DNA of 41,660 nucleotides from positions 1 through 41,660 of the forward strand of contig JAZOUF010000029.1 of assembly GCA_045657985.1 (NCBI GenBank), given 5' to 3'. Shown here piece by piece: positions 1 to 41,660 of this stretch; within the stretch, counting starts at the first letter, position 1, and every line of letters starts with the position of its first letter. The DNA is from Candidatus Nanosyncoccus sp. (GTDB lineage: Bacteria > Patescibacteriota > Saccharimonadia > Saccharimonadales > Saccharimonadaceae). Both the position numbers and the translations under genes were made by a program. The notes under the pieces are model-generated. The model made no database searches. It saw only the letters and a program-made list of their open reading frames with translations, and was not told where the DNA came from.

Positions 1-399
1 GACCAACCTATTATTATTACGGTTAGCGTCAGTACTATCGCCCACACTAGCAAGCAAATTATAACCATCCGCTATATTACTGCCAGCCGTTACTGTCACT
101 GTATTACTATATGCCGCCGTACCAGGCGCCAAGTCCTCAATTACGAAACCAGTATTAGTATCAAAGCTCACTCTGACCGTCGGTACAAAAGTATATTCTA
201 AGTCTATACTATTATTATAAGTTAAAGCAGAAGCATGATTAAAATAAATATGAGTAATGATGAAGGGTGATAATGATGATAATAATATAGTAAAGACGGG
301 TCCTGCCAGTCTCCTCCCCCAAAATTTTACTATCGTAAACATTTTGGGGGTCCCCCTCCGACTGTCACCCGTCTTTATTCTTTCTATGTTTTTCTTCAT
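1..399 (-). CDS. Secreted/surface protein, N-terminal part (runs off the left edge; absent from the ORF track)
   Basis: Manual translation from ATG at 399 has no stop down to position 1: MKKNIERIK-TGDSRRGTPKMFTIVKFWGRRLAGPV-FTILLSSLSPFIITHIYFNHASA|LTYNNSIDLEYTFVPTVRVSFDTNTGFVIEDLAPGTAAYSNTVTVTAGSN... GAGGT lies just upstream; hydrophobic stretch and A-S-A signal peptidase I motif present. Confidence 0.85.
   Translation of the reverse strand, partial: MKKNIERIKTGDSRRGTPKMFTIVKFWGRRLAGPVFTILLSSLSPFIITHIYFNHASALTYNNSIDLEYTFVPTVRVSFDTNTGFVIEDLAPGTAAYSNTVTVTAGSNIADGYNLLASVGDSTDANRNNNRLV
295..373 (-). repeat. Intragenic hairpin element, copy 1 (in signal peptide of surface protein)
   Basis: Minus strand: GACGGGT GA CAGTC GGAGGGGA CCCCCAAAAT G TTTAC GATA GTAAA ATTTTGGGGG AGGA GACTG GCAGG ACCCGTC. 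Same termini and loop layout as the queA and tgt copies. Confidence 0.85.
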
Positions 400-616
400 G
401 CTACCTCACTTTAACGCTTTTCCACTTTTTATCATAAGTCCCATGCGGTGCCATTAAAAAGCGTATATAAAAATGGCACCGCAAGGGTGCAATAACCTAA
501 TCATAAACCAAAGCTGATTCACAACTCGGACCTTACGGTGCCAATTTTATTGTGAATCGCCTCAGCATCTTAATACAAAAACGCTCTGGTTTAAATAATT
601 AAGTTATTGCACTTTC
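400..616 (-). promoter_or_regulatory. Long structured 5' leader with mutually exclusive helices (candidate attenuator or riboswitch-like RNA)
   Basis: Rod spanning 612-487 (GTGCAATAAC/GTTATTGCAC, TAAACCA/TGGTTTA, GATTCACAA/TTGTGAATC), then hairpin TGCGGTGCCATT...AATGGCACCGCA. Competing pairing TGGCACCGTAAGG/CCTTGCGGTGCCA. Confidence 0.55.
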
Positions 617-625
617 ATTATAACA
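617..625 (-). promoter_or_regulatory. Extended -10 promoter for the leader and surface protein
   Basis: TGtTATAAT on the minus strand, a few nt before the first arm of the long hairpin. Confidence 0.6.
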
Positions 626-682
626 CATATTTCATAATAAATACAAAAATATAAGAATAATACTAAGTCATTCGCCAATCAT

Positions 683-1330
683 CTACCACTCAATTTCTTC
701 CATCCCATTTTCGTGCAGGAACTTATTGCACTTTGAAAATGGCCTACTTCCGAAAAAACCACCATACGCCGACAGCGGCGACGGATGTGCCGATTCTAGC
801 ACAAGATGTCGCGAAGTATCAATTAACGATTTTTTATTTCTCGCATCTCTCCCCCATAAAATAAACACTAGATGCGGCCGCACTTTATTCAAATACGAAA
901 TAGTTGCAGTAGTAAAAGTCTCCCAACCCTTCCCTCGATGCGAGCCAGCTTTATGCGCCTCCACAGTCAGCACTGTATTTAGAAGTAGTACCCCTTGTTT
1001 CTGCCAGTTTGCCAAACTTCCCCGCGGATTTACATGATGCCCAACGTCATCATCAATTTCCTTATAGATATTTAGAAGTGACGGTGGAATCGGCTGTGAA
1101 TTCGGCACCGAAAACGCCAGACCTTCAGCAGCCCCTGGCGTATGATATGGGTCCTGTCCCAGTATCACCACTTTCACATCATTCAGATTAGTTGTAAATG
1201 CCCGAAATACTAGCCCTTTTGCTGGATAAATCGTCTTATGCTCATATTCTTCATGTAGGAATGCCGCCAGCTCCTTAAAATACGGTTTTTCAAATTCCTC
1301 GTTCAGAAACTCTTTCCAACTTTCATCCAT
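683..1330 (-). CDS. ung: Uracil-DNA glycosylase family 1
   Basis: GQDPYH, GLAFS, VLLLN and HPSPLS motifs. Start moved to ATG 1330 (MDESWKEF) because the longer ORF overlaps tdk. Confidence 0.97.
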   Translation of the reverse strand: MDESWKEFLNEEFEKPYFKELAAFLHEEYEHKTIYPAKGLVFRAFTTNLNDVKVVILGQDPYHTPGAAEGLAFSVPNSQPIPPSLLNIYKEIDDDVGHHVNPRGSLANWQKQGVLLLNTVLTVEAHKAGSHRGKGWETFTTATISYLNKVRPHLVFILWGRDARNKKSLIDTSRHLVLESAHPSPLSAYGGFFGSRPFSKCNKFLHENGMEEIEW

Positions 1331-1348
1331 GCTATAATTATAACATGG
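1327..1348. promoter_or_regulatory. Palindromic bidirectional extended -10 promoter for ung and tdk
   Basis: CCATGCTATAATTATAACATGG gives TGnTATAAT-N6-ATG on both strands. Confidence 0.75.
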
Positions 1349-1932
1349 CAAAACTATATTTCAGGTACGGAGCAATGGGGTGTGGCAAGACTATGCAACT
1401 TTTGCAAGTTGCTTTTAATTACGAAGAGCGCGGTCATCAAGTCTGCGTGATTAAACCAAAAACCGACACTAAAAATGGCACAAAATTATTAACTCGTATC
1501 GGTCCGGAACGTGAAACGGATTTCTGCTTTGACCGTGCGACCGATTTGTTTAAGCGCATCAGCGAAGAATATGCTGGCGTACAGTGCGTACTTGTGGACG
1601 AATCTCAATTCCTCACTAAAGCACAAGTTGACCAGCTCATGCTTGTTACTATTGAGTTAGACATTCCCGTAATGTGCTACGGCCTACGTCTTAATTTTCG
1701 CCGCGAAGATGGCGGTTTTGAGGGTGCTACTCGTCTCCTTCAAATCGCCCACGACATTGAAGAAATCAAGACTATCTGCGAATGCGGCAAGAAGGCCACC
1801 TATAACGCACGCTTCCTAGACGGCAAATTTGTCTGCGACGGCCCCGATGTTCTTATCGATGGCACCACCGAAATCGAATACCGCGCCATCTGCCCCGCCT
1901 GCTACGAAAAGTATCTAGAAGGAGAAAACTAA
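1345..1932 (+). CDS. tdk: Thymidine kinase
   Basis: GAMGCGKT P-loop, VDESQF, and Zn site CECG...CPAC. Confidence 0.96.
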   Translation: MAKLYFRYGAMGCGKTMQLLQVAFNYEERGHQVCVIKPKTDTKNGTKLLTRIGPERETDFCFDRATDLFKRISEEYAGVQCVLVDESQFLTKAQVDQLMLVTIELDIPVMCYGLRLNFRREDGGFEGATRLLQIAHDIEEIKTICECGKKATYNARFLDGKFVCDGPDVLIDGTTEIEYRAICPACYEKYLEGEN

Positions 1933-2540
1933 TGTATATCGTCATCGAAGGTCAGGATGGTACTGGCAAATCCACCCAGGTCGAGCTACTGGAAAAACAT
2001 TTTGAATCGCAAGGCAAAAAGGTTGCTACACTTGATGAGCCAGATGGCGATTTGCCACAAGCTCATGATTTACATGACATGATTCTGACTCGCGGTTACA
2101 ATTTGGAACCTTTCACTAACGTCTTGCTATTCACTGCAGCAAGATTAGAGCTCTGGAAAAAAATCGCTGAGCCAATTTTGAAAGATGGCGGAATTGTGAT
2201 TTCCGCTCGTAATTACTGGTCTACATTGGCCTACCAAGGCTACGGCGAAGGTGTTTCTCGTAGCAAAATCATCAGAATTACCAAAGAATTATTGCCGGAT
2301 AAATACGTCCATCCAGATTTTGGTTTCATTCTTACTGTTCCCGATAAAGTGCGTCTAGAACGCCAGCAAAACCGCGGCAAAGCCACCGAAACTTTTGAAG
2401 CTAAACCAAATACATTTCAACAAAAAGTTAACGCCGCCTATCCACACATAGCTAAAGATTTCGGACTTACGCTCATCGACGCTTCCGGCACCATTGATGA
2501 AGTCTTCGAGAAGATAATAAACTCTTTGCGATTGTCATAA
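1932..2540 (+). CDS. tmk: Thymidylate kinase
   Basis: IVIEGQDGTGKST, LLFTAAR, STLAYQG. TAATG overlap with tdk. Confidence 0.93.
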   Translation: MYIVIEGQDGTGKSTQVELLEKHFESQGKKVATLDEPDGDLPQAHDLHDMILTRGYNLEPFTNVLLFTAARLELWKKIAEPILKDGGIVISARNYWSTLAYQGYGEGVSRSKIIRITKELLPDKYVHPDFGFILTVPDKVRLERQQNRGKATETFEAKPNTFQQKVNAAYPHIAKDFGLTLIDASGTIDEVFEKIINSLRLS

Positions 2541-2564
2541 GACGGCTAGAGTTTATCATCTTGA

Positions 2565-4364
2565 CTATGTTTCGGCAAACTGCGAATTATAAAGTTCCGC
2601 ATAGAACCCGCCAGCCTTGAGCAAAGACTCATGATTCCCTTGCTCTACTATTGCTCCATCACGCATTACAAGAATCAAATCGGAGTTGCGAATCGTTGAC
2701 AGCCTATGTGCAATTACGAATGAAGTTCTCCCAGAGGTCAGCCGTTCAAAAGAATCCTGAATCAAATGTTCAGTACGGGTGTCCACGTTGGAAGTTGCTT
2801 CATCCAAAATCATCATCGGCGGATTCGCTACCATCGCCCTAGCAATCGTAATCAGCTGCTTTTCTCCAGCCGAGATATTGTCCGAATCTTCCGAGATCTC
2901 TGTTTTGTAACCATTAGGCAACGCCTCAATGATATGATCTACATTGGACGCTTTTGCCGCTTTTCTAATATCGTCAAGCGATGCCGATTGATTACCATAA
3001 CGCAAATTTTCTTCAACCGTACCAGAAAACAGCCAAGTGTCTTGCAAAACCATCCCGAACTGCTTCCTTACATCCGCCCGCTTCATTTCGCGCGTTGGCA
3101 CGCCATCAATCGTAATGTAGCCACTCGATGGATCATAAAACCGCATTAGAAGATTAATAATTGTGGTTTTACCAGCACCAGTTGGGCCTACAATTGCCAC
3201 TTTCATACCTGGCTCCACTTTCACCGAGAAATCTCGGATGATTGTTTGGTCAGGCAAGTATCCGAAGTTAACGTCATGAAACTCTACTTCTCCGTGCACT
3301 TTTTCTATCTCGCGCGCCGGCTCGATGTCTGGCTCTTCTTCTGGCTCGTTTAGAAATTCAAACACCCGCTCGCTCGCCGCAAGTAGTGACTGCAAAGTGG
3401 AAGTAGTTGAAGCAATTTCCGTAATCGGTCGAATAAACCGTGATACATATTGGATAAACGCTTGAATATTGCCAATCGTTATTTGACCATTTACTACAAA
3501 CACCCCACCCAGTACACACACCGCTACATAAGCTAGATTGGTAAAAATATGCGTTACCGGAAAAGACAAAGAAGAATACACTTGTGCTTTACGCGATACT
3601 GTGGCGAGTTTTTCGTTAATTTCCGAGAACTCCGCCAGCGCATTATCTTCATAAGAGTTAGATTTAATGACGATTTCGCCAGAATAATCCTCCTCGATCT
3701 CGCTATTTAGTACACCAAGCGTAGCCTGTTGTTCGCGGAAATATTTCTGCGCATATTTCATAATCTTGCCCACGACGATTACGGAAATCGGCACCACTAC
3801 GAATGTGATTAAAGACAAAGGTACGCTAATCACCATCATAATAATCATCACGCCAACCAAAGTCGTCACGGACAACGAAATGTCGGCGATTTCCTGCGAC
3901 ATCGACGTGGTTAATACGTCCACATCATTGGACATTCTAGACAAAGTATCACCATATTGATGTTTATCAAAATATGCAATCGGCAGACGTGAAATTTTGT
4001 CCAAAATCCTTTCACGCATTTCTTTTGTGTACCTCGCCGATACTATCGCCAGTATATATGCCTGCGCATAATTCAAAACCGCAGATGATAGAAAAAGCGT
4101 AATCACGAGTATTGCTTTTTGTCCTAATGCCGCCCAATCTAAATCATTGCATATTCCTTCCGCGGCATTTGTTATATCACGACAACTCTCCACGGCAATA
4201 TTCGTCATATCGCCCAGAATTTTCGGAATAAATAATCCCAAAACTGCCGAACCAACCGTTAAGATGATTGATATTAGAATAAAAACTTTATGACGACCTA
4301 GCGATTTTACAAAAACCTTGAATGATCTCCACATGCTTTGCGAATTGTTCTTTTTTGTTTTCAT
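2565..4364 (-). CDS. Heterodimeric ABC exporter subunit (TMD+NBD; canonical Walker B and H-switch)
   Basis: GPTGAGKT, degenerate signature ISAGEKQ, MILDEATS, IAHRLST. Confidence 0.93.
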   Translation of the reverse strand: MKTKKNNSQSMWRSFKVFVKSLGRHKVFILISIILTVGSAVLGLFIPKILGDMTNIAVESCRDITNAAEGICNDLDWAALGQKAILVITLFLSSAVLNYAQAYILAIVSARYTKEMRERILDKISRLPIAYFDKHQYGDTLSRMSNDVDVLTTSMSQEIADISLSVTTLVGVMIIMMVISVPLSLITFVVVPISVIVVGKIMKYAQKYFREQQATLGVLNSEIEEDYSGEIVIKSNSYEDNALAEFSEINEKLATVSRKAQVYSSLSFPVTHIFTNLAYVAVCVLGGVFVVNGQITIGNIQAFIQYVSRFIRPITEIASTTSTLQSLLAASERVFEFLNEPEEEPDIEPAREIEKVHGEVEFHDVNFGYLPDQTIIRDFSVKVEPGMKVAIVGPTGAGKTTIINLLMRFYDPSSGYITIDGVPTREMKRADVRKQFGMVLQDTWLFSGTVEENLRYGNQSASLDDIRKAAKASNVDHIIEALPNGYKTEISEDSDNISAGEKQLITIARAMVANPPMMILDEATSNVDTRTEHLIQDSFERLTSGRTSFVIAHRLSTIRNSDLILVMRDGAIVEQGNHESLLKAGGFYAELYNSQFAET

Positions 4365-6115
4365 ACTTTTTCCGCCTTCCTTAGTTCCGCCTTGTATTCT
4401 TTGTCAGATAACTGCGATTTTACAATTTCCTGATAAACATCACATTTTTTTAGCAATTCTAGATGCTTTCCCTTTCCAACCACATGACCATTGTTAAGCA
4501 CTACGATTTGATCAGCATCTTTAATGGTACTGATGCGCTGCGCCACAATCAGCACTACAGCTTCAGTCGTTACTTCTTTTAGTGCTGCGCGAAGTCGGCT
4601 ATCGGTCTTCATGTCGAGTGCTGAAAACGAATCATCAAACACAAAAATATCTGGATTTTTGCAGACTGCACGCGCAATAGATAAACGTTGTTTTTGTCCA
4701 CCAGACACATTCGTGCCACCTTGCGCAATATGCGAATTATACTTTTCTGGCAATTTTTCAATAAAGTTTTTCGCTTGCGCAATTTCTGCTGCTTTATGTA
4801 CTTGCTCATCGGTCGCATTTGGCGCTCCGAATTTAATATTGGACTTTACAGTGCCCGCAAACAACATCCCGCGTTGTGGTACAAAGCCAATCCTCCCCAT
4901 CAAGTCTTTTTTCTCATAATCTTTTACGGAGATACCATTGATTAAAACTTTTCCGCTAGTTGCTTCGTAAAATCTCGGTACTAAATTTACTAGTGTAGAC
5001 TTTCCGGAACCAGTTGAGCCAATGAAGGCAGTCGTCTGACCAGCTACGGCCTTAAAAGAAATATCATCAAGCACTTTTTCGCTGGCGCCAGGATATTTAA
5101 AATCAACTTTCTGAAACTCTACAGACGGCAACTTTTCCGGCACACCATTGGTAGTCTTGCGCCAACGGATTTTGGAGGCTTTCGCGAGCACGTCATTGAT
5201 TCTATGCGCTGATACGTTTGCCCTCGGAAGCATCACAAATAACATGGACATCATAAGAAAAGACATCATCACATGCGTCACATACTGTGCAAACGCCGTC
5301 ATATTGCCTAGATAGGCGAAATCTTTAGATAAAAGTGAAATCCCAACCCACGAGCAAAGGAGCGTCGTCCCATTAAAAATGATATTGATGAGTGGATTCT
5401 GCAGCTCCAAGATTTTATCTATAAAAATCAACAGTTTGGTAAGTACATCATTCGTTTTCACGAATTTCTTTTTTTCTAGCGATTCATTATTAAATGCTCG
5501 GACCACACGAAGTCCTGTTAAGTTTTCTCGCGTCAATAATGTCACTTTATCTACCAAATTCTGGAAAATCTTAAACTTCGGCATCACAAGTGACATCACG
5601 AGCACCACCGAACCTAGAATCGCTGCCGCCCCCACCCAGATAATCCAACCCATATCTGGCGCAGTCTGAATTGCTAAGATTATTGAAATAATGCAGAAGA
5701 GTGGTGCTCTCAGCATCATCGCGAGCATCATAATCACTACATTTTGCACCTGAGTCACGTCATTCGTTGTGCGCGTAATGAGTGACGCCGTACTAAAATC
5801 CCTAGAGTCTAGCACGTCAAAATTTAAAATCTTCACAAAAAGCGCCGCTCTTATATCGCGCGCAAACTTCGTACCGACTCTTGCTGAAAAAATGCTCGAC
5901 ACTAGCGACGCAACTGCAGACAAAAGTGCCATCCCAATCATTTCCAGTCCTATCATCCAGATGCGATGAATATCGCCAGGCACAATACCATTATTGATGA
6001 TGTCGGCCATAAGCGCTGGCAACATTAACGTTGTCGCAACTTGTACGGTCGTGGAAAAAGTGAGTATTACAACCTGCCACCAATATGGCTTCAAGAATTT
6101 AAACAATTTAAACAT
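4361..6115 (-). CDS. Heterodimeric ABC exporter subunit (TMD+NBD; degenerate catalytic site)
   Basis: GSTGSGKS, VSGGQKQ, Walker B FVFDD (E to D), VAQR (H to Q). ATGA overlap with its partner. Confidence 0.93.
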   Translation of the reverse strand: MFKLFKFLKPYWWQVVILTFSTTVQVATTLMLPALMADIINNGIVPGDIHRIWMIGLEMIGMALLSAVASLVSSIFSARVGTKFARDIRAALFVKILNFDVLDSRDFSTASLITRTTNDVTQVQNVVIMMLAMMLRAPLFCIISIILAIQTAPDMGWIIWVGAAAILGSVVLVMSLVMPKFKIFQNLVDKVTLLTRENLTGLRVVRAFNNESLEKKKFVKTNDVLTKLLIFIDKILELQNPLINIIFNGTTLLCSWVGISLLSKDFAYLGNMTAFAQYVTHVMMSFLMMSMLFVMLPRANVSAHRINDVLAKASKIRWRKTTNGVPEKLPSVEFQKVDFKYPGASEKVLDDISFKAVAGQTTAFIGSTGSGKSTLVNLVPRFYEATSGKVLINGISVKDYEKKDLMGRIGFVPQRGMLFAGTVKSNIKFGAPNATDEQVHKAAEIAQAKNFIEKLPEKYNSHIAQGGTNVSGGQKQRLSIARAVCKNPDIFVFDDSFSALDMKTDSRLRAALKEVTTEAVVLIVAQRISTIKDADQIVVLNNGHVVGKGKHLELLKKCDVYQEIVKSQLSDKEYKAELRKAEKV

Positions 6116-6132
6116 ATGCTCTCACAATTATA

Positions 6133-7230
6133 CTACACTTTCTTTGTATCGCGCCTTTTCTCTAACTGCATAAAAAAGTAGATAATCGGCCCGATTATAA
6201 TATAAATGTAGTATGAGAAAAATCTCCAGAATAGCATCGCCCAGAATACATACCCAGTAGAAAGCGCTGAAAAGACTAAGAAGAAAGTTCCTTCTGCCGC
6301 CCCGGTATTACCTGGAGTCGGAACGAAGTATACGGCGCTCGTTACTGCCACTGACAATGCAAAACATTCTATAAATCTGACATCACCGCCGAATGCTGTC
6401 AACACGAAGAAAGGGATCATCATGATTAGCGCGTTGTAGGCCACGGACATGATAATTACTCTGAAAAAAAGTCCTTTCTCTTTCAAAATTACTTTTACCG
6501 ACTTGGCGTAACCACTCACCTCATCTTCGATTTTGTCTAAAGCCTTATCACGTTTTTTTACCACGTGTAGTTTAGCAAGGACCTTTACTAGCCATTTCAA
6601 GAATTTTGTTGTCGCTTTTGGGAAGAAACTTACCCCCGCCACCATAATCGGCCAAAATGCAAAAAACAATAGACCAATCCAAGCTGTCACCATGAGCGCA
6701 GGTTTCGTATACATAATCCCGCTAAACAGAAAACACGATATGGCGATAATCAAAAATCCAATTTGATTTGCAATCATCCCGACAAGTGGTATAGACGTAG
6801 ATGCACCATGGCTCAGCCCACTATTCTTGCGCATATAGTAAATCTGGAATGGTTGCCCACCAATCGCTGCCGGCGTCACACTATCGTAATATTTACCAAG
6901 CAACACCGTTCGCCGTGCAACTTTCCAAACATCCGTTAACTTTGCCTTTTTCTCATCTTTCCCACGCATTTTCCGAATCATCAGTACGTAGCGATTGATG
7001 TCCAATGTGATCGCCACCACAAAACAAATCACCGCCGGAATCAGTAACCACCAGTTGAGCTTGACTTCGGATAATTTCGCCGCTTCAGTAGAATTGCCAA
7101 ACTCACTGCTTGCAGTCACCGCAATGACGATTGCGTTTAGCAAAATAAACACTACAAAAGCAAGAGTCTTTTTCCATGACCGCTTTTTCTTAATCGGTAA
7201 AAAATCTTGTTTTTTATCCTTATCTTCCAT
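6133..7230 (-). CDS. Lysylphosphatidylglycerol-synthase TM / flippase-like domain protein (UPF0104)
   Basis: Multiple TMs; VTPAAIGGQP, PTPGNTGAAE and LFWRFFSYY motifs. Confidence 0.8.
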   Translation of the reverse strand: MEDKDKKQDFLPIKKKRSWKKTLAFVVFILLNAIVIAVTASSEFGNSTEAAKLSEVKLNWWLLIPAVICFVVAITLDINRYVLMIRKMRGKDEKKAKLTDVWKVARRTVLLGKYYDSVTPAAIGGQPFQIYYMRKNSGLSHGASTSIPLVGMIANQIGFLIIAISCFLFSGIMYTKPALMVTAWIGLLFFAFWPIMVAGVSFFPKATTKFLKWLVKVLAKLHVVKKRDKALDKIEDEVSGYAKSVKVILKEKGLFFRVIIMSVAYNALIMMIPFFVLTAFGGDVRFIECFALSVAVTSAVYFVPTPGNTGAAEGTFFLVFSALSTGYVFWAMLFWRFFSYYIYIIIGPIIYFFMQLEKRRDTKKV

Positions 7231-7241
7231 TCGTATTTATC

Positions 7242-8351
7242 CTACGCTCTACGTGCCGCTTTAATATTTGGGTATTCATCCATCAAAACTCGGATACAAC
7301 CAGCAATTGGCACTGACACAATGGCGCCAAGCAGTCCGAACATATACATTCCAATTACGATTGCGATGAGGATCATAATGGCTGGTAAGTTCAGGGCATT
7401 ACCTTGAATCTTCGGTGCAATCATATTATTTTCAATTTGCGCATACACTATATATACAACTGCAAAAATAATTGCCGCCAGTGGACTATTGAATAGTAAT
7501 AATAGTGTCACCAAAGTTCCACCGATAATCTGCCCAAACATCGGAATTAGATAAAATAGCATCGTAATCATACCCATCGGAATCGCAATGCTAGACGGCA
7601 CATCGGTGAATAGCGAAAGTAAGAATACGATTAGTCCGCTCGCGCAACCATCAAGCATGGCAACGATCACTTGCCGTGATACGTAGGTCGAAATCACATT
7701 TGCCATTCTTGAAACTACACGTTTTGCGACATTAATTGGCTTTTTGTTTTCTTCACCAGTACTAATGCTCTTCCAGAACGTATTTGCTAGCATCGGCCCT
7801 TCTAATAGGAAAAGTAATGTTAGTACGAGTACTAATACTAATTTCATAATTACATCCGCTACACCACCAACACTAGATACCAAATTATTGCCAAGCAACC
7901 CCAACAAATTATCCGAAAGAGATTTAAGCGCGTTGGATATTTCCGCATGGAGATTATCAATACCAAGCATGTGACCAAAATTATTTACGCCGTCCCAACC
8001 GCCAAATTTCGTTTCAAATGTTTCAGGAAAGTTTTGTACGAATTTTGCAGTTTCCGTTACTACGACCGGTCCAATAATTGCTAAGATTGCCCCAATCACG
8101 ATTACTACAATCATGTAAGCTAAAATCGCTGACGCTGTCTGGTGCTTCTTATCTCCACCAAAGTGCCTCGTGAAAAAATCATTTACTTTGCGTACTAATG
8201 GTTTTAGTGCGAGCGCCAAGAAAAGCGAAACCCCGACGACTACCAATCCAGTTGTGGCTTTTGAAAGAACAAAAATCGCAATTGCTATCACTACCGGAAT
8301 CAACCAAAATTTGATAAAAGTCTTGGTGTCTGTTTCAATGGTTTTCGACAT
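7242..8351 (-). CDS. AI-2E family transporter
   Basis: Hydrophobic profile; IPMFG, QIENNMIAPKIQG, GLLGAIVSVP. AGGAGG RBS. Confidence 0.85.
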   Translation of the reverse strand: MSKTIETDTKTFIKFWLIPVVIAIAIFVLSKATTGLVVVGVSLFLALALKPLVRKVNDFFTRHFGGDKKHQTASAILAYMIVVIVIGAILAIIGPVVVTETAKFVQNFPETFETKFGGWDGVNNFGHMLGIDNLHAEISNALKSLSDNLLGLLGNNLVSSVGGVADVIMKLVLVLVLTLLFLLEGPMLANTFWKSISTGEENKKPINVAKRVVSRMANVISTYVSRQVIVAMLDGCASGLIVFLLSLFTDVPSSIAIPMGMITMLFYLIPMFGQIIGGTLVTLLLLFNSPLAAIIFAVVYIVYAQIENNMIAPKIQGNALNLPAIMILIAIVIGMYMFGLLGAIVSVPIAGCIRVLMDEYPNIKAARRA

Positions 8352-8472
8352 AAACCTCCTTATACAAGTATTGTAGCATAAATAAACGCAAATATGTTAA
8401 TGATTTTTAGTACTTTCCCAAGCCAAGCCATATTCATACATAGCGTATATCCATAAAATATGTTATAATTAA

Positions 8473-9561
8473 ATGATGTTAGTTTCCGATTATAATTACA
8501 ATTTACCTGATGACCGCATTGCGAAATTCCCCCCTAAAGAGCGCGGCACTACTAGGCTCCTAGTTTTAAACCGCAAAACCGGTGCTATTCAAGATTCCTA
8601 TTATCGCAATTTGGATGAATTCTTGAACCCAGGCGATGTCTTAATTCTAAATGACACTCGTGTTATGCAGTCGCGTCTTTTTTGCACGCTTCCGGATGGA
8701 CGCAAACGTGAACTCGTAGTGCTTGAGAAACACGGCGACGAACCACAGCGCGTGATGTATCGTGGTAAATTGCACGACGGCGATGTAGTTACCGTTGAAA
8801 CCGAGCAAATCACGATTAAACAAATCCTAGGCAACGGTATCGCCGAAGTTGAGTCTGACACCCCTCTTGCTAAATTAGCCGAGAAGTATGGTACTGTTCC
8901 CTTGCCACCCTACCTTCATCGTGACGCCACAGATGACGATAAAAAACGCTATCAAACTGTCTGGGCGAAAAACATAGGCTCCGCCGCCGCCCCTACTGCT
9001 TCACTCAATATGACCGAAGATTTACTTGACAGACTAAAAGCCAAAGGTGTAATTGTTAAATATCTTACGCTCCACGTTGGTCTTGGCACTTTCCTGCCCA
9101 TGCGTACGGATAAGGTCGAGGACCATAAAATGCATTCCGAATGGTACCATATTCCAGAAGACACGATTGAAGCGATCAATGCCATTCGTGAGCAGACGGG
9201 TGACGGGCTTGGTAGGGTTCCCACAGAGCACCCAAAGGGTGGAGCTGTGGGAAGGAAAAGTCCGGCAGGACCCGTCAAGTTCCCGCCAAGAGTCATCGCT
9301 TTAGGTACTACCGTTGCTCGTACCTTGGAGTATTATGCCAGGACTGGCAAAACCGAAGGCGAAGATGATATTTTCATTTATCCAGGTTTTGAATTCCAAA
9401 TCGTTGACGCTCTCCTTACGAATTTTCATGCGCCAAAATCAACTGTGCTTATGCTAGCTAGCGCTTTTGCTGGCTGGGAACATTTACATTCTGCCTATGA
9501 TTATGCGGTGCAAAATCATTACAACTTTCTAAGTTACGGAGACTCAATGTTAATATGCTAA
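8473..9561 (+). CDS. queA: S-adenosylmethionine:tRNA ribosyltransferase-isomerase with ~30 aa in-frame insertion
   Basis: LNDTRV, PLPPYL, YQTV, AAPTASL, LHVGLGTF, GTT, LLTNFHAPKST, SYGDSMLI. The second ATG (8476) fits the promoter spacing better. Confidence 0.96.
   Translation: MMLVSDYNYNLPDDRIAKFPPKERGTTRLLVLNRKTGAIQDSYYRNLDEFLNPGDVLILNDTRVMQSRLFCTLPDGRKRELVVLEKHGDEPQRVMYRGKLHDGDVVTVETEQITIKQILGNGIAEVESDTPLAKLAEKYGTVPLPPYLHRDATDDDKKRYQTVWAKNIGSAAAPTASLNMTEDLLDRLKAKGVIVKYLTLHVGLGTFLPMRTDKVEDHKMHSEWYHIPEDTIEAINAIREQTGDGLGRVPTEHPKGGAVGRKSPAGPVKFPPRVIALGTTVARTLEYYARTGKTEGEDDIFIYPGFEFQIVDALLTNFHAPKSTVLMLASAFAGWEHLHSAYDYAVQNHYNFLSYGDSMLIC
9195..9276 (+). repeat. Intragenic hairpin element, copy 2 (in queA)
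   Basis: GACGGGT GA CGGGCTT GGTAGGG TTCCCACAG AG CACCC AAA GGGTG GAG CTGTGGGAA GGAA AAGTCCG GCAGG ACCCGTC (82 nt). Confidence 0.92.
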
Positions 9562-10856
9562 AGTTTGATATTGAACATCGCGATGGCCTTGCTCGCGTTG
9601 GCGTCATTCATACTCCACACGGTGATATAAAAACGCCAGCCTTCGTTGGTGCTGCCACCCGTGCCACGGTCAAAGCACTCACCATGAAAGAAATGCACGA
9701 CCTAGGTAGTCGAGCTATACTCGCCAACACTTACCACTTATTATTGCGCCCAGGCACAAATATAATCAAGCAGGCTGGAGGGCTTGCTGAGTTTAGTAGT
9801 TGGCATGCCCCCACCTTTACTGACTCGGGCGGTTTTCAGATTTTTTCTTTGCCCGACGTCAAAATTACCGAGCAGGGTGCTAAATTCAAATCGCACATCG
9901 ACGGTGCGAAATTTGAAATGACTCCAGAATCCTCCATGCAAGCCCAGTGGGCCATCGGTGCCGACATCCACATGGCGTTTGATCACCTCGCAAAATCGGA
10001 AAGTTACGAAGACATGAAAGAAGCTATGCAACGCACCCATCGCTGGCTCGACCGATGCGTCGCCGAGCACGCCAGACTAGCCAATGAATCAACTGGTAGG
10101 GGTGTCCGGAATGTCTCTCTCGAAGGGTCTTCGAAACACGGCAGCGCGAGGATGAGTGTATATTATGGTGTAGATGGGCGGGTGACGGACTTGGAAGGGA
10201 TCCCGCAGAGCACCCGAAGGGTGGAGCTGCGGGAGGGAAAAGTCCGGCAGGACCCGCCCGTAAGTCAACAGTATTTATATGCGGTCGTCCAAGGTGGCAC
10301 CTTCAACGACCTCCGCGCCGAGTCTGCAAAGTACTGTGCATCCAGGCCTGTCGACGGCTTTGGCATCGGCGGAGTATTCACGGCCGATAAAATGGGTGAG
10401 ATGCTCCAAACTGTCAACTCGATTTTACCAGAAAATAAACCCCGCCACCTTCTCGGCATGGGACAGGAACCGATCGATTTATTTGTTGGTGCTGAATTTG
10501 GCTGTGATACTTTTGACTGTGTCGGCCCTACTCGTATGGCCAGAAACGGCTCTTTGTACACCAAGGATGGTCGCATCAATATCAAAAATGCCAAATATCG
10601 CGAAGATTTTGCACCGCTCATGGATGATTGCATCTGTGAATGTTGTCAGAATTACACTCGCGCTTACCTCCATCATCTCTTCAAAACTGACGAGATAACC
10701 GCTAAAGTTCTCGCGTCGATTCATAACGAGTATTTTATCGTCCACACCGTTGACCAAATTCGCGAGTCTCTCGAAAACGGCACTTTTAAAGATTACCAAA
10801 AATCATTCCTCACCCGCTATTATCAAGGCAAAATCCCCTTCTGTATTACATTGTAA
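9555..10856 (+). CDS. tgt: tRNA-guanine transglycosylase with ~60 aa in-frame insertion
   Basis: TPAF, LANTYHL, TDSGGFQ, VQGG, FDCV.PTR.ARNG, Zn site CICECC...HN. Confidence 0.96.
   Translation: MLKFDIEHRDGLARVGVIHTPHGDIKTPAFVGAATRATVKALTMKEMHDLGSRAILANTYHLLLRPGTNIIKQAGGLAEFSSWHAPTFTDSGGFQIFSLPDVKITEQGAKFKSHIDGAKFEMTPESSMQAQWAIGADIHMAFDHLAKSESYEDMKEAMQRTHRWLDRCVAEHARLANESTGRGVRNVSLEGSSKHGSARMSVYYGVDGRVTDLEGIPQSTRRVELREGKVRQDPPVSQQYLYAVVQGGTFNDLRAESAKYCASRPVDGFGIGGVFTADKMGEMLQTVNSILPENKPRHLLGMGQEPIDLFVGAEFGCDTFDCVGPTRMARNGSLYTKDGRINIKNAKYREDFAPLMDDCICECCQNYTRAYLHHLFKTDEITAKVLASIHNEYFIVHTVDQIRESLENGTFKDYQKSFLTRYYQGKIPFCITL
10177..10258 (+). repeat. Intragenic hairpin element, copy 3 (in tgt)
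   Basis: 82 nt, 73/82 identical to the queA copy by manual alignment; read in a different frame. Confidence 0.92.
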
Positions 10857-10875
10857 TACAATTCGCTGCTATATA

Positions 10876-12219
10876 TTATATGTATCCCCACACTGCACCA
10901 TCAGCGGTGTCTCGCACTGCAATTCCTCGTTTCGCTAGCAAGTCGCGCAATCTGTCTGATTCCGCATAGTCCTTTTGTTCACGCGCTGTCTGTCGTTCGC
11001 GGATTAGTTCACGAATCTCATCGTCTATGTTTGGTGAGTCTTGAATTAACCTTAGCCCAAACAACTCGTCAATCCTCTTCCAATCAGCAAGCGAGATGTT
11101 CGCTCCATCAATCAGCGCAAACGCCTCCGCAGAGTTCAGATTGTTTGACGTCGCCTCTAAAATTCGTTCGTAAATTCCCTCATCGCTGGCTACGCCATTT
11201 TGATAGCACATGGCAATTCGGTTTCGCCAGTTTAAGCGTCTTGCCTTTGCACCCTCAAGTGACTCAAAGGTAAAATTGCGCGTTCCCTGGTAATGACCAG
11301 AAAGCACCCACATTTTATAATCCATCGCCGTAAAACCACGTGCATCAAGATCGCTGAGCAGGTATACATTTCCTAGCGATTTGGAAATTTTTTCATCATC
11401 AATTGTAATGAAATTACAATGTAACCAATATTTAGCGAGTTTCAGCCCGCTCATTGCGTAAGTTTGTGCAATTTCATTAGTATGATGCACCGGTACATGG
11501 TCTATCCCACCAGTATGAATGTCTATCGGTTCGCCAAGTTCCTCGTGGATAATAGTCGAGCACTCAAGATGCCACCCAGGATACCCAGGTCGTCCTAAAT
11601 AATCCCATCGCATCGCATGCTTTTCGCCAGGCTTAATAAATTTCCATACTGCAAAATCTGAAGCATTACGCTTCTCGTCCGAAAACCCTACTCTAGCGCC
11701 CGCTTGTAATCCAGCGAGATTAAGATGCGCAAAATCGGCATATTCAGCGAACTTTGCCGTATCGAAATACACCCCATCTTCCGTTTCGTAAGTATAGCCA
11801 TGTTCCGTCATCGCATCTACTGCTCGCTCATCAGCTTCAATGTAATCAGTTGCCCGTGCAATTACATCAGGCTCTATTAATTCTAGAGCATGGTAATTTT
11901 TCAAAAAATCATTCGCATAAAACTCGGCCACTTCCCACACGCTCTTTCCTTCGCGTGTCGCGCCTTTTTCTAACTTATCTTCTCCATCGTCACCGTCAGA
12001 CACAAGGTGCCCAACATCCGTCAAATTAAGCACTCGTTTTACCTTGTACCCATTCGCCTTCAAAGTTCTCACCAGTAAATCCCAATAAATATACGAAGCG
12101 TAATTCCCGATGTGTTGAAAATTATATACCGTCGGGCCGCAAGTGTATATCTTCACTATTTCCGAAAGCGGTTTAAAAGTTTCTAGTTTTTTGCTTGCGG
12201 TATTATATAGTTTCATCAT
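10876..12219 (-). CDS. cysS: Cysteine--tRNA ligase
   Basis: YTCGPTVY, HIGN, PGWHLECS, DIHTGG.DH, KISKSLGN, and C-terminal ESDRLRD. Confidence 0.96.
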   Translation of the reverse strand: MMKLYNTASKKLETFKPLSEIVKIYTCGPTVYNFQHIGNYASYIYWDLLVRTLKANGYKVKRVLNLTDVGHLVSDGDDGEDKLEKGATREGKSVWEVAEFYANDFLKNYHALELIEPDVIARATDYIEADERAVDAMTEHGYTYETEDGVYFDTAKFAEYADFAHLNLAGLQAGARVGFSDEKRNASDFAVWKFIKPGEKHAMRWDYLGRPGYPGWHLECSTIIHEELGEPIDIHTGGIDHVPVHHTNEIAQTYAMSGLKLAKYWLHCNFITIDDEKISKSLGNVYLLSDLDARGFTAMDYKMWVLSGHYQGTRNFTFESLEGAKARRLNWRNRIAMCYQNGVASDEGIYERILEATSNNLNSAEAFALIDGANISLADWKRIDELFGLRLIQDSPNIDDEIRELIRERQTAREQKDYAESDRLRDLLAKRGIAVRDTADGAVWGYI

Positions 12220-12938
12220 TTTTTCTCGCTCTCCATATATTTTTTCAAGGCAGAGATAATTTTGTTATACTTGTCCACCGTTACTCCATGGGCGCCAGGT
12301 GTCTTTATCGCTACGATGTTGGAGTTATTTTCTAATAATTTAGGATAATTAAAGATTCCGATAATTTGATCCAATTCGCCATATATTATAGTGGTTGGTA
12401 CGTCTAGTCGTGCCAAATAATCGTAATTCTCCACATTTGACACGATGTTTTTAATTTCGTTATTAAATGCCACCGAGTTAAGCAGTTCGCGGTTCTTTCT
12501 TCCTACGACTTCCCGAAATCCTTCCATTGCTTTATTGAACATTGGATTTTCAATATCTTCCTTGCGATAAACTGGCGCCGAAATTAGCACCAATCCATCA
12601 ACCTTATGCTCGTGAGCATATCTAGTAGCAATCATCGTACCCATCGAATGACCAACTAAGATTAACGGCCCATGCACATCCAGATTCTTAATCGCATTAT
12701 CTAGCGCTTCGAGTTGCTCGTCATAATTATATTCAAGTTTATCCGACGTGTAAGATTTTCCAGCTCCAAGTAAGTCAAATGCTATTAGACGCATTTCTCT
12801 TGTAGAATCTTTATTTAGCATGTGTTCAAATAAGCCATCAAAACTCTCCGAACTTGCCGCAATCCCGTGAATGAATACTACGGTGAGTTTTGGCTCGCCA
12901 CTCCGGCAAACATCATAAGTTTTAGTGAGTTTCAACAT
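12216..12938 (-). CDS. Alpha/beta hydrolase (lipase/esterase-like)
   Basis: FIHG oxyanion motif, DLLGAG, GHSMG nucleophile elbow, GELD, late His. Confidence 0.88.
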   Translation of the reverse strand: MLKLTKTYDVCRSGEPKLTVVFIHGIAASSESFDGLFEHMLNKDSTREMRLIAFDLLGAGKSYTSDKLEYNYDEQLEALDNAIKNLDVHGPLILVGHSMGTMIATRYAHEHKVDGLVLISAPVYRKEDIENPMFNKAMEGFREVVGRKNRELLNSVAFNNEIKNIVSNVENYDYLARLDVPTTIIYGELDQIIGIFNYPKLLENNSNIVAIKTPGAHGVTVDKYNKIISALKKYMESEKK

Positions 12939-13917
12939 TTTCCTCCTTCATTAATTCTGGCAGTATGTGCACAAGTTCCGCCAACGTTTCTTCATACGTA
13001 GTATCATAAGTCCGAAATCCAGCCGCATATGGATGGCCACCACCACCAAAGTATCCCGCAATCTTGTCTGCAATATCGCACCCAGGCGTGCAACGGATTT
13101 TGCCAGTCAATTTACCGTCAGGATAAGTTTTAATGGCTATTGCCACTTTGACGCCTTCCACGAGCCTTAACTCTTCCAAAATCAGCACATTAGGATTATA
13201 TTCATCTGAATATTCTTGAATATCATCCCAAAGAATATGGACCGTCGCTAGCTCACCATCCAGCGAATAATCAATCCGTTTAATCAAATCAGCCTTAAAG
13301 TCTAAAATTCGTGGGGATTTTTTCATAAACTCGCGCCGCTTCTCCTCCAACTCCGATATATTAGCGCCAAGCTTCGTGAGTTCAGCGGCAACTTCAAAAG
13401 TACGCGCAGTCACAGCCGTACTGGTAAGCCCCAAGGTATCAGACATGATACCCTGAAAAATCGCTTCTGCCGCATTTTTATCTATCGGTATTTTCTGACT
13501 AATGGCAATCTCGTAAATCAGTTCAGCGCAAGCCGGCCGCGGTTCGATAATGCTTTCGTGTGGGAAGTTAAGATCGTCATCAGTTTCATGATGATCAAGC
13601 ACGAATACCGGCGCCGAATACAACCGATTCCGAATCGCTGTGTCATCTAATAACTTAGACAGAAGTATTTCCGCTGCTGTATCTACAATAATGTAACCAT
13701 CCGCTTTATAGTCAAATTCATTCGTCACCCTAGACCAGTCAACGAAATAGTGCAAATATCTGGGGATATCTACTGGGCAATAAAGCGAAATATCTTTATC
13801 GTTCAGTAAATAATCTAGTGCAAATGCGCTCCCCAGCGAATCTCCGTCCGGATTCTCTGCTTGAATCACGCAAATTTTTTTCTTATCTTTCAAAAAATCC
13901 GTAAACTTTTCGTACAT
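12922..13917 (-). CDS. DHH/DHHA1 phosphoesterase (NrnA-like)
   Basis: NPDGDSLGS, IVD, LDHH, SDT, GGGHPYAAG. Confidence 0.9.
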   Translation of the reverse strand: MYEKFTDFLKDKKKICVIQAENPDGDSLGSAFALDYLLNDKDISLYCPVDIPRYLHYFVDWSRVTNEFDYKADGYIIVDTAAEILLSKLLDDTAIRNRLYSAPVFVLDHHETDDDLNFPHESIIEPRPACAELIYEIAISQKIPIDKNAAEAIFQGIMSDTLGLTSTAVTARTFEVAAELTKLGANISELEEKRREFMKKSPRILDFKADLIKRIDYSLDGELATVHILWDDIQEYSDEYNPNVLILEELRLVEGVKVAIAIKTYPDGKLTGKIRCTPGCDIADKIAGYFGGGGHPYAAGFRTYDTTYEETLAELVHILPELMKEENVETH

Positions 13918-13929
13918 AGCACTATTATA

Positions 13930-14511
13930 TCATAAAATCAATTTCCGTCCTCGTAAGGCATAATCCAGCCCAGACAGAATAGTTAATATTATCACTATAT
14001 ATAGTAATATTAAGTTTACTATCCCAAATATGTCATCTTGGGTAATTAAATCGATGAGTATTAGGGTTAAAGTTACCATTTGCACTAAAGTTTTTAGCTT
14101 ACCAATCTTACTTGCCGCAATAGTTACGTGCTTACTTGCAGCAAGCATCCGTATTCCATCTACGATAAAATCACGTGCCAAAATAATGCCAAATATCCAG
14201 ACCGGTACCACGTCAAGCGCCACTAAACACAAAAAAGTGAGATTGACTAGCAACTTATCCGCAAGAGGATCCAAAAATTTACCTAGATTAGTGACTAGCT
14301 TCTCGCGTCTTGCCCAGGCGCCATCAATATAATCGGTAATAGACGCAATTACGAAGCAAATTATTGCTAGAATTTTTGCTGGAAAAGCGTTTATGAACAA
14401 CCCTATCAAAACCGGAATCACCAAAAAAATTCTCACAATAGTCAAAACAGTCGGACCATTTAATTTTCGATTGTCTATAGTTTTATCTTGAGCAGTATCC
14501 TTCGCAGTCAT
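13930..14511 (-). CDS. pgsA: CDP-diacylglycerol--glycerol-3-phosphate 3-phosphatidyltransferase
   Basis: LTIVR, TDYIDGAWAR...GKFLDPLADK CDP-alcohol motif, GKLKT. Confidence 0.9.
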   Translation of the reverse strand: MTAKDTAQDKTIDNRKLNGPTVLTIVRIFLVIPVLIGLFINAFPAKILAIICFVIASITDYIDGAWARREKLVTNLGKFLDPLADKLLVNLTFLCLVALDVVPVWIFGIILARDFIVDGIRMLAASKHVTIAASKIGKLKTLVQMVTLTLILIDLITQDDIFGIVNLILLYIVIILTILSGLDYALRGRKLIL

Positions 14512-14943
14512 CTATACTACATCTCTTCGGTGTTCAACTTTCCACGCCCGAATTTTCGCAAATTTCGCAGCTAGTACGTCCGTAGACCACTTATCACCAA
14601 GCATCACCGTCTCATTTGGTTTAAATTTGTACTCCTCCATCGCCTCAACGAGCTTTTTAGACCTCGGTTTTCCAGCCCACCATACGCACGGCACCTCAAT
14701 TGGTTCGCAAAATCTCTGCATCATCTTCTTGCGACCATTATTACTAATGATTACAATTTTCACTCCCGCCTTGCGGCAATCGTCAATCCAATCTGCCAAT
14801 TCGTCAGCTGGTTCTTTTTCGGAATGAAGCCTTAAAGTATTATCAAGATCACAAAGAAGTAATTTGACACCTTCCTTTTCAAGTAACTCCGGCGTTACGT
14901 CTTCAAACCGTTCAAATTTTTTATCCGCGTGGAGCCACATCAT
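14512..14943 (-). CDS. YqeG-family HAD IIIA phosphatase (candidate PGP phosphatase)
   Basis: DLDNTL, ISNN, AGKP, GDKWSTDV; lies between cdsA and pgsA. Confidence 0.82.
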   Translation of the reverse strand: MMWLHADKKFERFEDVTPELLEKEGVKLLLCDLDNTLRLHSEKEPADELADWIDDCRKAGVKIVIISNNGRKKMMQRFCEPIEVPCVWWAGKPRSKKLVEAMEEYKFKPNETVMLGDKWSTDVLAAKFAKIRAWKVEHRRDVV

Positions 14944-15635
14944 AATACCGACCTCACTAGCATGATTATAAGTAATACGGTTGTCGCAAATGCGGTTGAA
15001 TCAATTCGGTCAAGAAAACCACCATGTCCTTCTGAGCCACCCACTAACATTTCTAACTTTGCGAAAAACTTATTATGAATTACGATTTCATTAGAATCTT
15101 TGACGCCGAATTTACGTTTCAAATAACTTTCATACAAATCACCTACAAGCGCCAAAGGGCCACAGAGCAAATACATCCATTCTGTCGCAAATTCACCCCT
15201 CACCGCCATCATAATTGCGCACATACTAATGGCCGAAAGCAACCCCAAAAACGTTCCTTCCCAAGTTTTATTTTTGGAAATCTTCGGAAACGGACGAGAC
15301 TTTTTGAAAATTTTACCGCCAAATGCCTTACCGAACATATAAGCAAAAATGTCATACCCACACACCCCAAGGATAATATACCAAAAATGTGCGGGATCAA
15401 TTAACGCTACAAATATACCACTACACACTAGAAAAATCATTTCAAAAATCGCTAACCATATATTGCGCATAGCATGCTTACGCTTAAAGAAACTAAATAG
15501 TTCTACTGCCGACATCAGCGCAAACATAATATATATCACCTTGAAAGGTATTGCATCAAAAGTATAGAGTGCCACTAACGCCACTACAAACATCGACAAC
15601 CCCACAATTAGTCTCACCCTAAAATTCTTGTCCAT
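14940..15635 (-). CDS. cdsA: Phosphatidate cytidylyltransferase
   Basis: DIFAYMFG, ISKNKTWEG, GDLYESYLKRKFGVKDS, GHGGFLDRIDS. Confidence 0.93.
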   Translation of the reverse strand: MDKNFRVRLIVGLSMFVVALVALYTFDAIPFKVIYIMFALMSAVELFSFFKRKHAMRNIWLAIFEMIFLVCSGIFVALIDPAHFWYIILGVCGYDIFAYMFGKAFGGKIFKKSRPFPKISKNKTWEGTFLGLLSAISMCAIMMAVRGEFATEWMYLLCGPLALVGDLYESYLKRKFGVKDSNEIVIHNKFFAKLEMLVGGSEGHGGFLDRIDSTAFATTVLLIIMLVRSVL

Positions 15636-15680
15636 AAATTCATTATACCACTCTCTATCAAAAAGTGTTAGAATAATACT

Positions 15681-17411
15681 ATGCTAGAATTTCTCTATCA
15701 TAAAATTAAAAAAGTCGCCCGTTCCATAGATATGAAGTTGGAGCGCGCGAAATATGGTTACATTGAGAAATTACCAAAAGACATCGAGTATCCAGAGGGC
15801 GGCCTCTATGATATTGTATACGAATCATCCTGTAAATGGCCACACAACGTAGCAGTTCAATATTATAGTAAAGAAATCACTTATAAAGAGCTCATTCATC
15901 ATATTGATAAAGTCGCTCGCGCACTTAAGGCGATTGGCGTTGAAAAGGGCGATCGTGTCACCGTCTGCATGCCAAATACGCCAGAAGAAGTTTATATGTT
16001 TTATGCTATCAATGAAGTCGGCGCAATCGCCAATATGATTCATCCACTTTCGTCGGAAAAAGAAATTGAGGAATATGTGAACCGTGCCGAGTCTAAGGTG
16101 ATGCTCTGTATTGATATTGCCTATCCCAAAGTTGAGAATATCATTAAGGATACCAAATTAGAACAAGTTGTTGTAGTCTCCCCAGCCCGTTCAATGGATT
16201 TTCTTGTGCGAGCCATTTATCATCTCACTAAAGGCCGCAAAAACCATATTAAACACGGTCAGAAAATTATCCCATGGGATAAATTTTTGCTTCAATCTAC
16301 TAAATTTGTCGGCAACCCTCACGCTAGAGTTGACGCCGAAGACCCAGTGGTTATCCTTTACTCAGGTGGTACCACTGGTAAACCAAAAGGTGTCCTACTT
16401 ACAAATCTTAATTTCAACGCTCAAGCTCTCGGTGCCAAATATCTTGTTCCAGAGCTATTAAAGACTCGCTACTCCATGTTGACTTTTTTGCCAAATTTTC
16501 ATGCTTTTGGACTCGGCGTCTGCATGCACATCCCATTTTATTGTGGCATGCGCATTGTGCTTATTCCGCAGTTTAATGCCAAGAAATTCAAATCGTACAT
16601 CAAAAAATATCGTATCAATATCCTTGTCGGTGTACCTACGGTTTTTGAATATCTCACCAAAATCAAGTTTGGCCCTCGCGAACTTAGAAACATTAAGGGC
16701 GTCGTGTCTGGCGGTGATATCGTCAGTCAATCACTCAAAAAACAGGTTAATGAATTTTTAAAATCCCATGGCAGTCACGCTATGCTTCAGAATGGCTATG
16801 GCCTTACCGAAGCGGCTGGCGGTATGGTCTTTTCACCTGCCAGTGTCGCCGCAGGCCCAGATGTAATCGGCTATCCTTTGCCAGATAGTGAAGTGCTCAT
16901 TCTCGGCATCAAAAACCATAAACCGATGCCAGTCGGCGAAGATGGCGAAATCTTAGTACGCGGACTCACCGTCATGCGAGAATATCTTAATGAACCAACC
17001 GAAACCAAACGCGCTTTTACTACTATTAACGATAAACAATACTTAAAAACCGGTGACATTGGCTACGTGGATGAACGTGGTGTCGTTCACTTTAAAGGCC
17101 GTATTAAGCGTATGATTATCACAAATGGTTACAATGTCTACCCTTCAAACATCGAAGAAGTGACTCTTAAGTCCAAATATGTTTCGCGCTGCGCCTGTCT
17201 TGGAATCCCAGATAAATTACGTGGCGAAATAGTTAAAATCTTTATCATCCTAAAGCCTGATTCCACCGAACGTCTTGCCAGAAAAGATCTCGCAAAGATT
17301 TACAAAAAATATCTCGCCAAGTACGAAATACCTCGTGTCATTGAATTTATAGATGATTTGCCCAAAACAAAACTCGGTAAGATAGATTACAAGGCTCTAG
17401 AAAATAAATAG
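15681..17411 (+). CDS. Long-chain acyl-CoA ligase (AMP-binding superfamily, FadD-like)
   Basis: YSGGTTGKPKG, GYGLTE, KTGDIG, GRIKRMI, LPKTKLGK. Confidence 0.88.
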   Translation: MLEFLYHKIKKVARSIDMKLERAKYGYIEKLPKDIEYPEGGLYDIVYESSCKWPHNVAVQYYSKEITYKELIHHIDKVARALKAIGVEKGDRVTVCMPNTPEEVYMFYAINEVGAIANMIHPLSSEKEIEEYVNRAESKVMLCIDIAYPKVENIIKDTKLEQVVVVSPARSMDFLVRAIYHLTKGRKNHIKHGQKIIPWDKFLLQSTKFVGNPHARVDAEDPVVILYSGGTTGKPKGVLLTNLNFNAQALGAKYLVPELLKTRYSMLTFLPNFHAFGLGVCMHIPFYCGMRIVLIPQFNAKKFKSYIKKYRINILVGVPTVFEYLTKIKFGPRELRNIKGVVSGGDIVSQSLKKQVNEFLKSHGSHAMLQNGYGLTEAAGGMVFSPASVAAGPDVIGYPLPDSEVLILGIKNHKPMPVGEDGEILVRGLTVMREYLNEPTETKRAFTTINDKQYLKTGDIGYVDERGVVHFKGRIKRMIITNGYNVYPSNIEEVTLKSKYVSRCACLGIPDKLRGEIVKIFIILKPDSTERLARKDLAKIYKKYLAKYEIPRVIEFIDDLPKTKLGKIDYKALENK

Positions 17412-17451
17412 CATAAGCATCTCAATAGTTAAACGAGGAAGCAATAACTGC

Positions 17452-18060
17452 CTACAGTTTAGTCCTATTCTCCAATGCCGCCGTTAACGTAATCTGGTCA
17501 GCGTAAGAAAGGTCTACACCGAGCGGTAAACCACGTGCCAGCCGTGTTAATTTGAGATTTGGCTTTGTCTCATGGAGCATTTTTTCAAGTAGCAACGCAG
17601 TAGATTCACCTTCAACGGATGGGTTGGTAGCAATAATCACCTCCTCCACACCATCTTGCTCCACTCGTTTGATTAACTCTTTAATATGCAATTGGTCAGG
17701 CGTGACACCGTCAATCGGCGACACTGCACCACCCAACACATGATAAGTGCCTTTATAGCCATGTGTTGCCTCTATAGCATAAATATCAAGCGGCTCCTCC
17801 ACGACGAGTACGGTCGTCCTGTCGCGTTCTTGATCAGCGTAGAGCGACGAGATTTCTTCATTCGCATCAATGAGGGCAAATGTTATCGGGCAAGATTTTA
17901 CGCCGTCATGTAGATATGATAAAGCATCAGCAATCTCGTCTGCGATTTTCGCATCGGACTTAAAAAGATAATATGCGTATCTCTCTGCCGTTTTCGTCCC
18001 CACACCTGGCAAACGCCCCAGCGCCTCAATCACACTAGTTAGAGCCTTCGGAAGCATCAC
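17452..18060 (-). CDS. recR: Recombination mediator RecR
   Basis: LPGVGTKTAER, VVEEPLD, YHVLGG.VSPIDG, ATNPSVEGESTA, LARGLP.G. Confidence 0.95.
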   Translation of the reverse strand: MMLPKALTSVIEALGRLPGVGTKTAERYAYYLFKSDAKIADEIADALSYLHDGVKSCPITFALIDANEEISSLYADQERDRTTVLVVEEPLDIYAIEATHGYKGTYHVLGGAVSPIDGVTPDQLHIKELIKRVEQDGVEEVIIATNPSVEGESTALLLEKMLHETKPNLKLTRLARGLPLGVDLSYADQITLTAALENRTKL

Positions 18061-18074
18061 TACACCTGCTTAGA

Positions 18075-18371
18075 CTATAATCCCAAACCAGACAATCCAC
18101 CCATGAGCGGCTTCATCTTATCGGTGGCAATTTCTTGTGCCTTTGCAAAACCGTCACGCATGCAATTCTCAATCCACCGCTCAAGCTCGTGAATATCGTT
18201 AAGATCAATCTTTTCTGGATCAATTTTAACCTTCTTCACCTTAAGTTCGCCATTGATTTGAATTACTACTGCCCCATCACCAGCCTCAACTTCGACAATT
18301 TCGTTCTTAAGTTCTTTTTGCGCTTTGCGAAGCTGGTTCAAAAGCTTCATCTGGTCCATAGTTTGACCCAT
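18075..18371 (-). CDS. ybaB: YbaB/EbfC nucleoid-associated protein
   Basis: AGDGAVVIQINGE motif, 98 aa, directly upstream of recR. Confidence 0.9.
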   Translation of the reverse strand: MGQTMDQMKLLNQLRKAQKELKNEIVEVEAGDGAVVIQINGELKVKKVKIDPEKIDLNDIHELERWIENCMRDGFAKAQEIATDKMKPLMGGLSGLGL

Positions 18372-18373
18372 CT

Positions 18374-19813
18374 TTATTCTCCTTTCACTGTATATAGATA
18401 TATTATATCAGAATTTTCACGCATTGATGAGGTAATAATCCGATTTAACACGTAGCCATCGTCGTCCAACTTGCCGCCAAGTACTGCCACTTTCTCATCT
18501 TTTTTCTCGTCGAGTTTATCTACGACGCGTATGCTGCTCTTATTCTCTAGAATCTTATAAAAATCATAATCCTTGTTAACGAGAAGCACGCCATCTTCTA
18601 CGTTATCATTCACGATTTTTAAATCATAGCTAAACTGTTCTGTTACACTTGGATTATATCTATAGCCATATACATACTCCAATAGGCTCGGTATTATCAT
18701 TAAACCGAACAACATGGATAATGGCACTAGTGCTGCAATGCGAGCATAAGGGTTTTCGGGAAATAGTCCATACCATTTCTCTAGCAAATACTTAATACCA
18801 TGAGCAACTAGGATTGCAAACGGTAAAATAATAAACACTATTGCATCCGGGTTAAACCCACAAATAATTAGCGTAAACACGAGAAGTAGTGTAGCGATAG
18901 AATTGCGCGAAGCAAAAAATCCTTTTGTCGTGGAAAATAGCCCAATCAGCGCCAATGTGAATAGCGGCAGGCTAATCAACGGTACTAGGAATACACTTTC
19001 TACTGTTCCGCTCCACATAAATGCCGGGGAGATACCGTGCCAAATATTCGGTAGAAAATTGCCAACTTCAAAATCGCGTGCGAATAGTAACTCCATGATC
19101 GTATCAGGGTGATTGATAATGTTTAATAATAAAGCTACAATGCCACCTATGACAACAATGCCAACGATGGAAAGTGGTAATTTCGGCAAACTCTTAACGA
19201 TAAATCTAAGATGCGGCTGAAATAGTACAAATAATACACAGAATATCGCAAAATAAATCATATACGGCGTGAATATAGCAAGCAGCAATGCTATAGCAAA
19301 CAACAAAGAATACATCGGCTTTGGCCGTTTTTCACCCTGGATTTTTGAGCCAAGCCAAAGCAGTAAAGTTGGCCAAAAGACTAGCATAATTAGTGGTGTG
19401 CCAGAACCTGCCAAAAACAAAAACGGCGTCGACAGTACCACAAGACACGAAGCAAGTAACGACACATTACTCTTAAACCATCTATTTAGCAGCAGTATCA
19501 GCATCAAACCAAGACCAAGACCGATTACGATACTAGGGAGTTTAATTGCGAATGGCGTAAGCCCCAGTAGCCTGATTGATATTTTTTGCAGTACACGATA
19601 TGGCAAATCCACCAAATCGCCGTTTAATGGCGCGTCAAAACCAAGCTCATAAGAACTCACGACAGATTGCATTTCCGCATCTGACAATCCAGTTTGCGCA
19701 AAAAAAGGTAACGTTAATAATAAAAATACAAATGCTAATCCAAGTATCGTGTAACCGATAATAAACCGGTATCTGTATAAAAAAAGGTTAGAAATAATAA
19801 TTTTCTTCACCAT
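18374..19813 (-). CDS. Polytopic membrane protein, GT-C (PMT/ArnT-like) glycosyltransferase-like
   Basis: More than 10 TM segments; LPY...GLTPFAIKLPS resembles the GT-C loop motif. Confidence 0.55.
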   Translation of the reverse strand: MVKKIIISNLFLYRYRFIIGYTILGLAFVFLLLTLPFFAQTGLSDAEMQSVVSSYELGFDAPLNGDLVDLPYRVLQKISIRLLGLTPFAIKLPSIVIGLGLGLMLILLLNRWFKSNVSLLASCLVVLSTPFLFLAGSGTPLIMLVFWPTLLLWLGSKIQGEKRPKPMYSLLFAIALLLAIFTPYMIYFAIFCVLFVLFQPHLRFIVKSLPKLPLSIVGIVVIGGIVALLLNIINHPDTIMELLFARDFEVGNFLPNIWHGISPAFMWSGTVESVFLVPLISLPLFTLALIGLFSTTKGFFASRNSIATLLLVFTLIICGFNPDAIVFIILPFAILVAHGIKYLLEKWYGLFPENPYARIAALVPLSMLFGLMIIPSLLEYVYGYRYNPSVTEQFSYDLKIVNDNVEDGVLLVNKDYDFYKILENKSSIRVVDKLDEKKDEKVAVLGGKLDDDGYVLNRIITSSMRENSDIIYLYTVKGE

Positions 19814-19847
19814 TTAATTATAGCATAATGGCAATAAATGCGCAAAA

Positions 19848-21215
19848 TTATTCTGGTCGCGTCTTATCGAGTGACATAAACCTGAGTAACTCTGGATGGA
19901 AATAAAGTTCAATTTTACCAATTGCACCATGGCGGTGTTTCGCTACTAATAATTCAGTAATATGAGTCTCTTCGTAATTGTCGTCATTGGCTTTATAGTA
20001 ATCTGGACGATGTAAGAACATCACGAGGTCTGCATCTTGCTCAATAGAGCCAGATTCACGAAGGTCCGAAAGTACAGGGCGCGGATCGTCGCGACCAGTT
20101 ACGTTACGCGACAGCTGCGCTAGCGCTACAACAGGTATTTCTAATTCGCGTGCTAAAATTTTCAACCCACGTGATATCTCCGTTACTTCCTGTACGCGAT
20201 TCCCTGCGTACCTATCTGAACCTTGAATGAGCTGCAAATAATCCACAATTACTATTCCAATATCATGGTCATGTTGTGCACGTCTCGCTTTATTCCTCAA
20301 ATCTGTAATCGTCATTGAACTCGTATCGTCAATGTAAATTGGGATTTCGTCCATCTCGCCCATTGCATCGCCAATACGTGAGAACTCTTCCTCGGTCAAA
20401 TTGCCAGTACGAATGTTCCAGTTATTTACACCAGATACGTCGGAAATCATCCGGTCCACAATTTCGTTTGCCGCCATTTCCATTGAGAAGAATAAGACAC
20501 CACGTTTATTCATGCTGGCGATATTGTAAGCTAAATTTTGTGCGAAAGTTGTTTTACCCATTGCTGGGCGCGCACCGATAATTACCAAATCACCCTTCTG
20601 AAAACCAGCTGTTTTTTTATCAAGATCGCGAAAACCAGTTTTAAGCCCACGCAACGCTCCTTTATTTTTCTGCAATTCTTCAATTCGATCAAACGCATCG
20701 GCCAATAGTTCGTCCATTGGCACATAATCACTTTTTATAATCTTATCTGATACCTCAAATAATTCTTTCTCTGCTGCGCCAATTAGGTCACTCACATTGG
20801 CATCTTCCTCGTACGCTTTATTGGCGATATGCGTGCCAGCTTGAATTAGTTTACGTCTCGTAGAAGCTTTCTCAATAATATCAGCATAAGCTTTAGCGTG
20901 TGATGCAGCTGGCACAAAATTAGACAATTCGGTTAAATATGGCGCTCCCCCCACGTCCTTTAGTTTTTTCAATGTTTTTAATTCCGCCGTAAGGGTCAAC
21001 AAATCAATCGGCCGATGCTGATCGTAAAGATTCATCATTGCATCAAAAATTATCTGATGCCTTTCTTCGTAAAAATCCTTCGGGCGTATAATATTCAAAA
21101 CTTCCGGCAATACGCCATCAGAAATCATCACTGCACCGAGCAAAGATTTCTCAGCAACAGTATCTTGCGGTGGCACCCGGCCACTACTATTAGAATGGGT
21201 TACCTCCTCCGTCAT
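19848..21215 (-). CDS. dnaB: Replicative DNA helicase
   Basis: PPQD..AE, ARPAMGKT, FSMEM, VDYLQL, QLSR, SDLRESGSIEQDAD. Start set at MTEEV; overlaps the dnaX 3' end. Confidence 0.97.
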   Translation of the reverse strand: MTEEVTHSNSSGRVPPQDTVAEKSLLGAVMISDGVLPEVLNIIRPKDFYEERHQIIFDAMMNLYDQHRPIDLLTLTAELKTLKKLKDVGGAPYLTELSNFVPAASHAKAYADIIEKASTRRKLIQAGTHIANKAYEEDANVSDLIGAAEKELFEVSDKIIKSDYVPMDELLADAFDRIEELQKNKGALRGLKTGFRDLDKKTAGFQKGDLVIIGARPAMGKTTFAQNLAYNIASMNKRGVLFFSMEMAANEIVDRMISDVSGVNNWNIRTGNLTEEEFSRIGDAMGEMDEIPIYIDDTSSMTITDLRNKARRAQHDHDIGIVIVDYLQLIQGSDRYAGNRVQEVTEISRGLKILARELEIPVVALAQLSRNVTGRDDPRPVLSDLRESGSIEQDADLVMFLHRPDYYKANDDNYEETHITELLVAKHRHGAIGKIELYFHPELLRFMSLDKTRPE

Positions 21216-22500
21216 TTTGTACCTCACCACCCATTATATCAGAAATTTTAGAAACCAACGCATCCTTTTTTGCGTTTGGATTCTCGCCCACGTCATGAAC
21301 TACGACCTTAAGACCACCAGCTGCATCGTTCAAGATTTTCTTATTATTATCTCTACCGAGAATGGTTTTACCAATTCTTTTGGTTGGATAAATATCAAGA
21401 GTATTGCCGTTTACGGCATATTCTACATTTTTAAGTTGCATATAAATTGCGTCGTTCATTCCGCGTACTGTTTCCATGAACTTCTCCCAATCAAAAGGAG
21501 ATTGCGTACTAATATTTGTCGGTTGTTCATTGTGCGGCATCGAGGGCAATCTCATGGATTCCGAAGAACGATTGCCGGGTGACTCAGTCAGTACCACCAG
21601 TAGTCTCGCCTCCGCAAACGGCGCTTTAATATCGGTCAATTTTGAAAGAAGTGACAATAGCTCCGCTTTCGGCTCATCAATTATATGCGAAATCATTTCC
21701 TCAGTTAAAGTCTCGGCTTTAATGCCGGAAGAAAGTAATTCTTTTAAATCATTTGTTATTTTGGTTATATCCCCCAAAAGATAATCATTTAGTAACTCGG
21801 TAATCTTTTCTTCTTCTGGTAAACCCATAGCTGATACGACAAGTTCCTTTGTAGTTTCGCCGTCGGATAACGTAGAGATTTGATCCAGCAAGGATAATGA
21901 ATCACGAAATGAGCCGCCACCTCGTTTAACGATTATGTCTAGCGCGGCATCATTGATCTTTATGTTTTCTTTGTTGCAGATCTCGCGCAAATGTTTAAAC
22001 ATCACGCTAGGTTCGGCTAACCTGAACGTAAAAGTTTGCGCACGCGACGTAATCGTAACAGGTACCTTATATGCGTCAGTCGTCGCCATTATAAAAATAA
22101 CATGTTCGGGCGGCTCTTCTAGGGTTTTAAGTAAAGCATTAAATGCCTCCTTGGTGAGCATATGCACTTCATCAATAATATAAACTTTGTATTTACCAGA
22201 CGTCGGGGCGATAGCTACTTTCTCGCGTAATTCCCTAATGTTATCGATTCCGCGATTACTCGCACCATCAATTTCAATAATGTCAACATAATCGTCTTCT
22301 AGATTATACTGGAAGCCATTTACTTCGTGAGCCAAAATCCTAGCTACACTCGTTTTGCCACAGCCCCGCGGCCCTACGAAAAGGTACGCATGACCAATCT
22401 TGCCAGCTTCTAAAGATTTAAGAAGTGGCTCCGTCACTTGCGGCTGACCGACCACTTCACTCAGCGCCAACGGTCTGTATCGCCGATATAAATTCTTCAC
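21190..22500 (-). CDS. dnaX: DNA polymerase III subunit gamma/tau
   Basis: LYRRYRP, GPRGCGKT, EIDGASN, IDEVHML, NALLKTLEEPP. GTG start. Confidence 0.96.
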   Translation of the reverse strand: MKNLYRRYRPLALSEVVGQPQVTEPLLKSLEAGKIGHAYLFVGPRGCGKTSVARILAHEVNGFQYNLEDDYVDIIEIDGASNRGIDNIRELREKVAIAPTSGKYKVYIIDEVHMLTKEAFNALLKTLEEPPEHVIFIMATTDAYKVPVTITSRAQTFTFRLAEPSVMFKHLREICNKENIKINDAALDIIVKRGGGSFRDSLSLLDQISTLSDGETTKELVVSAMGLPEEEKITELLNDYLLGDITKITNDLKELLSSGIKAETLTEEMISHIIDEPKAELLSLLSKLTDIKAPFAEARLLVVLTESPGNRSSESMRLPSMPHNEQPTNISTQSPFDWEKFMETVRGMNDAIYMQLKNVEYAVNGNTLDIYPTKRIGKTILGRDNNKKILNDAAGGLKVVVHDVGENPNAKKDALVSKISDIMGGEVQNDGGGNPF

Positions 22501-23021
22501 TACAAAGCAGCCTCAACTGCCGCCCATGTCGCATCATCATTTTGTGCAGGTATCGTCACTGAAACTTGTGATCCTTCACGCAAATGAAAATACGTTACGG
22601 ATGCGTAAAGAATTTGATACTCTTTGCCAGCTACTTCTACATAATACTTATCATCATGATGCGTAAGAGTACCAATTACTGTTTTACGCTCTACCGGACC
22701 GATCTGCTTATATAAGAATCTGCCGTCCTCAGTAATGGTGAGCTTCATGATGTCGCCTTCAACAAGTTTAGACTTAGAAGCATAATTTGCTGGTACGGGA
22801 TAATTTTTGCCATCTGGTCCAATCATAATCTGCCCATCAAAGATGCCTTCGACAATTTTACCTTCAGGCCCCGAAACAATCGTCTCACGTGGGGCAGTAA
22901 TCGTATCTCCATCACCAAGAATGGAAATTAGCAATTCTTTTGCAGCCGATAAGCTAGTCTCAGCTTCACTAATTAGGCTACGCAATCTTTTTATTTGTTT
23001 ATCTGGTATTTCAGACATCAC
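22500..23021 (-). CDS. Conserved hypothetical protein
   Basis: N-terminal coiled coil followed by VEGIFDGQ.M...YPVPANYASKSKLVEGD; abuts dnaX. I recall this motif from CPR genomes but have not verified it. Confidence 0.8.
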   Translation of the reverse strand: MMSEIPDKQIKRLRSLISEAETSLSAAKELLISILGDGDTITAPRETIVSGPEGKIVEGIFDGQIMIGPDGKNYPVPANYASKSKLVEGDIMKLTITEDGRFLYKQIGPVERKTVIGTLTHHDDKYYVEVAGKEYQILYASVTYFHLREGSQVSVTIPAQNDDATWAAVEAAL

Positions 23022-23176
23022 CTCGCATCCTGTCTACATAGTATTACTATTATATTATACCTGGCCAGCTGTAAAGTCAAGATTTTTCTTTCAAAGTTTT
23101 CCACCAATTTAACGGCGGTCATATGCAAAATGTTGTAAATTTTACAATAAACATAATCATAAAAAACGATTACGAA

Positions 23177-24229
23177 CTACTCTGATTTCCAAAGCCCAGT
23201 ATGTTTTTTATTATCAAAGAGCATCGTCGGGATCCCCTTGACCTTCAGTTCGTTTACCACGAGATCGGTATTCTCATTCATCTTGTCTGTAGTCTCTGGA
23301 TAGTTAGCGATTTTACGAACAGTTTCAATGCCACTCTTATCAAGTCCAGCTTCTTTCAGCCACCACTCCAGCAGATAAGTTGTTTCAGTTTCACCATAAT
23401 AATCGTTAAGCAATGTTTGATATGAAACACCGTCCTCATCCTTTTCTGTGAAAATATGATCAAGCAGCGTTATGGCAAGGCCTGAACGAATCTGCTCCGC
23501 CGCAAACATATAACGCACTACAATCGCCGAATTCGCAAACTTATATTTACCGTCTGCATCTTGAATAGCAAATGGCACCATGTGCACATCGTATTTGTCA
23601 AAGAACCCAGCTTCCTTCTGATTGCGATAAGACATCATGCACACAGAACATCCAGGATCAAATATATCTACAGCAATCGGTTTGTCAGCATTTTCGCCAG
23701 TATTCACTGAAACGTAATTAAAATCATAGTCTTCTGCATTATAAGTTCTAAACTTATCAGGAATCGCTTCAAAGATTTCTCCCCACTCCGTGAACCAGCG
23801 CCCAGTTGCTTCTACGATATTTGTCGGCTCAGACTCGTCAATTGAGCAAACTTCTGCACCAAGTGAACATGCCGATGGCTTCGTTACATTGCAAGAACCA
23901 AGCGCCCAGATTGCAAGCAAAGATTTAATAGCAGTAAGTAACGCCCACACTGCCACAATAACAATCACTACCGAAATCACCTCAATCACAACCGATAAAG
24001 GCCTGACCCATTTCGGATGTTTTACGATCACGCGCGACAAAATAGTATTCTTCACATCCTCCTTAAAGCCAGTTTCACACTTCTGCAACCTCACCTTTTT
24101 CCAAAGGCAACCCCACGCTTTCTTAAACATCTTCCAGTAGGCCTTTCCTACCTTTGGTTTAAAAATTGAAATAATGGCCACAAACACACCAATTAAGGCC
24201 AAAATAATAAATGCAGCTATACACACCAT
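23177..24229 (-). CDS. Membrane-anchored thioredoxin-fold (DsbA-like) protein
   Basis: N-terminal TMs, DPGCSVC CxxC, and C-terminal GIPT cis-Pro loop. Confidence 0.65.
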   Translation of the reverse strand: MVCIAAFIILALIGVFVAIISIFKPKVGKAYWKMFKKAWGCLWKKVRLQKCETGFKEDVKNTILSRVIVKHPKWVRPLSVVIEVISVVIVIVAVWALLTAIKSLLAIWALGSCNVTKPSACSLGAEVCSIDESEPTNIVEATGRWFTEWGEIFEAIPDKFRTYNAEDYDFNYVSVNTGENADKPIAVDIFDPGCSVCMMSYRNQKEAGFFDKYDVHMVPFAIQDADGKYKFANSAIVVRYMFAAEQIRSGLAITLLDHIFTEKDEDGVSYQTLLNDYYGETETTYLLEWWLKEAGLDKSGIETVRKIANYPETTDKMNENTDLVVNELKVKGIPTMLFDNKKHTGLWKSE

Positions 24230-24247
24230 AATATATACATTTTACCA

Positions 24248-25411
24248 CTAGTTTATTATTTTTGCCAAGACGCTTTTCGTTTTTTCAATATCTTCTGGAC
24301 GATTATGTAAACCAAGCGAAAATCTCATCAGCGGTGGCATGCCTAGCACGTGATCAAGATAATAATGTGCACAGAAATACCCAGTGCGTGCCATAATGCT
24401 CTCTCGCGACAACGCTTCACCCAGCAAGTGCGAATCAAGACCTTCTATGTAAAATGACATGGTTGGGTTTACTTCTTTATTAACCAAGTGTACTTTGCCA
24501 GAGCCGCGTAAAAACCCAAATAGTTCATTAGCATTATCATGTAAATTCTGCCAATCTTTTTTTGATAAACTATCTAGCCAGTCTAATGCTGCACCGAGTC
24601 CCACTATCTCACCCCACGCTTGAAGTCCTGATTCAAATCTAGTAAAACGATGTTCCTTATTCTCTGACGACAAAACATACGAATCCAAGTTCACGTCATC
24701 CACCATGCCGCCACCTACAAATAACGGCACTAAATAATCTTGCAGCTCATCTTTCCAAACAATTACACCAAGTGAAGGCGCGTATAACTTATGTGCCGAG
24801 AAACAAATCGCATCCACTTCCACGTCACGCAATACTTCAACAGAATGTGCCATGGCTTGCGCCGCATCAATGATTAAAATACCGCCTGCTTTATGCACTT
24901 TCTTGTTTAATTCTTCAATATTAAGTAATTTCCTACCATCAAAATTAGATGCACAGTTCACTACCACCACTGCATCCGTAAAATCATAATCTTCTAGCGG
25001 GATTGACGCGTCATCGTTTCGCCTCATTACATCGCGCGGCAATCCGCTTCGCTTTGCGAAAGCCATCGTCGCAAGAAACGGCGAATTATGTTCAATTTCG
25101 CTAGTCATTATTTTTTTAAACTTTTTTGCATCTAACTGGTTCAAAATTAGATTGATGCCGTAGGTTGTATTTAGCGTAAAAGAAACAGTATACTTCTTCC
25201 CCTTTAGCTTCAAATATTTTAAAACCTTCTCGCGCGCCATCTCAACCTTCTCGTCTGTTATTCTGCCCCATTTGTATTTCACGCGTTCGCCACACGAATT
25301 ATGCTCAGTGTAATAATTATTAATTGCGTCAATCACTGGTCGCGGCCTCAAACTTTGACAAGCCGAATCCAAGTATACTTCCCCCTCACCTAAATAGTCA
25401 AAATCTTCCAT
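24248..25411 (-). CDS. Class V PLP aminotransferase, SufS/CsdA-like cysteine desulfurase
   Basis: YLDSA, EHNS, DAAQ, SAHK (PLP Lys), RTGYFCA (catalytic Cys). Start set at MEDFDY. Confidence 0.85.
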   Translation of the reverse strand: MEDFDYLGEGEVYLDSACQSLRPRPVIDAINNYYTEHNSCGERVKYKWGRITDEKVEMAREKVLKYLKLKGKKYTVSFTLNTTYGINLILNQLDAKKFKKIMTSEIEHNSPFLATMAFAKRSGLPRDVMRRNDDASIPLEDYDFTDAVVVVNCASNFDGRKLLNIEELNKKVHKAGGILIIDAAQAMAHSVEVLRDVEVDAICFSAHKLYAPSLGVIVWKDELQDYLVPLFVGGGMVDDVNLDSYVLSSENKEHRFTRFESGLQAWGEIVGLGAALDWLDSLSKKDWQNLHDNANELFGFLRGSGKVHLVNKEVNPTMSFYIEGLDSHLLGEALSRESIMARTGYFCAHYYLDHVLGMPPLMRFSLGLHNRPEDIEKTKSVLAKIIN

Positions 25412-25427
25412 ATATCCATTATACACG

Positions 25428-25453
25428 AAAAACCACCCTTACGGGTGGTTTTC
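25428..25453 (-). terminator. Intrinsic terminator after rplL
   Basis: AAAACCACCC-GTAA-GGGTGGTTTTT. Confidence 0.85.
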
Positions 25454-25481
25454 TCATCACAATTAGCTAACTTAGGTATGC

Positions 25482-25856
25482 TTATGCTAGTTCTACGGTA
25501 GCACCAGCCTCTTCAAGGGCTTTCTTCATCGCTTCAGCGTCAGCCTTTGCGACCTTCTCTTTTACGGTTGCAGGAGCGCCATCAACGATAGCCTTAGCTT
25601 CACCAAGACCGAGTCCAGTAGCTTCTTTCACAGCCTTGATGACTGCAATCTTCTGAGCACCAGCATCTTTGAGCACTACGTCATATTCAGACTTGCCTTC
25701 ATCAGCGGCAGCACCATCAGCGCCACCAGCTACAGCTACAACAGCTGCTGCAGGCTCAATGCCATATTCATCTTTGAGTAAAGTTTTAAGTTCGTTAACC
25801 TCAAGCACAGTCATATTGACAAGCTCTTCGGCCAACTTTTTGATATCAGTTGCCAT
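25482..25856 (-). CDS. rplL: 50S ribosomal protein bL12 (L7/L12)
   Basis: [27 protein letters not shown]. Confidence 0.98.
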
Positions 25857-25883
25857 ATGTAAATTCCTTTCTTAGGATTATTA

Positions 25884-26387
25884 TTAAGCGGTTGCTTTTT
25901 CTTCTGCGTGTTTTTCGAGGCCAGAAACGATACCATTGACACCAGAAAGCAGAGTATCCACCACCTGTGCGATAAGTTCGTTCTTGGTCGGAAGCGAGCC
26001 GAGAGTTTTTACTTCTTCTGTTGAAAGCGTAACACCTTCACCATTGAAGCCACCGACGAGTTCCATTTTGGCGTGAGTCTTCGCAAATTTAGTTAAGACC
26101 TTCGCCGCATCAAAGTCCTCATCAGAACCTAGTGCATAAAGAAGCTGTCCAGTCAAATTTGAAGCATCCGTATCTTTATAAGCAGCGATTTCTTTCATCG
26201 CGACCTTCACCAGACGGTTCTTCACGACCTTGATCTTCACATCAGACTCTCTTGCGAGCTTCCTGAGTTCTTGTAACTCCGCTACGGTCAAACCTTCATA
26301 TTTGGCATATACGACCATTTTGGAATTAGAAAGAAGCTCGGTAAGATCAGCAACCAACGTATTCTTTTTATCTCTTGAAATTGCCAT
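25884..26387 (-). CDS. rplJ: 50S ribosomal protein uL10
   Basis: YEGLTV, VVKNRL, LPTKNEL; upstream of rplL. Confidence 0.96.
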   Translation of the reverse strand: MAISRDKKNTLVADLTELLSNSKMVVYAKYEGLTVAELQELRKLARESDVKIKVVKNRLVKVAMKEIAAYKDTDASNLTGQLLYALGSDEDFDAAKVLTKFAKTHAKMELVGGFNGEGVTLSTEEVKTLGSLPTKNELIAQVVDTLLSGVNGIVSGLEKHAEEKATA

Positions 26388-26441
26388 AAAAAGTTCCTTT
26401 GGTTAATTAATAAAATAAAAGTTAGCTAATTGTTAAACTCC

Positions 26442-26514
26442 GTCACCAAATAATTATAAGAATAATTCCTCGGTAGCATTATTAAAGGCAAACCTCGCTA
26501 CTGTCTTTGGTAAC
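26442..26514 (-). promoter_or_regulatory. L10 leader (ribosomal protein autoregulatory RNA)
   Basis: CCAAAGACAGTAGC...TTAA...GCTACCGAGG core with outer GTTACCAAA/TTTGGTGAC helix, upstream of rplJ. Confidence 0.85.
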
Positions 26515-26521
26515 TAAAAAC

Positions 26522-26550
26522 ATTATACCCTACATAATCTCAAAAGTCAA
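26522..26550 (-). promoter_or_regulatory. Sigma70 promoter of rplJL
   Basis: TTGACT-N17-TATAAT. Confidence 0.8.
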
Positions 26551-27110
26551 GCGTGCTTCGTAGTGAAAAATTGCGTCAACCCACCAACCGCCGCAAATCC
26601 CGCAAGCATCGGGAAATAAAACACCTCACCCTTAATCTCCGGAAACCAAGTGAGAAGTGCTACCGTCAAAGCATAAGCACCCGCGACTGCCGTTGCGATA
26701 ATAATGGCTGGTTTCATTAAAGTTACTGCAAGCGCACCAAGTATTATGCCCACCACGGCACCAACAGCAATTACTGGTATCTCCGTACCAAAGTATTCTA
26801 CGGCCACCATAATAGATAACCCAAATACAATCCCCCCCACGCACAGTTTTTCAATTGTGAATCCAAGCAGCGCAAGCAGCAACCCTCCCGCAATTGGCAA
26901 AAGTATTTGCCATAAATTATTATCAGCAATTGCCGGCACCCAGCCATTAAGATATGGCATAATCGTATCCATCAAGCTATACCCCAAAAGAAACCAGATT
27001 ATAAAAAACGCTACCTTCTTAATCCGGTAACCCAAAAATAACAAAAGCACACCTATAATTACCATCGTGATTAGCTCTGGTGTCTGCAAGCGTGATAAAT
27101 CTATGTCCAT
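26547..27110 (-). CDS. Membrane protein, DUF4203/TMEM198-like
   Basis: Gly-rich TMs; LFLGYRI.K and IATAVAGA motifs. Confidence 0.7.
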   Translation of the reverse strand: MDIDLSRLQTPELITMVIIGVLLLFLGYRIKKVAFFIIWFLLGYSLMDTIMPYLNGWVPAIADNNLWQILLPIAGGLLLALLGFTIEKLCVGGIVFGLSIMVAVEYFGTEIPVIAVGAVVGIILGALAVTLMKPAIIIATAVAGAYALTVALLTWFPEIKGEVFYFPMLAGFAAVGGLTQFFTTKHA

Positions 27111-27126
27111 AACTATATATTAGCAT

Positions 27127-27152
27127 AAAAAATAGCCCCGCAGGGCTATTTT
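27127..27152 (-). terminator. Intrinsic terminator after rplA
   Basis: AAATAGCCC-loop-GGGCTATTT followed by a T-run. Confidence 0.8.
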
Positions 27153-27154
27153 AT

Positions 27155-28054
27155 TTAGTTGTATAGATTTTCTACGGCAATTGAAGGACCCATAGTAGTC
27201 GTAATAAATACTGACTTTACGTAGGTGCCTTTGAGCGATGCTGGTTTTTGTGCCTTCAAAGAATCGAAAAATGTATTGGCATTTTCCATCAACTTATCCG
27301 CGCCAAACGAAACTTTGCCAAGTCCGATATGTACAATAGATTGCTTGTCAACGCGATATTCAACTTTGCCCGCCTTAGATTCTTTCACGGCTTTTTCAAC
27401 ATCCATAGTGACGGTGCCGGCCTTCGGATTTGGCATCAAGCCCTTTGGACCGAGCAAACGCGCAAATTTACCGAGTTTCGGCATATACTGTGGGGTAGAA
27501 ATTAGCACATCAAAGTTAATTTCGCCTTTATCAAGTTGTTTCAAAAACTCCTCGTCTTCAGCAATGTCAGCACCGGCTGCCTTAGCTGTCTTGCAAACAT
27601 CAAGTGGTGCAAAAACTGCTACGCGTACAGTCTTGCCATTGCCATTAGGAAGCACAATTGTAGTGCGAATGTTTTGATCAGCTTGACGTGGGTCTACCCC
27701 AAGGCGAACATGAGCTTCGATTGAAGCATCAAACTTCACTGGGCTAGTTTTAAGAGCGAGTTCAATGGTATCCTTTAGGCTATAGATTTTATCTTTCTCA
27801 ATTAACTTGTGAGCTTCTTGATACTTTTTGCCACGACGTTCTAGCTTAGGACGTGTTACTGGTTTCTCACCTTTCGGTTTCTCAACCAATTCTTCCGCAG
27901 CGCGTTCAGCTTTACGTGCCTGACGCTCTTCCTCAGCTTTTACTTCTTCTATGTGTTTTTTAGACTTTTTACCAGACTTCGCAAAAGTCTCAGTCTCAAC
28001 AGTTTCTTCTACCGTTTCAACCATTTCAGTATTCTTGACCTTTTCTTTGGCCAT
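27155..28054 (-). CDS. rplA: 50S ribosomal protein uL1 with charged N-terminal extension
   Basis: KFDASIE, LGVDPR, LGPKGLMPNPKAGT, TTMGP. Confidence 0.97.
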   Translation of the reverse strand: MAKEKVKNTEMVETVEETVETETFAKSGKKSKKHIEEVKAEEERQARKAERAAEELVEKPKGEKPVTRPKLERRGKKYQEAHKLIEKDKIYSLKDTIELALKTSPVKFDASIEAHVRLGVDPRQADQNIRTTIVLPNGNGKTVRVAVFAPLDVCKTAKAAGADIAEDEEFLKQLDKGEINFDVLISTPQYMPKLGKFARLLGPKGLMPNPKAGTVTMDVEKAVKESKAGKVEYRVDKQSIVHIGLGKVSFGADKLMENANTFFDSLKAQKPASLKGTYVKSVFITTTMGPSIAVENLYN

Positions 28055-28065
28055 AATTTCCTTTC

Positions 28066-28095
28066 TGTGGTATTATCGAGCAACGCTCTCCCACA
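28066..28095 (-). promoter_or_regulatory. L1-binding autoregulatory site before rplA
   Basis: TGTGGGAG-AGC GTT GCT-CGATAATA-CCACA directly before the GAAAGGA RBS; resembles the GUGGGAG...ACCAC rplA leaders of Firmicutes. Confidence 0.7.
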
Positions 28096-28134
28096 TATTA
28101 TATTAACTACGATTAATTATATCAATAAAACATC

Positions 28135-28163
28135 AAAAAAGCAAGCTCCCCCGTGCCTGCTTT
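28135..28163 (-). terminator. Intrinsic terminator after rplK
   Basis: AAAGCAGGC-loop-GCTTGCTTTTTT. Confidence 0.65.
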
Positions 28164-28168
28164 GATGC

Positions 28169-28594
28169 TTATTCTACGGTCACGCCCATGGAACGAGCTG
28201 TGCCAGCCACAATCTTCACTGCAGCTTCCAAATCGTTCGCATTGAGTTGTTCCATTTTCTTCTGAGCGATTTCTTCGAGTTGGGCCTTGGTAATTTTGCC
28301 GACCTTATCTACGTTTGGTTTACCAGAACCTTTTTCGATCTTAATCGCCTCACGAATCAAATCATCCACTGGCTGCCCAAGACAAGTCCAGTCAAAAGTA
28401 CGATCTTCAAACACACGAATGTGCACAATCACATTCTTGCCCATGAACTCTTTAGTCTTTTCATTAAATGGATTAATAAAATCCATCATATTAAGCCCCC
28501 ACTGACCAAGCGTCGAACCAACTGGAGGGCCAGCTGTTGCTTTACCACCAGGAATACGTAATTTCAAATTACCGATAACTTTCTTTTCTGCCAT
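28169..28594 (-). CDS. rplK: 50S ribosomal protein uL11
   Basis: GKATAGPPVG, GSGKPN, GTARSMG. Confidence 0.97.
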   Translation of the reverse strand: MAEKKVIGNLKLRIPGGKATAGPPVGSTLGQWGLNMMDFINPFNEKTKEFMGKNVIVHIRVFEDRTFDWTCLGQPVDDLIREAIKIEKGSGKPNVDKVGKITKAQLEEIAQKKMEQLNANDLEAAVKIVAGTARSMGVTVE

Positions 28595-28648
28595 CGTAAA
28601 ACCTTTTATTAAATTTTATAATTTAGAAGCATTTATGTAACACAACTC

Positions 28649-28677
28649 ATTATACTAAAAAAGTTAAAAGAAGTCAA
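28649..28677 (-). promoter_or_regulatory. Sigma70 promoter of rplK
   Basis: TTGACT-N17-TATAAT. Confidence 0.8.
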
Positions 28678-28748
28678 GAAAAACCCTCCGAGGACCATAG
28701 GCCCGGCCGAACGGCCTTGAGTGTGTCCGAGGAGGGTATTCTTGACTT
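28671..28748. repeat. Long GC-rich interrupted inverted repeat between nusG and rplK
   Basis: AAGTCAAGAA/TTCTTGACTT, ACCCTCC/GGAGGGT, GGAC/GTCC, and apical GGCC-GAAC-GGCC. Confidence 0.75.
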
Positions 28749-29294
28749 CTAAAGCTGTTTTACCTGTAAAGCATCAAGTTCAACTGGCGTTTCACGCCCA
28801 AACATTGATACCATCACCTTGAGCTTGCCTTTAGCCGCGTCAATTTCTGACACACTACCATCAAAGCCCTTGAACGGCCCATCAGTAATTGAAACTACTT
28901 CACCGATTTCATACTTCACTGAGAACTTTGGATCTTCTACACCCATACGTTTCTTAATTTTTGCAATTTCCTTTTCAGAAACTGGCGTTGGCTGTGTTCC
29001 AGTGCCGATAAAACCGGTTACACCAGGAGTATTACGAATGATATACCAAGTTTCGTCAGATAGCTTCATGTCAACAAGCACGTATCCTTGCAGGATTTTT
29101 CGATCTACAACTTTACGCTTGCCATTCTTAATTTCAATTTGCTTTTCTTTCGGTACAATGGCTTCGAAAATTTTATCTGCCATTTCTACAGTGTTAGTTC
29201 TCTGGTTGATCGAATCAGCCACCTTATCCTCATAACCACTATAAGTTGAAATCGCGTACCACGAACGTGTTGCGTCATAACGGTTTACTGCCAT
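28749..29294 (-). CDS. nusG: Transcription termination/antitermination factor NusG
   Basis: WY...YSGYE, GYVLV, TPGVTGF, KOW DGPFKGF, FGRETPVEL. Confidence 0.97.
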   Translation of the reverse strand: MAVNRYDATRSWYAISTYSGYEDKVADSINQRTNTVEMADKIFEAIVPKEKQIEIKNGKRKVVDRKILQGYVLVDMKLSDETWYIIRNTPGVTGFIGTGTQPTPVSEKEIAKIKKRMGVEDPKFSVKYEIGEVVSITDGPFKGFDGSVSEIDAAKGKLKVMVSMFGRETPVELDALQVKQL

Positions 29295-29312
29295 ATATTT
29301 CCTTTCCTTTCT

Positions 29313-29705
29313 TTATCCTAAAATTAACCCAAACAACCACTTGAAGAACAAATCAAGCAGCGAAATAATAATCACAAACAATGCAGTATAAGCAAGTACG
29401 GCCACTACCATCTTCCAAGTATCTTTGCGGCTCGGCCATCTTACCTGTCTAATCTCTCGCCAAGCGTCGCGTAAATATCTAAACAGTGCAACAAACGGTC
29501 TAAAAAGTATAAAAACCTTTTTGTTCTCCGCCGCACGTGCCTGCTTCTTGGCTAACTTTTCGGCTTTACGAACTTCTTTTCGCTTCACCGCTGCTTGCTT
29601 TTTGTCGTCAACGACCACTTTCTTTCGTGTAATTGGTGACTGTTCCTCTTCAACTTTGACAGAAGATTCGCTAGCCTTAATTCGCGTGACTTTTGGTTTC
29701 GCCAT
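29313..29705 (-). CDS. secE: Preprotein translocase SecE
   Basis: EIRQVRWPSR plus single C-terminal TM; upstream of nusG. Confidence 0.92.
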   Translation of the reverse strand: MAKPKVTRIKASESSVKVEEEQSPITRKKVVVDDKKQAAVKRKEVRKAEKLAKKQARAAENKKVFILFRPFVALFRYLRDAWREIRQVRWPSRKDTWKMVVAVLAYTALFVIIISLLDLFFKWLFGLILG

Positions 29706-29721
29706 ATTACTCCTTTACATC

Positions 29722-29743
29722 AAAAAAGTCTGATACCAGACTT
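29722..29743 (-). terminator. Possible intrinsic terminator after the glucan phosphorylase
   Basis: AAGTCTG-GTAT-CAGACTT plus TTTT. Confidence 0.55.
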
Positions 29744-29755
29744 GTCAATAGTTTA

Positions 29756-31504
29756 TCACGCTGGGAACAAATAGTCAAGATAATCCTTCATCATTCTGGC
29801 ACCAGAAATCACGGGTAAATATGCCGCAAGTTGTTTTTTAATTAAATATTCCAAATCAAAATCATTTTTCCATGCATTAACCGCCTCTTCCATCCGAGCA
29901 TATAATGCATTAACTTCTTCGTCCTCATTAGCCCCATTCACATTGAGATAGCTTTCCGCCGAAGCATCCGCCACGCCGCCATCATGTGTAGAAATCAAAA
30001 GATCCATATTCGCCACATCTTTCATCCAAGAAGTTCCACACGCTTCTAGGCCGACAATTGGCACATTGATGGAAGCATTCGCACCGCAAGACAGTCCATA
30101 CGCCAAACGCTCATCATAATCCGCAATATAATGCACATGCGCTCTCAAAAATTCATCCGAGCCTACCCGTGCAAGCAGATCACTCAACTTTCCCGCCATC
30201 ACCATGTCACCAGTATGCACACGACCTGCAATAATGTAATGTGCATTATTTGGCTCCAGAATCGATTTTAGTTTTTCAAGGTTACTAAATGGTAACTCTG
30301 GTCGTTTATAATCTACAAATCTTCGTTTAAAATCAAAGATAAAATCATCTTCTCCAAAATGTAATATACTACCATTTTGATCCGGCCGCCCTACTAAAAT
30401 GTCATTTAATATATTACGTCCAATAGCCTTAAATTCGCGAATCTTATCGGCCGTCAAACTCTCCAAATTTTCTACATAATCCGCACTCGGCATTCCAACT
30501 TCATCGGTTATTGCGTTTTCACGATAATATTCTAAAATCTCAGGCATTACCCATTTCTGCAAATCGATACCGTTAGTTACAGCACGAAACTTAACTTTAT
30601 TTCCCGCAATATCGCGATAATTCGCCACTCTCGCATGGAGTTTTGAAACGCCACTACGAAGTTCGGCAATTTCAATCGTTACCGAAGACAATTTCATCCG
30701 TCCATTTACAAACTTATCGCTCAACCATTTACGCACTGCCGGCGACTTCACATTTGGATATACGAACCTCTCAAATTGCTCCGCCGAAAACTCCGCCTCG
30801 GCCGCTTGCACCAAAGTGTGATTCGTATAGAGCGTGTGTTTCCGCGTGTAGACTACCGCCTCATAGAAATCCATTCCATTCGAAGCAAGCTCATCCAACC
30901 TTGCTAACGCCGCAAAGAAAGTCGCTACTTCATTAAGTTGCATGATTGCCGGCTTTAGCCCGAGTAGCTTCAGCGCTGCATAACCACCAAACCCAAGCGA
31001 AACTTCTTGATATAAACGATGGTCCGACCCACTCATGCCAGAATACAGCTCACCAAAATTCGGTTCTGTAATACAAATGATGCGTGTATTCCGGAATCTT
31101 TTTCCCACGACATCTAATTTACACAAATTACCACAGCACTTTACGTTCACTGTATCAATAAAACGAAAACCATACTTATGATAATCGACTTTGATGTGCT
31201 CATCATAAACTTGCCCGTCACGCATAAATTGTTTCGTCTCGCTAGGATAAAATGGAGTGATTAATGCTAGCGGTACCCCCATTTGCTCTGCTACCCGACG
31301 TGTATCAGCCGCAAGCACACCAAGACCACCACCACCACGAATGCCATTATCTTGATCATAAAGTTCCAAAGTCCAGTAGGTATATGGACGCTCTGGAGAC
31401 AAAGCCTTTGTTAGTCGCGTGCGTTCCACCGCCGACTCGAATTCATCAATGTCTTCTATATTCTCTAAAGGATGATAATAATATTGCCCATCTTCGTCCA
31501 TCAT
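29756..31504 (-). CDS. glgP: Alpha-glucan (glycogen/maltodextrin) phosphorylase, compact GT35 form
   Basis: GGLGVLAAD, RLYQE, LNE, TNHT, GVSKLH, TNGI, RRF..YKR, EACGTSWMK (PLP Lys). Confidence 0.88.
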   Translation of the reverse strand: MMDEDGQYYYHPLENIEDIDEFESAVERTRLTKALSPERPYTYWTLELYDQDNGIRGGGGLGVLAADTRRVAEQMGVPLALITPFYPSETKQFMRDGQVYDEHIKVDYHKYGFRFIDTVNVKCCGNLCKLDVVGKRFRNTRIICITEPNFGELYSGMSGSDHRLYQEVSLGFGGYAALKLLGLKPAIMQLNEVATFFAALARLDELASNGMDFYEAVVYTRKHTLYTNHTLVQAAEAEFSAEQFERFVYPNVKSPAVRKWLSDKFVNGRMKLSSVTIEIAELRSGVSKLHARVANYRDIAGNKVKFRAVTNGIDLQKWVMPEILEYYRENAITDEVGMPSADYVENLESLTADKIREFKAIGRNILNDILVGRPDQNGSILHFGEDDFIFDFKRRFVDYKRPELPFSNLEKLKSILEPNNAHYIIAGRVHTGDMVMAGKLSDLLARVGSDEFLRAHVHYIADYDERLAYGLSCGANASINVPIVGLEACGTSWMKDVANMDLLISTHDGGVADASAESYLNVNGANEDEEVNALYARMEEAVNAWKNDFDLEYLIKKQLAAYLPVISGARMMKDYLDYLFPA

Positions 31505-31522
31505 AGTTATGATTATAACACA

Positions 31523-32482
31523 CTAATACCAAAACTCGCGTGGTAATTTATCGGCAATTTTTTTGTGGAAATCATAATCAAAATCGTCCATTCGCTCTAA
31601 ATCTTTACGACCTCTAACGTATTTTTTGCGCACTTCTTCTGCTTTAATTATCTCTCCGGGAATCAACTGATATTTTTTACGAAAATTAAGCCCACGCTTG
31701 TAACCTTTTGGTGGCAACACGGCAAGTGGCAAAAAATCGCATTTCATTTCAGAATCTTTGTATAACTCTAAAGCTAACACCGACATAGTTGGAATAATCG
31801 ATTCTTTCTTATCATAAACTTCGCGCGAAGCGAACACCGTCGCCTGACGAGTCGCTGACGGTGCCACAAAAATCACGCCACCTTCTTTCACCGTATCATG
31901 GGAAAGTCGCGTATAAAGATTCCGAAATTCACGCTTTAACCTTGAACCAGTCTCAAACGCCGCCGTTCCTTTACGAAGATTCATCTTCGCCCAAGTTGAC
32001 GGAGTAATCGTCGGAGTGATAATGATGCCAAGCTGCCTGATTCGATCATAATCAGTAGCTAGCGCTTCGTACCACGGTAAGTTTACCGGAAAAAGCATCG
32101 GTTTATCCCCCATCACGTCCATTTTCATCATCAAAATACGCGCAATTTCTCCGAGTGATGGATGGTTAAAACCAATTACTAAACCATTTTCCATGTCATG
32201 CGGTATCCCATCATAGGATCCGGGTGTCAATTTCGCAAGTTTTTTGACTAATTTCTTACGCGCCCGTGAAGTATGTTCCGCCGAAGCACCTTTTGGCCCA
32301 GTCGTTCCAAGCACGTAGTTTATCGCCAGATTACAAATCTTTCCCACCGGCACCATTTCACGTCGCATTCCATCAGCGCCAAGTGTTTTAAGTAGAGAAT
32401 ACCCTTCGTGCTGAATTTTATCAATCACTTCCTCAGCAGACATTTTTTCAAGCTGATTCAGATCGAAAACTTTTTTACCCAT
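31523..32482 (-). CDS. Divergent glycerolipid acyltransferase-like (PlsC superfamily) protein
   Basis: FNHPSLGE resembles block I NHxSxxD; IFVAPSATR resembles block III FPEGTR. Confidence 0.5.
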   Translation of the reverse strand: MGKKVFDLNQLEKMSAEEVIDKIQHEGYSLLKTLGADGMRREMVPVGKICNLAINYVLGTTGPKGASAEHTSRARKKLVKKLAKLTPGSYDGIPHDMENGLVIGFNHPSLGEIARILMMKMDVMGDKPMLFPVNLPWYEALATDYDRIRQLGIIITPTITPSTWAKMNLRKGTAAFETGSRLKREFRNLYTRLSHDTVKEGGVIFVAPSATRQATVFASREVYDKKESIIPTMSVLALELYKDSEMKCDFLPLAVLPPKGYKRGLNFRKKYQLIPGEIIKAEEVRKKYVRGRKDLERMDDFDYDFHKKIADKLPREFWY

Positions 32483-32501
32483 ACTACATATTATAGCATA
32501 A

Positions 32502-32534
32502 GAAAATCCCCCGACATAATATCGGGGGAGGATT
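32502..32534 (-). terminator. Intrinsic terminator after hppA
   Basis: CCCCCGA...TCGGGGG stem followed by ATTTTCTT on the minus strand. Confidence 0.65.
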
Positions 32535-32541
32535 TAGGAGT

Positions 32542-34770
32542 TTAGAACAAACGATAGGTATAAAATAGCATCGACATAGAATTCGCCACAGTCGTTGCGC
32601 TCTTCATTGAAATATCGCAACACACGCCAATAACATCTTTCTCAGTGTCACCTACGGTATCATTTGCCACTGCGGCTTTGTGCGCTTCTGAGCCTTTGGC
32701 GCAACCAGGAACCATGCCCATCTCAATTGCTTTTTTGCTGTTGTCACGCGACCCGCCAGCATTTCCGTTAAAGATAGCTTCGCCAATCGCCGTGAACGCC
32801 ATACCACCCAGGAAACCTAAAACAATGTCCGGCCCAAACGGAAAACCTAACACGATAGGCGATAAGAGCGACAATAGCGACGGAACCAGCATAAATTTCA
32901 GTGCATTGTCGGCTGCAATTTCAATGGCTTTGTTGTAGTCTGGTTTCACGGTTCCCTCCATAACACCAGGAATTGCGAGCTGACGTTCGGCTTCGATTGC
33001 CATTTTCTTAGAAGCCACCATCGTATTCTTGCCAAGCATACCACAGAAATATTTCAGTACGGCCATACCGAGGATACCACCGACCAAAATACTCGTAATC
33101 ACGAGTGGGTCATTGTAATCCGTAGCCGGATAACTACCTTTGTAAGACATAATTAGTGCCACCACGGCAAACGCAGCGGATCCAATTGCGTTACCTTTAC
33201 CAACTGCCGCTGTAGTGTTTCCAGTAGCATCAAGTTGATCGGTAATTACACGGACGTTTTCATCAAGACCACAACTTTCTGCAATACCACCAGCATTGTC
33301 GGCTATTGGCCCAAAAGCATCTATTGACACTGTTGTTCCCACAAACGATAACATTCCAACTGCTGCAATCGCCACACCATAAACGCCACAAATAATGCAA
33401 GAGATCATCATGGATAAGCCAATTACAGTTGCTGGTGCCAAAACAGATTTATTACCATTTGCCGTTCCCATAGTAACCATATATGATACGCCTTCGGGTG
33501 CCATTTCAGCCAGTTCCATTACTGGGCGGTATTTGGTGCTGGTATAATATTCGGTAATCATACCAACTGCCACCGAACTGATAATGCCAAGTCCAGCCGC
33601 CAACCAAGGCGAAAGCCATCCGTAACGGAAATCGGCGATATCACCCACGTCACCAAACACGGCATGTGCTGCATAAAGACCAATTACTGCCACGGAGAAT
33701 GCCGACAACCAAGTTGCCAGGTTTAATTCCGCCGCTGGGTCTTCCACGTCGAGCGAATACTCAACCTGTACCATATAATGTCCGCTCTCATCCACGCGAG
33801 ATTTGATATTTTCGGCACCTTTCTCGTTGCGATACCTATCGTATTCGATATCGTCCATCATCACCCATTTATAACGTTTACGATTCTTTAATATAATAAA
33901 CATTACCCCGACAAGAGTGCTCAGCAATCCGCCCGCAATCAAAATGAACGGGAAAATACATGCAGCAAATAAAACATGCTTATTATCGCCATATGATTGC
34001 ATTGCTATCAGGATGCAGGCCGTAGGTGTCGCCATCAAACTTTCCAACAGGTCAGATACGTTACCAGCAATATCGTTCACGCAATCACCAATTAAATCGG
34101 CAATCGAGCAGACGTTTCGCGGGTCATCTTCTTCCAGGTTGTGATTATTCTTGCCAACATTGTCTGCTGCAATGTCTGCTGATTTTGTGTAGTTGCCACC
34201 AGCTACACGATTGAACATTGCTACCACTGAACAACCCAACGAATAAGACATTAACCGCATGGTTACCGGGTTGCAAGGAATACGCCCAATGATGCTACGA
34301 CCAACCAAATGCGCATCGGCACCACCAGATATCAACCAGACGATTAGATATCCGAATAATCCGAATGCTGGTACCGCAAAACCACTTATACTACCACCCA
34401 TTAATGCGATACGAGTCGTTCGACTCATAGCACCAGTAACTCTGGCGGCATTAGCTGTCCTTACGTTACCGTACGTGCCACCACGCATGCCAATTTCTAC
34501 CGCTAATGCACTCATCAAAGCCCCTAATATAAAACAAGGGCCAGCATAAGCTTCGCGAAATAGCGAGTAAAATGCCGCCACGATCAACACGACAGGCAAG
34601 ATAACTCGATATTCCCTCCTCAAAAAAGTCTTTGCTCCAGACCGGATTATTGCGGCACGTTCCACCATCAAAGCATCTCCTTCGTCATGCCTTTTCAAGT
34701 TGACGAAATTGTAGCCGATTAGAAAAAACGCACAAATAATCACTGTGAATGATAATGTGTAGACAACCAT
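32542..34770 (-). CDS. hppA: Membrane-bound H+/Na+-translocating pyrophosphatase (divergent)
   Basis: GGNYTKSAD, EDDPRN, IAD..GD, TEYYTS, DAFGPIADNAGGIAE, LDATGNTTAA, DTVGD..KD. Confidence 0.92.
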   Translation of the reverse strand: MVVYTLSFTVIICAFFLIGYNFVNLKRHDEGDALMVERAAIIRSGAKTFLRREYRVILPVVLIVAAFYSLFREAYAGPCFILGALMSALAVEIGMRGGTYGNVRTANAARVTGAMSRTTRIALMGGSISGFAVPAFGLFGYLIVWLISGGADAHLVGRSIIGRIPCNPVTMRLMSYSLGCSVVAMFNRVAGGNYTKSADIAADNVGKNNHNLEEDDPRNVCSIADLIGDCVNDIAGNVSDLLESLMATPTACILIAMQSYGDNKHVLFAACIFPFILIAGGLLSTLVGVMFIILKNRKRYKWVMMDDIEYDRYRNEKGAENIKSRVDESGHYMVQVEYSLDVEDPAAELNLATWLSAFSVAVIGLYAAHAVFGDVGDIADFRYGWLSPWLAAGLGIISSVAVGMITEYYTSTKYRPVMELAEMAPEGVSYMVTMGTANGNKSVLAPATVIGLSMMISCIICGVYGVAIAAVGMLSFVGTTVSIDAFGPIADNAGGIAESCGLDENVRVITDQLDATGNTTAAVGKGNAIGSAAFAVVALIMSYKGSYPATDYNDPLVITSILVGGILGMAVLKYFCGMLGKNTMVASKKMAIEAERQLAIPGVMEGTVKPDYNKAIEIAADNALKFMLVPSLLSLLSPIVLGFPFGPDIVLGFLGGMAFTAIGEAIFNGNAGGSRDNSKKAIEMGMVPGCAKGSEAHKAAVANDTVGDTEKDVIGVCCDISMKSATTVANSMSMLFYTYRLF

Positions 34771-34867
34771 TACTAGTCCTCCTAAATATTAAAGTACATA
34801 ACAGGTGAAACTGTTAAGCCTACACTATTATATCAGATAACTTAATTTTTGAAAGCACTAGCAAAAA

Positions 34868-35467
34868 TTATTCAGATGCTTCTGCCTGCAATTTCGCCTC
34901 TTCTTCCCTAACTAACCCACGATATTCCGTTTCCTTATCTATGTCACCAATTCCAGCATACAACTCTGCATAAGTCGTATAATACTGAACTAACTGTTTA
35001 CCATATATATTATCTATATTTATGCTCTCGAGCATCTTCAATGATTCATCATAGTCACTAATGGCATTATAGTATACCGCAAGCGCAATCTTGGAATTAT
35101 TCCTATCCACTTCGGTTGATTTTGGCGAATCAATAATTCTCTTCTCAAACTCGACATAGGCCTTCCCAGAATTATCTTTGCTTGGATCACTGCCGAACAA
35201 TGGCCTTTCGCCAGTTTCGGGATCGATTTCAATGGAATATTCTTCCGAAACAGGTTTTTCATCATCCAGAGAATCGCTATCATGTGAAGTATTACTATTC
35301 ATAACGATAGCCGCAACTACGATCAAAACAATAGTTGCTATAGAAACAGCAGCTAGAGTCAGCACCTTCGGACGAGAAAATTTTTGCCAAAAAACACGTG
35401 AATCTTTCTTACGTTTCTTAAGCATAATCTCAGTATTCTTTTGTTTGGATAAATTATCTTGCTGCAT
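34868..35467 (-). CDS. Single-pass membrane protein with helical (TPR-like) C-terminus, paralog A
   Basis: Basic N-terminus, one TM, GAGGAG RBS before ATG 35467; paralogous to 40808-41443. Confidence 0.8.
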   Translation of the reverse strand: MQQDNLSKQKNTEIMLKKRKKDSRVFWQKFSRPKVLTLAAVSIATIVLIVVAAIVMNSNTSHDSDSLDDEKPVSEEYSIEIDPETGERPLFGSDPSKDNSGKAYVEFEKRIIDSPKSTEVDRNNSKIALAVYYNAISDYDESLKMLESINIDNIYGKQLVQYYTTYAELYAGIGDIDKETEYRGLVREEEAKLQAEASE

Positions 35468-35537
35468 CAAAACTCCTCACAAATATTTTACCATAAAAAT
35501 TAAAGAATAATAAAAATCTTATGTTATAATCAAAAAC

Positions 35538-38525
35538 ATGAAAAGGTTGCGGGAAGGGTTTACTTTGCTTGAGTTAACAATCTCAATGCTTTTTATTGGC
35601 CTACTTTCGATTTCCGTAGTTATAGTCATCAATAACGCCATCACCGCATATCAAAGAGGTGTCGTTCTTACTCGCATTGACAGTACCGGAAATTACATCG
35701 TTGATGATATACGCAATTCGATTCAAAATTCCAGCAGTCAAACTGAACTTGGTGAAAATATTTCCATCATTAAGACCGGCGATATTATAATCAACGGTGT
35801 CACCGAAAAAGATGTGCCACTCTATGGATTATTCTGCACGGGAGATTATACCTATGTCTGGAATAGTGGGTACTTCTTTTCTGACGATATCGCTTTCGCC
35901 GATCCAGAACAAATCACTAGATATGCCAAAATTAAATATAATGAAAATTATATCAACGAAGGCGAACCATTTAAGTTAATTAAAGTTAAAGACGACAGTC
36001 GTAGTATCTGCCAATCTGCCCTCGTTAACAACGAAGGAACAGTTGAAGTCGATACTGATCCACTAAACAATATTTTCACACTCGCAACATCAGAAGGCAC
36101 AAATTCAGACAGTGCAATTGGAGCTTCAGACATCCTGCCGACTGACGGCAATAACGATCTAGCCATTTATGACCTAGCCGTTGCTATTCCGGCCGTTAAT
36201 GCCAACGAAAATCTATCACTCTACAGTGTCTCATTCATACTAGGCACTACTACTGGCGGCGTTGATGTCACTGCAAACAATAACTTTTGCTCCACACCTG
36301 TTGGCGGCACCAACTATACTAATTCCTGCGCTATCAATGTATTCAGTTTTGTGGCCCAATCCGAAATAAAAAATCCCGAACAATTCGAAAACAAAATCGA
36401 TCCTACTAATCCATCAATCCCGCCCGCGCCAGTATTTACGTCACATAAAATTATTTATGAACCAAATTGCGCTACAACACAGTTACTTCCCTATGTAGAA
36501 ACCTTCACTATAACTACTACCATCATCGACAATCCATTCGACTGCCGATACCATAAGTTCAATGGCTGGAATACGCTAGCGAACGGTACAGGTGATACTT
36601 ACAACGTGAATACTACCATTGTTTCAGAAAACGATATAACATTATATGCTCAGTGGGAACAACTCCAAGCCAACATCATCTATCGTCCAAACGGTGGTGA
36701 ACCTAATAATGACATCGCTCATACGCCTGTGCCAAAACAAGGTACCAATGTGGCTTTATACAACAATCAAACATTTACGCGTGAATATTTTACACTAGCA
36801 AATTGGCGCGAAAGTGTTACCAAGCAGACTTACCAACCAGGCAGCAACTATTTTGTTATAGCTGACACTATCTTTGACGCAATGTGGACCCGTGATATTT
36901 ATAAAATTAATTATATTCGCGGATGTGGCTCCGCTGATACGGCCCATGATGAAGTTTACGCTGGCAATAACTACACTATAAAAAATAATCTCACAGCGCA
37001 AACTGGCAACCAATGGACATGCCCCGATAGTGACTTTGTAGGGTGGAGCACTACAAAAAATGGCACAGTAGATAGTAATTATGCTCCAGATACCACTATC
37101 AAACCAACTAAAGCCGGCGTTCTAACTTTATATGCCGTTTGGAGTGGTAAGACATATATATGTACTAAGCAATACCGTTTACAAAATGCCGACGGGACTT
37201 ATCCAGCCTACACAATTGAGCGTACGGAAACCATAGCACACGGCAACACCTGCTCATATACTAAGACAGTACCTGACTATAACAACGATGCAGCACTTTA
37301 CGCAACCGCCACCAATGTCACTAGCGACGTCACACTCTCACTTGATTTTCCACGTAATACTTACCAATTAAACGTTGTCGCCGGCGCCAACACTTCTAAT
37401 CCTACAGGCAGCGGCACTTATCGCTGGGGGCAAACGGTGCCAGTAGGAGTCACTAAAGCCGCAAACGTTACTTGTGCCGATTATAGTACACCTTCTTGGA
37501 AAGTCTCATCTGGTACTAGCGGTACTTTTGGCTCCACATCTGGTGCCAGCGTAAATTACGTTATGGGCAAAGGTAATTCCACCATTATAGCAAGTAGCTC
37601 ATCTACGGCCAAACAACAAACTATCACATTCAAGACAGTCAATGCTAACAATATTAACTTTAATGGTACTACTAAAACAAATAACCAAACCATGGATGTC
37701 AATTGTGGAACGTACAATATCAGTGGCACTTTTCCGACTAACTATCAGTTCAAAAACTGGTCCGCAAATGCGGGCAGTATTGCGAATACTTACAGCTTAA
37801 ATACTACATATACCGTTAATGGGCCGGCAACCATAACTCTCGCTGGTGAAAATACAGTATACTCAGTCACATATCTTCGCAATTGCGGTTCCAGTGACAC
37901 TACAAGCAAAGTTTATCAAGTCAACGCCGGTAACAGTCATACTGTGATCAGTAATCCATGGACCTGCTCTGGCTATACATTCAACGGTTGGTCACCAAAT
38001 TACACCCCCGGCTCCAATATCGCTGTGAATAATAACATTACCATCCAAGCCACCTGGAAGGCCAACACTCCGCCATCGCCCCCCGCCGCGTCATGCCCTT
38101 CCGGCTTCACGGAATGGACTGCTGGACTCTGTTGGCGCAACTATGATCAAAGCGGTTATTTTAACAACAGCGAGGCCAAAAAATCTTGTAGTAATAATGG
38201 TTGGCGTCTGCCGACAAGCAGCGAGTACACTAATCTTATCAAAAAATATTGCGTAGGAGCCTGGGATAATGGGACTGCCTATTGTACTGCCGCCAGTATC
38301 ACGGATAAAGGGTTTAGTTTTAACGGTAGCAAACTAATTTCTACTACCGGACAAGGCACTTATGGATTCTACTGGTCATCTAATGGTTCAACTATTATGT
38401 CCATAATCAATGATAGCGGTGCCGGAAAAACATCCGCCACCATTCAAAACGGCAGAGTTCAAGGAATAGACGCAAGCAACTCTCTAGTAAGAATCTCGGC
38501 GAGATGCGTCGTTAATAAAAACTAA
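35538..38525 (+). CDS. Giant type IV pilin-like adhesin: prepilin leader, InlB B-repeat/Flg_new-like repeats, C-terminal CLec (FISUMP-like) domain
   Basis: MKRLREG|FTLLEL class III leader with E5; repeated F.GW...LYA.W units; C-terminal C...WRLPT...YWSS...ARCV. Confidence 0.82.
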   Translation: MKRLREGFTLLELTISMLFIGLLSISVVIVINNAITAYQRGVVLTRIDSTGNYIVDDIRNSIQNSSSQTELGENISIIKTGDIIINGVTEKDVPLYGLFCTGDYTYVWNSGYFFSDDIAFADPEQITRYAKIKYNENYINEGEPFKLIKVKDDSRSICQSALVNNEGTVEVDTDPLNNIFTLATSEGTNSDSAIGASDILPTDGNNDLAIYDLAVAIPAVNANENLSLYSVSFILGTTTGGVDVTANNNFCSTPVGGTNYTNSCAINVFSFVAQSEIKNPEQFENKIDPTNPSIPPAPVFTSHKIIYEPNCATTQLLPYVETFTITTTIIDNPFDCRYHKFNGWNTLANGTGDTYNVNTTIVSENDITLYAQWEQLQANIIYRPNGGEPNNDIAHTPVPKQGTNVALYNNQTFTREYFTLANWRESVTKQTYQPGSNYFVIADTIFDAMWTRDIYKINYIRGCGSADTAHDEVYAGNNYTIKNNLTAQTGNQWTCPDSDFVGWSTTKNGTVDSNYAPDTTIKPTKAGVLTLYAVWSGKTYICTKQYRLQNADGTYPAYTIERTETIAHGNTCSYTKTVPDYNNDAALYATATNVTSDVTLSLDFPRNTYQLNVVAGANTSNPTGSGTYRWGQTVPVGVTKAANVTCADYSTPSWKVSSGTSGTFGSTSGASVNYVMGKGNSTIIASSSSTAKQQTITFKTVNANNINFNGTTKTNNQTMDVNCGTYNISGTFPTNYQFKNWSANAGSIANTYSLNTTYTVNGPATITLAGENTVYSVTYLRNCGSSDTTSKVYQVNAGNSHTVISNPWTCSGYTFNGWSPNYTPGSNIAVNNNITIQATWKANTPPSPPAASCPSGFTEWTAGLCWRNYDQSGYFNNSEAKKSCSNNGWRLPTSSEYTNLIKKYCVGAWDNGTAYCTAASITDKGFSFNGSKLISTTGQGTYGFYWSSNGSTIMSIINDSGAGKTSATIQNGRVQGIDASNSLVRISARCVVNKN

Positions 38526-38571
38526 AACTTATTCCGCCATTTATTAAACAACTTATGCTATAATATATACT

Positions 38572-40671
38572 ATGCGGGAAGGGTTTTTGAGAAAAGGTTT
38601 TACTCTACTTGAGCTAACTATTTCCATGCTTTTCGTCAGTCTCTTGTCAATTTCAGTAGTAGTCGTTATCAATAATGTCATATCTTCCTACCAAAGAGGC
38701 GTTGTGCTCAGTAGACTAGACAGCGTTGGAAATAGTATCGTTGATGACATGCGAAACGCAGTCCAAGATTCTCTCAATGCTACACGACTTGGTGAAAATA
38801 TCTCCATTACAAAGACAGCGACCACGATGAAAATCGACGGTAAAGACCAAAGCAACATTCCGATTTACGGCATTTTTTGCAGTGGCAGCTATACGTATTT
38901 TTGGAATAGCGGATACTTTTTCACAAATGATGCCGAGTTTAATGAAAAAAACGACGGTTGGGCCAAAATACAATTATCGGCAGATAATTATTATAATCCA
39001 AACAAAATAGTAAATCGTCCCGCTTTCCGTGTCGCAAAAGTCCAAGACCCTGAACGAAAAATCTGCATATCCACAATTGAAAAATATCCAGACTACAGCA
39101 ACGGCATAGACACAAATAAAATGGACGGCATATTTGATATAAGCACGTTGAGTAACCCAGTAGTTATCGACTTACTCCAAACCGACAACGATAATGACTT
39201 GGCCCTCTACGACTTAGCAGTCGATGTACCAGTTACCAATAATACCGAAAGCATTTCGCTTTATAACATCTCATTTGTCCTTGGCACCACCACTGGCGGA
39301 ATTGATATCGCCACAGACGGTAACGCCTGCGCTGCTCCAATTGGCAATGCGACCTGGAGCAATTCCTGTGCAGTTAGCCGTTTTAATTTTGCGGTTCAAT
39401 CTAACGCCACAGATATTGGCGCTGTCGAGCAAATATTTTATGGCGAAATTCCAGACGCCCCAGAAGTAACTCCACCACCAGTACATAAAATTACCTACAA
39501 AAGTAACTGCCCTAGTTCGCAACTTACTACAACGCTCAGGAACACCGGTTCCATCGCCAAAGCGTTATTTGCTTGTACTGATGCAGAATTTATTGAGTGG
39601 AACACAATGTCGAATAAAACGGGTATACCTTACCAACCAGGCGACTCCATAGACCCAGAAAAAGATCTCACTTTATATGCCATCTGGAAAGTTAATAATT
39701 ATTATACGATTACATATCATGGCAATGGCAACACTACCGAAGCTGGTGCATTACGCGATGATACTGCTCAGACTGCACCCATACTTGAGGGTACCAAGGT
39801 TAATCTAATCGGCAACCGATTGATAAATGTCAATGGCTCGCTAGAAAACTGGCCAGTCCGCCGCGGCTATGACCTCCTCGGTTGGAGTACTAATGCTAGT
39901 GACACTTCTGCCACCTTTTTACCAGGCTCCGAAATCACATTGGTCTCAGATCTAGAACTATACGCTGTTTGGGGGATCGAAGGCGATGGCCTAAACAATC
40001 AAACCGGAGAAGGTACATACAACACCGACCGATTCGTCAATGCACTTCTCGTATTTCCGAATTTCATCACTAGCCGCGATTTACTTTTAACGGGCAATCA
40101 CAACTCAACAGACACGGACATCCGCCGATACAAATCAGACACCGGCGAGGAATTTATAGATCGTTCTGGGCAAAAATATATCTGCGAGTCTTTCAACGCA
40201 CAAGGTTCCTGCGGCGACGCTGCCACTACAAGTTTTGCTACTATCTACTTGCTCAGACAGAATAGTCCATCCTCATCTATACTTTATATGACCATTAACG
40301 AGTCAAAACAAATTAATGATACTACTAAAAATGATTTTGCCTTCTATCTTTCAAATGTGCTAGATTTCGATACCGCTATCGCAAAAGCATGTGCCAGCAA
40401 TACTCAAATCATAAACGGCATATCTCATACCGGCGAGCCCGTAGGTTTCTGTTCATACCCATTACGCTATTATTTTCCGCGATTACCAGATACACTTATT
40501 GCTACAGAATATTTCCCTAGTGCCAGGAGAATATACGGCAGAGACGCGAAAATTGAAAGCACAACACCAAAGTACTGGATTATTGCCCGCCTTCGCTATA
40601 ACAGCGCCACTTACACCTTAACGTACGATCCAATCAATGTTTTCACGAGCACATCCCCGACTAATTACTAA
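38572..40671 (+). CDS. Second giant type IV pilin-like protein with B-repeat-like units and a distinct C-terminus
   Basis: RKG|FTLLEL leader; N-terminal ~300 aa paralogous to the upstream gene; FIEWNT...LYAIW and LLGWST...LYAVW repeats. Confidence 0.82.
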   Translation: MREGFLRKGFTLLELTISMLFVSLLSISVVVVINNVISSYQRGVVLSRLDSVGNSIVDDMRNAVQDSLNATRLGENISITKTATTMKIDGKDQSNIPIYGIFCSGSYTYFWNSGYFFTNDAEFNEKNDGWAKIQLSADNYYNPNKIVNRPAFRVAKVQDPERKICISTIEKYPDYSNGIDTNKMDGIFDISTLSNPVVIDLLQTDNDNDLALYDLAVDVPVTNNTESISLYNISFVLGTTTGGIDIATDGNACAAPIGNATWSNSCAVSRFNFAVQSNATDIGAVEQIFYGEIPDAPEVTPPPVHKITYKSNCPSSQLTTTLRNTGSIAKALFACTDAEFIEWNTMSNKTGIPYQPGDSIDPEKDLTLYAIWKVNNYYTITYHGNGNTTEAGALRDDTAQTAPILEGTKVNLIGNRLINVNGSLENWPVRRGYDLLGWSTNASDTSATFLPGSEITLVSDLELYAVWGIEGDGLNNQTGEGTYNTDRFVNALLVFPNFITSRDLLLTGNHNSTDTDIRRYKSDTGEEFIDRSGQKYICESFNAQGSCGDAATTSFATIYLLRQNSPSSSILYMTINESKQINDTTKNDFAFYLSNVLDFDTAIAKACASNTQIINGISHTGEPVGFCSYPLRYYFPRLPDTLIATEYFPSARRIYGRDAKIESTTPKYWIIARLRYNSATYTLTYDPINVFTSTSPTNY

Positions 40672-40760
40672 ACGCATCAATAATAATATATTTGGCGCAG
40701 CAAAGGTCAAGTCTGCATGTATCGCAGAAACACCCTATAATGTAAATGACGATAAACCAC

Positions 40761-40792
40761 AAAATAACTGGCCAAACTCGACCAGTTATTTT
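40761..40792. terminator. Bidirectional intrinsic terminator between convergent genes
   Basis: AAAATAACTGG-N10-CCAGTTATTTT. Confidence 0.7.
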
Positions 40793-40807
40793 ATATTAAC
40801 GCTCTTA

Positions 40808-41443
40808 TTATTCAGTTACCTCGGGAGAAGTAGCGTCTTCGCTAGGTTGAGTTTCTGTCTGATTAGTCTCATTTTCAGAAAGTTTGCGATACTCCTCGGC
40901 CTTCGCAGTGTCGCCCATACTTTCGTAAATCGCAGAAAATACACTATAGTAACGTTCAAGCTGGCTGTCCGATAATGAATTAGCACTAACCTTGCTCAAA
41001 GTCTCAATGGCCTTCTCGTAGTTCTCCGTTGCATTATAATACACCGCAATCGATACATACGCATCAAATCTTTCCGCATCAGTACTATCGGCTGCATTGA
41101 TAATACGCTGCTGGAATTTCACATAAGCTTCACCAGAATTATCTTTGCTAGGATCGCTCCCAAAAAGAGGACGTTCACCAGTTTCGGGATCACGCTTGAT
41201 GGAATATTCATCTTCACCATTTTGTTCTGACGATTGACCATTGATGCCAAGCGCAATGAGCCCCGCAGCAAGACCAATCACAGCTACACCTGCTAATATA
41301 CCAAATACAAGCGGCTTATTGGCTTTACGATGGGATTTTACCCTACCTTCATGTTCGTTATGCTTATCACCTTCCTTCACCTCAGGCATCGAGGCGGAAA
41401 TAATTGGTGAATCATCTTTTTGTGAATTATTACTATCTTGCAT
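40808..41443 (-). CDS. Single-pass membrane protein with helical (TPR-like) C-terminus, paralog B
   Basis: GAAAGGA RBS before ATG 41443; shares DPETGERPLFGSDPSKDNSG with paralog A. Confidence 0.8.
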   Translation of the reverse strand: MQDSNNSQKDDSPIISASMPEVKEGDKHNEHEGRVKSHRKANKPLVFGILAGVAVIGLAAGLIALGINGQSSEQNGEDEYSIKRDPETGERPLFGSDPSKDNSGEAYVKFQQRIINAADSTDAERFDAYVSIAVYYNATENYEKAIETLSKVSANSLSDSQLERYYSVFSAIYESMGDTAKAEEYRKLSENETNQTETQPSEDATSPEVTE

Positions 41444-41522
41444 TATAATCCTTTCGCTTAGTTTAATATTAACATAGTTTATTTTATTATTCAACCTTAT
41501 CGTGCTAACCACGACGGAGACT

Positions 41523-41660
41523 CTAACTGCCGTACCACACGCATCTTATTGGCAAACCATCATACTTAAACATTCCATCATTACTATCCCCAACAGAGCC
41601 AGCGTCAAAGCGCATATTATAGGCATAGTAATGATTATTCACAGATTTTGTCCAATAATA
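41523..41660 (-). CDS. C-terminal end of a CLec/FISUMP-like domain protein (enters from the right edge; absent from the ORF track)
   Basis: Manual translation: YYWTKSVNNHYYAYNMRFDAGSVGDSNDGMFKYDGLPIRCVWYGS*; YW...AY...G..IRCV signature. Confidence 0.75.
   Translation of the reverse strand, partial: YYWTKSVNNHYYAYNMRFDAGSVGDSNDGMFKYDGLPIRCVWYGS

What the first reader, a model, noticed from the sequence alone, without database searches (positions are those of the whole stretch)
295..10258. Family of ~80 nt structured elements inserted in frame, in sense orientation, inside three unrelated genes
Seen in sequence: three copies (295-373 minus, 9195-9276, 10177-10258) share the termini GRCGGGTGAC and GGCAGGACCCGYC. 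They also share one rod architecture: P1, a GA/GCAGG internal loop, P2, a purine-rich internal loop (GGWAGGG or GGAGGG opposite GGAA or AGGA), P3 and an apical P4. Copy 1 keeps P1 and the loops but has largely different P2-P4 sequences that still pair. All three lie within open reading frames and in the same orientation relative to the mRNA. No transposase or RT gene is in the window. Established: Rickettsia palindromic elements and REP/REPIN sequences are precedents for palindromes that enter genes or spread non-autonomously, but I do not recognise this sequence as a known family. Inference: a non-autonomous mobile element, or a functional mRNA motif (protein-binding site, processing signal or micro-intron), that donates new peptide loops to proteins.
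Basis: partly seen in the sequence, partly recalled or inferred. Interest (0 to 1): 0.9.

Follow-up and report, generated by a model that had tools for sequence, protein, structure and literature searches.

The report
Cross-phylum hairpin elements inside essential genes
The three 80-base hairpins are real copies of a repeat family that sits in frame, in either orientation, inside housekeeping genes of gut Saccharibacteria and recurs in many other bacterial phyla; it is likely a small selfish DNA element recognised as folded single-stranded DNA by a protein not yet identified.

Summary
The three copies belong to a family with 15 full copies in this genome, matches in 43 of 151 genus genomes and up to 87 copies per genome in other phyla, with strong covariation. 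Independent sequencing runs carry the inserts. The 'sense orientation' reading fails beyond the window: 26 of 81 deep-coding copies are antisense, and 6 of 32 protein sites hold both orientations. Coding inserts keep the frame (11 of 11 net 3n), and the frame containing the element's TGA is used only by variants that lost it, so they are likely translated as loops, not spliced. Stems have few G-T pairs and DNA-type GNA/GNYA loops, which points to a single-stranded DNA structure. I found no target duplication, no Rfam match, and no linked Y1/RAYT, reverse transcriptase, small GIY-YIG, IS110, IVS or DUF559 gene. It works like Rickettsia palindromic elements; the mobiliser is unknown. This scan already reported similar in-frame hairpins in other Saccharibacteria and cross-phylum foldbacks.

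The parts
295..373 (-). Element copy 1 (79-nt core), in frame in the N-terminal, signal-peptide-like region of a paralog-family ORF
   Evidence: a paralog on contig C23 has the core inverted at the same site and its ortholog in G110 lacks it, net 90 nt
1..399 (-). Host ORF of copy 1 (runs off the contig end; no Pfam match); member of a multi-copy family of predicted exported proteins
8473..9561 (+). queA, host of copy 2
   Evidence: PF02547; PDB 1yy3 match with the insert between its residues 251 and 252
9195..9276 (+). Element copy 2 (82-nt core), predicted to encode a disordered loop (QueA residues 248-267, pLDDT under 50)
9183..9283 (+). Full segment (core plus 12-nt and 7-nt arms) that is replaced by 2 nt in an empty allele seen in run X7
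   Evidence: table 5: one 90-nt contig, depth 4, short side 30 nt
9555..10856 (+). tgt, host of copy 3; this loop region is 88 aa here and 32 aa in close relative G110
10093..10151 (+). Left-half remnant of a larger related hairpin element (similar to the left half of the inserts in L210 and L213), in frame in tgt, upstream of copy 3
   Evidence: comparison by eye; contigs of other runs cover it
10177..10258 (+). Element copy 3 (82-nt core), read in a different frame from copy 2
28666..28751 (.). Intergenic hairpin of a second repeat family between nusG and rplK; absent at the same site in G110

Best explanation
These are copies of a small repeat family with a fixed cap (CGGGTG[AG]C ... G[AG]CAGGACCCG) around variable but paired interiors, likely a non-autonomous selfish DNA element that is recognised as a folded single-stranded DNA hairpin and moved by a trans-acting protein not yet identified. 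Shown: many copies at unrelated loci; filled, empty, swapped and half-deleted alleles at orthologous sites; both orientations; frame kept in genes; no excess of target duplications. Inferred: a new copy (core plus 5-12-nt arms) enters with a few host bases replaced and no duplication. Copies in genes survive only at permissive surface loops and with a net length of 3n, and are translated through. Intergenic copies survive upstream of extended -10 promoters and at gene ends. Copies decay by in-frame slippage deletions, flip between their own inverted arms, and swap interiors by recombination at the conserved cap. The conserved, covarying A-G/G-A mismatch and the purine-rich loops are likely the protein-recognition features.
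For: Copy number and spread: 15 full, 1 chimeric, 4 contig-end and 3 half-remnant copies in G000; 43 of 151 genus genomes with reversed-pattern control 0; 11 of 301 phylum genomes; 42 of 45 hit-selected genomes, mostly of other lineages, have 2 or more copies and 23 have 10 or more, control 0. Polymorphism: 25 hairpin-bearing indels or replacements between G000 and G110, 11 of 11 coding ones net 3n; queA and tgt loops are empty, filled in different frames, or filled by other hairpin families across relatives. Translation: the sense frame with the element's TGA is closed in 137 of 139 copies and is used only by the 2 TGGC variants; AlphaFold puts the QueA insert in a low-confidence loop on an intact fold. 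DNA-level signature in 175 non-redundant copies: 83% Watson-Crick, 3% G-T and 2% A-C at 8 anchored positions versus 23-25% Watson-Crick when slid. Of 190 apical loops, 25 are GNA triloops, 11 GNYA, 9 GNRA and 0 UUCG, against 2 such loops on the reverse strand. GCGNAGC/GCGNNAGC mini-hairpins are much more stable as DNA than as RNA (PMC13037366, passages). The cap mismatch is only AG or GA in 159 non-redundant copies, whereas unstructured viral pattern hits also show GG and AA.
Against: No mobiliser was found, so movement by a dedicated protein is inferred. No excised or circular form was seen, and the raw-read runs did not cover the organism. Empty alleles between G000 and G110 may be losses rather than ancestral targets, so the insertion signature is not fixed. 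Orientation is not random: 55 sense versus 26 antisense copies; 19 sense-only, 7 antisense-only and 6 mixed sites; an extended -10 lies just downstream in 18 of 57 non-coding or gene-edge copies versus 1 of 57 upstream on the same strand. That leaves room for an RNA-level filter. 140 of 190 apical loops fit no stable class, and the loops were called with RNA parameters. Copies are related, so the counts are not independent; 32 loci judged chance by eye were dropped.
Confidence: 0.55

Rival explanations
1. No dedicated enzyme: the hairpins propagate through host replication and repair (template switching at stalled forks, gene conversion between conserved caps, uptake of DNA by natural competence), and the conserved loops are kept because a host protein binds them.
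For: A genome held as one chromosome record (G395) has 49 copies but no Y1 transposase, no RT and only one, UvrC-sized, GIY-YIG. Polymorphic sites are often replaced patches, and remnants end at microhomologies. Near-perfect stems with few mismatches fit palindrome correction.
Against: Flanking identity at polymorphic sites is at genome level beyond 30 nt (92-94% versus 92.5% random), so no imported tract is seen. The same cap occurs across distant phyla with a patchy distribution, which suggests a transferred recognition system.
Confidence: 0.2
2. The element is an RNA rod copied by a reverse transcriptase (DGR or retron type) and inserted as cDNA.
For: G000 encodes a DGR-type RT with an adenine-variable template repeat and a second RT. 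RT is present in 34 of 43 element-positive versus 63 of 108 element-negative genus genomes (my tally; kin are not independent). There is a sense bias.
Against: RT found in only 4 of 31 element-rich genomes of other lineages. 0 of 30 genus RT loci have an element within 1.5 kb; copies near RT loci lie in or beside neighbouring genes, outside the RT cassette. Few G-T pairs and no UUCG loops.
Confidence: 0.1
3. The element is a domesticated functional motif (terminator, RNA-stability or processing hairpin, or protein-binding site) that the host keeps at gene ends, with coding copies tolerated.
For: Many intergenic copies sit just upstream of extended -10 boxes (18 of 57); one replaces a terminator-like hairpin at a gene end (C61 versus G110); two sit directly before a 16S-like 5' end (L173, L199, recognised by eye).
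Against: Absent from 108 of 151 genus genomes by the strict pattern; gained, lost and swapped between 92-94%-identical genomes; deep inside essential genes in both orientations; no U-tract in the consensus.
Confidence: 0.1
4. The element is a micro-intron removed from the mRNA.
For: A closed rod whose ends pair, with most coding copies in sense orientation.
Against: Antisense coding copies are common (26 of 81); net changes are 3n in 11 of 11 coding polymorphisms; the stop-containing frame is avoided unless the TGA is mutated; in-frame half-deleted remnants persist.
Confidence: 0.02

Closest known systems
Rickettsia palindromic elements (RPE; Ogata et al. 2000/2002, as summarised in PMC10969869, passages read)
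   Same: Palindromic repeats fused in frame into unrelated housekeeping genes and also intergenic; no known own transposase.
   Different: RPE is described as ~150 bp with a conserved peptide in one genus. This family is 76-97 nt, read in five of six frames among the copies collected, has structure-conserved but sequence-divergent interiors, and occurs across many phyla. No sequence comparison with RPE was made.
Prokaryotic MITEs (PMC10969869, passages)
   Same: Short, ORF-less, stem-loop forming, inverted ends, varying copy number.
   Different: No excess of target-site duplications; GC-rich rather than AT-rich; the ends are an imperfect stem with conserved internal loops; no partner IS found.
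REP/REPIN with RAYT; GTAG- and CGTC-tagged REPs (PMC3733652, passages)
   Same: Strand-asymmetric hairpins, multi-copy, some intragenic; CGTC REPs also lack a known transposase.
   Different: REPs are 20-40 bp with an unpaired GTAG/CGTC tag. Such tags lie outside the stem in only 5 of 140 copies. Y1 genes are in 7 of 151 genus genomes, none element-positive, and 0 of 38 Y1 loci carry the element within 1.5 kb.
NTS/SRM hairpins with Ssn GIY-YIG ssDNA nucleases (PMC11893778, passages)
   Same: Cross-phylum, oriented hairpins recognised as single-stranded DNA.
   Different: The SRM pattern matches 0 of 140 copies. No Ssn-sized GIY-YIG among the 150 listed genus hits (30 more not listed), and 0 of 30 GIY-YIG loci from other lineages carry the element within 1.5 kb. 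NTS is rarely intragenic.

Membership tests
Rickettsia palindromic elements | Palindromic repeat inserted in frame in unrelated genes | tested here: met
   32 protein sites among 81 deep-coding copies; hosts named
Rickettsia palindromic elements | One conserved encoded peptide | tested here: not met
   Frames sense2 37, sense1 16, anti0 14, anti2 12, sense0 2
Rickettsia palindromic elements | Sequence homology to RPE-1 to RPE-10 | not tested
   No RPE sequences were fetched; the primary paper PMC186582 is not held
MITE | Terminal inverted repeats | tested here: met
   Outer stem pairs in 92% and 81% of copies at the first two flank positions versus 39% and 43% shuffled; imperfect stem
MITE | Target-site duplication | tested here: not met
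   Flanking direct-repeat lengths equal the shuffled distribution; the X7 empty allele shows replacement of 2 nt
MITE | Cognate autonomous IS with the same ends | tested here: inconclusive
   None for Y1, IS110 in 0 of 5 genomes, DDE_5/IS701 in G000; other transposase families not searched; genomes incomplete
REP/REPIN (RAYT) | Unpaired GTAG or CGTC tag beside a 20-40 bp palindrome | tested here: not met
   5 of 140 copies have any such tetramer within 6 nt outside the stem; cores are 73-97 nt
REP/REPIN (RAYT) | RAYT gene flanked by the repeat | tested here: not met
   0 of 38 Y1 loci; Y1 in 14 of 31 element-rich genomes of other lineages and in 0 of 43 element-positive genus genomes
NTS/SRM (Ssn) | SRM consensus and a flanked small GIY-YIG gene | tested here: not met
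   0 of 140 SRM matches; 0 of 30 and 0 of 30 GIY-YIG loci with the element nearby
Rfam 15 families | Covariance-model match | tested here: not met
   No match over the elements at E up to 5 or up to 2; similarity to the genome's own RNase P RNA is at chance level
Intron or IVS | Removal from the transcript | not testable with these tools
   Indirect evidence against it; IVS protein PF05635 in 0 of 5 element-rich genomes

The most novel reading that the evidence does not exclude
A phylum-spanning superfamily of modular single-stranded-DNA hairpin elements, built from repeated sheared G-A (GNA/GA) motifs, that spreads by a mechanism using none of the tested mobilisers (Y1/RAYT, RT, Ssn, IS110, IVS protein, DUF559). 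It would be moved by an undescribed enzyme or by host replication machinery, and would repeatedly seed new peptide loops into essential proteins.
Probability: 0.3. Interest if true: 0.85.

Novelty: new variant of a known kind. Interest (0 to 1): 0.6.

Why it matters
How RPE-type coding palindromes arise and move has been open since their description. This family gives hundreds of covarying copies, filled and empty alleles at the same loops, a precise recognition motif and element-rich genomes that lack the usual mobilisers, so a pull-down or profiling search for the enzyme becomes direct. It also shows that highly reduced Saccharibacteria genomes carry a dynamic load of inserts in tRNA synthetases, tRNA-modifying enzymes and DNA-repair proteins. 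That maps natural insertion-tolerant loops and will disturb annotation and phylogenies of these genes.

Tried and rejected
Derivation from RNase P RNA: best local score 26 versus shuffled maximum 28. Small SRP RNA was not found in G000, so that comparison could not be made. Homing-like co-conversion tracts: rejected, identity beyond 30 nt from polymorphic sites equals background. Long locus-specific outer stem as a general rule: only a modest excess beyond the first two positions (duplex energy -7.1 versus -5.6 kcal/mol shuffled; 14% of copies beyond the shuffled 5% tail). Autonomous partner flanked by hairpins in G000 or G110: none, but that detector was too strict and labelled only 5-6 family copies per genome. 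Pfam scans of 63 and 57 ORFs next to copies found no transposase, integrase or RT family. Phage or plasmid carriage: 0 of 44 IMG/VR pattern hits passed the fold test; no full-length match in the phage or plasmid collections. Strict replication-strand orientation: both orientations alternate along G395's chromosome in the listed rows (read by eye, no GC-skew test). Expression: no RNA holder listed. Raw-read runs X23 and X24 did not cover the locus. The P2 table printed had an index error and was replaced. No covariance model was built; distribution counts rest on exact patterns and are lower bounds. The GTDB-wide scan stopped at 125 rows.
Full report
Observation. Each folds into one rod far better than shuffles (DNA z -5.1 to -6.4). 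Hosts are an unannotated paralog-family ORF, queA and tgt. Copies 2 and 3 are read in different frames. Contigs from four runs cover the queA and tgt inserts in overlapping pieces, so they are not an assembly artefact.

Family in this genome. G000 (727 kb, 87% complete) has 15 full copies, one chimeric copy with the same cap, four copies cut by contig ends and three right-half remnants. Of the 15, eight are sense in ORFs (argS, ileS, murB, tsaE, queA, tgt, copy 1's host, and the N-terminus of a gene I read as miaA from its sequence), three are antisense (mnmA, an unnamed 385-codon ORF, and a paralog of copy 1's host with the core inverted at the same site) and four are intergenic or unclear. 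Covariation across the 15 is strong.

Distribution. The strict pattern hits 43 of 151 genus genomes and a slightly wider one 11 of 301 phylum genomes; reversed-pattern controls are 0. Named 'Candidatus Nanosyncoccus' records carry the same subfamilies, so I infer that genus. The GTDB-wide scan (stopped at 125 rows) also hit other lineages; 50 of 129 loci (125 genomic, 4 viral) passed a fold test. Their record titles include Omnitrophota, Planctomycetia, Solirubrobacterales/Thermoleophilaceae, Roizmanbacteria, Krumholzibacteriota, Eisenbacteria, Gammaproteobacteria, Deltaproteobacteria, Vicinamibacterales, Elusimicrobia and Bacillota. Titles are submitters' labels and single hits could be binning errors. 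However, of 45 genomes chosen for having a hit, 42 have two or more copies and 23 have ten or more, up to 87. In-frame copies occur there too: GHMP kinase and KsgA in Planctomycetia, E2 linkers and DnaX in Actinomycetota, a glycosyltransferase in Roizmanbacteria. No structured copy was found in viral contigs, phages or plasmids.

Anatomy. The invariant part is the cap CGGGTG[AG]C ... G[AG]CAGGACCCG. The two variable letters occur only as A-G or G-A in 159 non-redundant copies (141 and 18), a covarying mismatch pair. Outside the cap the stem continues with locus-variable pairs, then a genus consensus loop (AT opposite AGA). Interiors vary widely but pair, and 68 of 175 contain a further G(C/G)A opposite GA module, against a shuffled mean of 18. 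The same cap also encloses interiors of other hairpin families, so the system is modular. Pairing at eight anchored positions is 83% Watson-Crick, 3% G-T and 2% A-C, against 23-25% when slid. Apical loops include 25 GNA triloops, 11 GNYA, 9 GNRA and no UUCG among 190, and 2 such loops on the reverse strand. GCGNAGC-type mini-hairpins are much more stable as DNA than as RNA (PMC13037366, passages). That conserved RNA helices carry more G-U than this is my recollection, not a call. These counts exclude 32 loci that I judged chance by eye, and related copies are not independent.

Behaviour at sites. Across relatives the queA and tgt loops are empty, or filled by this family in different frames and orientations, by other hairpin families, by chimeras or by remnants. 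The window's tgt insert is the left half of a larger element followed by copy 3; G110 has the empty loop. I compared G000 with 752 kb of G110 (92-94% identity): 25 of 52 indel events carry hairpins. They include swaps between families, replacement of 1-50 host bases, and in-frame deletions between short direct repeats. All 11 events inside one open frame are net 3n; 7 of the other 14 are not. One contig in run X7 shows an empty queA allele in which 101 nt are replaced by 2 (depth 4, short side 30 nt). These empties may be losses. No target duplication exceeds chance and no divergent flanking tract was found.

Translation and orientation. Among 140 collected copies, 81 lie deep in ORFs: 55 sense and 26 antisense. 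They form 32 sites: 19 sense-only, 7 antisense-only and 6 mixed. The sense frame containing the cap's TGA is closed in 137 of 139 copies and is used only by the two TGGC variants, both in queA. AlphaFold places the QueA insert in a low-confidence loop (residues 248-267) on a fold with mean pLDDT 88. Read-through is therefore likely and splicing unlikely; neither was tested directly. Against a purely neutral DNA view: the sense bias, and an extended -10 box just downstream of 18 of 57 non-coding or gene-edge copies versus 0 of 81 deep-coding ones.

Mobiliser. Y1: absent from G000, in 7 of 151 genus genomes, none element-positive, in 14 of 31 element-rich genomes of other lineages, and never within 1.5 kb of an element in 38 loci. 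RT: two in G000, one a DGR; 34 of 43 versus 63 of 108 in the genus (my tally) but only 4 of 31 elsewhere. GIY-YIG: no Ssn-sized protein among the listed genus hits; small ones exist in other lineages but have no element nearby. IVS protein, IS110 and DUF559: 0 of 5 element-rich genus genomes. DDE_5: absent from G000. G395, one chromosome record with 49 copies, lacks Y1, RT and small GIY-YIG. Other transposase and nuclease families were not searched.

Known or not. There is no Rfam match. It works like RPE but fails the conserved-peptide feature, and it fails TSD (MITE), tag and RAYT (REP), and SRM (Ssn) tests. Literature searches (listings only) showed no description of this family; subscription papers are not covered. 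I read passages of PMC10969869, PMC3733652, PMC11893778 and PMC13037366 and opened no supplements; the intragenic-REP tables of PMC3733652 could bear on membership. Ogata et al. were seen only through the review. Earlier notes of this scan describe similar in-frame hairpins in other Saccharibacteria and cross-phylum foldback repeats. Sequence and place look-ups found none for this DNA, and I could not check whether those notes cover this same cap family.

Verdict. A real, apparently undescribed, cross-phylum family of RPE-like hairpin elements, likely DNA-level and non-autonomous (0.55), with the mobiliser unknown. New variant of a known kind; interest 0.6.

Noticed in passing
G000:C63:4043-6480 (L020): A DGR-like cassette: RT, an upstream unannotated ORF, and a template repeat whose copies on C27, C45 and C15 differ mostly at one base type (A on the minus strand).
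   Followed up: partly
window 1-627 and about 10 other contig ends or loci of G000: A multi-copy family of predicted exported proteins with a shared upstream palindromic region; several members carry the element 8 codons after the start, and the assembly often breaks there.
   Followed up: partly
window 28666-28751; G000 C32, C43, C61, C9, C39: A second hairpin repeat family, intergenic or at gene starts, polymorphic against G110.
   Followed up: partly
L027, L029, L039, L040, L041, L210, L213, L220 (QueA residue ~110): A second insertion hot spot in QueA, filled by three-way-junction hairpin families and once by this family.
   Followed up: partly
L173 and L199, right flanks: Copies directly upstream of a 16S rRNA-like 5' end (recognised by eye).
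   Followed up: no
L134: A copy sits between a TTGACA and a TG-TATAAT box, each 8-11 nt from the core, as if inserted into a promoter spacer.
   Followed up: no
L149, L154, L161, L162, L164, L170, L193 flanks: Duplicated half-caps beside full copies, suggesting repeated insertion at or next to old copies.
   Followed up: no
G391, G405, G414: Pairs of copies 75-215 nt apart in opposite orientation; some fall in the linkers of a dihydrolipoamide acyltransferase.
   Followed up: partly
G000:C41:1-690 (L019): A partial RT of a second type (not DGR-like by eye) at a contig end.
   Followed up: no
G000 whole genome: Small bacterial SRP RNA (RF00169) was not found; RNase P RNA is at C15:7043-7385. 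The genome is 87% complete.
   Followed up: no
window 840-944 (-): Weak SAM-riboswitch-like Rfam hit (23.8 bits, below the 44.4 gathering score) inside the uracil-DNA glycosylase gene; probably chance.
   Followed up: no
G000 C24:15502-15694, C17:18248-18407, C7:2536-2695, C22:4289-4448: Long AT-rich palindromes of about 160-190 nt, some with GC-rich tips; three of them occupy sites where G110 has a short hairpin or a copy of this family.
   Followed up: partly

What the first reader, a model, noticed from the sequence alone, without database searches (positions are those of the whole stretch)
9195..10258. queA and tgt copies show compensatory changes and are read in different frames
Seen in sequence: the two 82 nt copies differ at 9 positions. 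Positions 2/81 and 29/54 are double compensatory changes (A-U to G-C), 13 converts G-U to A-U, 19 and 40 are in loops, and 24/59 change together at a helix end. queA reads the element as TGDGLGRVPTEHPKGGAVGRKSPAGPV; tgt reads it as GRVTDLEGIPQSTRRVELREGKVRQDP. Conservation therefore cannot be at the peptide level. The invariant GGGTGAC puts a TGA stop in the third sense frame, and only the two open sense frames are used. Inference: selection acts on nucleic-acid structure. Hits in two adjacent genes of the same queuosine operon suggest local hopping or co-regulation.
Basis: seen in the sequence. Interest (0 to 1): 0.8.

Follow-up and report, generated by a model that had tools for sequence, protein, structure and literature searches.

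The report
Replication-oriented hairpin repeats inside Saccharibacteria genes
The two look-alike stretches in queA and tgt are copies of a small hairpin repeat that sits in frame in many unrelated genes of rumen Saccharibacteria and nearly always lies on the C-rich DNA strand whichever way its host gene runs, so it is likely selfish DNA that inserts as a folded single strand during replication rather than a queuosine regulator.

Summary
Observation confirmed: two 82-nt copies, 9 differences, stem-preserving changes, different frames. The queuosine-specific reading fails. The element belongs to a dispersed hairpin family (16 copies in this genome; the base motif is in 110 of 301 genus genomes) lying in frame in many housekeeping genes, on either strand. 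Both sites are loop hot spots that relatives leave empty or fill with other hairpin families. Covariation is strong: 98% of cells paired, 11 of 28 pairs with double changes. The main addition is that orientation follows GC skew, not transcription. In 208 of 230 copies the folding strand lies on the C-rich strand, in sense genes, antisense genes and between genes; this strand is likely the one copied as Okazaki fragments. I found no target-site duplication and none of the transposase families tested. Best reading: an RPE-like selfish hairpin, likely built in as single-stranded DNA at the fork and read through as a tolerated loop. The mobilising enzyme is unidentified and expression is untested. 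The scan reported such Saccharibacteria elements before on other DNA, one note with a chromosome-orientation bias; my searches found no paper on them.

The parts
8473..9561 (+). queA, 362 aa, open frame through the insert
   Evidence: ORF; Pfam Queuosine_synth in two stretches; B. subtilis QueA aligns to residues 6-243 and 273-361 with no gap on its own side
9195..9276 (+). Hairpin element copy 1, in the QueA loop between helix 229-242 and strand 274-277
   Evidence: model pLDDT below 50 at residues 245-268
9183..9283 (+). Whole variable segment of queA; one low-depth contig of another run has 2 letters in its place (net 99 nt, 33 codons)
   Evidence: tables 5 and 5c (one contig, depth 4); matches the 17-aa short loop class
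9555..10856 (+). tgt, 433 aa, open frame through the insert
   Evidence: ORF; Pfam TGT; solved Tgt structures align either side of the insert
10095..10156 (+). Truncated 5' half of a longer, branched relative of the element, an earlier occupant of the same Tgt loop (ends approximate)
   Evidence: Local alignment to intact long inserts in the tgt loop of L180, L201, L221, L256; a close relative continues as a long element from 10118
10177..10258 (+). Hairpin element copy 2, in the Tgt loop between helix 151-181 and strand 241-245
   Evidence: model pLDDT below 50 at residues 181-236; absent from G110
295..373 (-). Third family member in the window (different apical stem), in frame near the start of a 133-aa ORF; an exception to the strand rule

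Best explanation
The two segments are copies of a small dispersed hairpin repeat that sits in frame in QueA, Tgt and many unrelated proteins and lies on the C-rich strand whichever way the host gene runs; it is likely selfish DNA that is built in as a folded single strand on the Okazaki-fragment side of the replication fork and is likely translated as a tolerated loop. Shown: dispersed family, covarying fold with a conserved base, strand rule, filled, empty and replaced alleles at the same loops, ragged junctions without target duplication, loss by deletion between short repeats. Inferred: the C-rich strand is the lagging-strand sequence; the purine-rich strand is the one that folds; a single-stranded copy (a displaced flap or DNA taken up from outside) anneals by short flanking matches to the exposed lagging-strand template with the hairpin looped out, using host enzymes; only in-frame events in tolerant loops survive.
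For: Family: 8 close copies by blastn, 16 with the base motif in this genome, 110 of 301 genus genomes with a reversed-pattern control of 0, 9 of 301 phylum genomes. Fold. Strand rule: folding strand on the C-rich strand (skew at four-fold sites) in 111 of 120 sense-ORF, 40 of 41 antisense-ORF and 57 of 69 intergenic copies, while only about 45% of genes have a C-rich sense strand; 55 of 58 after collapsing by host family and orientation; 170 of 188 without queA/tgt. Within-gene control: where tgt (L082) or queA (L033) lies on the G-rich strand the element is antisense, and a gene that usually has antisense copies has a sense copy where it is C-rich (L305). Near-identical copies at unrelated sites, taken as young, are already biased, 23 of 26. 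Ribosomal-protein operons are on the G-rich strand in 4 of 4 genomes and in the window. No excess of direct repeats at the flanks (4.4% against 3.5% shuffled) but an excess of inverted ones (13.3% against 3.6%). Apical loops: 50 GNA triloops, 18 GNYA, 9 GNRA and no UNCG among 239; that GNA loops are DNA-stable motifs is recalled. Lagging-strand oligos are built in up to 30-fold better in an Okazaki-like way (PMC3167615, passages).
Against: No mobilising enzyme or intermediate was found, so the insertion step is inference. 22 of 230 copies break the rule, including window 295-373 and two queA copies; outside the genus it is weaker, 12 of 17. G.T against A.C mismatches barely tell which strand folds (14 v 11 in stem 2, 18 v 8 in the outer stem), and both strands fold well. 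tRNA genes gave no support for the leading-strand call (18 of 44 G-rich). Copies were collected with a fixed end pattern, many are orthologous, and host ORFs were called by being open, so in-frame status is partly built in. Reverse transcriptases are common in the genus (97 of 151).
Confidence: 0.6

Rival explanations
1. Insertion is orientation-blind, and the bias comes from loss: copies whose better-folding strand lies on the single-stranded lagging template fold, stall the fork and are deleted.
For: The purine strand is the more stable in 216 of 219 copies. Deletions between short repeats are seen (69, 75 and 96 nt). Chromosomal integrons keep the folding attC strand on the leading template, which limits excision (PMC8946536, passages).
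Against: Young copies are as biased (23 of 26) as the rest (185 of 204), and 7 of 9 orphan 3' ends lie in the usual orientation. The stability gap is only about 3 kcal/mol.
Confidence: 0.2
2. The element is a non-autonomous passenger moved in trans by an enzyme not yet identified (HUH, DDE, IS110 or a DGR/retron-type reverse transcriptase) that recognises the conserved base of the hairpin.
For: The base motif with its mismatch and 3-nt bulge is kept across distant families, as a protein-binding site would be. RT is more frequent in element-positive genomes (43 of 55 against 53 of 95, p = 0.008, not corrected for kinship). IS200/IS605 elements are replication-coupled (PMC6006769, passages).
Against: Y1 transposase in 7 of 151 genomes, all 7 without the element. 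No DDE_5 or IS110 hit in 5 of 5 element-rich genomes. The RT link vanishes at 5 or more copies (17 of 23 against 79 of 127, p = 0.35); 6 such genomes and 3 of 5 have no RT hit. RT loci share no clear sequence with the elements. Junctions are ragged. IS200/IS605 use the lagging template, the opposite strand to this element's purine strand. Only five enzyme families were tested, in incomplete genomes.
Confidence: 0.2
3. The hairpin is a cis-regulatory mRNA structure that co-regulates queA and tgt.
For: Both genes of one operon carry it in sense orientation, and it folds as RNA with z below -5. These two loops are very often filled in the genus (20 of 76 and 36 of 79).
Against: Same family in unrelated genes and in 41 antisense positions. 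Most relatives have short loops (35 of 75 short at both). At least 19 and 22 changes of insert class on a 75-genome tree. Sense orientation here is what the strand rule predicts, since 70 of 76 queA and 73 of 79 tgt genes are C-rich. No Rfam match.
Confidence: 0.04
4. The element is a tiny intron or bypassed segment removed from the RNA or skipped by the ribosome.
For: Stable RNA hairpin that brings both ends together.
Against: No TGA-bearing copy was seen in the stop frame of an ORF (0 of 92 sense copies with that motif), while TGG variants use that frame (8 of 8). Six copies end an upstream ORF with their TGA; I did not test each for read-through. Antisense copies cannot present this fold in the message. 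Ends are ragged.
Confidence: 0.03
5. The compensatory changes come from template-switch correction of quasi-palindromes, with no selection on structure.
For: Excess inverted matches in unique flanks and a copy inverted between identical arms in two paralogous genes show that templated inverted copying occurs.
Against: Such correction would erase internal loops, yet the mismatch, bulge and purine loops persist across the phylum, and the non-Watson-Crick A.G/G.A swap recurs in 7 of 7 classes. It may supply the changes but does not explain what is kept.
Confidence: 0.1

Closest known systems
Rickettsia palindromic elements (RPE; as summarised in PMC2229807 and PMC10969869)
   Same: Small hairpin repeats in several families, in frame in unrelated conserved genes of a reduced-genome, host-dependent bacterium; target duplication uncertain; no demonstrated mobiliser.
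   Different: Shorter (about 65-95 nt core against 105-150), other phylum, read in all six frames rather than as one conserved peptide, modular stems, repeated replacement at the same loops, and a replication-strand rule that the passages I read do not mention. Sequence homology to RPEs was not tested.
CGTC- and GTAG-tagged REPs, REPINs and their RAYT transposases (PMC3733652, PMC6006769)
   Same: Palindromic repeats, some inside ORFs; many copies here end in CGTC; CGTC REPs also lack a linked transposase.
   Different: The tetranucleotide here is base-paired and variable rather than an unpaired tag; the element is 2-4 times longer with several stems; no Y1 transposase in element-carrying genomes.
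Classical bacterial MITEs (Correia, ERIC, RUP; PMC2229807)
   Same: Under 200 bp, non-coding origin, terminal pairing, long stem-loop, can fuse in frame.
   Different: GC-rich, no TA termini, no target-site duplication, ragged ends, terminal stem sequence varies between copies.
Integron attC sites and IS200/IS605 ends (PMC8946536, PMC6006769)
   Same: Folded single-stranded DNA with conserved unpaired bases and a replication-strand bias; attC folding strands also sit on the leading template in large chromosomal arrays.
   Different: No cassette array; the only tyrosine recombinase shared by the 5 genomes tested is a single conserved one, probably Xer; IS200/IS605 act on the lagging template with precise ends.

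Membership tests
RPE-like coding palindromic elements (works like) | Dispersed multi-copy hairpin repeat | tested here: met
   16 copies in this genome; z below -5
RPE-like coding palindromic elements (works like) | In-frame insertion in unrelated conserved proteins, absent from orthologs | tested here: met
RPE-like coding palindromic elements (works like) | Insert is translated and the protein stays active | not testable with these tools
   No RNA holder listed; the models show only low-confidence loops
RPE proper (Rickettsia) | One conserved peptide per family, 105-150 bp | tested here: not met
   All six frames used; 82 nt here
RPE proper (Rickettsia) | Sequence homology to RPE-1 to RPE-10 | not tested
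   No RPE sequence was fetched
Classical MITE | Target-site duplication, TA termini | tested here: not met
   Direct repeats of 6 nt or more in 4.4% of flanks against 3.5% shuffled; filled/empty pairs show replacement
Classical MITE | Cognate transposase with matching ends | tested here: inconclusive
   None for DDE_5 or IS110 in 5 genomes; other DDE families not searched
REP/REPIN (GTAG or CGTC) | Unpaired terminal tetranucleotide on a 20-40 bp stem-loop | tested here: not met
   Terminal bases are paired and covary
REP/REPIN (GTAG or CGTC) | RAYT (Y1 HUH) gene in the genome | tested here: not met
   0 in own genome; 7 of 151 in the genus, none with the element
Known structured RNA family | Rfam match at gathering score | tested here: not met
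   Only an L10 leader in the window
Kink-turn RNA motif | Tandem G.A/A.G pairs next to a 3-nt bulge (consensus recalled) | tested here: not met
   By inspection, the position that should be A swaps with its partner (A.G to G.A) and the other is G
Retron msDNA or DGR product | Template sequence beside an RT gene | tested here: not met
   No match better than E = 0.05 between 14 RT-region queries and 219 elements

The most novel reading that the evidence does not exclude
Patescibacteria carry a class of transposase-free, structure-only mobile DNA: short modular hairpins that host replication proteins build into the nascent lagging strand like a natural recombineering oligo, recognised through a conserved bulged base, and that keep overwriting the same surface loops of essential enzymes. 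This would be the first mechanistic handle on how RPE-type coding palindromes spread.
Probability: 0.3. Interest if true: 0.8.

Novelty: new variant of a known kind. Interest (0 to 1): 0.55.

Why it matters
How RPE-type elements move is still open in the reviews I read. This family gives hundreds of copies, filled/empty/replaced alleles between close relatives, and a strand rule that ties it to replication, so mechanisms can be tested. It also shows fast turnover of 25-60 residue loops in core enzymes of a minimal genome. It is not a queuosine control element, and such inserts should be masked in annotation and phylogeny of this group.

Tried and rejected
Rfam scan of the window: nothing on the element. 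IMG/VR pattern scan: 28 stretches, nearly all GC-rich chance matches without the fold; L134 may be real and was not followed. Two copies 430 nt apart in G012 do not flank a transposase; one is in priA, one beside a gene start. Y1 transposase, DDE_5, IS110: not found where the element is. Tyrosine recombinase and GIY-YIG: one conserved gene shared by all 5 genomes, probably Xer and UvrC by length, not checked further. RT: common, mostly DGR-like or retron-like, below all NCBIfam cut-offs, no sequence link. Expression: no RNA holder listed, so splicing and translation are untested. tRNA orientation did not help to call the leading strand. Kink-turn reading rejected by inspection. Literature searches for a description in Saccharibacteria or Patescibacteria listed none; subscription papers are not covered and no supplements were read. 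A sequence look-up in the scan's own notes found no look-alike, and none for this genome.

Full report
Observation. The window holds queA (8473-9561) and tgt (9555-10856) on the + strand. The strongest repeat in the window is the pair at 9195-9276 and 10177-10258. Both copies fold into a four-stem hairpin far beyond shuffled controls, as DNA or RNA, the + strand better than the - strand. Rfam has no match. The closest Tgt relatives come from records titled Candidatus Nanosyncoccus or Saccharibacteria from ruminant gut, so I infer the window is from that genus; its genome is 728 kb and 43.7% GC.

It is a dispersed family. Blastn finds 8 near-full copies in this genome and the shared base motif finds 16. 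By their translations the hosts include murB, tsaE, miaA, mnmA, argS and ileS (names from my recognition of the sequences, not from a family scan), in sense and antisense. The motif CGGGTRRC...CAGGACCCG occurs in 110 of 301 genus genomes with a reversed-pattern control of 0, and in 9 of 301 phylum genomes, in several distant families, with 2 control hits. These distant hits keep the fold. The element is modular: one lower stem is found with several apical stems.

The two loops are hot spots. Among intact genes from 80 loci plus the window, 20 of 76 queA loops are 43 aa or longer (usual 17-25) and 36 of 79 tgt loops are 45 aa or longer (usual 21-32); the long ones are hairpins of several families. 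These loci were the best hits to a query that contains the insert, so the fractions may be high. On a tree of 75 genomes built without the loops, insert class changes at least 19 times at queA and 22 times at tgt (FastTree; gain and loss cannot be told apart). G110, about 93% identical over 528 kb, has the queA copy but a 22-aa tgt loop, 168 nt shorter. Contigs from other runs show further tgt alleles in close relatives: another family member, an intact long element, and 141- or 145-letter replacements. The window's tgt insert is composite: the 5' half of a long branched relative (about 10095-10156) followed by the 82-nt copy. Solved QueA and Tgt sequences align on both sides of the inserts, and the models place both inserts as low-confidence segments between a helix and a strand (mean pLDDT 63 and 69, so only the placement is used).

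Structure, not peptide, is conserved. In 21 subfamily copies 98.0% of cells pair, 11 of 28 pairs change on both sides, and no shuffle reaches this; slid controls pair 41-53% (relatedness inflates the shuffle test). Across 219 distinct copies the mismatch next to the base is A.G in 175 and G.A in 33, and both forms occur in all 7 apical classes. Among 149 copies in ORFs of at least 150 aa all six frames are used; the third sense frame is used only by the 8 copies whose TGA is TGG. ORFs were called by being open, so a bypassed stop would have been filed as intergenic; six copies end an upstream ORF and were not checked for read-through.

Orientation follows the skew strand. Measured at four-fold degenerate sites within 1.5 kb, the purine-rich strand lies on the C-rich strand in 111 of 120 sense-ORF, 40 of 41 antisense-ORF and 57 of 69 intergenic copies, 208 of 230 in all; about 55% of 588 and 620 background genes have a G-rich sense strand. 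Collapsing by host family and orientation gives 55 of 58; leaving out queA and tgt gives 170 of 188; outside the genus 12 of 17. Where queA or tgt lies on the G-rich strand the element can flip to antisense (L033, L082), though L003 and L312 do not follow the rule. rplB loci are G-rich on their sense strand in 4 of 4 genomes and rplJ-rplL run on the G-rich minus strand of the window; G excess marks the leading strand (PMC8941118, search listing only). tRNA genes did not help (18 of 44). I therefore infer that the folding strand has the sequence of Okazaki fragments. queA-tgt runs against its neighbours and is C-rich in 70 of 76 and 73 of 79 genomes, which explains why both copies here are sense. 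Young copies are as biased as old ones (23 of 26 against 185 of 204), which favours bias at insertion over bias at loss. I obtained this result before reading the scan's note e1-5192323, which reports a same-direction bias for a 127-nt element in another genome.

Junctions and enzymes. Filled and empty sites show replacement of a few to tens of bases, other elements at the same site, and deletions between short repeats that leave a 3' stub. Of 40 length differences of 45-200 nt between G000 and G110, 29 have a strongly folding longer allele and 20 of those are multiples of three. Flank consensus fades about 7 nt beyond the CGGG stem; there is no excess of direct repeats but a 3.7-fold excess of inverted matches. 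Y1 transposase occurs in 7 of 151 genomes, none with the element; DDE_5 and IS110 in 0 of 5 element-rich genomes. RT genes are in 97 of 151 genomes, weakly associated with presence but not with high copy number, missing from several element-rich genomes, and without sequence link. These are partial tests on incomplete genomes.

Mechanism. The best fit is a selfish hairpin built in as single-stranded DNA on the lagging side of the fork: the stem brings the ends together, short flanks anneal to the exposed template, and host enzymes seal it, as with lagging-strand oligos in recombineering (PMC3167615, passages). The strand rule, ragged junctions and DNA-type loops (50 GNA triloops, no UNCG among 239; their DNA stability is recalled) fit; the source of the single strand and any recognising protein are unknown. 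Biased loss, as argued for chromosomal integrons (PMC8946536, passages), and an unidentified trans-acting enzyme remain real rivals.

Comparison and novelty. It works like the Rickettsia palindromic elements (PMC2229807, parts 1 and 2 of 3 of the text; PMC10969869, passages) but is not shown to be one. It fails the defining tests for classical MITEs and for tagged REPs (PMC3733652, passages; PMC6006769, passages). Seven searches listed no paper describing such elements in this phylum; the library lacks most subscription papers. The scan's notes hold 33 findings with these words in at least 29 genomes, of which I saw 8, so the phenomenon is not new to the scan. Verdict: real feature, new variant of a known kind, interest 0.55.

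Noticed in passing
G000 C63:4052-6420; C27:19660-19844, C45:4761-4948, C15:1-144: A DGR-like cassette (291-aa ORF, 439-aa RT, template repeat on the opposite strand) with three dispersed repeats 84-86% identical to the template, differing mostly at template adenines by eye, plus more distant copies.
   Followed up: partly
Genus-wide: RT genes in 97 of 151 genomes of about 0.7 Mb, often several per genome; those inspected look DGR-like or retron-like, all below NCBIfam cut-offs.
   Followed up: partly
window 295-373 (-) and G000 C23:390-468: Two paralogous small genes carry related elements at the same codon between the same arms but in opposite orientation; G110 lacks the C23 insert.
   Followed up: partly
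G000 C15:1977-2054: The element replaces the start of a miaA-like gene and its left flank supplies the ATG.
   Followed up: partly
G000 C22, C1, C4, C32, C37, C61 against G110: Several other hairpin families of 80-180 nt differ between the two close relatives, often at the same sites as this family.
   Followed up: no
L134 (IMGVR_UViG_3300036760_000384): The one viral-contig hit of 28 that keeps the base fold with a branched top.
   Followed up: no
window 26406-26528 (-): Rfam L10 leader upstream of rplJ-rplL.
   Followed up: no
L108 (G110 C13) and G000 C41:1-690: Retron-like RT (best NCBIfam hit St85 family, below cut-off) with a structured upstream region and a short ORF.
   Followed up: partly
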